Source: Pelomyxa schiedti
Taxonomy: Eukaryota; Protista; Evosea
Reading direction: 5' to 3'
Length of the DNA stretch: 58,143 bases
NCBI GenBank assembly: GCA_020536535.1
Contig: JAHLWZ010000891.1
Coordinates: 1 to 58,143 of the forward strand
In this document: positions 1 to 58,143 of the stretch, piece after piece
How positions within the stretch are numbered: the first letter of the stretch is position 1
Layout of the letters: every line of letters begins with the position of its first letter
Translations under genes and position numbers: made by a program
The notes under the pieces: model-generated
Database searches by the model: none
Told to the model about the DNA's origin: nothing
Seen by the model: the letters and a program-made list of their open reading frames with translations, nothing else

Positions 1-183
1 GAGTAGTAGTGGCTGGAGTGCCTAGCACTGATTTGTGTTGTGGCTTTGGCGAATGGCCTGCGACATTGCCTCCTCCTGTTGTGGAGCTCTTCTTTCCTTT
101 TCTTCCACTTAAATCCTCAATCTTAACACTGCAAGCATTCGTGGTGCTCGCTGTTGACAAATCGCCACACTTCATCTGAATCT
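1..183 (-). CDS. Partial exon of an unknown gene running off the window start
   Basis: After a CACAG acceptor-like site, an open minus frame (IQMKCGDLSTASTT...GTPATTT) runs to position 1. No recognisable domain. Confidence 0.3.
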
Positions 184-395
184 GTGAGGTAGGTAGACAC
201 GAGGAGTTGTTGAACTTGTAAGTTACCGCTTCAATTTGGGGCCAAGCGACTTGTTCTCGGTGCACCGAAAAGAGTGAACTAATTTGTTTTAGGATAGAAA
301 TGAACTGGTGCTAATTGAGCAATTTTGTTCATAAATCCTCGTAGCCGGCAAACGCTGTCTCTCCTTCATCATTTTTGTTTTTTGACTTCGTACGT

Positions 396-2741
396 ATGAG
401 CGGGACAACGAAGGAAAAGGTGCTGTTAGTGAGTGACGCGGTGGCGGCAGATTTATTCAAGATCTTTGATGCTGATCATGACGGGAGGGCCACGCCTGCT
501 GAGATCGGCACTGTGCTTGGCCTACCGCCTCATGTGTGCCACTTGTTGAGTGTGGTCTTGTTAAACCTGACCCAGTCGTTGTTTTGGATTTCTTTGGTGT
601 TCCCGCGAACTTGGGTTCACCGGTTCCCCCTTTTTCTCAGGACCCACTGCTGCGAAATTTTATTGACCACTTGGATACTGACGGCAATGGTGTACTTTCG
701 TTTGTGGAACTGCTGCACGGACTCGAATATTTGCTCAACATTTATGAAATCAAGCCAGACTTCAGCTCCCCTGAAAAATTTATGGATTCGTTCATGCCTG
801 CTTTCAAGAATACCCCACCGCCACGTGCCCCGAGTCACTCAACACACTGCATTGGAGCCAGATCTCAGTCGTTGGCGCACATGCAATCGTTGGACGACGG
901 AATTCCGGCACTGGATATATCCGCCATACCGGCAGCCGTAAAAGAAGTTCGAAGTGACATCCCGGATGTGCGCAATAAAGATGTGCACTTGAAGCGATAC
1001 ATTTCATCCAAGAGAAGAGCATGCAAGTGGATATCCGAGTGCCTGAGTTGTCCTGTTCCAACTGTTGATCAGCTGAAAGATGGAGTACTCCTCTATTCAG
1101 TTACTACTTGAAAAGTTGACGAACTTTCACAGATCCTTTTGTGTGAGTTGGTCAACAAAATAAAACCAAAAGCGGTTCCTCAAATCTCCAAATCACGTTC
1201 AATTCCTAGCTCATTGGAAAATATGCTACTTTTCCTGAATGCCTGCAGAGACATGGGTATTGTCGTCGACCCCGAAGTTGTGGTTGTGCTCACACTCTTT
1301 GGTAGGTGTTCCTGATGGGGCATTATGTTCACCATCTGATTTTGTTTTCAAAAAGAATTTAGATATTGCTTTTGGCACTGTTGTAAGACTTGGTGCCTTG
1401 GTAAGCGATACAGCATTTGAGACAAAGCTTCCAGTGGAAAGAGACACCATTGTTACCTCAGAAGACATGTCTGAAGCAAAAAGAGAATTAGAGCTTGTGG
1501 TAAAGCTGCCATTTCATTCGATGATTTATAATATTATTTTAGGATACGAACTGTGAAGCCGAAATTATCAGGGTAATTTTTCCGTAATTTCGTTTCTGTG
1601 AATTAATATGCTCCCAGGCATTTGTAAGCCACCAAAGTCGACCTCCAGTAACACAAGTAGTACACTGTTTCATTCCCTTTCAGTAGAGCTGATGTCAATA
1701 GACAGACACAACAAATAAGAGTGCGCTAAAAACGACATCCACTGAAAACAAGAAGGCAAGCATGTGATGAGAACCAATCACCACTGACAATCAAGATAAT
1801 CAAGAAGCCTGCAAATGACCTCCTAATTAAGGGATCTAGTACAAGAGATACTACTGGTGCGACATCAGGGGTGAAGAAAGAAACTACCTCTAGAGACAAT
1901 AGAAGCCGTGCTGAGCATATATCCACTTCTCTATCACCAGATTCAAACGAGAAAAGAACTGCAGTTTCGTTCCTGGAATATAACAGACAATCCTTTTTAA
2001 ACTGTTAACAAATGTGTCATAGGATGATAGCAGAATCAAAGTTGAGATACCTGCAACTCAGTCCAGAGAGCCACATTTCACAAAAGCATTACATTCTGGG
2101 AGTTGCCACCACCCAGTTTCCATGTGCGATGCAACAACACTCGAGAAAGAGTAAGCTTTTCTCATGCAAAGCAAACTCAAAAAACCTCTCAGGTACGCTG
2201 CCCGCCTGAATCGGTTGGGGGCCTCTCTTCAGAATCTGGAAACTAAAAACCGCGAACTAGAAACACAAAATTTTGTGTTGTTAGGGTATGCCAACCATTT
2301 ACCGTGCACAACTGTGTACTGATGAAATATGCACAATAAGACAATTAAAACAGATGAAAGGTGAATCCACGCGCCCTAAATCCAAATCTGTAATGACAGA
2401 AGGAATGTATATTAGAAAGGTTTCTTCCCTCTCTTGTAAAAGACTCAATCTCAACACCAATACCGCAGCTGGACTTGTTATCCAAGGAGATGACCGCTCT
2501 GTCTGAGAAGTTTGAGCAATCTGAAACAAGGAACAAATCACTGACAGCGGAGCTCGTCTCTTCCAAACGGGAGCTTGCTGCACTCACAAAGCCATTTATG
2601 ATGAATCTCGAGGGACCATCACCACCCACAACCAGCAGATCAACAACAGTCACTACCACCAGAACTACAACAACAACAGCCACCAGTATCTCCACTACAT
2701 CCTCAGCCTCAGAACCTACCAAGGCCAACAGCACGTCATGA
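396..2741 (+). CDS. EF-hand + calponin-homology (CH) domain protein with a C-terminal coiled coil; multi-exon
   Basis: EF loops DADHDGRATPAE and DTDGNGVLSFVE. CH-like ACKWISECL...QLKDG..LLCELVNKIKPKAV...ENMLLFLNACRDMG. Coiled coil and T-rich tail in ORF 2475-2741. Confidence 0.7.
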
Positions 2742-2868
2742 GTGCCTTTCCCTAGTCAGGAAACGAAACACAAGAACAGCTTCCTCAAAGGGACAAAGTT
2801 TTGGCTATTATTTCGGCTTCACTTGATTTAGTCGAACGAACAACACACTAGTACTAGTGTGCTTCAAG

Positions 2869-4109
2869 ATGGCAACAACAGTAACTGACAAGGACGTAGA
2901 CAGTTTGCACGATGATACTCTGTTAAGCGTTTTCGGGTTTGTGTGTCTGCGACGAGAACACATTGTCACTATCTCCCTTGGTGAGAGTGAGGCATAAAGA
3001 GCCGCTTTGTGCCGTGAAGTGCTTGTTGCTCACGTTTACACAGTATGCAGACGTTGGCACCGAATTGCCAGTGGAGAGTGGGGGTCCCTTCTGCGTAAGG
3101 TAAGGGCAGAGAGTGCTCAGGCAATCACAAGTCACTTGGATGTTCTATCTTCTGTTGTCACCCTTAATTGCCAAGGCGTTTCTGGTGTTTATTACCCCCA
3201 CAGAAATGATTGCGTGTTTAACTTTCCTTTAGATTTCTCGTTTCTACAATACCTTCCCCACCTCAGACATCTGAAGTGTATCTCAGCACAGTGCCATGGA
3301 AAGTAATTTAGTTGTACTTTCCATGCTTCAAATTGCTTACGTCTCACAGACTTGGAGAACTACACTTACATGCACCGTTGCTGCGTTCTATGGATCTATC
3401 TATGTCAGACATTAGCCTCGAGGACATCACTGTTTTCTGTAAGCTGCCATTCCTCAAGCACATTGAGCTATATTGGTGCGAAGACTTAGATGATGTTGAT
3501 GGCCGCATTCCCCCTCAAGTTGAGTACTTCTCCCTCAATCACCCAGTAATCGTTTTCTTTGATGCCACTCCTCTGGTGAGTAGCAACATATATTTCCAAA
3601 TTCACATAGTAACAGCCATTATTTGCACTTGTAAGAAAAATCTAAAAGCGTTATCGCTAGACTTCTGTGACCTACCCACACCGCGGCACTCATCCTTTCA
3701 ATATTTGACATCCCTGCAACTCTTTGTCTACCCTGCTTTCTGGGGATGGCCTGGGGAACCGAATTTCCTTCATATTGTGAACCTCCCTGTACTTCATTTC
3801 TTGATTATTCCTGTGCCTCCTGTTGAAGAGTGAGCAACCAACCAAACCATATTCTTTCTTGCCCAACTAACAAACAAACCAAGGTACTGGCCAGAAATAC
3901 TGGTTCTCAACAGATGCCCCTCACTTAGATACATTGAATTCACAAGCAGGGAGTACGATAACAAGCCCCAAGAGTACCTTGACAGATTTGGCCTGTGGCT
4001 CCACAACCACATACTCACCAGCATAAGAACTCAGTTTGGCATCGCGAGCCGAGCTCGGTCACCTTGTCTCAAGAAGGTCTTCAAGCACCTTTGTCATTTA
4101 TACTCTTGA
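2869..4109 (+). CDS. F-box / leucine-rich-repeat protein; multi-exon
   Basis: F-box-like DSLHDDTLLSVF...VYTVCRRWHRIA. LRR-like LPHLRHLKC, LLRSMDLS, LPFLKHIEL, LKALSLDFC, CPSLRYIEF. Confidence 0.7.
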
Positions 4110-4221
4110 CCTCCGTTACCAACGAAAATATTCGCCGGCGGAAGGAAACGAAAAGACCACCGTGGCACGTTTTTCTTTTCCAGAAACTTTTTCGGTGTAT
4201 CCCACACAAGTTCTGTGTTCG

Positions 4222-5891
4222 ATGCACGTGCGGGTGGCTGTGCGGTGTGGGGCCGCCGTAGTACTTGCCGTCTTTATTCTTTCCACAGTGTGGATTTCAC
4301 TGTGGGCTCCGCCGGTGTCGCCACCGTCGCCGCCGACAAGAACGGGTGACGTGGCGGAACAACGCAACTCATCACATGTCGACGCTGCGGTGAATATTCA
4401 AAAAGGGACTGGTCTGAGTTCAGAAACAGAAGTGTTGCTTGGGGAACCCTGGAGAAAATGGGCCAACAAACAAAGAAACTTTACAGTGTCAAACACTAGT
4501 GGAAGCCCCAATCAGGAGTTGGAAGAGAGGCTCCCAGAGAAATGTGGAAAGCCTTTTACAGAACATCATTTAGTGAGCATCATTTTAACTGGGAGGAATG
4601 ATGACTATGGAGGGAAAGGGCCATTCACATATAGAACAAGGTACCGAAGTAACTATTGAGTCCTAATCTTCCACGGTAAAGGTTACAGAATTTTCTTGAT
4701 TCTCTTGATTTTTTCGCCCAAGTTCATAGCCTGGACTGTGAGCTCGTTTTTGTGGAATGGAATCCCCCCAATACCACAGCTTCCTTGAGAACTATCTTGC
4801 AATGGCCCTCTTCAGGTTTTCAAACTGCCATCTCCGTTAATGATGCGAATCTGCAGTGCAGGCTTTGTTGTGCGGTTCATTGTTGTTCCTCCAGAGATAC
4901 ATCTGCAATACCCACTACCAAATAGAGACATTCTCCCTGTTACCTGATTTAATTCTCGTCATCACGTCTAATGTGCAACACAGGTGATGGAATTCGTTGC
5001 TAAAAATACTGGTGCACGTCGCACAAATAGTACTTTCCTGCTATTTACTACTAGTGACATACATTATTTGGACGGATCCCCTTGTGGAATTCCTTGCAAA
5101 TTTCACCCAGTAAGACGTTTTCTATCCTGATTGTGAACAAACCTACAAAGAGAGTCCAAGTTGAAGGCACTGAGCTCTCTTAATACATATGCAGTTGGCC
5201 TGCGTATAAACTTTGATTGGACTGGAGGTCATATCCCTCCTCAAGATACTCTAGAGACATGCCTACAGGGTGCCAAGCTAATATATATACCCGGAGGGCC
5301 GCGCAATTTGTCTAATCCTGTGATTGCCTTCAACACTTGGGAATACCTCACCAATATGGGAGAGGTTTATATGTTCAACAAAACGCTTCCTCAACCTACT
5401 AAACTTGGCTCCCTACCTGGTGCCTACTATACACTTGCAGCAGGGGATTTTACCTTAATTCCCACCTCAAGGTATGAGTACTCTGTGAAGGGCCTCTTCA
5501 CTCAATCACAAGAGATACATGAAAATAAAAGGATATGTTGAACAACCAACTTATGGGTCTTGGGACTCAGTATTACTCTTTATGTTTGGAGGTGATCTAG
5601 ATCTGCTCTCAAAACAAGTAATACCAAATACATGGTTTTTTTTTTTTCCTGAAGCTCTAGGTAAAACCTTTCCAGGTTGTTCTCCCTCCCCCTCTTTTTG
5701 TCTGCCACCAGAACCATTTCCGTTCCAGCTTATTTAGGACTGTAACCAGTTCCCCCCCATACTATGCTGTGCACCGTAGAGAAATCCTACAGCAAATGAA
5801 CCAGGACCCAAACTGGGGAAGAACAAGCCCTGAGGACCAACAAGTGATACAGCAGTGGATTTTCTCCAGCAAAACCTGGTGCCTGCTCTGA
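4222..5891 (+). CDS. Type II membrane protein, putative GT-A (family-2-like) glycosyltransferase; multi-exon
   Basis: N-terminal TM (AAVVLAVFILSTVWISLW) and Pro-rich stem. Then VSIILTGRNDDYGG, RLQNFLDSL, ELVFVEWNPP, EFVAKNTGARR, FLLFTTSD and AAGDFTLI. Confidence 0.55.
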
Positions 5892-6232
5892 GTGGAGAGG
5901 AGTCGGCACACCTTCAACTACAATTTTTTTAACTGTACTAAAAGAGGAAGAGACAATCACAGTGATTTAGTCTGTTGATTGCACAATACAACACCGAATG
6001 ATTGAGATGTATGCTTTCTCAAACTGAGAATCCCATCACAACAATGATTCCCTCATCGGGTTCAACGACTTAACCCAACCGCTGGCACAATCTATTATTC
6101 GTGAAGATTTTTTTTTTTTTTTAACGCGGAGGGTGGGCATAGCAGTAGCACCACGCGAAACAAGAAATAGAGTGTCACGACACCAACACAAGCAAACAAA
6201 AACAACAGCCAACAGTAACAACAACAACAACA

Positions 6233-7784
6233 ATGTCGTCGTCGTTTGCGGCGTTGCAGGTGGGCAACATGGTGCGGCTGGAGGCGGCGGCGGCGTTGAG
6301 GTCGTCGTCAGGTGCCACCAACACGTGGCTCGAGGCTGCTGCCGACAGCGTGGCTTTGGCTCCTTCCCACTCTCCTGCTGGTCTATTCGAAGTACTCAAA
6401 GGTTGGTGTGTGTGTGTTTGTTTGTTTGGTTGTTTATGTATCTTCCTTTTGTGTTGAAATATCGAGGGCGAAACCTGTGGGAAAAAAAAGTAGAGTATAA
6501 TATTATCATGGCACTGTGTTTGGTTGGTTAACTTGAGAGAAGGAAATATGCCGGGAACTGTAAAGTTGAGGAATGTAAAGGAAAGCAAGTTGCTGGGTAC
6601 AACTGCTCAGAAGGCCGTCCTGTGGCTTACCACTATGGATCAGTGGAGTGACTTCATTGTGCTGGTGGAAGAACGTGGCGTTTTCTTAACTTTTGCGTGT
6701 ATGTTACCTTTCTCATTCTCCTTTCACTGTAGTAACACTCTATTCAAGCCAATGCCATTTCTTTGTCTTTCACTCCCGAAGGGTATATCCAGCCCCCAGA
6801 CAAAATCGGATCCGGGAAGCCTACTGCATTCAAAGTAATTCCGTGCACTCTTGCGGAGGCAAGTACGGCTACTGCAACTGCCTCCACAACCGCATCCGCA
6901 ACAGCTTCCGCAACTGCATCCACAACTGCATATACATCCACATCCAGCTCAACCACTACCTCATCAATGACTGGGTCTTCAAGCCTTGTCCCTGCCAAAG
7001 TTCGTGATTTCTGCTATTTTTACTCTAGTCTGACCACTCCTTCCCCCTCTTTCTCTCTTTTTTGCACAAAAAGGCATCCGCCGCAGTTTCAAATGTATCC
7101 ATTACGTATATTTGTTACTGTCTCATGTTGTATAACTTTATTGAAGGAAAGTGTCCTACCGCCTCCTCTCCTTGGCTTGAAACCAGCTACGAAGGAGTCC
7201 ATTATAACACTGTACCAGGCTTGCTTAGGTGCATTCGATAAAATAATCCATAGGTAACCATAGATAACCCTAAAAGCCAATAGGAATAAAACGACCTGTA
7301 ACTCTTATTATCAAGAATGATTTGCCGGACACACTTGTAACACTTTTCTCAGTCACTCACACAAACGGGAAAATTTCCAAATGTCTGCTCATTTTTTCCC
7401 CAAGAGTGCGTTATTAACACAATGCAGACTCCGCTGACCCCCTCAATGCTTCAGCAGGACCTGGGCAAGCAATCTTCTGGCAATGTGTACAAAAGCGTAA
7501 TTATTCAATACCTACCAATCTTCGTCGAATCTAAACACCGTACAGGTCTAGTTGGAGCTGCAGGGGAGGCACACTTCAACATCACCCACCTTCAATACCA
7601 GCGGCTACACACTACATTCTCCATTCAATGGAACCACCCAGTAGGCCACAAGCACTCTGCCTACTCTGAAGGCATACACTCACCACCCTCTGCCAAGTCC
7701 GATATGGTGACATTCAAGCTCACTCGTGCGGGAACAACATCAGGCCACGCACAGATAGTAGCATGGGTTGTATCCATGACTTGA
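6233..7784 (+). CDS. Two-domain protein: beta-trefoil/fascin-like N-terminus, S/T/A linker, aegerolysin/actinoporin-like C-terminal beta-sandwich; multi-exon
   Basis: Spliced C-terminus KRPVTLIIKNDLPDTLVTLFSVTHTNGK...AGPGQAIFWQCVQK.LVGAAGEAHFNI...TFSIQWNHPVGHKHSAYS, obtained with GT-AG introns at ~7229-7283, ~7383-7427 and ~7497-7545. Confidence 0.5.
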
Positions 7785-7896
7785 CTTGTTTTTTGTACCT
7801 ATTGCCTAAAAAAAATAAACAAGCCAACAGCATAACACTTTGCCAAAGAGCAATTTTTTTTTCTTATTCACGCTGCATAAAACTGGAAAAAGTGGT

Positions 7897-10046
7897 TTAC
7901 TCAACTTGCTCCTCAGCCGGAGCTTCTTCTGTGGGTGCTTCCTCCTCGGGAGCATCTTCTGCTTGTGGTTCGGCGGGGGCTTCCTCTGCGGCTTCCTCCT
8001 CGGTAGCTTCGACTTTGATAATCTGGAAAGAAGGTAAAAGAAAGAAAGCAAGAAAGAGGCGTACTTTGGTTGCTGGGGGTACAACAGCGACAGCAGCTGG
8101 TTTGCGTTTTCTGGCCGTCTCCGCAGATGCCGAGGCAGTTGTGGTTGATGTTGCGGTCGTAGAAGTGGTGGATTTAGCTGCCTTCAACTCTGACGCGATC
8201 ATTTCCTCAACAGAAAGTGGCTTTCCCCTTCAAAACGTAAGTTTTGCGGAGGAGAAAAGAAAACCTTACAGCAATTCAGGTAATGCCTTGATGAGCTCTT
8301 CGGGTGTTTGTTCAATAACCTTGGAGAATTTGCCTAACTTTCCAGCAGAGACCAATTTCTTCTTTATTTGAGCCTTGGGTCCATAACCCCAGCATCGGGG
8401 ATATGTGTCTCGGTCCATTATAACTCGCTTTATCTTTGCAACTACGCCATACTCTGCAGTGGCAATGATTGCAGAGGTCATCTGGGCAATGGCAAGTGCA
8501 ATGGCCTCTCCCTTTGTTGTCATTAAAACGATTTCCTCCCCGGTTTCAATTCCGGCCTCATATCCTAGATGACGGTAAAGGACGATTTAATAGTTGTACG
8601 ACATACTCAGAACTCCAGGAATCATACATTTAGCTCCATAGCAGATAGCATTGACTGTGCTATCTTTCAGAACAATGCGCTTGTGCTTGATAAGTAAGAG
8701 CTCTAATGGCTTGATAGCATATCTCAGGTAAGAATCTTGTGCAATGTCAACTTGAGAAAGGCATGTGGGCAGGAAAGAACCATCTTTGCGTGTGTCCATT
8801 TCGTACATAGCATCAATGACGTCGTGCATGGTTACCAAGTGGTCCTAAAAGAGCAAAAAAATTAGGTTTTGTGGTGTGGAGTGGGTACTAACATGCTCAG
8901 TCAAAGCACCTGACCTAACCCTTCTGAGCTCCTGCATATGAGCACCAGTGCCTATAAGAAGCCTGGAAAAAATTAATTGTTTTGATGGTGCCGACTTGTT
9001 GCTACCCTAAGTGAACACAAAGGGTTCGGATGTAAGTTCCTGCTTCACACGACACCCAAAAAACTCCAAGATGTCTTTCGGGGTCGTACTCATAGAGCTT
9101 GCTCTCGAAAATAGTTCTCACACGAAGGCGTCTCTGAAAATAGGCTCAGGTTACTTGTTTTTAAAAACCACTCTTACTTTAACAGCACTAATAAGAGGAG
9201 GTCGCTGGAAGAGAGCTCCAGTAAGTGTTTCTATTGCCTACGGCATTTTAGACTGGAACACTAAGAAAGGAAACCAACCCCAGCTAGCTGTTGGACGTTG
9301 TCAATAGCTTCGTGGAGGCGTACAACACACACGTACTCTTTGCCTGGACAAATTAAGTACATTTTCGGTAGGGGTAAAAGAAATTACCCGCTCCTTGCTG
9401 TGATTTGACTAGACGTGTAGCGCGATCAACGCAAACAATCAAACAACCTGTCACAGCAGGGTCCAGTGTGCCTTGCGGAGTGTGAAATTTAGAGACCCAC
9501 ATTGTGAAACGAACCACTGTGACCAGTTTTTTCCACACGTAAAATCTTCTTGATCCAAGCAACAACTTCGTGGGAAGATGGATTGGCGGGCTTATCCAAG
9601 TTAATGATACCGTATCTGTGGAAGCATAAATTTCATGCTGGGCGGAATTCCAAGGAAATACTTCAGGTATTCAGACAACTTTCGCTTGAGTGGCGATGAG
9701 CCAGACGTAAGAGGGGTGTAATGTCCAGTTCTGACGAGAAGTTTATCATAGTTCTTAAGGAGCAACGGCCACTTGGAAGTGTCCAATGTGGGAGTAATCT
9801 TTTCCGGCTTAATAGAGAAGTCTATGCAACAGTCAACACGGCGTGTCTCACTTTTTTTGTTGCGACGAAACAGGTACGAAGGGGGAAAAAAAAAAAAGGA
9901 GAACCTTCGCCCTCAGGTTCTTTCTCCTCCTCGGGAGCAGTTTGTGTAACAGCGGCGGGTTTGGCGGCAGTGGCTGGTGATTTTGGCGTTTGGGGAGCCT
10001 TTGGTTTCGGGGTGATGGTGGGCACTCTGGCTGGTGACTTGGACAT
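7897..10046 (-). CDS. DKC1: H/ACA RNP pseudouridine synthase dyskerin/Cbf5; multi-exon
   Basis: [71 protein letters not shown] region [24 protein letters not shown]. Confidence 0.97.
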
Positions 10047-10246
10047 CTCCGGAAATGCGACACACGGGGCGACTACGACGGGTCTGTGTTGAGTTTTGTT
10101 GTTTTTTTTTCCTTCAACGTCAGAGTAATAATGTTATTATTATCGGGCCTGCAAGTGCAGGGAAATTAGGCATTAGATCCCTGCATAGAATTCCCTCTCT
10201 GTTTCTATTCATCAGATCTTGGGTGTGCCAAGGGTTTTAATTGGAG

Positions 10247-11530
10247 ATGGCGACAAGCAGCTGTGTTGTGTGCGGATCTACGACCGGCCTCAAAACGTGT
10301 GGAAGGTGCAAGAGTGTGTTCTATTGTGGGCCTGTGCACCAAAGTACGTATCGTTTCAGTTTCGATGCGTTTCGTTGTGCGTAGTGGCTTGTTTTTTTTT
10401 TATTTTCTTTTCTTTCCGGTCTTAGTGTTGTTTACAGAAGGGCACTGGAGTGTACACAAACTCACATGTCGTCCGCCGGATGGCAGTCTTGTGGGAAGTA
10501 CTTCTACACAGAACCAAACGAGTGCAGCTACTGAAACTCGTTCTTGCAGCACGAGTGGTGGCTCGGCACCTCATTTTCCTGGAACTGATACGGAAGGTGG
10601 TGCCTATGATTCAAACGAAGCGATGTGGAGCAAAATGCTTATGGGAGGCAATGATTCTTGGTACTCCAAAACTGGTAAGCAGCTTTTCAAACTGAACCAC
10701 TTTCTCCTTGTGTAAAGAAATATTTATGGAAGACCGTGAAATCTTATGCGAACTCTAGACGAGTACTGGCAGGTACCTTACCGCACCATGCCAACAATTG
10801 CACATACAACCAATAGGCCGCGCCAGCCACAGTTGATGGGGTACTAGGTGGACTTGGGTACATCGCTCCCGTAGACGAAAAAGACTCTAGAGCACTTATC
10901 AATGAACTCATCCAAGGCCTTTGTGAGAATTGTCCTCCAGTGCACACTCAGAGAGCACTTGGTTGTAGTATGGCAGGTAACACTTGTACTCATGATTGGT
11001 CCTTCCAGATTGTGGAGCTGGAATAGGAAGAATCGCTAAGACTGTGTTACTGCCGCGGTTCTTGAAGGTGGACCTTCTTGATCAAAATCAACGATTGCTT
11101 GATCAAGCTAAAGTATCTATTGGAAAGAATTCCCGCCTTGGCGATTTCATTTGTTCTGGTCTTCAAGTATGATTTCAAAATCCAATAACATGCTCATGGC
11201 CCATAGAATTTTGATTTCGGAACTCGCAAATATGATGTGATCTGGGTTCAGTGGGTTATCATTTACTTGAATGACACCGACTTTGTGTCGTTCCTCAGAG
11301 CTGCGAAATCTGCCCTCAATACACAAGGAGTGATTATTGTAAAAGATAACGTCACACAGGCATCTACAGGCCAAGGATTTTGGGTTGACAAGTCCGACAA
11401 CAGTGTAATTCGCTCAGATAACTACAACCGGTGGTTGTTCACGCAAGCCGGCCTTAATTTAGTACGCGTTCGTCCACAGCCACATTTCCCCAAGGAACTA
11501 CTTCCTGTGATGTGCTACGTTTTAAATTAA
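10247..11530 (+). CDS. NTMT1: N-terminal Xaa-Pro-Lys methyltransferase (NTMT1/Tae1) with an N-terminal MYND zinc finger; multi-exon
   Basis: MYND CVVC...KTCGRCKSVFYCGPVHQ..HWSVHKLTC. Methyltransferase PATVDGVLGG, DCGAGIGRI, YDVIWVQWVIIYLND, IIVKDN, DNSVIRS. Confidence 0.9.
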
Positions 11531-11626
11531 GCACAGACCTTGCAATAACATTACCAAAAAAGAACAAAATAAAATTCTTTTCAAAAGGGATCGTTGTTTA
11601 CTTTGCTGTTTATTTCTTTAGAGGTT

Positions 11627-14249
11627 TTACTCGGACACAATGGCACGGCACTTTTTAGCCATTTCCACGCGGTCTATCCACTCATTTAGTTGTGTTCGTA
11701 GTAAGGCGTCAGACGGGGAATCCGTGAGTGAGGCCAGTAGAACCTTGCCTCGTCCCAAGACGGAATCATCCTCCACCCTCCAAGGGCTCAATTCAGAGAA
11801 GAATGCATTGGCGTACTCGCGGGTGTGGTCCGCATATATAGTGCGGACACACGTGAAGAATTCGGCAATGAAAGGAGCAGTGACGTCGCGCTGGTGGAAC
11901 CAGTTGAACCCGTTCATGCTCGCGGAGGCTTCGTGAAGGGATTTCCAGGCACTTGGCTTGAGATACAGGTCCCACATCTTGCGTTTCACGTCGATAGACC
12001 AAACTGATGACCGGCAGCTCATCAGCGCACGCACCCCGGCTGCGCTGCTGTCTCGTTGTCCGTCGGATTCGGCGGCTTCAATGGCACCGGGTATGTTCCA
12101 GGAGCAAGAGGCTTGAAGTATGTTCCAGCGCAAATCTTGGGTGATCCACTTGGGGTTGGTACTCATGAGACCGAAAAGCTCTTCCACAGCACTTTTGTTT
12201 TTGTAGCTCCAGGCCACAGCATACCGTGACCAGGTGGTCTCTAGTCCTGTGAAATCACCTGTTGCGGAATTGACTATGGACATGGCGGCACTATACAACT
12301 TCTGTGCGTATGTGGGGATCATTGCATCGGGAACAAATGTAGACAGTATTCCTCCCACGTTGAGTAGTACAGCACTGAGGAGTCTCATGTTACGCTCCTT
12401 AGTAAGGTGCTCCACAACAGCAGACAAGAAGTGGGTTGCAGGAAGTTTGGCATCACGTACCATTCCGTATAGATCTAGCCACATCTGTTGCCTTGTGAGG
12501 GGATTGGTAAGCTTGTTCATGTGCGCAAGAACAAATGCCAAGCTCTCTTGATTAAGGCAGAACTTGCCATAGGCATGATCACCATGGTTAACATGCACAA
12601 AAGCTGGAATTGGCTCACCTTGAAGCCAAGCACCTTCGAGTACAATTTCGGGGAGAGCAGGAACAACTGTAGGGAGAATCCTCCTGATGGAAAGTGTTCC
12701 ATCTGCAGCTTGATCGTAAATAGCAACCTGCAAGGCATGGGAACGTAGTGTAGGGTGGGAAGGAGGGGCTGATTGCTTGATAATGAGCTTCTGAGAACCG
12801 GGGGTACCGCGAATCTCTGGCTCAATTGTGTTAAGGCCTGCAGTTTTTAGCCATTTCTCTGCCCAATCTGGGGGAGATTCCAATGAGGCCAGAAAATCTT
12901 CAGCACTGGTATTTGACCACTGATGTTTTCTGAAGTATTTTCGCATTCCAGTCCTAAACGCCTCCATACCAATCACAAAAACGAGTTGCTTAAGAACAGA
13001 TGCACCCTTTCCGTAAGTGATGCCATCAAAATTGAGGAAGGCGGAGGCTGTATCTACAACAGTACCTTGGATGGGATGGGTTGTAGAGAGTTGATCCTGT
13101 TTAAATCCCCAAAGCTTCTTTCCTCCATTGAAATCCAGCCAAGAAAATTCTGCAAACTCAGTTGCTTCCTTGCTGACAAAAGAGATATACGTTGCAAATG
13201 ATTCGTTTAACCATAAGCCATCCCACCAAATTGGGGAAACGAGATTTCCAAACCACATGTGGGCCATCTCATGCAAAACGGTTTCACATCTCCTTGCACG
13301 TTGGGCCTCAGTTGGTGGGTTGGGATACAGGTATACCTCAGTAAAAGTGACAGCCCCAACATTCTCCATTGCGCCTTGGTTAAACTCAGGGCAGAAGATT
13401 TGATCGTACTTGCTGAAAGGGAATGGCATGTCAAAGAAATCCTCGTACCATGCCAGGCCCTGCTTGGTAATTCGCAGAAGTTCCTCAACGTCACGCAATA
13501 AATACTGTTGCATTGACTGCCGGCATAGAATTCTTAGAGGAATTGTGGTCCCGGTCATCTTGCTTACATACTCACTGCTTACACTGTAATACGGTCCCAC
13601 AATAAGAGCATACAAATAAGTGCTGATAGCAGGAGTGTCAGCAAACGTAATAGTGGCAGATGTTCCATCAGCAGAAGGTTCACGCGAAACTTCTTTGGAA
13701 TTTGCCACCACCATCCAACCAGATGGCGCAGTGACCCGGAAGCTCAGAGCGGCCCTTATGCTAGGCTGATCAAAGCAAGGCAGCAGCCTGTGAGCATCAA
13801 ACGGCTCGAAATTGGTGTAGTAGTATCGCAGGGCGCTCTGAGGGTCGGTGAACTCGTGCAAGCCCTCACCGTCGTGATCATACTCGTTTTCGTACCGCAC
13901 AAGGACTGTGTTTTGTCCAGTCACCAGAGCCTCGGTAGGAAGGTACAGTCGCGCAGTTTCGGACGAGTAGCGCGCTTCAACAGTGTTCAAGGTAGCCGAC
14001 TTCAAGTTTGCAGTGACAAAGTCCAAGAACAACTCTGTGACATAATCAAAAAAAAAAAAAAAAAAAAGAACAAAAAAAGGGGTACACACCACGAGGTGCG
14101 GTTGCGGGAGGAGTAAAATTGAATGTGATGGTGCAATCTCCTGCGTAGGTCTTGTCCGACATAGACACATGCAACCTATACGTAACTCCCGAGACACATC
14201 CGCGCCGGATCTCCGCCTCCGCACATGTCAAGTTACCCAACTTACCCAT
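11627..14249 (-). CDS. pepN: Aminopeptidase N (M1 family, actinobacterial PepN-like) with ERAP1-like C-terminal domain; one intron near 14036-14093
   Basis: GAMEN, HEMAH-x18-E (HEMAHMWFGNLVSPIWWDGLWLNE), NFDGITYGKGASVLKQL, N-terminal GNLTCAEAEIR. Confidence 0.93.
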
Positions 14250-14336
14250 CCGAAAAAGTTTGTTGTTGTGGAATTCCGCGATGCACCGCAACCTCTCCAT
14301 TTCATTCCAACGCTTGAAGGGTTTTTCCAATTGAAA

Positions 14337-15372
14337 ATGGTGTCGGGCATTAGGGCAGCGGTGTGGTTCGTTGTCTCATCGTTAGTAGTTGTTTGTGGTG
14401 CGTATAGTTAGTGCCCCCCCCCCCCCCCCCCCCCGCCCACAACCCACAATTCTCTTATGTCCGTTAGGCGTGCTTGCAGCGTGCTACGTCGAGGTGTGGC
14501 TCTACTGCGTGGCGCACGAGTACGGCCACGCGATCACGGACCTGGCGCTCTTCGGCACCCCTCCCCAGGTGCACGTGGGCTGCCTGCCCGACGACTGCGA
14601 GTGCCTGCTCACCCCCTCGCTGCTCCCCGGCCCCCTCGCCCACTGGGCCTTCCGCGACTCCTTCTTCGTGCACAAGGCCCTCCCCGTGCTCGCATTCTCC
14701 GGCGGCCTCGGCGACTGCGCCCCCGGCGGCGGCGGCAGCAGCAAGGGGAGCCAGATCGGGGGAGAGAGCGAGGGGGACGGGGACGAGGCGGACCTGGGCG
14801 CCCTGGATGCGTGTGTTTATTGGGCGGGGCCGCTGCTGGGTGCTATTCAGTGGCTGTGCTTCACGGTTGGGTTCTGGTTCTTTGTGGCCTGGATCGCGGG
14901 GGGCTCCGCCAGGTCCCCTGGGGACCCGCACGGGCGACCGCGGCCCATCGCGGCAGCTGTCGGGGCTGTTGCATCGCCGTTCGGCGTGATACGGGGAATG
15001 GCTGCGGACCCACTATCTCGGTTTCCTTGCCCGGCTGCTATATTCTGCGGGGCATTGTCTTGTGCTTCCGCCGTGAGCCTGGGACTGTTTATCAACCGGG
15101 CAATGTACGGCTTATTCCCCTGCAGCCTGAACGGCACTCTGGAATTCGGGGGCTGCCTGTTACAGCGCGGCACGATGGAATCTTGGTGCATGGGTGACGG
15201 GGAAGAGGTGTGGAGAAGGTTCTTTGGTGCCGGCAGAGTCTTGATGTGGTGGGTGTGGATGGCAACATTCATTGTGGATTGGATGCTCCGTATTGTGCTC
15301 ACTTGGAAGGTAATTCAGGTTATTATACTCACCACAAGAACTAGCAAGGGCTGTTTGGACAAAGTGGAGTAA
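14337..15372 (+). CDS. Multi-pass membrane protein, putative M50/M50B-like zinc metallopeptidase
   Basis: HEYGH inside a hydrophobic helix, downstream VYWAGPLLG, several TM segments. First intron ~14398-14468 contains a poly-C tract. Confidence 0.55.
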
Positions 15373-16274
15373 AAAAAAAAAAATCAAAGGGTTATTGTAA
15401 AGGCCTATGGTTGATTTAGGGGAAACCAAGGTGCCAAGGACTTGCTTGAAATAACAACCCTTGGACTATGGCTGAGTTTTGAGAATTTATAATGGACCTG
15501 AGGAGCAATAAAATGGCTTCTCTTCACAGTGTGCCACCAGAAAAAACAAAAATTACGAAACAGAACAGTACAATTGTCGCCAGTGTTGCCGATTGCAGTA
15601 CAATTACCTGGGAATGCACTGACACGTGATGCTGTGCTATGGCTCCACTGAATACTCAGAATTTATGGGCACTTCTCAGCAACACACACACCACAACTAA
15701 AATCTGTCTGTGTTCTTATCTTGGACCAGTACAAACACATCCTGCACCCGGAAGCAGACAGAACACATACAACACCCATAATTCTAGTTACCAAAAAAAC
15801 CCTATGTGTTTAACAAAAAACCCGCTGAAAATTACTGGGATTCCTCCTCCAAATAAGGTTTCAACGTACATTGCATTGTACTGATGTAAGACCACTTCTA
15901 GGGCTTTCTACCAATGTCTCAATGACTCTTGGCCAATATTTGGCCCAGCCCAATTTTGAGTCAAAACAGGATTTTTGCGTAAATGTCTCTTTGAGTCCTG
16001 GTGTGTGCGTTTACCAGTAGAAAAGACTTGTCAATAAAATTTTGGTACACACATGAGGGGCTTTTTGGGCAAAAAAAAGAACATCTGGACGGCTCTGCGC
16101 AGAGTGGGCGTGAAAGGGTGAAGGAAGGACATTCATTAGCCAAACCTCAGGGGTTTTTCGACAAAAGCGGGGAGAGTGGCAATAACACATGATGGGGAAG
16201 GGGCCTACAGGAAAATAAGGGCAGAGCGACCTGGGGAAAGACAAATCCAAGCCCTTGTGGTTTAGGCCTGTTTC

Positions 16275-17331
16275 TTATGCTTTCTTCACATAGATGCTCT
16301 CCACTTCATTGTAACCTTCATATCCATCAGAATCAAGACAAATTATCTCTGTGCTATAATCACTAGGATCACCAGGTGAAATTTCCTTTAGCACCAAGGT
16401 TAATCCAAAGTCTCACTTTGTTCTAACCTGTTCGGAGGCTACTGCCATGTGCACAATGCGAGCTCACTTTTGCGGTGGTGCGGCACTCCCTGGGGCTGTT
16501 TCTGGATTGGTCGTTGAGGCTGACATAGTTGTTGCCACAGTCCCCATGCTCTGGATTCTATTTCGGTGCACATCAGTAGCAGTGGCTTCGTTGTCTATCT
16601 CCCTCAGTGCATCTAAATGCGAAGTGGTGCTGGTTGTTGTTGTAGACACTGGTGGGGATGCTGTTTATGCTGTTGATGCGAGCCCTGATGCAGGTGTTGT
16701 GTCAAACACAGGTGTGGGTACCATTCCAAACAGAGTGTTGTGCTCCAGAATTGCGACCGTGGGGCTCTTCACTTGCCTCTGGGATGTGCTGTCGCCTTTG
16801 GGCTGTTGTTTGGATTTGGGCTTTGGTTTGAATGTGGAGGTGAGTGGTTGCACCTGTGTTTCAGGATAAGGTATAATACCATGTGGAGGGTTGTACCTCT
16901 TGCCTTACAAATTTTGAAAACAGATGACAAGTGACCTTGGGATCCTTCTCAAATATGGCGAATAGCCGTTTCTCTGGTCCCTCCACTTGGCCTTCAATGT
17001 AGCATTGTAACGCCGTGGCCGTTGGCTTCCATTTCTGTGGTTCGATCTTCAGCAGGTCGTCTGCCCTCCTTCGCAGAAGGTTGAAGAGCGTTGCATCGTC
17101 GACAAAGGGTCTCCAAAACTCGGATTCCGTAAATACACCGCAGAGTCCATTCACCAAGAACCGCACGAGGGTGTTGTTGTGCCTCTTGAAATAGTGATGG
17201 TCCTTGCTGGTCTTGCTTTCCCTCTCTACCCATAGATCCGCTGGTTCAGACTCTGAATGTGTCACTTCCGCTGGTACGCCCTCACCATCTCCATCTCCAT
17301 CTCCATCGCCATCGTCACGCTCCTCCAACAT
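16275..17331 (-). CDS. Hypothetical protein; multi-exon
   Basis: Consecutive minus-strand ORFs (16861-17346, 16665-16853, 16464-16649) joinable by short introns, ending ...ESIYVKKA*. No family recognised. Confidence 0.45.
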
Positions 17332-17815
17332 GTCAATCGACCCCACTAGTTACAATTGTAATGTGCGCGATTTTTGACGCTGTTTGCACGAGATCTCGTG
17401 AATGCGTTTTGTGCAGGCAACACACAGTATTTGATGTGACCAGCTGGCATCGCTTTCCAGAAAAAACTTCAGATCAAAGGACTCTTGGTTCGATTCACAA
17501 CCAGCTATGCCAAGGGTTGGAAGAGAACTCTTCGAAGTGGGACGTGGAACATTCAAAAAAAAACCAGTCACAGCGGTGAACATCTCCCTCGAAGTCAGAA
17601 GAGGCCAACAGTGTAACCCCAGAGGAAGGAAAGTACATGGCAAACGGGAATAGTATGTGCTTCCACCACCTTGCTGGGGAAAAAAACAGGTGGTGCAAGG
17701 CAGTGTGCTGTTGGACAAAGTGGAGTAAAAAAATCAAAGTTGGGAGTGTGTAGAGTAAAGAAGACAAACGTTTTCTTGTATACAAATCTTTTCTTTTACT
17801 GGACATTTTCAAAGG

Positions 17816-19285
17816 CTATGAGGCAGGATGGAGGCAAACTGGGCAGGTCTTCTTTGATTTGAGCCACCTATCTATGCACTCAGCATGGTAGAAGTGTAAA
17901 CACGGCAGTGTTCGCAATTGATCACCCTCTTCATACTCACAGAGGCACACAGCGCACTTGTTAGAACCGGAGGAAGGTTGCTCAGAAGACGCAGAAGCTG
18001 TAGTTGCGGAGGCTGTTTCCTTCCGTTGCGGAGTGGTTGCGGAATTTTGGCTTGTAGTTGTGGGAGTTGTGAATGTGTGAGTAGGCAGAGCGGAAATGGC
18101 AGCCGATGAAAGCCCAACCTTCACGTTGTCTTCATCCAATGCCAAGAGTTCTTCATACGTGGCGTCTTCTCCAGGGAACCTGTGACCGCCTCCGTGATGG
18201 TGATTGTGATACTGATACCCGTGCCCACCACGGCCGCGACCCCCAAGCACATAGTTCCAGGTTTCACCAAGTCCCCCTTGCAGTGTCATCAGAGCCCGTG
18301 CGTGCATCATGTCGTGGATTTGCTGGTGGTGCATTTGCATAGAATGAGAGCCTCCATGCATCTGCGGCAGCTGCGGGAAATTGGCCATCTGAAGCATCGC
18401 CGAGAAGCCATCGCCGTGGTTGGACATGTATACCTGTGGCTGCAGCAACTCGAGGTCATCACTATCCACCCCACCATCATCGGTGTCAGTGTCAGTGTCA
18501 CTTCCAGTTTCGTCGTCGTCGTCGTCATCAGTGTGGACTCTCCTTGCATCCCTGTCATCTTCGTACTGCAGGGCCATGGCCAGTTGGGTGTCCATGTCAA
18601 CAGCGGTGGTGGCTGTGGTAGGGGGCTGGCCACTCGTTGTAAGACTCCCTCCCAGTCCCAGAGCCAGAGCCGGCATTGTGGGAATCGACTCGGTGTCGCC
18701 GCCCTGCTGCATTTCCTCCTCCTGGAGTCTCCTCGCGATGGCGTCGTCGCCGGCCGGCGCAGTGGCTATGGCCGCTGTCGCGGGGTCTCCCCCTGTGGTG
18801 TGGCTTCCCCCCCTGTGGCTCGCCGTGGCGCCTGTGCCCCTGTGGCCCCTCCCGCGCGCCCCCCTGCCCCTCCCACCAGGCCCCGCGGTGCCAGCGAGCC
18901 CCGCGGCCGGCTGCGCAGCAACCCCGCCTCGCCCGCCGGCGCCTCCGACGGCCCCGGCCCCCCCTGCGCCCCTGTGCGAGCTGTGGTGATGGGAGTGCGT
19001 GTGGTGGCTGTGACTGTTGCTGTTGCTGTTGCTATTGCTATTGCTATAGCTGCCTGTGTTGTGCGGGTGATGGTGGTGGGTAGTCGGGGGCGGGGGAGGG
19101 GTGGCGGCGTGGGCGCCGCCGTCGGCGAGGACCAGGTGCTGGCGGCGCAGGATCTCGCCTGGGTCGATGCCGTACGCGTCCCTGACGACGGACAGCCCCA
19201 GGTGTTCGTCGTCGAGTTGGTCTTCCTCCTCTTGCATCCGCCTCGCCATCTCCTCGTCGGTCTCGACGTAGCTCCGGCCACTCAT
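17816..19285 (-). CDS. RING-H2 E3 ubiquitin ligase with ubiquitin-interacting motifs
   Basis: C-terminal CAVCLCEY...[25 protein letters not shown] and [16 protein letters not shown]-like [24 protein letters not shown] and [12 protein letters not shown]. Confidence 0.92.
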
Positions 19286-19387
19286 CTTCCTCCCGGTTTC
19301 GATTGAAAACTGATTCAGGGAAGCTGGAAACACGAGAAGAAACACGGGTGTAGTAGAACAGAGTAAGGTTGACTTTTTGTTGTGTAC

Positions 19388-21030
19388 TTAGGCGTCAGTG
19401 CATGAGCCACCCATTTCTGCAGGATTGTCGACCATGTTGGCGAAAGTGAGTCCCGGCACGGCTTTGATTGTGGCTCGGACGTGAAGGGGAGATATTATGG
19501 CGAGCTTCATTAGGTGCTTCTTGACAAACGCGGCTGTGATTTTGGGAAACACGTGCAGGAGCATCTTCCACGCTCTGAGAGGAAAATCGCGTTGTGGGTC
19601 TCGTGTAATCTGCCGGGCTGCTTGCGGAATCTGTGCATAGATCAGTCCATTGTCACAACGCAATTTACACACCTCATCCAAGGTGACATTGAACTTGTGT
19701 ATCAACCACTCGGCACATTTTACCTTTCCCCACAGTAGTAGCATCGCCAATAGGTGGTTTCTATTCGCCTTGATATGTTGGCTGTCCAGCTGAAAGTTGC
19801 GGATGAGCCACTTGACAACCTTCCCAGAACACACACCAGAGCTGGTTGACAGACCTTTGGCAACAACTTCTGACGAGAAGTTGGCATGTGACAAAATACA
19901 CATTGCCCGTGAGATGTCTGCCTCTTGAACGGCTCTCTGTACGACAACTTTCAATAAGGAAGAGTGGGGACACTGAACGTGTCCAGAAGGTCTGGAATAT
20001 CGCCGATGTCAGCATGGCGCAGGTCGGGTTCGAATTCAGGGTCAGGTTCAGGGAGGCTGAGGTTACGGAGGTCTTCGTGAAGACCAGGAGGGACCAAAAT
20101 GGATGGGAGCCACTTTTCCACGGCTGGATCGGGAGCGGTACCTCCATTAGTACAAGGCTCTAACTGGAAGGTTTTGTCCAACCAATCGGCAATGCCCGTG
20201 TTGTTGCAATAAAGGGCGTGATCCCTACAGTGATGCATTTGTTGTGGTGTGAGTGGTGGTACCACACGGCAGCAGGGTCTTCACAAGTGACACAGGGTCC
20301 TCAGGATTGCTACATGCCTGAATGAAGATGTCATGAGAGCAGGGACGCCTAATAGCAGAAGCCTCCCCAACCGTGGTGGTATCAGAGTTCTGGAAGAGTG
20401 TGGGTAGCCACTGAAGGAGTTCAATGTTTTCCGAACGCAGTACTTTGAACAGATCAATGTCATTGGGTGTGATATTGAAACTGCTAATCACCCATTTGAA
20501 AGCCTTTGCATTGTCAAGACAGGCCTGAAGCACGGGGGGATCTGTCAAGGAAAACACGTCTTTTATCCACTGGCACCCTTCTTCAGTTCCGAGACCGCCT
20601 GAAGATCCAATGAATACTTCAAGAATATCGGTGCCATCAGCAGGTTTTTTTTTCTTTCCGACCAACCACATAGTGCACATCTTCAAACTTCCAAACTTGG
20701 AGTATCAAAGAAATCACTCAGGCTCCATGTTCCTGTTTTTTGCTGCTAATCTGCACGCAGCCACGACATTGGTCGAGGACCCCAGCCACCTCACAACCTC
20801 AACATTGCCTTGTCTCACAGCACTATAAAATGGTTCAACGAGCTCCCATCCCTCACTTCCCACGCGAAAAGTTGACATCACCCACTTCACAGCCTCGAGG
20901 CATCCACCCTCACATGCTTCCCACAATAGGCTCCCATTAGCACCACTTGAATCCTGTATGTCATCCATCATGTCAGGGTCGTTCACAGGCCACGACAAGG
21001 GAACACCCCCCCCAACAGGTGGTCATATTG
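19388..21030 (-). pseudogene. Disrupted ankyrin-like repeat protein
   Basis: Repeats ACEGGCLEAVKWVM, AVRQGNVEVVRWL, GKVVKWLI, GKVKCAEWLI spread over fragments, with in-frame stops near 20700 and frame changes near 20265 and 19954 lacking obvious introns. Confidence 0.55.
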
Positions 21031-21098
21031 GAGCCACCAGAGCATCCACTCTGAACAAGTTCTTTCGCGATCCCAATGTGACCACCTAGGTGATTCAA

Positions 21099-22839
21099 TT
21101 AGAATATTGCCAATGTATCCCAGTGCTCACTAAAATCTTTGAGGAAAACACGTTTGTATTTATCTGGGTGAGTTAGATACCGATCTTTTGACTGGGAACA
21201 AACCTCTGAAATTGCCATTATCTCTTCCGGAAGTTTGTGCCATAACAAACTTTTTCCATCTGCTTTCGTGCGTCCCGTCGTCATTCCATTTTTCAAACGG
21301 TTTGAAATGCCGGATCCAGGACACCCTTGCCGCGGGGCATGGTACAATGGCTTCAAACCGTATCTTGCACAACTCATCAATAACTTCGCATATGTGCGGG
21401 CGCTGGCAATTATCAATTGGTAAATTTGAGAATTCTTGTTACTATTTGAGTTGCGGAAAAGAGTTTCAAACCTGTGAAGGTTCTTGGCTCCAACATCGTT
21501 CTATTAAAGATCTCTGCAAAAAACATCAATGATGGTATGATTTGTGAGGAAGCAAGCCAGGCGGTCCGGCAGTTCTGTTATTGTTCCTGCCACGAACCTT
21601 TTAAAGTCTGGCCGTTTGCCAGCAACTATTTGGGCGTAGATAAGGGCAGAAGTTTCGTACTGACTATATGGAATACTCTGTGACACCAATTCATACATCA
21701 CGAGGCCAAACGAAAATCTAATACATGTGGGGTCAGAGTTTCATAAATGTTTTGGTTGACAACATATCGCCCGCAGTTGATGCCCCCTGGTAGAGACCAG
21801 GAGAGGGGTACCACAAGTTCGGGAGCTGTATAGTTGGCTGGAAAAGAAGTCAGGGTATAGTATTGATGATCGTTGAGTTGAGACACACCTGTCCCATGTG
21901 GGTCTTTACTGGGTTCGGCTTGAGGAGTGTTTTCTAGAAGATGTTTGCTGAACACCATATTGGACAACTGTTGGATGTTTATTGGGGTAAAAAGTAACAT
22001 ATATCCACCTTGGGAGTGAGGTATACAGTATAACTTCCGTGTACAGCAACCACGATATTGGCGGGGTTTATGTCACCATGGACTATTCTCAAGCTATGTA
22101 GCCCCTCGATTCCAAGGGCCTTACGAGAAGGGGTTACTGAGTGAATACTGGGTTGTTGGTCACACCACTCCAATGAGCAACCAAATACAGTTCGCAAGGT
22201 TCAACTCTGGCAACCTTTTGGAGTACTGTTTGTTGACAGTACTTAGGTCGTGGATGAGATTGTGTAAGTCGGTCAAGAAAGGCTCTGTTACAATCCAGAC
22301 AGTGTGGTCAACTGGTCCAGGACAGGCACCTAATGACAGTAAACGGGTGCCTTTATAAAAACTATAAAAAAAAAAGCGGGTCTATGTGCCATACCAAATA
22401 AGCTAATGATATGGTTGTTGCGTGCTTGTCTATGGGAAAAAGTGACATCTAAGTTGTGAAAGAACCGCACTTACGACAAGATCTCCAATTCTTCGAGTAC
22501 GGCCTTTTTGGCGTCTTCTTCACCACTGCGCCGTCTAATTGTTTTAACAGCCACATGTGTAGAAGACACTACCGCCTTGTACACAGTCTCAAACTCACCT
22601 TTGTACAGTACAAACTTACACTGTGATGATGGACAAAAATGCTCTCACCTGGATGTCACCACAAACTCGTAATTACCGATCTTCAGCGAAAGGTGGGTGT
22701 TCACGGTGGTGGCACGCAGCGTACGCGGCGAGGCGGTTGGCGTGCTGCAGTTGTTGGTCGCAGTGTAAGTTACTGTTACTCCCGAATTAATTATGCGTGT
22801 GTGTTGCTGGTGTGGGGCTCTTTGTGGACGCGGGACCAT
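21099..22839 (-). CDS. TKL-like probable pseudokinase, paralog of the neighbouring kinase; multi-exon, start uncertain
   Basis: YKGEFETVYK...VAVK, EELEIL, IVHGDINPANIVV, LSNMVFSK at the DFG position, NYTAPEL. Confidence 0.6.
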
Positions 22840-23212
22840 GAGAAACGTGAAAGGCTTTGAGGCAAATAGGGCTCCTGAACTGACAATAATGGAAGAATGC
22901 TGTCCGACTGTCAGAGCATACTCTGGAAAGCATCCCTTTTGCGTTGCGTTTTTGGATTTCAGAAAGATCTACTCAAGTACTTGAAGTGTAAGAGAACTAT
23001 GTTCCCCGATGCACGGCCAAACAAAGCAATGAAGCTATTGGGAGAGTGCGCTTAAGCACCCGTTGACTTTGTTGTTGTAGCCTGGAATGTGGGTGCACTG
23101 TTGGGATGTTTAGTGGATGGCAAGCAATTCTACTCCTTGTTCTGGAGCCACTTGGGTTCACCCAGTCACAGGTTTGAATATATAGATATTTTATTGCCCT
23201 CCTTTTACACTG

Positions 23213-26200
23213 TTAAAACAGCCTATCATCGAGCTCATTAATGTTTCGGATCATAGTGAAAGGCATCATTGGGAGTCTTTCCCCACAACTACTAAATTGG
23301 AGCCTTGCCAGAGCAGCCACGGTTTTTGGACTGTCACTCATTTCCATCAAGTGGAGGTACACCAGAACCAAGACATAGCAAAATAAGGCCTCATAAACCC
23401 ACCTTTGTCTGGCACTACAAGCAAGAAAATTCACTCCAGAAAAAAAACTTTCACTTTCTTCTCGAAGGTTTCGTATTGAAATTCAGCATGAAACAACTGT
23501 TAATCTGTTTTGACTAAGCACAGCAGTGCCAGAGAAAGGAAGCTCGATGTTCATGTATTTTACGAACACAACATTGTTTTTGCATTGGGAGTCCTAGGTG
23601 TATCTGGCCAATTTATCCCAGTTGTCACTAAATCGTTGAAGGGAAACACGTCCACGGCGCTCTGTGCAGAGTTAGATTCCGAGATCTTGTCTGTGGGAGA
23701 GTGAACAAACCCAGAGCACACTTCAGCTCATATATTGTCGCCTCGTCGGGAATTTTACGACGCAGTACGGCTACAAGTTGTTCCCATGAGACGTCGACTA
23801 TTTTGTGGTCTCTAGGAAGAGGGGCCGACACCTCATACTGCCAGAATTGCCTTGCCTCTTCAGTTGGCACCATGTAGACGAACCTGGCTTCGCCTAAGTT
23901 GCGGATGACGTCGTCAATGTTTAGGCGCTGGCGATTGAACTTTAGAATTGCGAAATTACTCAATTTGGGTGCTCATACGTCGCCAGGGGTTGCAAACCGA
24001 CAACCTGTTATCAAACTACCCTGGATGAAGTATCAGAAAACGGTATATGGAGGGTGAGGCAAACCAAGAGGGGTCGCGGCGGTTCTTGAGTTGGACCGTT
24101 TAAAGCTTCAAGGTCTAGTTGGTCATCACGTGCTATTGCAGTATGGACCTGGTCACTTTCGAGCTCATTGAATGGAATACACCGCATCATGACTTCGTAT
24201 ATTATTGATCCAAACGAGAATCTGCACATTTGGTCAGAGTTACATAAAGTGTTTCACGTTTTCAACATGTCGGCAGCAGTCGTGGCCCCCTCGTAGAGGC
24301 CAGTAGATAGCGGCAATGAAAGTTCGGGAGCAGCATAGTTTGCTAGAAAGGAAGATATCAGTGAATGTTATAGATTTTCATCTGTTTGGCCTGGGGAACA
24401 AACCAGTCCCCTCAAAGTGATCAATCGGTAAACACATATCAAGCCCTTTTAGCAGCCTTTTACTGAGTCCCATGTCCGCCAGCTGTTGATGATTAAAATG
24501 TATTCGATAGAAAGTAATATAGGTATACCTTGGCTGTGATGTCTTCAGAAACCAGGATATTGCTTGGCTTTAGGTCGCAATGAACTATCCTCAAGTGGTG
24601 GAGTATTCGAACTCCGTGTGCCTTAACAAAAAGGGGTTATCTCTATGAATAGACTGTGTGGAGTCATACAGCTCCAATGAGCAACCACATCCAGTCTGAG
24701 GGGCTCAAGCAAGTACCCTGGCTGTGGATTAGTTTGTGTAAGTCAGTCATTGCCAGCTCTGTTACTATCCAGAAACTTTTCTTATCTGGAGCAGGACAGG
24801 CACCTAAAACATTAAAAAGGGTGTCTTCAATCTAGGAAAACGGCTGAGCACCATACCTATTAAGTGGATGATATTGTTCTGCTGCTGCGCTTCTCTGTGG
24901 GGAAAAAAAATTGACATTTGAGATTATTTAAGAACGGGTCATACTGCAAAATTTCCAGCTCTTTGTATATAGCGCTGACAGCCAGAAAATCAGTTACTTG
25001 GATTACTTTTACAGCCATCTTGATGTTAGCGCCCCTGGCAGAGAAAACAGTTGAAAAGCCACCGCTTCCAATTTCTTTTTCCAGGATTATCTCAGCACTA
25101 TTCAAAACATGTACACCAAATGGTATAGGAACTTTCATTAATTCGGCACTTGTTGTAGTAGTAGTTGTCTGGCTGAGTGGCACCGCCGAATCACAAACTG
25201 CCATGTGCGTCTCGGTGGATACTTTCGCATTATTGGCAGTGGGCTCGTCACTATCATAAGCAGCGTCGTTCTCGTTCTCGTTGGAGTCATCATCAGAACT
25301 GCTTGCCTGAGAGACGGCATCTTGAAGCACCGCACTGGTCTCAGCCGAGGAAGTAAGAGCAGTAGAACTCGTAGATATCGTAGATTTGGTAACACTGGGG
25401 CAGAGTTGTTTTGGATCAGCTGGAACATAGGGGGTGTACCCTGTGCATTGAAAGCTGGAAGGGACGAGACGGCCTTGTGTGAGAACCTTGGACAGCCCCT
25501 GCAGCAGTGGATTTTTGGTTGGCAGTGGAATTTGTTGCTGAGCTGGTGATGCCGGTGCAGGATGTAGAGCCATCATATTCTGGGCAGTGGGGATGAATGG
25601 CAAAGGTGGTGGAAGTGAAGTCTGTTGTTCACAATCCTCCATGGACACTTGAGCAACTTCGCCATTTCCAGGAGAAACGAGTTCAAACTCAACGCTGGAT
25701 ACAGTCGTAGTAGAAGTAGTAGTTAAAGTAGTAGCAGTAGGAGTCGTACAAGTCAGAGCTTTCGTTGCCGCAGTACCCAGGGGCTTTGGATCAGTTTGTA
25801 ATAGTGGTACATAAGGGGTGTATTCTCTGCCCTCCCGAATAATCCTGGAGTCATCAACGAGGCCAGGTATGTTACTCCTGAGCAGCGGAGGTGGTTGTGA
25901 TTGTCGTGACTGTGGCTGCGGTTGTGGTTGTGGTTGTGAGCGAGGAACTGCCTGCTGCGATTGCACTGGGAAAGAAGGACACACGTAAGGACGCACGGGC
26001 AATGCTTCAACAGGAAGGTACAACCACTGTGTGTCTGGGAGGTACACGCCTCTGCTTGCCTTCGGCTTCTTCGGGTCCCACTCGGGCGGGTACGCCTCTG
26101 CGAACTCCAACTGCAGGTACCAATACTTCTGATTCCAGACGAATGAATTGTAGATCGCCCAAATCGCCTCAAGTGACCTGAAGACGTAATAGACATATCT

Positions 26201-26218
26201 GCGTTTCACCTGCGCCAT
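23213..26218 (-). CDS. TKL-group protein kinase with a long low-complexity N-terminus; multi-exon, 3' end approximate
   Basis: IGSGGFSTVF, MAVK, YKELEIL, IVHCDLKPSNILV, LADMGLSK, NYAAPEL, FSFGSIIYEVM. Confidence 0.8.
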
Positions 26219-26360
26219 AAATTTTCTGGAACCGTCGTTTAGTCACCGTGTGATATGGCTATTATGGATGCGCTAGTGTGTGTAAGGCTTCGTGATTGTT
26301 CAGGGGGTGTTTTTAGAAGTGAGAAAAAAAACCACTGGTGGAACAAGAAAAGACTACGAC

Positions 26361-26730
26361 TTACATCCCAGCACGGGACATGACCTCCTCAGCAGTGAGC
26401 CTCTTCTTGTCTGTACGTCCTGCCTTTTGTGCGTCAGCGTGGTCCTTTTCATCCTGAGCGATAATCTCGTCACACACAGGCATTTCACGCAACTTGTCCA
26501 TCCTTCCTCCAACGCGGGACCAGCCCTTCTTGCACCACAGTATGTAGTCGTAATCCATCCCCCGCTCAAAGTGTATCTCGTCCCCGAACAGGTTAAGTTT
26601 TTGGGTAAAATTTGATAAATGTATGATAACAGGGTCTAAAAATGAAGTCGCCGATCAAGTCTCCTTCCTCTAACGTTGTGGAATCTTCTCTCCACCCTGT
26701 TACGCCGTAGAACGTAGTGACGAGACCTAG
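26361..26730 (-). CDS. Terminal exon(s) of a hypothetical protein
   Basis: Coding-like frame ...EIHFERGMDYDYILWCKKGW...EEVMSRAGM* downstream of a CTAG acceptor-like site. Upstream exons unresolved. Confidence 0.3.
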
Positions 26731-26856
26731 GGAGCAAAAATAATGGTAGACTAGGGTTCACTTGAAAGAACATAATGGAAATAATTTGGGAAAGACCTAG
26801 TATTTCTTGGAGGTTTCTTTTGGCACAGTTACATGGGTAGTTATGAGGGTGCCAGC

Positions 26857-27655
26857 AAAGAGTGATTTTGTGGATTGTGATTGTGATGTTGTGGCTGTTG
26901 GGCAGTTACCCCGCGGCATCAGCCTGTTGCATTTGGTTGTGTGATAGTGTGAACTGTTGGGCAGTTACCCCGCGGCANNNNNNNNNNNNNNNNNNNNNNN
27001 NNNNNNNNNNNNNNNNNNNNNNNNNNNNNNNNNNNNNNNNNNNNNNNNNNNNNNNNNNNNNNNNNNNNNNNNNNNNNGCATGTTGTTGACTTTTGTTGTT
27101 GTTGGAAGGGTAGCTTGGCTTGGGGTTCGTTGTTGAGCTTGCTTTGGTTACTCTTTATGGTGCTCTTGTTTTGTTGTTGGTTGAACTGAGAACTCACTCC
27201 TCGAATCTGCAGTAAGAGAGATATCAGGAACGAATAATAGAGTAGGATCCAATAATCTTCTTAAACTATCTGTAAATAAAAGTCAAAACCTAGGAGGATC
27301 AAGTAATGTAAATAAATACCTGTGTGTACTGCGCTGCCATTGAATTCTCCAGGATCCCCCCAGAATGCGTGATTGGGCAAACGGAATTGAAGGAGAAAGA
27401 GTGATTTTGTGGATTGTGATTGTGATGTTGTGGCTGTTGGGCAGTTACCCCGCGGCATCAGCCTGTTGCATTTGGTTGTGTGATAGTGTGAACTGTTGGG
27501 CAGTTACCCCGCGGCATCAGCCCACACTTGGTGTGCATGTTGTTGACTTTTGTTGTTGTTGGAAGGGTAGCTTGGCTTGGGGTTCGTTGTTGAGCTTGCT
27601 TTGGTTACTCTTTATGGTGCTCTTGTTTTGTTGTTGGTTGAACTGAGAACTCACT
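26857..27655. repeat. 260-bp direct repeat (copies 26857-27198 and 27396-27655) containing an internal 59-bp-spaced repeat
   Basis: Sequences identical on both sides of the gap. Motif CTGTTGGGCAGTTACCCCGCGGCA occurs twice per copy. Confidence 0.9.
26978..27077. other. Scaffold gap (100 N)
   Basis: Run of N. Confidence 1.
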
Positions 27656-29106
27656 GGGATTTTCCTTGTTGCCCCCAGAAGCGACTGAATGCATACTGTT
27701 GCCTCACCACAAACTCTCAGCAGTCAAGAAATGCTCATTGTATCACCCCATAGAGTCAAAATAGCAACTCATTGCCCACGTTGACGTTTGTTGTTGGCAC
27801 TGTTGACATGTCGGTTGCTTTTTCCCTTGTCCGCACCACTGCCGTTTTTTTCTTTTCTCTTCTTTTTTTTTAGCTGTTGGGGCGCCTTTTATTTTTTGTT
27901 TGCGGGATTTCCCAGGCGGAAAATTTTTGCCTGGGAACAAAAAGTGACCAGATTGTATGTTTTGAAGGGTATTTCTTCATTGACTTCCGACGTGTGGTTG
28001 TGGGTTCTGCCACTATGGCTTCGCTGACAGTTGGTCGGTCCGACAGGGGCTTCCTCCAATGACTTTATGTTGTTAGTGTGGGTTTGTTGCTTTGGATGGC
28101 TTGAAGATTGAGACTACGAAGACAACTGGAAGCTGGCCTTGTCCTATCTTGGTGCTTGCATTGTGCCATGGTGAGTGCGCTCAAGCTGTGTTTCGCTGCC
28201 GGTAATTGCCAGTTCTCCCCATCGGCACATGGCTTGCATCTCGTTGCACTCAACAATCCAGATAATCTGAAGTGCCATTTGAGTGGTTAAACTTGGAAGT
28301 AGTTGTTACCTTCAGGTTGTATCTCTTAAAGCACCTCTTTCTCAGGTGCGCGGGGTGAAGAGGAACTGCTTCGGAGTTGAAACTCTCGTCGTCTTCAAAC
28401 CCGAGAAAACAGTGACACAGGGCCCTGATGTGCTGAAGCAAAGTGAAGGTTTTCCCCATGAAAAAGCACAAGCACAGGCCATAAACCCAGCTCAACCCTC
28501 ATTCCTGCAACTGATTAAGTGACAATACTGAAGCAAGGAATAAAAATAACCCCCCACCTATTCACCAAAATTGGGACTCACACTTCACACTTTTAATTTT
28601 TTGGATCTTGCCATGCGATGCTCCTCAGACGCTGGAAAGACCACGAAACGGTAGAACGTGTCTGGTCCAGATGTGGTCCAGACATTTCAGAATTTTCCCT
28701 TCACAGGGAACACAGAGAACCAGGACCTTTTCTGCCTCGTTGATACCAAAAATATTACACAGAGCGGGAAAAAGAGGACTGTGGAGCGGACCTCGCGGCA
28801 ATTAGTTTCCAATTAGAGTTGTGCCACGGACAAACCAAATACGTTGCCACTGGTTATTCCCAAACGCCAACAAAGGATCCGCTCCGTGTGTCTCTACTCC
28901 CTTTCTTTCTCCGCGTACGTTGTTCACCCAGATCTCCAAGATCCACCAACATCAGTCCTCGCCTCTATTCGTATGCATGTACGGCCGAGCCATCGAAGTT
29001 CAGAAAAACAAAAAAGAACGATTTTTTTTGCACTAAGTTGGTGTTTCCATGGAAACAAGATGGCAGGGGTTTCCTGTTTCTGTTACTGTTGACCCACAAT
29101 CCCTCC

Positions 29107-31683
29107 TCATGTTTTCGACACAGGAGGAGGGTCTCTGTGCACCATCCCCACGCAGTACTGCTCCACGAACTTGTGCACCTCAGAGTCCGCCAGCTCCCCT
29201 GGGTCGGCCAGGGCCACGCACTGCGGGGGCTCCGAGTGCACCAGCGGCGCCGACGACGACGACGGCGAGAAGTACGCGTGCTCCAGCGCAGCCTCGGCCG
29301 TGGGGCGGTCGCGGCACCCAGAGCGCAGCAGGCTCGACAGCAGCGAGACCGCGTCGCCCGGCGCCTGCGGCAGCAGCTTCTCCAGGAACATGAAGCCCTG
29401 TGGCCCGAGCTGCGCCATTATGGGGCTGCTGGATTTGATGTGCCCGGGCACTGGCTCCGTTGACCTGTAGGCCAGGTGCTATTGGGAATGGGAATTTTAG
29501 AATTGGGTGTGTAGGGTTTTTAAGTTGAGTGGTATTGGTTGGGGTGGAGAACAAACGTTGAGTGCGGCCATTGTGAAGAGTGGTCTGCCGTACAGCATTT
29601 CGCCTAGTATACATCCAACAGACCAGACGTCTGCTGCTTTCCAGTCTTGTATTGTCCCGTTGATCACCTCGGGTGCGTGGTATCGATGCGGAGGTGGTAT
29701 TGGAGGAACACCTGGCGCTTGATTAGAAGCTGCTCGGAAAAGTAAAGGCGGCAGTGATGTTGTGATATTCGCAGGTTCCACTTGCGTTGCATGACTGAAA
29801 CCAGACAGAACGATGTGATTGGCATAAGTTATTGCACTAAATTCTCTCAACAATATGACGGAGGGTCTCAAGTATCGGTGAACCTGCAGAATGTTGGATG
29901 CATTTAAGAAGTACGGGCGTACCACTCCATGAGAGTGCAAATAGGAAAGTGTGTGCAAAAGCTGAAAAATAGTATTACATATGCTCTCGAGGGTGAGTGA
30001 ATAAGTTCTATTGCTACGTAGAATGAAATCCAAATCGTACTTATAATATGGATGTTCCAGGAAAAACCAATTATCCTGACTTTTCTTGTTAGTGCTTGAA
30101 GATAGAAAAAAGAAACCAGAGGTGAACTAACCGTGGAAGGGCCTTGTACTATGGTAGTGACCGGTATGATACAAAGATGAGCGAGTTTACTCAATAACAT
30201 TGGTTGCCTGTTCAACCGTTAAACTGACATAAATACACAGGTACGTACTTGAAAGTCTTCGTGAGTGTGAGCGCATCGGAGACTGCTGGAAGGGGGAGTT
30301 TCTGTAGCATAACTTTTTCTTTTCTTGTTATGTCAGAGGAAACCATTTGAGAAGAAAGCTCACTTGGAATTCTTTTTAACTGCTCTAAAATACCCACTGT
30401 CTTCAAATTCTCCTAGTTGCTCAAACAAATCAAATTCTTTTCAAAAGAAATGAATGCAAGAGAAGAAAAATTCTAACATACGATTGATTTGGATAATCAT
30501 TGGTCCTGGTTTTACAGTTTTACTGCCAACAAACCAACTCATAATTCCCGAAATCGCCCCTGTGAAGTGTTACAAACATTCTGCAGCCAGGGGTAATACC
30601 TCCTGGGTGGGTTACAGACCAAGTTGATTCCATGCTGTCAGCGGAAGGTGGATGACTTGGGGTTCCTCCTAAGCGGGCAGTAGATGTATCCTTTGTACCA
30701 CTTGATTGTTTTACAGTAGCTAGTTGCTTTTGGAGCTGCACATTTTCCCCTCTCTATGTTGTAGTTGAGTGATGTGAGTAGAAGGTGTCGGAACACACTA
30801 GTTTTGCACACAGTGTTTGTGCTGTTTCTAGCTTTTGTCCCAGGTCAGCTTTTTCCATACTGGCTACCTGCAGTTCCCGTGACTGTTCTGAAATTTGTTG
30901 TGCACAATCTGATTCCATTTTCTTAATTCTGGCTTCCAACGTGCTAACAGTGCCCTGCAACATTTCGGCTCGTGATTTATACATTTCACAATTTCGTTGG
31001 GATGAATTCAGTTCCTCAGTGAGTTGAGTGTTACGTTTTTGTAAATCTTCGTAGTCATGAAGGATCTTCCTTGCATTCCTGTGACAAGTTAGTTATTAAA
31101 ACTCCAAGGAAATATAATACCTAAAGGCACCAAGGACCTTTGTAGGCGTGAAATTCTCACGACTAAGGAAGTTCTCCAAGGCAAAATTTTTCTTGACAGT
31201 GTTAAACGGGAATTTTTTACTGCACGTTGGGCAGGTGACAATTTCGTCCCTAACAGTAGTCAGCAAGCATGCCCTGCAATAAGTCACACCACAGCATGGA
31301 GTAACCACTGGCTCAACAACCTAACTATACTCAACAACCTACTTGGCGTACAAACGAAAAAAACAAAACAAAAAAAAAAACAAAAAAAAAAAAAAAAAGA
31401 AGAAGGAAAGGCACACAGGTGGCCCCAAACATAAACTGCACTCCAAATTCGAGGCCATCGCATCCACTTCCTCCTTTAACACCGTGTTCGCGTTTACTGA
31501 CGAAAACAACGCCGCGTACTCCGCACCACCGCCGCCGCTGCCGCCACCTCCTCCCAATACTGCCGGTACCACATTTGCGTCACTTGGTTCGGTGGGTATT
31601 TCCTCCGTTACTGCCGCGGTCGTAGTCGTGGTTGTTGTCGCGAACGGATCTCCTCCTTCCCCCACTGGCGGATCTTCCGTCAT
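29107..31683 (-). CDS. RING-HC + coiled-coil + MAPK/CDK-like (CMGC) pseudokinase; multi-exon
   Basis: RING CSLC...TPCCGVTYCRAC...TCPTC and a coiled-coil exon (30754-31060). Kinase LHSHGVVHRYLRPSVIL, IVLSGFS, YHAPEVI, ADVWSVGCILGEMLYGRPLF, RPTAEAALEHAYF. Confidence 0.75.
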
Positions 31684-32696
31684 CCAATCTCCTCCTTGTT
31701 GTTATTATGTATTTTATTCGTGGGTGTCAACACCAGTGCTAGCGGTTTGTGTATGTCGTCTCCTTCGTGAAAAACGATCAACTTGGTTTGATTGAGACGA
31801 AGGAACTTGGCCCTCAGGATCCGAGAACAAAAAAAAAACCTCCAAGCACAGGTGGTGAATAGAGTAACGTGGGGTTTACCCTCTTGCCAACTTGGAGGGT
31901 TGGTAGCGGGTTTGACAGAAAAGCCCTGAGGCAAAGGCTCCTGTCGACTTGCATGCTTGTTGCGATGGATTGATGATTATTCGATGAACCACGTTCACAT
32001 GGGAGCACCAGTTCCCCTGTGTTACTCAAAGGTCAGTTACCCAGTGTGCAGCCAAATCTTTTGGGCAAAAAAACCATTGCCCCACATGGGATTGTGGGAG
32101 GAAACATCCACCATTCTGTACTTGTCATGGTACCAAATGAACCACTTTATGTTTCAGGGGGCTACTTACAGACCCTTCAGGCTCAGGGTTGTATGGGAGT
32201 CTGTGGGGTCTGTTACCAGAGAGGATGTTTATCTGTGGCCATTGCTGAGAACCCAATGACGTCTAATGTGCCTGATTCCTCCCGAATTGACACAGGGATT
32301 GCATTGGATATGGTGGGGCTATTTGCACAAACCACATTCAGAATTCGCAGAGCTTCTGGTGATTGAGAGAAAAGGCTCTGCCAGTGTGCATGCACTCTGA
32401 TGGGCAATTTCCCGCTCCTGGTTTTTGGTTGTAGGTTAGGACTGGTGAGAATTATTTACTGGGAAGAGTGCAACCAGCTTATTTCGCACTGTTCAAAAAG
32501 GCATGGAATTCTTTTGTGGCTGGAGGTGCAAACAGCAACAGGTACGGGGAGACTATACCAGCCAAGAAGGATTCCAATGGCACAGACAATAAATTCCAGT
32601 GAGCTAGTGTGGTACAAGTACATTATGGCAGCATATGGCTCAGGGAAGCACGGTGCCATTTTCCAAGATATATTGCCTTTTAGGAATCCATCCCAG

Positions 32697-32924
32697 ATTG
32701 TGTATGGTGCAACAGTGATACCGGCGTTCGTTGATACCGTACCTGGTACAAAAGAGAAATCTGTGGTGCTGCCTGTGCTCCCACAAGTGTTTCTGTTTGT
32801 GGTGTTGCCAGAGCTGCTCGTTGGTTGCCTGCACACAGTAAGTTGCCCACAAGTGACACCACACACCCCCCACAACTACATTGGTATCAACGAACGCCGG
32901 TATCACTGTTGCACCATACACAAT
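32697..32924. repeat. Perfect 42-bp inverted repeat (32697-32738 / 32883-32924) with a 144-bp spacer
   Basis: ATTGTGTATGGTGCAACAGTGATACCGGCGTTCGTTGATACC and its exact reverse complement. Confidence 0.95.
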
Positions 32925-33289
32925 TATATTATTTACTCTTTCACCCACTGTGGAGAAAGCCCAAATTAGGTTTGGTAGACATTCTGCATTCCCCCAGTTC
33001 AATAAGTGGAGCAGGATGCAATTGCCACGGACCACGTGCTGCGCCAAACACAAAAAATGTTTCCAGGTCCAAAGGCCAACATGGGCTCCAGTAGATTGGT
33101 TCTCGAGAGTCAGTCGGAGGCTGGGAGGTGAAGGACTTCAACACCTCCCACAAGTTGGCAAACCTCCGAAATGACCAGATCAAAGAAAGAAAGAAACGGT
33201 TGTTGATGCAACATCTCGATGTCGGAATGTGATTCCTCTTGTCATTCCGGGAAATAATGAAATAAAAAAATCAAACTCAACGTGAAGTG

Positions 33290-35705
33290 ATGCCAGAGTC
33301 GGTGTTTGGGGTACCTCTGTCGAGATCCGTGCCGCCGGGGTGCTCTATGCCTCCCCCAATAGAGCAAGTAAACTCACGTTACTTACTTTCAAGATCTGAC
33401 TAGATCCACACCCTTAACCGTGGTTTTTTTTTCTCCCCCCTTTTCCCATGTTAGTTACTGAGCGTATTGACGTGTTTCACGCCGTCGGACCCTTCTTTAT
33501 TCGAACTGCCAATGACTCACCCCAAGGTGTGTTTCTATTTCCCAACGAGACTTCTCTCATAATTTTGTGTTGCCTGTCTTTTTTTTTTTTTGTTAAAAAA
33601 ACAAGGTTTCCAACCTCAAGTCAAAGTTTGATGCGAATGTTCCTCTTCCATTCGATGAGGAAGATAATCCTCAAGTTTTGGCTGCTCTGCTTGTACTGTT
33701 TTTACATCAATTACCACACCCATTGATTCCTCCACGAATGTTCACAACTGCCATGAGAGTTGGCAGTGTGTGTGATACACTTACAAGATTGCGGCTACTA
33801 CGCGCATTTATGGCCAAGCTCCCTCTTCTAGGGCGTGCCTTGACATTACAACTATTAGTATTACTGCACGCAACCCGAATCAATGAGATGCGGCTTGCTG
33901 CACTTTTCGCACCATACTTGATGAGGCAAGGACAGCACCAGAACCTGGAAGGAGGTGGCGCAGCCGATTATGGGGTTGTGTGCCTGGTTTCGGAGATGAT
34001 CAGTCAAGCAGATTACATCTCCTTGAACAAACAGGAGCCAGACAATCTTCCAAAGACAACAACAGCTACAAATGAGTTTGTATTACTCGCTACTGCTATT
34101 TGTGACTTTTCTGCAAACGGTGTGGAAACATTGCGTTGCGTTGTGCCCTAATTTAATATAGGCACTCCTGGCGTACTTTCATTCAATGCAGGAGACAGTG
34201 TACAACTAATTGATGCCCATCCAAACTCCTGGCTGGAAGCTTGTATTCATGGCGTTTTGGGATTTATACCGGAAGCTTATGTTGAGATAGTACCCGTTAT
34301 ACCAACAAATAAGCAGGCTAGCAGTACGCCACCAAATGCCGCACAGAAACGGGGCGTATCTAGCGCTAGATCTGTGTGGGTTCCATCCCAACACCCCCAG
34401 CAGTCGCAGCAATCTCAACTCCAAAACACACAACCAGCACAGCAACCCACAACACAAATTCAACATCAAGAGCCTACTCCACCCGATTTTGGAAATTCTC
34501 AAACAGTCACACGAACACTGTCATCACGATCCTATTCTACACCTATAATGCAAACTTCACACTTACCATCATCACTTTCCACCTCTGAAGAGTCCTCTTC
34601 CCCCACCGACTCGTCCGGCTGGACTGCTGCTCGCTTGCATGCAATTACTGAAGCTGACAATCCGAGCAGAACTTACCGAAGTACAAGTAACGGCAACAGT
34701 ACACAGTCATCACTTTCTATAACTCTTACAAGAACAACCTCCACAACATTTTCCACGCAATCTCCTACAACTACCACATGTACAACAACAGTAACACCTT
34801 TCAATACCGCACCAGAAGCTCTGCCACCCCCTCCATCAACTCCGTCATTAGGACTGCCTAACCGTCCTGCATACACTGCACCATCACCTCAACTTAGCAA
34901 GACCTACAGTGACATCAACCCAGAGGAAGGTTGGGATGAAATCCACGTTGTGGTTATTGGTACTGGAGGCGTCGGTGAGTTTTCCCTTTTCTTTCACTCC
35001 ACCCTCACTGACTATAGGAAAGTCCTGCTTTACAGTACGATTCGTTCAGAACGATTTTCTTGAGGAGTATGTATACACCCTCAAATTAATAATAATTGCT
35101 CAATTAACAAACTATTAAAGGTATGACCCAACATTAGGTAAGCGCGGTACTACCATTCCTTTATTTTAATAGTTGCAGAGGATAGCTACCGCAAACAATT
35201 CAGTGTGGATGATAGGGTCTGCTTTTTAAAAATCCTTGATACTGCTGGTATACTCGCTTAATTGTCTTTGCCGAACCTAATATATTCCAAAGGGCAAGAG
35301 GAATACAGTTCTCTCCGGTAATACAAACGACATAAAGTATATTCTTTTGACCACTGCAACAGGGACCAGTACATGCGCCTTGGTCAAGGGTTTATTATCA
35401 TGTGTTCAGTGACCTCAAAAGACTCACTAATTGCTGTTCCCACGCTAGCGCAAGCAATGCTCAAATGTAAAGACGCTGATGTAATGCCCCCGGCCGTTCT
35501 AGTAGCAAACAAGTGTGACTTACAAGCCGAAGTCACAGCACAGGAAGTTCAGGATGTTGCAGCCTCATTTAACATACCCATGTACATATCATCAGCCAAG
35601 CTCCACAAAAATGTGGACGAGGTATTTATAGCATTGGTGAGACAAGTAAGGGCGGTAGAAGCGACACACACCAAGAGCAAAAGGTCTGTCTGTTGTCTGT
35701 TGTAG
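33290..35705 (+). CDS. RhoGAP - SH3 - S/T/P linker - Ras-family GTPase fusion with a C-terminal CAAX box; multi-exon
   Basis: RhoGAP VFGVPL, LAALLVLFLHQLPHPLIP, LAALFAPYLMR. SH3 AICDF..LSFNAGD..SWLEA..GFIPEAYV. Ras GTGGVGKS, YDPTLEDSYRK, DTAGQEEY, NKCD, SSAK and terminal CCLL. Confidence 0.88.
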
Positions 35706-36067
35706 TGTGGGCTTGTTGAACAAAACAAAACAAAAAAAAAAAAACAACAAGATTTGCTCTGTTTGGACTGTTTGTACGGTACCGTATCGTGAAAATTCTT
35801 CCTTAGCAGGGTTTCTTTGATTACGTCAAAGCCTATCGAAATGACAGGAGAAAAATCTCCCCCAAATTCTACGCAAGGAGAAGGAAAAATTGGCGAGACG
35901 AATAAAAATAGGAAAGGGCACAGGAAAAAGAAAACAAAAAAAAACAAAACTTAAAAAAGGGGATCTTCCCTTTGTTGTTATCGACAGGTCAACGCGGCTG
36001 TGACGACACTAATCGTGAGATCCCCACGTACTACAACAACTACTACGAGCTACAAACGACCCAGAAA

Positions 36068-39000
36068 ATGATGGCAAACACGACCGACGTTGTCGTTCAG
36101 GCGCGCAAAGGAACGGATGCTCTAGCTGGGCTTTACGCTACCGTTGCGCTGTCTCGCACTTGCCCATTCTCGCCGTCTATGGACGCCTCGATGAGGTTGT
36201 CCACGACGCTGGTGAAGACACATTACTCCCCTCGCCCTGCTCCCCTGACGCCGTTTCCCGCTTCCGCTTTCGCCGACGTTGTTCTTCCGCAAAGCGCTGG
36301 TGGCGTAATCATGGACGCAGTCGCTCGGCTGGTCGTGCCTGGAACTCCCTCGAGAGAGCTACCGCTTTCAACCTCGGGATTGTCTGCTCCTTGGTGCCTT
36401 CTGCTACTTTTTTTTTTTCTTTTTTTTTTTTCCTTCTCCCCGAATGATTTCTAACCGTCGTTGCAGGTACAGCGAATTGGTGAGGATGTTTCCTAGTGAC
36501 CGCGAGGGCTTGTCTCGTGTCTTCGTCGTTTTGAAACCTCTGGCAATTGCCTTGGAAGAGTGGTGGTGGTGCTACCGGAGCACAAAAGATTCTGGTGATG
36601 CCCATCCCATCGTTCACGACGAACAACATGAAAAGAGGTGTGCTGCCTTGGCACAGACTGTCAGGCAACAGCTGGACAATGCTTGTCGACTTCTTCCAGT
36701 CAGCACAGGAAAAGAAAGAACCTGTGGAGAGATGTGGGCTGCTTGTGGAATCGAGGATCCTCTTCTAAGGGCAGCTTTGGAAGCTTCTGCATGGCCTTAT
36801 GTCCTGGGTGATGGAGCCAGTTTATTGTCATGGGTCGTTTCTGTCGCTGTTTTGAATAACGCTGGAGCAGCCCTTCCAAAATGGCTCTTTGCCACTGGTG
36901 GTACCCCCCATGATACTTTGCGGGCAACTTGGGAGGCTTTGGCTTGTGCAATTGAAAGTGATGCTAAGTCTACCTATGGCACAGCTGTCATTGGCCCAAT
37001 ATCCCCAACGGCTACAGTCAAAGTGGTTGACGACAAAGACAGGGTGTGTGGAGTCGCTTTGAGTGACGGAACTCTTTTGCCCTGCAGCTTCTATGTACGT
37101 GGAGAACCAGCTGAGCTTGGATTTAAGGAAGTTACCAGAAGGCACACTTGTGCCATTTTAAGAGGCATGCTCAAACCCCCAGTGTCTGGAGCTGTTACTA
37201 CGTTCCGTCCTTACACCGAATATGTCATATTAGGAGAGAAGGGAAAGTGTTTCCCCAGGTCTCCTCTGCCTTCTTTTGCAGACGGAATAGCCAACACTGC
37301 CATGTCAGTTGTTTTTTCACCAGCTGGAGATTCTTTTTACTTTACCGCAACAATGATGTTTGCCGATTCAAAGCCTTTTGTTAAAGAAGCGGCTGATTTG
37401 ATATCTGCTAAACTTCGGGACAGACTGACGGCTGCATTTGCTCTTGGATCTGGCTACTCATTTGCCACTGCTGGGCTAGATTCCGAGTTACGTGTCTTTA
37501 CTGTATACGCCAATAGCTACAAAACTTCTCCACTCAATTTCTGCAACGACCTCCTCACACCAGCCCCAGCACAAGGAATCCAAGGATTGTACAGTGGAGA
37601 TCCCTTACGCTTCATCGTGGGGAGCTCACCTGCAACGGCAATGAGGTTTGCTGATGTTGTTGCCCAGCAAGTTCTTTCCTCCTGGAAAGAGATTTTTCCA
37701 CTTTATGAATCGATGGATGACCTAAGGCTTCAACGGATTCTTGATGTTCGGTCTATGTCCCAAACACCAACAGAAACTCCACCCAGCCAAATTTTGGCAG
37801 TTACAGGAATTTCATGTAGGTTCCCTGGTTGCAACTCTGTCTCCGAGTTTTGGGATGTTTTGATGACAGGTAAGTGCACAATTAAACCTGTTGCACACAG
37901 TCGATGGGACAGGGACTTCTACACAAGGTTTTTCCCCTTTGCAATCCCATCAATCCTAACGTTCTTGTTAGTTCTGTAGCAGCAGAACCTGGAAAAATGA
38001 TTTGCGACAGGGCAGGTCTGGTTGATGATAACGAAATGTTTGGCTTTGACCACGAACTGTTCCGTATAAATGCAAGAGAGGCGCAGTTGATGGATCCTCA
38101 GCAAAGGGCTCTCCTTAAGGTTTCGTATGAGGCATTAGAAGGTTCTTTCTCGTTCGACCATTTTCTTTCTCTTACACTGTTCTAGATGCCGGAATACCAG
38201 TGGGGCTTGGGTCGGGAGAAGAAGGAGGCGCGGGAATGAATATTGGCGTTTTTGTGGGAGCTTCCACAACAGATTTCACCATACTTCAGAACATTGACCC
38301 TCATCCCCTTTCGGTGTACTCCAGTACAGGAAGTGCAACCAGCATTCTTGCCAACAGGATTTCATATGTGATGAATTTGAGGGGACCAAGCCACACAGCA
38401 GATAGTGCCTGCTCTTCGACAATGGTAGCATTTGACAAGGGCTGTCAGGCCATCAAGATGGGTGACTGTCACAGTTGCCTCGTTTGTGGAATAAATGTTT
38501 TGCTCAATCCTTGCACTTCTGTTGGTTTCACCAAATTGGGCATTCTGGGGCCTGATGGGCTGTGCCGGGCTTTTGATTCCAACACTGGCGGATTTGTTCG
38601 TGCTGAGGGTGCTGGAAGCCTTGTTCTCACTACTCTAAAGAGAGCTGAGGAGCAAGGGGACAGAATTTACGCTGTTGTTTACGGAAGTGGCACGAACTCT
38701 GACGGCCATAGCAAAGTTGGTCTGACGATGCCAGGTGTTAAATCACAGGCAGCTCTTCTACGTCGAGTTTATGCTGCTTCTGGTGTTAATCCCCGTGAGA
38801 TTGAAGTTATTGAAGCTCACGGAACGGGTACCGCAGCAGGCGATCCAACAGAAGTTGAAGCATTGGGTACCGTCTTCCGGTGTGGCCGAACAGCAAGCAA
38901 ACCCTTAGTAGTCACTTCTGTCAAGGGAAATCTTGGGCATCTTGAAAGTGCCAGTGGAATGCCTGGCCTCCTTAAAGCTGTTTTGTCCTGTTACTATTCT

Positions 39001-42000
39001 GTAATTCCTAAATCCCTTCACATCGATACGCCAAATCCGCACATTGCCTGGGAGCAATTGCGGGTTACTCCAGCAAGGGAGCAGATGCCTTGGAACTCAG
39101 CGAAGAGGATGATTGGAGTAAACTCCTTTGGTTTTGGTGGTACAAATTCACATGCTATAATTGGAAATTACATCCCTTCTTCTACACACGCCTCTAGTTC
39201 CCCGAACTTTTCTCCGTCTGGCAAGCGACAGGAGTTGCTACTCCTCAGTGCTAGAACACAGGAGTCTGTCAAAGCGTACGCTGCGAAGCTGGCCCGTTAC
39301 CTTCGGGCTAACCCAAATCTCCCTCTTTCCGATGTGTCCTTTACAACGACTTGCCGAAGGACCAAATTTTCTTACAGTTTGGCGTGCATTGTATCCTCAG
39401 TGAAAAATGCTATTACTACTTTGGAAGATCCAAACACCTGGCAACCCGCTGTTACCAAGAAAGAGTTTACCGCCCCTTCAGATATAGCCTTCGTGTTTTC
39501 TGGTCAGGGAACTCAGTGGCACGCAATGGCCCGTGATTTGATTACACAAGGTGGTTTGTTGGGTCCACCAGCGGAACCGGCGTGGAAAGAGGCTATCATT
39601 TTTTGCAAAGTTCTGAAGAAAATTGATAGGTTACTGAAGCACGAGCACTCCACTTACCTTGCCACTCTCTCCCAAGAAGAACGAGATAAGCTTCCACCAG
39701 AGGAGCTGGAGACACCAGACTTGGTGACAAACTTTACCAACGATAAGGACCAAAATGCAATTTCCGAGTGTGTTCGCTCTCAGCATTCTGTTTTTGCTCT
39801 ACAAGTAGCAACTGCCCGAATGCTCATTGCATGTGGAATTAAACCAGCGTGTACCATGGGGCATAGCAGTGGCGAGCTTGCGGCCCTTCACATTGGTGGC
39901 CACTTTGCTCTTGAGGACTCTGTGCCTTTGTTGTACCATCGTACTCGTCTTCTCAATAGATCTTCTCGATTGGGAGGTAAGATGATTGCTGTAGCGACCA
40001 CCCTTTCTAAGGGTCTCGAAATGATTAAGTCTTGGCCCAACTTATGCATCAGCGCATGGACATCACCAAATCAAATCACAATATCTGGTGATGCTGACCA
40101 GGTTCAAAAGCTGAACCAAGAGTTAAAGAAAGCAGGTGTACGAAATACCATTCTTAATGCTGCTGCAGCGTACCACAGCCCTCACCTTGAAATGCTCAAG
40201 GCAGATGCCTTTAAGTTTATCAACAGAAGCTCTGACCTCTTGAAAAAGAAAGGTACAGCTCGCTTCTTCTCAACTGCAATGTGTGCGGAGCCGGCCTCAT
40301 CCGCTGATGAGACAATGATTTTCAGTGACTACTCCAGCAGGATTGACGCCACTTATTGGTGGACTGCCATGAGAGAGCAGGTCAACTTTTACCCTGGTTT
40401 CCGTAACCTCGTCAAACACTCAAAATGCCGCGTATTCATTGAAATTTCTCCCTCTCCCGCTCTCATTTCCCCAATGCGTGAGGCTCTGGATACCATCAAT
40501 CTTCCCGATAAAACTCTCGTTCTCCCTTCCCTCAACAGAAGGAAAACTGACAGGCAAGCAATCCTGGAACTCATGTTTATGCTTCAGGCAAGTGGTGCCT
40601 GCCCGGATTTAAAATGGAGTACAGTTTTATCTGTTCGTACCCCTGCAATTTCTTCCGCTCCAAACCAGAAGTCAAACTACATACTTCCCAAGTTGACCAC
40701 TCTTCCAAACTACTCCTTTGAGGAAACTGTATTCATGGTTCCCCTGCCTCCGTTGGTTGATGAAGTTCTTCGGGGTAGCAAAACCTTCAAGCACCCGTTT
40801 GTCAGAGCACTGACTGATGCTCCAACTGAATGTTGGGTTACTGAGTTATCTAGAACGAGGATCCCGTGGGTCAAGGACCACTGTGTCCAAGGTCTATCTT
40901 TGTCCTTTTTTGTTTTGTATGACTTTTCCCTCAGGATCTGTTGTTTTCCCTGCTGTCGCATACGTTGAAACTCTTCTGCAGGCCGGTACCCTACTTTTCC
41001 CTGGATCCCCGTTTGAGCTTTCCGAAGTTGCCTTCAAAAATATGTTTATTCTGGAAGACTCCAAAGTCTACAGCTACAGAGTATCTGTGGCCAGTTCAGG
41101 TATAGGTCGCAGCTGGCTTGATTTGGAGATTCACACAAGAGAGGAACCACACACAAATGAGGGACCCTCGCAGTGGAGATTACACTGCTGCGGAAGAGCA
41201 ATTCCTCTCAAGTCGCTGACTTTTACAAAGAGTAAAGCCCAAGCAGCACTGGGCAATATGAAAAAATGCACTCAAGTCATTGATCTTCCTTCTTTCTATA
41301 CCAATCTGTTTAAGGATGGTCTGCAGTATGGACCTCTGTTCAATAGTCCTGCACAGAGTATCACTTATGCAACCGACAAATCGTACACCTGCGGACATAT
41401 GAAACCACCTCAGGGTGTTTTGGAGGATAAGGATCTTCCTAACTTCCAAGGTCCCCATCCTGCCATTCTAGATGCATGTTTGCACCCCGTTGTCTGTCTT
41501 CAAGATACTTCCAATGGGCCTGCTCTTCCTGTTTCTTTTGGACGAATTGTTTTGTTGAATCCTAGAGCAGCCGAGTCAACAACGCCTTCACCCCTAACAG
41601 CCCCAACTGGAGAGTTTTATGTGTGCTGTGAAAGTGGCCCAGACGCTAGCTGCAAGCTTCTTGTTGTTGCCCACCGTGAGTCTCCTGATAAGGAACCAGT
41701 TCCAGTTATAGTTTTGGAAGAATTAAGGGCTAAGTCACTTTCATCTGTTGAAGCAAAATGCCCACCCTACAAGTGGCTGGCTGGGAAATGGGATTCAATT
41801 GCTTCTACCAAGGTAAATATGAGACACGGCACAGGCTGTGTGTGCTGTCTTTGCCGACAGAATGCGGACGCTCTTGTTCCCATCCCTCGGAAGATGTTTT
41901 CAGAAGGCTTGGCAGCCTTAGAGAGCGTGACCTCTAAAATGCCCCGAAATTTTGCAAGTCTGTGTTTCCTTGTCTGCCTCTCCAGGCTGGGATTCTACCC

Positions 42001-45000
42001 TCCTGTGGGTACCAAGTTTACCGTGCAGAGTGTTCTTACTCACTGCCACGTTAAAGCAGAACACCATCGATACTTTGTGAGTCTCCTTCTCTTCTTGACC
42101 GATATGGCGCCTCCCTACTTGGAATGCGTCACACGACCCAGCAATTTCCTCGAGATGCAATTTGTTGTTAAGAAACAGTGGGGTGACTATGTAGCTGAGG
42201 AAAAGCGCTTCCAACAAGTAAATTCCCAAGTGACCAGAGATCTACCCTCGCTCTGGCCCGCGAATGTTCTTGTGAATAGGGTTCGAGAACACTTCGAGAG
42301 TCTTGTTCAGGAAGGTGACTCTGGTGCCAGCTTTGTGACGATGCTATTTGAGGTTGTGGAAGCCTACTACTCTCAAATTCCCATGATAACTCTTCTCAAT
42401 AATACCATTGCTGAAATGGTGGGAAATTATATCTCTTCTGTTTCCAAGGATTGCCCAATCCGCATTCTGGAGGTTGGTGCTGGTACTGGTGGCACAACGA
42501 AATCCATTCTTCCCCTTCTCCCTCAAGACAGAACTACATTCTACTTTACGGATTTGTCTAAGGCTTTTAACAAGTTTGCGTATGCACTTAAAGAAAAATA
42601 CCCTTGTGTTGAATTTGCTGTGTTCAATGCTGAGAAACCGTGTGAGGACCCAAGTTGGACCGGGTTCTTTGACATTGTAATAGCCGCTAACGTGCTACAC
42701 GCAACTACTAACCTCAATAACACACTGAGTAACATAAGACCCCTACTCAAACCGTCTGGCATCATTTTCTTGAATGAATTGGAAAAAGAGGAAGTTTCTG
42801 CCCTAGTGTTTGGTTTGGCTTCAGGGTGGTGGTTGGCAACGGAGGAGGACCGCCGACAAAACTTCTCTCCTCTGCTTACTGGGACTCAGTGGTCAAAGTA
42901 CCTTGTCAATGCCGGTTTCACAAACCCCAAATTCTTCCCACTGGCGAAGCAGGATAGATTTGCTTTCAACCTCGTAATGGCTCAGGCACCTCCACCTGTT
43001 TCTTCCACCGGTACACCTTCTCAGTTGCAGCCATTGTCTCTCATTGGTCGTCCTCTCCCTCTCCCTCCTGCAAACACGATTGTTTTCTGGTTGGGGTCTG
43101 AGGAAACCCTCGAGACAACCTTACGCAATAAACCAGTTCTGGAGGCCCTCGGGTGTGAAATTGTTCCCGTGACCGTCATTGCAAGTGGTCACAAAATGCC
43201 TGCGGCTCAGTCTGGAGAATTATTTGTCCAGACGAGCAACCCTGATTCCTTCAATACCTTAGTAGATGAGACACTGACAATGAGTCAGAGAAATCAACCA
43301 CAACGCAAGATTGTCTTTGTTCACGCTACAGCTCTCCTTTCAGCTTCTCAAGTTAGCTCAGATTGTGAACCAGATATTGACTGGATTAAAACTAAAGTCC
43401 GTCGTGATCTGACATCAATTCTTTTCCTGGTCCAAGCAATAACCCGCAAAAACTGCAAGTGTAAATTGTTGATTCTTACGAGCGGTGCTCATCAGTGGTC
43501 TGACGTGGAGGAGCATAATGTCCCGTATTCTGCAGCAATGGTTGGGTGGGGAAGAACCATTATGTCAGAAATTGGTACCGAGTTGCATACAACCCTGGCA
43601 GATGTTTCTTCTCAGCAAAGACAAATCGAGTTGGTCTCTGCATTGGAGATTATGCTCGACGACCAAGTTGACTCTTCGTTCGAGGAATACACGATGAGAT
43701 TTGATAAGCGTGCAGTTTATCGTATTTATGAAGCACCTGATGTAGCTGCAGTCAGCGTACCTCATAAGCAGGTTATTCTCAGTGGCCCTCATTCTGACAG
43801 CCCCATACCTTACCGAGCTGAATACCAGCCACAACGACGCAAAATCTCGACACAGGAGCGCGGAATTCCTGAGCCCATCCCTATGGACAATGTTGTTGTG
43901 AAGATTGTTGCTGCTGGTCTCAACTTCCATGATGGTATGGTTGTGACAGGCGCAATGCCCCCTGGATCATCTGACTGGTCTATCGGCATGGAGTTCTCTG
44001 GCGTTGTTCAAGCCGTTGGAGAAGCTGTTACCAATGTGAGGGTAGGGGACAAAGTTGTTGGATTTGGTGATGATTTATTTGGAAGTCACGCATGTGTCCC
44101 TGCTCTGGATGTGGAAAAATTCCCAGATACCATGTCCTTTGAAGAAGCTGCTTCTATACCAAGTGTATTCTGCACTGCTTATGTGGGGCTCATCGAAATG
44201 GCTCACATCCAAGCTGGAGAGACCGTTCTTATCCACAGTGCGGCGGGTGGTGTTGGTATTGCTGCAATCCAACTTTGCAAGATGCGAAACTGCAAGATCA
44301 TTGTGACTGTTGGTTCCAAATCGAAAGAAGAGTTCCTAAAACTCTATAACGTGGATCATATCTTTGACTCTCATACTGGAGATTTTGAAGACCAGGTTAT
44401 TCCTCCTAATCTTGTTTTGCCACACTAATAAGAGCGAAAGATCAAAAAACTTGGTGGCTGTGATGTTGTATTGAATAGCTTGAAGAGTCCCCTGATGGAA
44501 GCCTCTATTCGTTGTTTAAGAGATTTTGGACGGTTTGTTGAAATTGGTAAGGTGGACATTTTCAATGGAGGCAAACTGCCGCTTTCTCCATTTAAGAGGT
44601 CAATCGCTTTTATGAGCTTACATATGGACTTCCTTGAGTCTTCCGTTTTGCGCAAGTCCATGAAGGAAGTAATGAAACTTATTGAGAAAGGTTTGATTAA
44701 ACCTCTGCCTGTAACAGTCTCCCCTATGTCCCATGTTGATAGTGCACTCGCTGCCATGGGACATGGAACTCATGTAGGAAAGCTCGTGGCAAGTAATGCA
44801 CGTGACCGTATTGTCAAAGTAACACCTGAGGGCTCTGTTCACACAATAAAAAAGACTGGAGCTTACGTTGTCACTGGCGGCACAGGTGGTGTTGGCTTTG
44901 CTATGGTAGAGTACCTAGCGCACCTTGGAGCTGGATGTGTTGTGGCAATGTCCAGATCTGGAGGCTCAAGCAATCTCTCCCAAGCCATTTCTACCGTAGA

Positions 45001-46946
45001 AGCAAAAACAGGGTGCAAGATTGTGATTTGCAAATGCGATATTGGACAAGCTACAACCGATGTTGTTACTGGTGTCATAAAATCTGCAATAGGCACCCTA
45101 CCAGTACTTGGCGTGGTGCACTGTGCCATGGTCTTGCGTGATAATGGTCTAGCAAGCATGACCGTGGACGAGCTGGAGGGAGCTGTGAGCCCCAAGATCT
45201 TTGGTGCTTGGAACGTTTTGGAAGCTCTGAAGCGTCTTAGCCTGAAACCAGAGTGGTGGGTTTCCTATTCTTCCGCCGCAGCACTTGTGGGTGGGCAGGG
45301 ACAGGCCAACTATAATGCCGGGAACACTTTCCTTGACTCTATGATTAACTTCTTGCGCCGTAAAGGAATTGACTCCTGGTCATTCAACCTTGGTCCAGTG
45401 CAGGATGTTGGTTACGTTGCAGGCAATAAGCAAGCACAGGAAAATGTTGCCTTATACGGTGTGCGTTCCCTGACTGGACAGGAGGTTCTTGACACTACTT
45501 TTAAATGTGCCATGTGCCTTGGCACACCCCGGCCGCCCCCGTCATGCAGTCTGGGAATGATGGATGTGGAGTGGAACACATTCTTCCGCAATCCATTTGC
45601 CAAACTTTCCAAGAGATTTACACTACTTAGTGACAAAGATACCGCGAGCTCTAAGTCTGTTAATCTGAAAGCACTTTCTTCGGAAGGAGATGCCGAAGCC
45701 CTCACACCAAAAGTCATTCAGTACCTCGCAACGGCTACTGCCAGTGTTCTTCACATGCCGGCAGGTGATGTCGATGTCAACACGCCTCTCACTCAACTCG
45801 GTGTTGACTCTCTAGTCACCATTGAACTACGTCAACAAATTTTCTCGCTTTTACACGTTGACGTACCAGTAGTTGCACTACTTAAAGGACCAACTCTCAC
45901 GGAGTTGGCTTCTTACTTGATCTCTAATCTTAAGGGAAGTGCGGCTGGAGCAGCCACCGAGAAACCCAAAGAAGCAACTGCAGCGTCAACAGCAGCCACA
46001 TCCAGTGCCGCAGTGTCTGCTCTTCCATCTTCAGCCTCTATTTCTACTACCAGCAGTAATCCCTACAAGGTAACAGCTCTTCCACGCCCAGCCGGGAACA
46101 CCACACCGGTCACTTGCAGTTTGATCTGTTTCCCATTTGTTCAAGGAACGGCAGCAGCGTTTGAAAGTTGGCCTGAGCGATTACCCGCCTACGTTGAGGT
46201 TCTTGTAACGTCGTGCCCGAATCACGTTACCGTGGGCCCTGAGCTCCCTGCTGCCCTTTCTGCCTTCTTTGCGTCGAGACCCGAGAAACCTACCAGGTCC
46301 ATATTCTATGGTATGAACCTCCACCGTCAAAATTCAATGTCTTATCTTTCACAGGTCACAGCACAGGTACTCTCTCAGCTTATTCCGTTGCTTGGCGATT
46401 CCAACGAGGGGATCCCGAATGTGCAAACATTCCGCCACCTTGCGCTATCATTCTTTCAGCACTTCGTCCACCTCTCCCTGATGCTTTGGTCCACACCCCA
46501 CCACTGCTTATTCCGAGCAGTGTGCATCCTTTGATTGCCCAGGCTCATCAAATGAAAGAGCCTCCAATTACCTTGCCCATGCTGGTACTGCAACCAACCG
46601 GAGACGCTACAAACACTGCCGAAACACTCGGCAAATGGCAAGAGTACACAACCAACCCTCTCTTCATCCTTCGGCAAGTGCCAGGACCCCATCTCAACAT
46701 CGTGACTCACAAAGAACAACCAACCACTTACATATCCAGCTTCATCAACCGCTGTGTCAATCTCCCCCTTCCAACCAAAACGTCAACTGACCACCCAATG
46801 GAGGACGAAGTTGTATCACGCAAGCGTGCCCCCGCAGACCACCCCACTCCTCAGGATGCTTCAGGTTCATTTCCTACTACTTACTTTTTACTCTTCTTAC
46901 CAAACACAAAACAGACAAGAAGAGGAGGGTAGACGGCCGATTTTGA
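36068..46946 (+). CDS. Type I highly reducing polyketide/fatty-acid synthase: [CrtI-like]-KS-AT-DH-cMT-psiKR-ER-KR-ACP-TE; about 7 short introns
   Basis: KS DSACSS (38401), [61 protein letters not shown]. c[72 protein letters not shown]|HSTG, PGPH. Confidence 0.95.
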
Positions 46947-47107
46947 GTAATTTTACACCAAACACATAACAAAACAAAAACAACACAAAGGGAAGAACAA
47001 GAAAAAAACGAATAATTTTTTTCTTCTCAACATTAGCTTTTTTTTTTTACAATACAATGAAAACATTCAAAAAACACCCTTTAGGGTGTAGGTGGTGTTG
47101 TGGTGTG

Positions 47108-47942
47108 TCAACAGGCACAGGCGCAAATTTCTAGCTGGGAACCTGTTTCCTGTAGCATAAATGGGTGTGCCCTTGTGGCTTCGGTAATGGGGAAGGAGGG
47201 TGACATCTTAGACATGGTTTCTGTGTTGTAGCAACAGAGAGCGGTAACTGGAAGCCGCTGTACCATCACCGTAGCTCTTCTCTCGTATTCTACTATGCTG
47301 TCTTGCCATTCTCGTGGTGTTTTGGCGATTGTGTGTTCCTTCCCTTGGGATTTGGGAAGGTCGGCGAGTAGATATATAGATTTGGGGCCGCGTTCTAAAA
47401 TATTCTCGAGATCCTGGCCCATTTTCTCACAGCGAGCATCTGGAGTTAACAGCTGCACAGGAGTACATGTCACAACAACTTTAACTTCGGAGGTAAACAT
47501 ACTTTTCGATAGTTTGCCCTGCCCATAGCAACAATGAGACCCTCCTCAAGTAGGTGGTTTGTATCAATTCCGTGAGAAGATAAAGCCCCCAGTATAATTT
47601 CCAGTACTTTTCTCCCGACAAATAGTACAACACATGCGCTACCAATCCCAGGCAGAAGGAATTTAATAGCAGCAGCAGTCAATGTTTCGTACTTGCTGTA
47701 AGGTAAACACAGGTGGTCCCCAAGTTTTACATGGATGGTCTGCCGAGAATAAGGAATCAGTGCGAACTGTGGTGTAATACCGCTCTCTCCAATTGAGGTG
47801 CGGGCTGGAAAATCAGAAAGCTGGAACTAGTGTCACCACGGGAGAATGAAAGGAGTTTTCCTGCAGCTTCCGTGAACAAAACAGCAGTCTCTTGAAGTGT
47901 ATTTGAAAGCAGAACTGTTTGAACTTGGACCTCCTCGGGCAA
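47108..47942 (-). CDS. MEDS (methanogen/methylotroph DcmR sensory) domain protein; intron-containing, start uncertain (possibly ~48123)
   Basis: LGDHLCLPYSKYETLTAAAIKFLLPGI...LSSHGIDTNHLLEEGLI...IVEYE...VTALCCYN...TRAHPF. GT-AG intron at ~47452-47502. Confidence 0.75.
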
Positions 47943-48643
47943 ACTACTTTTATTTTTCCCCAGTTAGTTTGAAAAAAACATCGTGCAACAAGGGAGGAAA
48001 AAACCATACGGCGGCTGGGCCGATCGTCCTTGGTGTAAATTCAACGCATCGTACGTTTCTTGTATCCTGTCGCCAACAGCACTGCAATGTTCAGTGATGT
48101 TTACAAGATATGTTCCTGGCCATTAAGTCACCAAGAAAAAAAATAAAAGAAACCAAATAACAAGTACCTAGATCGGACATCCGTAAGAAACCACGTAGAT
48201 CCGGATGAGTGGTGCGCCCCACAGCACTTCGTGGTTGTAAAGTGTTTACGTGCACGCCGCCCTGTACTGCACTATTGGCTTTTGTTACCTTTTGTGCCTA
48301 ACTGACCAATTGGTATGAAATTTCGGGGTTTCACAGAACTACCTTCGTGACACGAACGTAGGGACTTTCCCCGCAAGGTGAGGAAGGCACTTGCATCTTT
48401 CATCAACAAACCACTATCACAAAAGGACTGCAGCCCTCTATCTCCATTCTTCCAGAAATGAAGAACAAGCACACCAAGGGAGGGGATTACCATTGGCCTA
48501 TGAAGCCTCACTTCAAGATTCTTCCACTTGTGCACAATACGGGCGATTTAGATTCCCCGAATCGAAGATGGGGGCCCTAATTAAAAAAGTCATCATCTGT
48601 CACTGCACATTATCACAACAAAAAACAAACTCTGCACAGCACA

Positions 48644-50743
48644 ATGGATCTTCTGCGAGACCCCGCGCGAAACAAAGGAACCGCGTTCACCCTTCGGGAG
48701 AGAGAAGAAAATCACGCCCGGGGCCTGCTTCCTTGGTCTCACGAAACTCTCGAACAACAGGTTTTTTTTCCCGTGTTTTTTGGGTGCCGTGCGTAACGTT
48801 AATGTGGCACTAGGCGGCTCGTGCATATGCGCAACTTTGCGAGATAGACAAACCACTAAGAAAATACATTTTCCTGGACGACACCGTAAGTGCTGACACT
48901 CTGGGTGTCTTGCATAATCTGACTCTGTTTTAGCTCCACAGGAATAGAACGCTTTACTACTACCTGCTCTCGAAGCACATCGAGGAGCTTTTGCCTATTG
49001 TTTATACTCCCACTGTTGCCGAAGCTTGCATCAAGTTCGGATTGGAGTTTCGCGCTGCGTTTGGTGAGTCAACTTGTGTTCCTACCGTTATTCTAACGAT
49101 TGGTAGGGATGTATTTTTGCATACACGACCGACATCACATCCGCAGGATGCTGGATAATTGGACAAGACCTGTGGACCTTATCGTTGTTACTGACGGAGG
49201 TCGAATTCTTGGCTTGGGGTCTCTTTGCTTCCCTTTATTTTTGTACTGATTACATTCAGTGATCTTGGCACAAATGGAATGGGCATTCCAATTGGAAAGC
49301 TTGCGCTGTATGTTGCGGCTGCTTGCTTCAATCCAGGTCACTTTTTCCCCAATTCCATTTACCCCCATTCAACCAAGTCTTTTAGATCACACGCTCCCAG
49401 TCATGCTTGATGTCGGCACCAATAACAGAAAGCTACTGGAGGACCCATATTATTTGGGCGTTCGAGCCGAAAGATTACAGGTCATTTGACTCTTGGCAGA
49501 GTTTAAATTTTAACTTCCTTTCAGGATGATCAGTACTTCCCTTTGGTAGAAGAATTCATGACTGCTGTGATGGATAAATGGCCCCACTGCCTCGTTCAAG
49601 TGTGACTCGAAATACTTTTTCTGAGAGAATAATTGTGCAATAGTTTGAGGATTTCCAATCCCCCAGGTGTTTCACTGTACTGGACTTTTATAAAGAGAAG
49701 TACAGATGCTTCAATGACGATATCCAAGGGTAAGAGGGAAAAGCTTTCAAACAACCTCTAACCAAATTAACAGCACTGGTGCAGTTATTGTATCTGGGTT
49801 GATAAATGCCATGAAAGCCACTCGTACCACGGAACACCGTGTGTTATTCTTTGGTGCAGGCAGTGCGGCTACGGGAGTTGCATCTATGCTTTCGTCACAT
49901 ATTTCGGATTCTCGAGCAATTGACATAAGTGAAGCCAGGAAAATGATATATATGTTTGACATTGATGGGCTTGTGTGCACAAGCCGTGGTTCCCTTGCCA
50001 CACACTTGGTCCCTTTTGCCCGGTATTTTGATAACACTAAACCAACCACGACTAATGGACTTTGGCAGAGATGATATGAGTGTCTGCAAGGACTTCCTTC
50101 AAGTTGTGAAATCAGTCCAACCAACTATTCTCATTGGTCTCTCCGGCGCTGGGTCTTCATTCTCGGAGGAAATTCTCAGAGAAATGGCGAAATATTCTGC
50201 CATCCCAATTATATTTGCCCTGAGCAATCCCACCGCTAATGCTGAATGCACTGCAGAACAAGTATGAAAACTCCAGTTTTTACACTCATCCAACAAGTTG
50301 ATTAGGCCTATACTTGTACGGACGGCAAGTGCATCTTTGCCTCCGGAAGTCCATTCCCTCCATACGAGTATAAAGGTGTTATGCACGTTCCAGGGCAAGG
50401 AAACAATATGTTCATTTTCCCAGGTACAAAGAACCGCCACCGGTTGGAGACTTGCTTAACCTCCCTTGTAGGGCTTGGTCTTGGAGCCTGGCTAGCTCAA
50501 TCGAAAATCGTAACAGACCGCATGATTCTCGTAGCCTCAAGGGTTCTTGCAAACTGTGTAGCCGACGAGGATATCTCCAGAGGGAAGATTTACCCCGACC
50601 TGCCTAAGATTCAGGACATCACACGTACTATAGCAGCGGCTGTAATTGAACAGGCTTTCGCAGAGGGCGTGGCTATGCTTCCCGAGAAGCCAAAAAATTT
50701 GCTGGCCTTTGTTGCCGCCAACCAATGGGAACCATTCTACTAG
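48644..50743 (+). CDS. Malic enzyme (NAD(P)-dependent malate dehydrogenase, decarboxylating); multi-exon, possible upstream exons from ~48205
   Basis: [82 protein letters not shown]. Confidence 0.96.
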
Positions 50744-50858
50744 GCTCACTCCATCAAATAAAACTGTGGGAAAAAAAAGAAGCCGTAGAAGGCTTTTTTT
50801 TAAAACACTAAAATCCTTTTTCCCTGTTTCATCTCTTCTTGTACAAGAAGTGCCACTA

Positions 50859-52238
50859 TTACCATTGGGCATTGTATTGATGCACGGCATTCAGCATAGC
50901 AGATATGTTTTGAGGTGGTACATCTGACAGGATGTTGTGCACTTGCTGAAACACAAAGCCTCCGTTTTCTGGCTTCATTGCATTGAGTTGATCCAAAACG
51001 TGGTTGTGAACTGCCTCTGGTGTTCCGTGTGGGAGAACGGCATGTGTGTCACAGCCACCACCCCAGAAGCAAATTCTTTGTCCAGGGTCTGGTGTGTTGC
51101 CGTTAGTAGTAAAGGGGAATTTACGTAGCTAACATACCACTAAACTGTTGCTTCAGTTCTGCTGCATTCATTCCTTTGCAGGAAATTTGAACAGGATTTA
51201 TGGCATCCAAGCCGGCTTCAATCAAATCCGGAAGAAGCTGTCTGACACCACCGCAACAATGAAGCATGACACTGACATTAGGAGCCAACTCCTTGGCTCT
51301 GCGCCACAAACGGGAGTGCCTTGGTTTGAATAGCTCACGGTACATGCGTGGTGACATTAGAGGGCCTGTTTGCATTCCAAGGTCATCACCAAACACAATG
51401 ACATCAACATACGGTCCTACCTGCAGTATAAGTAAGGAAAGTTAAGACCGGGAATATGATCGGAAACTGTGCTCAGGAACTTTTCAAGTGCGGCCATATG
51501 AATATCTGTGAGGGTCTCTAGAAATGCATGACATTCTTTTTTCTCAGAGGCCATCATGGACATAAACTTCTCAGAACCGAACAGATACTGCCCAACTTCA
51601 AATAAACTTCCACCGAACAGACCAATAATTGCTGCCTTTTCACCCTGTTGTGTACGAAGTGATTGTGCCCCCTCACGCAGAACAACTTGTCCCTCAGTGG
51701 ATTGCGAAAGTAACTCCACACTGGATGGTGGGCAACCAATGCAGCACCACATGCACTCTGCCATTGCATCCAATACTCGTGAAGGTGAGATAGGATGTTC
51801 TGCCTGGGCAAGTGGAAAATTGCACTGCTCAAAGTAGAACCCCCCCTGGGGCATTGTCCCGACTACAGTGCCCCCTGTTGAATTCAGACACCAACATCCA
51901 GTTGAAGCATTTTTGGTTGGAACAGCCCACACAGGGACCTGGCAAGGTGTGCTATCAGGCAGAGTCCAGTCTTGCCACCACCTTTGCAAGTTTCAGGTCA
52001 AAAAAGTATACAATGGCCCAAAATCCCGTCGAACACCTTTACCTGTCTTGAAGAGCAAATCCGCGGCCAAGCTCAATTGTATCTACTCCGAACATATTGG
52101 TAATGTCATCATCCAGAATAGCGAGTTGTTGTATAGTATCATAAATCCTTACATTCCTAGCTTCACATGGCAATCCCAAATACCTTTAGCACAAACCACA
52201 ATTTAGAGAAATGTCTTTAGCAAAGTAGTGGTGCAAGT

Positions 52239-52284
<46 letters not shown>

Positions 52285-52524
52285 CAGAAGCAATTGCCCA
52301 CTCCCACCCATAATCCGAAACCAACCGGCACCACACCTCCGCCATTTAGCCAGCGCCATCCCCGATATCCCCGACGATCTGTGTCCCCCCAAATCAAGGG
52401 CCACATCGTGGTGTTGTTGCCCTCCCTCACCATCACGAGCTCTTTGAACCCCCCTGAAATGCAGTGCGTCCAGAACACGCTGCCTCCCCCTGCTCTTATC
52501 CCTCGTGTGCGCACTGCCTCTCAT
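50859..52524 (-). CDS. Uroporphyrinogen decarboxylase / MtaA-CmuA methyltransferase family protein (bacterial-type); multi-exon
   Basis: RQRVLDALHF, DLGGHRSSGI, FGDDLGMQTGPLMSPRMYRELFKP, MLHCCG, AINPVQ, FWGGGCDT..LPHGTPE, GGFVFQQVHNI..DVPPQN. Confidence 0.85.
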
Positions 52525-52598
52525 CCCCGTTATGGGAAACAAAAAAAAAAGAAGGGTTTTGAAACAACTGGCGATTCGTCAGTCAAAAGGGGTAGGGT

Positions 52599-55500
52599 TT
52601 AATTGAGGAACTTCGTGAGGATGGCATCGAATGTCGGGCGTAACTGTGGGTCGTGGCTCCAACAGGCCTTGAGGAGACGTTCAGCCCAATCTGGGCATGT
52701 CCATCTGTGGCTGAAGACCTCCGGGGCTTCCAGCAGTACCCTCTGGGGGTTGAACGGCTGCGCAGCAAACAGGCAAGATACGGAGCGGGATATCCTCTGT
52801 TCGTTGCCGAACGGGTCTGGGTCCGAGGGCTGCGGCGGAGTGGGGCCTATCTCGCCGCTGTGGATGAACGGGACCATAGCGTTCTCCATGAAAACGCCGT
52901 GGAAGAAGCGGTGGTCGGTGTCGAGATGGCCGAAGGGGTGGGTGAATGGGTCGATGAGTGACCGGCAGAGAAACGCGAAGCTCCACACGTCCACGGGCCG
53001 GAGCTCGGATTTGATGTCAGCGTGCATCTCCGGAGGATAGAATATTGACACCTTGCGGGGGTGCAGCTTCTGCTTCTCGTGCACCGTCTGGCACAGTCCA
53101 AAGTCGGCAACTTTGGCAAACGGGGGGCTCTCCAATGAACAGATAAATACATTACCTTGTTGGAAATGTTAAGTTTCAGAATGGTGTACGTATTACCCTC
53201 ACCTGCGTGAAGATCGAGATGAGCTATGTGCTGACTGTGCAGATATTGCATAGCGGTTGCAATGTCGGTTATTATTTGTTTGCGAAGTGCAACAGGGAAT
53301 ACTCTCTCAAATGAGCATCGCTGTTCATGTTCACTGCTGTACAGACTGGTGAATTTCTGTTGGCAAATTGTTATGAGTTCACTCAGATCAGGTTTGCTCG
53401 GTCGCACTTCTCCAAAGAATGTCTTCATGTCGGTTGTGAGGGTGGGAGGAGGAATGAGTTCCATTACAATTTGGATACTCTCGGATACCCTGACACCAAG
53501 CATTTTGACAATGTTTTCGTGATTGAGTTCGCTCATGAGTCGGATTTCTGCCTTGCACTGTTGCAAGGCATCTTGCACACTATAGTCTGATTTTACTTCT
53601 TTAACAGCAACAAGGAGTGGCTTGTTGTTCATCATCATCTTTCCCTCAAATACTGATCCAAAACACCCTTCACCCAATTGTCTCCCCGTCAAGTGAATTT
53701 CCTTGGTGAGAATCTGCTCAAGGTCTGGGGCAGCATGTGTAACATGCACAGATCGGCCTTCTACGGGGCAAGTAAGGAATCCATCAACTTTATTTGCCAG
53801 GGTAAGAAAGCAGTCTTCCAGAGACCAATAGTGCACGGGCAACAACGTAACTGGGTTCGTTGCTGGGAAAAGCTCGACTAACTGCCTTTGGTCATTAGGG
53901 AGACAATAAGGACATGCAACAAGGACTTCTACACTTGTCATGGATAGTTGTAGAAGAGTTTCTATCATTTGAACAACTCTAGTGAAGGAAGTGGCCTTAT
54001 CAGTTCTGTTGGCATAGAGAGCCCAAAGGAGAATTGTTTTCCTTTCCTTGTGAACACTGACAGAAATACTCTGCGTCCTGGAACTTAAAACCACTCCCGT
54101 ATTCCAAATTAAAACTGGGGAAAAACCAGGAGTGCAAGACTGCAGCTGTGCCAGTATATCTGAGAAAAAGGAGAAGGCCTCCAAAGGATTCTTGCTGATG
54201 AACAATCTTGCTTGGCGCCATTGAGGCAAAAAATCTACATTGGTGATAAGAAATGGTGTTGAGGGAAGATATGCAGGTAGAATCAGTTGAGTTATCGTGT
54301 GATCCCCAAAGCACAGTGTGTATGGGATGAAAATACTGAAAACTTCTAGTAGTCTGCAGGTTTTTTGCAATGCCTCATCAGGAGAAGTGAAGCCCAAGAT
54401 CCCTTGGCATGTATGTTGAATGGGGTTGTCACTACAGGAGGCAGCCCTGACCTCATGCATTGCTTTGTTGAACCACTGAGGTTTCAGAACGACAATATTG
54501 GATAATTCAGAGTCATATCTTAGTTTTGATTTGAAGTGAATAAGAGTGCCACAATCCTCTAAAAAATCGGCGCACATCATAGCCTCTTTCTCATTCACCG
54601 GTTTATTAGGTGATTTAAAAATGTCCAAGAACTCATTCCATGTAATAATCTCTTCAGATTTGTTGAGAACAGTTGTTCTCATGTCACACCATTTCCTTGG
54701 AACAAAGTTCTTGTGGGATCTAAAAACTTGTTCAAAAAGTAAATCCAGGAAGTCTTTTCGCGTTATCTGTGTAATCTTCTCTTGCCCCACAGGTGGTCTA
54801 GGCATGAAACGAATGAGTTCCACACGAGTTTTAGGATTTCCTATTGAAGCGGGCACCAAAACTCTACTTGAAGCAAGCACCAGAGCAACATTTCCTGTCT
54901 GAATCGATTCTAAAACACGTAGACGCTCATTTACAGGGATGATATCCAGGCGAGTTCCAACGAGGACTATGATTGCGGAACTGTGTTGCCGGTGCAAACT
55001 ACAAACCCAAGTTGAGATTTCCCAATTGGTTGCAGTAGAATCCTTCCTAAGGGCTTCCAAACTGAAGCATACAATAAAAACAGAACAGCTCTGGAGAAGA
55101 ATTCTGTATGTTGGTTGCTGTTTTGCTGTGTGACGGTCAAAAAAAAACTTCTGCATCTTGGAAAAAATTACCAACAATGTCCCAAGCAGTGACAGTCCAT
55201 TTAGATGAGACCCGCCCCTCTCCTGAGAGCCTACGTTGATTTCCACTTGGAGTAAGCCCACTATGTGTGTCTGGTTTACTTTCATGCATGAATTCAAAGT
55301 CGTGGACTTGGGTATCTGTATGATCAGAGGCAGCTTTCACTGATTTATTTGCCATATGCAGTAAAAACGTTGTTTTTCCACAGTTCGGTTCCCCAACAAG
55401 AGCTATCTTAGTGTGATAATATTCAATAGGGTCGCCACACTGAAGATATGCCTTAGTGGACTCCCAGTCTTTTCTGCAATTGGTAGGAATGGAAGAGAGG

Positions 55501-58143
55501 GGGTTGCCCTCCAATTCAACAGTAGGAAACCTGGAAAGCTTGGGAGGAAGCTGATGGAACTGGTTGAAATTGAGGTACACTATTGGGGCACAGAAAATAT
55601 CAAAGAAATTTTCAGGGAGAGTGTCCAAAGAGAGGTGAGACAAATGTAATTTCGAGAGACTGTAGGACTTGTGCAGGGGTAGGGAGAAATTGACATTTAC
55701 GGAATTTTGGTGATGCTCATCTATGCACCGTCTTGCAAAAAAATTTCCAAGCCTATCCAGTCGTGCTGAAACCCTTTTCTGGCTAACCATCTTTTCCAAT
55801 ATGGGATCACAGTCGGAGGTTGGGATGTTGAGCAGTTTTTCAGTGAAGAGAGCGGACAATGTATATCTACATTTGCGAGACTGCTGGACTGCCTTTAAAA
55901 TTTCTATGGACTGATCTGGTGCCAGTGAGATGCCTGCATGAGTCGATAACACACAGGTTGGGAGGCCACTATTAAAACGGCATAGGGCAGTAAAGCTTGA
56001 CAGAAGGTTGTGCAGTAGACCAGGGGATTCTGCTCGAAGAATTTTTTGGTACGTTCCGAAGCAATCTCTACAGTTACAAGGTTCGTCCCCGGCAATGCAG
56101 TTAGACTGGCGGAGAAGATTGGCATAGTAAAAAGAATTCATAAACTCTTTGTTCCGGCTCGTGACAAAGGTGACTACTGTTTTCAGTTCTTGTGCAGTGG
56201 TACTATCTATTATGCTCTTATTTCGTTGATGAACTGACTTTTGTTGATATTACCTTCAATCTCCAGCCTGAGAAGGCTGAGGTTCCCTTCAAGATGTGTT
56301 CGTATTTGTGCTATATGTTCCCTCTTTTTTGTTTAAAAAAATAACATAGTCAAACTAAAAAGTCTTTCACCTGAGGGACATCAGTAAAATTTCTAGTGCA
56401 ATCCAAAGCTGTGAGGGTGCTGTTGTACTTGAGGCTCCCAAAAATTTGGCTGAGCGCCTGGGGAAAGAGTTTGTTTCCTATTACCCTTTGTCACCAAGTC
56501 AATGGAAAATTTGTTCAACAACCACTTATGTTTAGATAGCGGAGTGACGTGTTTATAGTGATTATCTCGGCAAAGGTTTCTCCCGTGTAAGGCTCGAAGT
56601 TATTTCCTGTGCCAATTAAAATTCGAGTTGAAGCTCAGAGTTACCTTGAAGGTCTAATGCCTTGATTGTTGAGTGTACTGTCAGTACACGCGAAAGACTT
56701 ATTAGCATATCGCTGCTAAGCTGAGCGTCTTTAATCACAGTCAGTAATGGTTTAGGGTATTCACCAACATGCTAGAATTAGAACAGAAACAGAATAGTTC
56801 CCCAGAAAGCAAGTTAATTGTTTCATTATCTTCTGCCTGTTGTTCTTCTATTTGTGTAAGTTGTCAAATACCTGAACTACAACCTGGAGGTATTTTTTCT
56901 TGATTTCTTCTTGTTTTTTTTCACAGACTATTTGGTCCCGGGAACCATCTGACCCAATGTAGAAAATGGGTTTTTGTGAGGTGACTGCCTCAGTAATAGT
57001 CGAAGGATTATTCTACAAAAGTTAAGTTGAAAAAAAATAAATAAAGTGATAAGTACCACTGCATTAAAGATGCCCATGAGAGAGACACCATACTCAAGAA
57101 GGGTGCGGCCACATGGTGAGAGTGTACTTGCAGTTCGGTCCCAAAGGTAGTTCAACAAAGAAGAGTCGATTTGCTGAAGAAGATTACCACAGAGTAAAAG
57201 AATAACTACCATACGTCTGGCAACTGACCCAACTCTAACAATACACGTAAACATCTTACTTGGCTATTACGTACAGCATGAAGCACAGGGGGTATCTTGA
57301 TGAATGAGTTTTGTAGTCTAAACTCTCTTCCGGCATATACCTCACCAGGAGATGGAGAATATTTCGCCAGGAGCTCTACAATGCATTTTACATGGCCTCT
57401 TCTAATTGAGCAGTGCAATGGTGTCTTGGTAAGTCAGTATTGCATTAAATACCACAAAGAGCTAGATTACTTCATTACTCTATGGTGGAGTAAGGGAAAC
57501 CAAAAAAAAGTTCTGTGAAGGTACTCTCTGTTCAAGGTTCAGGAATAGAGGTTTAATCAAGAAAAGACGTAACAAGGAACATGTAAAAATTAGTCAAAGA
57601 ACAACAGCAGTCACACTTACATCCTATGAATATTTCAGGAGTCAATAAAAAAGAGTGGTGGGATACATGAATATTACACAGGGCCTCCTTGTTCAGTAGT
57701 AACCGCACAAAATTAGTCCATCCACTTTCAGCAGCATAGTGAAGAAGTACCTATTGTACATTATTGTGGAATGAATTACTGAGCTCACACACCCTCTGTG
57801 ATCATATCGATTGGAGGGAGGAAAAAAACCTGTCAACACAAACGAGAGCAATAAAAATTGTACCTGCTATAAGCAAATTAAGTCTTATCGAGTGGGGAAT
57901 TGAAAAAGGAGGTGATAGTACATTCTATCGTAGGAGAGATTCCAGTAAGAAGTTAGCAAAAGTGGGCTTGAAAGTGCAGGAGGGGAAAAGGATTTTACTT
58001 CCTATTGGTAGTCAGAAGCATTGCCAATAACGCAGACCCGTAGGTCGAGTCCGCATAACTCTCATCCACATTAACTGGCACACGTGGAGCAGTAGCCGAC
58101 GTCGGACTCATACTTGGTGAAGAGCTGAAAGACGGGAGAGTGA
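52599..58143 (-). CDS. Roco protein kinase (ankyrin - LRR - ROC - COR - TKL kinase), 5' part beyond the window; multi-exon
   Basis: ANK LLHYAAESG, PLHCSIRRGHVKCIVELL. LRRs ending LEGNPLSSIP. ROC LVGEPNCGKTT, VLVGTRLD. COR FLEDCGTLIHF, VVLKPQW. Kinase GEGCFG, VAVK, HLDLHAGN, VADFG, DVWSF, CWSHDPQLRPTF. Confidence 0.9.

Follow-up and report, generated by a model that had tools for sequence, protein, structure and literature searches.

Iterative highly reducing type I polyketide synthases (PKSs) and animal-type fatty acid synthases (FASs), such as LovB, the Dictyostelium PKSs, and mycocerosic acid synthase, share with the gene described here the domain order KS-AT-DH-cMT-ER-KR-ACP and intact catalytic motifs. 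By established PKS logic, such a domain set followed by a TE would be iterative and fully reducing, with the capacity to methylate with SAM and to release a free acid. The bacterial monomodular reducing PKSs that were nearest to our KS in a quick tree and by BLAST, which we take to be WcbR-like, open directly at the KS, some of them with the identical order KS-AT-DH-MT-ER-KR-ACP.

A second set of relatives concerns the N terminus. Rab GDI and REP are GR2-fold proteins that lack redox activity and bind prenyl lipids. In the CrtI/CRTISO/RetSat/PYROXD2 group (COG1233, PF01593 clan), CrtI is a membrane-peripheral enzyme with a hydrophobic tunnel; its residues 8 to 10 and 34 to 40 contact FAD, which is the sole redox cofactor and itself promotes membrane association, and desaturation needs FAD plus O2 or quinones (PMC3382138). 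Besides, CrtI-like proteins have been found in fatty-acyl chemistry. UfaD, of the furan fatty acid pathway in Rhodobacter, is phytoene-dehydrogenase-like, has a preference for a methyl-branched chain that is the product of a SAM methyltransferase, and needs O2 in vivo (PMC7380195), and the acyl activity of the anammox homologs kuste3336 and kuste3607 is only putative (PMC4790861). Both UfaD and the anammox proteins are stand-alone and have a predicted FAD domain, in contrast to the fused protein reported here. As for amoebae, fatty acid synthesis has been reported missing in Mastigamoeba and Entamoeba, which take fatty acids from food (PMC8136499).

We analyzed a window of 58,143 nucleotides, contig JAHLWZ010000891.1 of the amoeba Pelomyxa schiedti. 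Ordinary eukaryotic neighbors on its minus strand are a Roco-type protein with GTPase, COR-A, and kinase domains (52847-56141), an M1 aminopeptidase (11627-14224), and a RING-H2 protein (17816-19345). The PKS gene, on the plus strand, has 7 exons that join in phase without internal stops and encodes 3523 amino acids (Table 1). Behind a head of about 550 residues, Pfam assigned the order KS-AT-DH-cMT-ER-KR-ACP-TE on one polypeptide, the TE match being weak. The protein thus begins with this head rather than with a KS, SAT, or loading domain and ends with a type-II-like TE, and it differs in both respects from highly reducing PKSs and animal-type FASs.

Table 1. Positions in the window of the features of the head-PKS gene, with the evidence for each
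Feature	Position	Strand	Evidence or remarks
Exons 1 to 7	36068-36393, 36467-37927, 37972-38141, 38186-40891, 40935-44395, 44441-46310, 46355-46932	+	Phase check
Intron 1	36394-36466 (73 nt, phase 2)	+	GT..AG, poly-T tract, branch-like CTAAC; RNA confirmed
Introns 2 to 4	37928-37971, 38142-38185, 40892-40934	+	RNA confirmed
Intron 5	starts 44396; acceptor 44434 or 44440	+	Predicted from phase and motifs
Intron 6	46311-46354	+	Predicted from phase and motifs
Exon 1 part of head (residues 1-109)	36068-36393	+	Degenerate beta1-alphaA start; RNA on 36340-36392 only
Main body of head (residues ~110-515)	36467-37680	+	Helical domain from FP motif, mid GG, GVxLxDG hairpin, substrate-domain landmarks, GLYSGD, C-terminal helix
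Head-KS linker (~35 aa)	37681-37790	+	Same frame, no stop; bridged by RNA contig
Ketosynthase (KS)	37791-39300	+	Pfam; contains introns 2 and 3; Cys DSACSS 38401; His motifs 38818, 38926
Acyltransferase (AT)	39480-40580	+	Pfam; GHSSG 39859, AYHS 40168
Dehydratase (DH)	40790-41580	+	Pfam; spans intron 4; His motif at exon junction; Asp DACLH 41471
C-methyltransferase core (cMT)	42440-42780	+	Pfam; SAM motif intact 42467; His NVLH 42689
Enoyl reductase (ER)	43880-44790	+	Pfam, motifs; spans predicted intron 5
Ketoreductase (KR)	44858-45410	+	Pfam; NADPH motif 44876; catalytic Tyr motif 45299
ACP	45719-45925	+	Pfam; Ser in GVDSL 45800
Type-II-like thioesterase (TE)	46100-46932	+	Weak Pfam TE; GHSTG across predicted intron 6; His GPHL 46684
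Stop codon	46930-46932	+	

The catalytic residues of the synthase are intact (Cys/His/His in KS, Ser in AT, His/Asp in DH, the SAM motif and His in MT, Tyr in KR, and Ser in ACP), and both ER and KR keep their NADPH motifs. In searches of PDB sequences, the synthase matched the CurJ cMT, mycocerosic acid synthase (MAS), LovB, and Dictyostelium PKS16; the first three were recovered with the exon encoding DH, MT, and ER, where the CurJ cMT was the best match for the cMT (E 1.4e-32), and the TE exon weakly matched the type II thioesterase 3qmw (E 0.05). Domain order and motifs point to an iterative highly reducing type I PKS, the iteration being suggested by the single module, and the AT appears malonyl-like in specificity. 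The most likely product, as predicted from these domains, is a saturated, SAM-methyl-branched fatty acid freed as the free acid.

The gene is a single, intact, expressed one. The fusion of head and PKS is genuine, because head and KS are read in the same frame and are connected by a spliced RNA contig. The RNA evidence comprises public single-cell RNA contigs from four runs of one sample. One contig (37400-38139), with two introns spliced out, places at least the final 100 residues of the head on one mRNA together with linker and KS, and further contigs cover 36340-36848 of the head. Since 36068-36339 and 36849-37399 have no RNA cover, leaving residues 1 to 90 uncovered, we infer the start codon and the full-length continuity from the open frame. 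Intron 1 is supported by one contig that joins 36392 to 36466 and by a second whose loose end coincides with the end of exon 1. The first-pass annotation held that an open reading frame at 36444-37979 makes the fusion independent of any splice model. Indeed, this frame runs without a stop from the head (residues 110 to 550) into the start of the KS, but the beta1-alphaA segment lies on exon 1 and needs splicing, and the ATG at 36444 taken as the start sits inside the RNA-confirmed intron 1. The Ras domain upstream ends at 35705 and belongs to a separate gene, because its transcript ends near 35713. The short GT-AG introns and eukaryotic gene neighbors indicate that the PKS gene is nuclear and not from a symbiont contig.

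To place the head, we searched and folded its exon 1 part and its exon 2 part separately. The head matched no Pfam or NCBIfam family, and PF01593, PF13450, and TIGR02734 gave no significant match; among PDB sequences only a rubredoxin reductase appeared, over 29 residues (E 0.58) at the GVxLxDG hairpin. Neither a 5.8-billion word search, phmmer over 1.84 billion protein representatives, a metagenome scan, nor plasmid tblastn returned a match. The head is single copy in its own genome, of which 52,367,397 bases in 5337 contigs were searched (a single-cell genome, incomplete; PMC8887013). Custom HMMER family HMMs likewise found nothing in the head, and exon 1 alone gave no match and no usable ESM hit.

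Two independent lines of comparison pointed to the CrtI/RetSat/PYROXD2 group. By ESM features, the exon 2 part was closest to phytoene-desaturase-family and PYROXD2-like clusters with a score of 0.95, which about 1 in 100 shuffles matched; the 10 best named hits all fell in one clan, and the ~146 to 151 of 256 shared features fit a distant relative. In an ordered-block test, we chained along exon 2 eight conserved blocks that an automatic selection had taken from 24 diverse members of the family. The score of 33.4 lay above all 120 controls, namely, 60 shuffles (17.1 ± 3.9; maximum, 29.0) and 60 unrelated PKS slices (18.4 ± 3.5; maximum, 28.5), and the margin was thin with longer blocks (26.0 versus 25.2). 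Conservation is strongest in the block with the FP motif, where the helical "membrane-binding" domain begins, at residue 117 here and at residues 113 to 115 in Pantoea CrtI. A RetSat-centered hhalign comparison was collinear over 106 to 160 columns and not significant (P 0.08), a PYROXD2-centered profile was marginal (P 0.02), and the glocal score of the head was equaled by 5 of 120 unrelated slices. The motifs quoted in the first-pass annotation as CrtI/RetSat/PYROXD2 landmarks are all present: TDVVV (36083), an 11-residue motif (36125), WLFATGG (36882), a 10-residue motif (37041), KLRDRL (37410), TSPLNF (37524), GIQGLYSGD (37575), GSSPATA (37620), and, at the KS, ILAVTGIS (37791). The head resembles the CrtI group in length (~515 residues), in ESM features, and in how the FP, GG, GVxLxDG, P-x-G, TP, and GLYxG elements are ordered and roughly spaced, whereas it lies below 20% identity and is fused to a megasynthase.

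Structure prediction, proposed earlier as a check, carried little weight. A single-sequence AlphaFold model reached a pLDDT of 39, which makes fold searches with it meaningless. A model guided by a RetSat-like alignment (pLDDT 55) matched carotenoid desaturases (4REP, Z 8.5 over 279 residues; 5MOG, E 5e-4; Atlas TM 0.51 to 0.56), but these matches are circular, and the model serves as illustration only, the MAFFT alignment behind it being out of register at residues ~60 to 170. Because the alignment statistics are marginal and the unbiased model failed, descent of the head from a CrtI/RetSat/PYROXD2-type flavoprotein is probable rather than proven; it is the best assignment, as had been proposed from the landmarks. 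That the frame is open over 1.65 kb and expressed despite divergence beyond HMMER recognition suggests that the head has been kept as a folded domain.

The cofactor signature of the head has been eroded. In 133 of 138 reference proteins, GxGxxG is followed 17 to 20 positions later by an acidic residue at the end of beta2 and then by GG. We confirmed the earlier observation that GxGxxG is broken: it occurs in no plus-strand frame of the 5' part of the gene, and a hidden intron that would restore it was rejected, since 354 hypothetical junctions create none. Exon 1 also has neither the acidic residue at the end of beta2 nor the first GG where they are expected, its sole GG being at residue 78. 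With the ADP-binding fingerprint lost, the head has probably given up FAD as well. Three elements of the FAD domain persist, namely, the mid GG, GVxLxDG, and GLYSGD; they might reflect continued flavin binding, although they have a structural role too. The segment before GLYSGD is either ~20 residues shorter than in the family or lacks its first TPL motif, depending on register; the spacing from TSPLNF to GLY is 19 in the head, compared with 17 for the second TP and 38 to 39 for the TPL of the family, so TSPLNF may correspond to the second TP and not to the TPL. The head works at most in the manner of a CrtI-fold domain, and because it lacks the defining FAD motif of the family, we class it as degenerate and CrtI-like rather than as a desaturase.

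The only clear CrtI-family gene that we found elsewhere in the genome is a RetSat-like gene on another contig (L029:2170-4273, minus strand; G000:C562, about 57170-59270), which is free-standing, contains introns, and has an N-terminal hydrophobic segment. Its GxGxxG is intact, so the motif loss in the head does not reflect a peculiarity of the organism as a whole. No phytoene/squalene synthase (PF00494) was found in the incomplete assembly, which makes a carotenoid role for the head unlikely and sets this genome apart from the setting of the CrtI group. PPTase genes are present. Independently of this locus, a pyruvate:ferredoxin oxidoreductase-like stretch (L028:1-3010, plus strand; G000:C177:21000-24010) overlaps a 969-residue frame with an FAD-binding motif; the two may represent either a PFO-flavoprotein fusion or adjacent genes.

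The KS shares about 47 to 49% identity with its best relatives, which among those returned are all bacterial, and 37 to 43% with Pelomyxa paralogs; in the quick tree it sat on a long branch (1.65) near the bacterial monomodular reducing PKSs, a placement that is unsure. PF01593 or PF13450 occurred in none of the 120 best KS-AT relatives (proteins of ~500 to 1575 residues), and at six near bacterial KS loci no such gene was fused or adjacent (0/6). An operon origin of the fusion is thus unsupported, no CrtI-like gene lying upstream of the KS at these loci. The nearest bacterial relatives (L067, L069, and L072) lie beside alpha-oxoamine synthase, sulfatase, or capsule genes, a pairing that is reportedly fused in another Pelomyxa PKS. 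Other inspected Pelomyxa PKS loci open with adenylation-type domains or short extensions and carry no similar head. Genome-wide, there were 39 ketosynthase-N matches on ~17 contigs, a rich PKS set for an archamoeba. The genome also contains a small, very strongly divergent KS family (L032:5295-8750, L033:4748-8359, and L034:3617-5605, all plus strand; G000:C151, C753, and C351); the C151 copy had a branch length of 7.8 in the quick tree, and two members start with MGN, which may signal N-myristoylation, and continue with a proline-rich stretch. The earlier statement that no known PKS opens with a CrtI-like domain agrees with what we found in the literature searched and in the sampled KS relatives; no description of a PKS-CrtI fusion was found at title and abstract level, in a body of papers that covers few subscription journals.

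We favor, with a probability of about 0.55, the reading that the head is a CrtI fold without flavin that now serves a synthase of methyl-branched fatty acids by binding membranes or lipids. The iterative highly reducing PKS would build a saturated, SAM-methyl-branched fatty acid, and the TE would release the chain as a free acid. The head, CrtI-type in origin, would have lost the ADP-binding fingerprint and then FAD while retaining the helical membrane-facing domain and the scaffold of the substrate tunnel. Its role would be non-redox: to anchor the synthase to a membrane, to hold a long hydrophobic starter or product and pass it on, or both. Rab GDI and REP offer a model for a flavoprotein fold reused in lipid binding, as an analogy only, PF00996 having no match here. 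Because FAD promotes the membrane association of CrtI, binding to membranes may be poor once the flavin is gone. The searches returned no homolog of the head, and a single sequence offers no comparator for tunnel conservation or purifying selection.

Of the two mechanisms proposed in the first-pass annotation, the dead fold is thus the favored one, given that GxGxxG, the acidic residue of beta2, and the first GG are missing, and the O2-independent desaturase is less likely. The head would in that case be a divergent but active flavoenzyme (a desaturase, cis-trans isomerase, or saturase) that modifies the methyl-branched acyl product, either while this is bound to the ACP or once it has been released, with a quinone as acceptor or by non-redox chemistry of reduced FAD. 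We regard this as unlikely, and as slightly more doubtful still its fuller form, in which one polypeptide makes the methyl-branched fatty acid and then desaturates or isomerizes it without O2 through a CrtI-type domain with a non-canonical flavin site. The C-terminal elements of the FAD domain are kept, CrtI uses quinones and isomerizes anaerobically (PMC3382138), UfaD introduces a double bond into a methyl-branched fatty acyl chain (PMC7380195), anammox CrtI homologs are encoded beside FabF and ACP genes (PMC4790861), and the genome has no membrane fatty acid desaturase (PF00487) above the Pfam cutoff. However, all three N-terminal fingerprint elements are missing and alternative splicing restores none, the head escapes both PF01593 and PF13450, which would normally catch an active enzyme, and the precedents are themselves limited by the O2 requirement of UfaD and by the anammox proteins lacking demonstrated activity. 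The opposite extreme, that the head is a CrtI-derived relic, a tolerated N-terminal passenger or structural spacer without further function, left by the fusion of neighboring genes, seems improbable to us: its extreme divergence, lost cofactor motifs, and single copy without relatives fit such a relic, but a full-length, stop-free, expressed domain with ordered landmarks would be unlikely to persist neutrally for as long as an identity below 20% implies, and a CrtI-like upstream neighbor is absent from the six bacterial loci.

It is also rather improbable that the motifs are coincidental and that the head has another fold or belongs to another GR2 member, such as GDI/REP or prenylcysteine oxidase. 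The HMMER/hhalign P values of only 0.02 to 0.08, the slices that reach the glocal score, the uninformative single-sequence model, and the silence of exon 1 in ESM would allow this, whereas the ESM score with its ten best hits in one clan and an ordered-block chain exceeding every control argue against it. A Rab GDI/REP identity in particular was rejected, since the PF00996 profile matches three other loci of the genome and not the head. Finally, an assembly or annotation artifact, or a working mRNA that starts near 37400 inside the head so that the PKS is made headless, is very improbable. No single RNA contig spans the whole head, and the bridging contig opens at 37400 with a template-switch adapter and carries, as single witness, an extra T in a T run at 37847. 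But no break interrupts the frame, transcription and splicing are documented at both ends of the head, and an identical adapter recurs mid-gene at 38350, 40377, and 41230, which points to truncated cDNA rather than a start site. A similar one-base T insertion at 39465 in one RNA contig is contradicted by two other runs, and both insertions are probably errors of RT or PCR.

Taken as a whole, the architecture is real, expressed, and apparently undescribed, and the function of the head is probably non-catalytic. The case is that of a single sequence with no ortholog found and a deduced product. Either outcome would add a building block to the megasynthases, be it a pseudoenzyme head that binds lipids or membranes or an O2-independent tailoring domain. 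If the desaturase reading were true, an anaerobe whose relatives do not synthesize fatty acids would have a way to make unsaturated or branched lipids for its membranes. An intact, expressed synthase of this kind bears on how the anaerobic amoeba Pelomyxa makes its own lipids.
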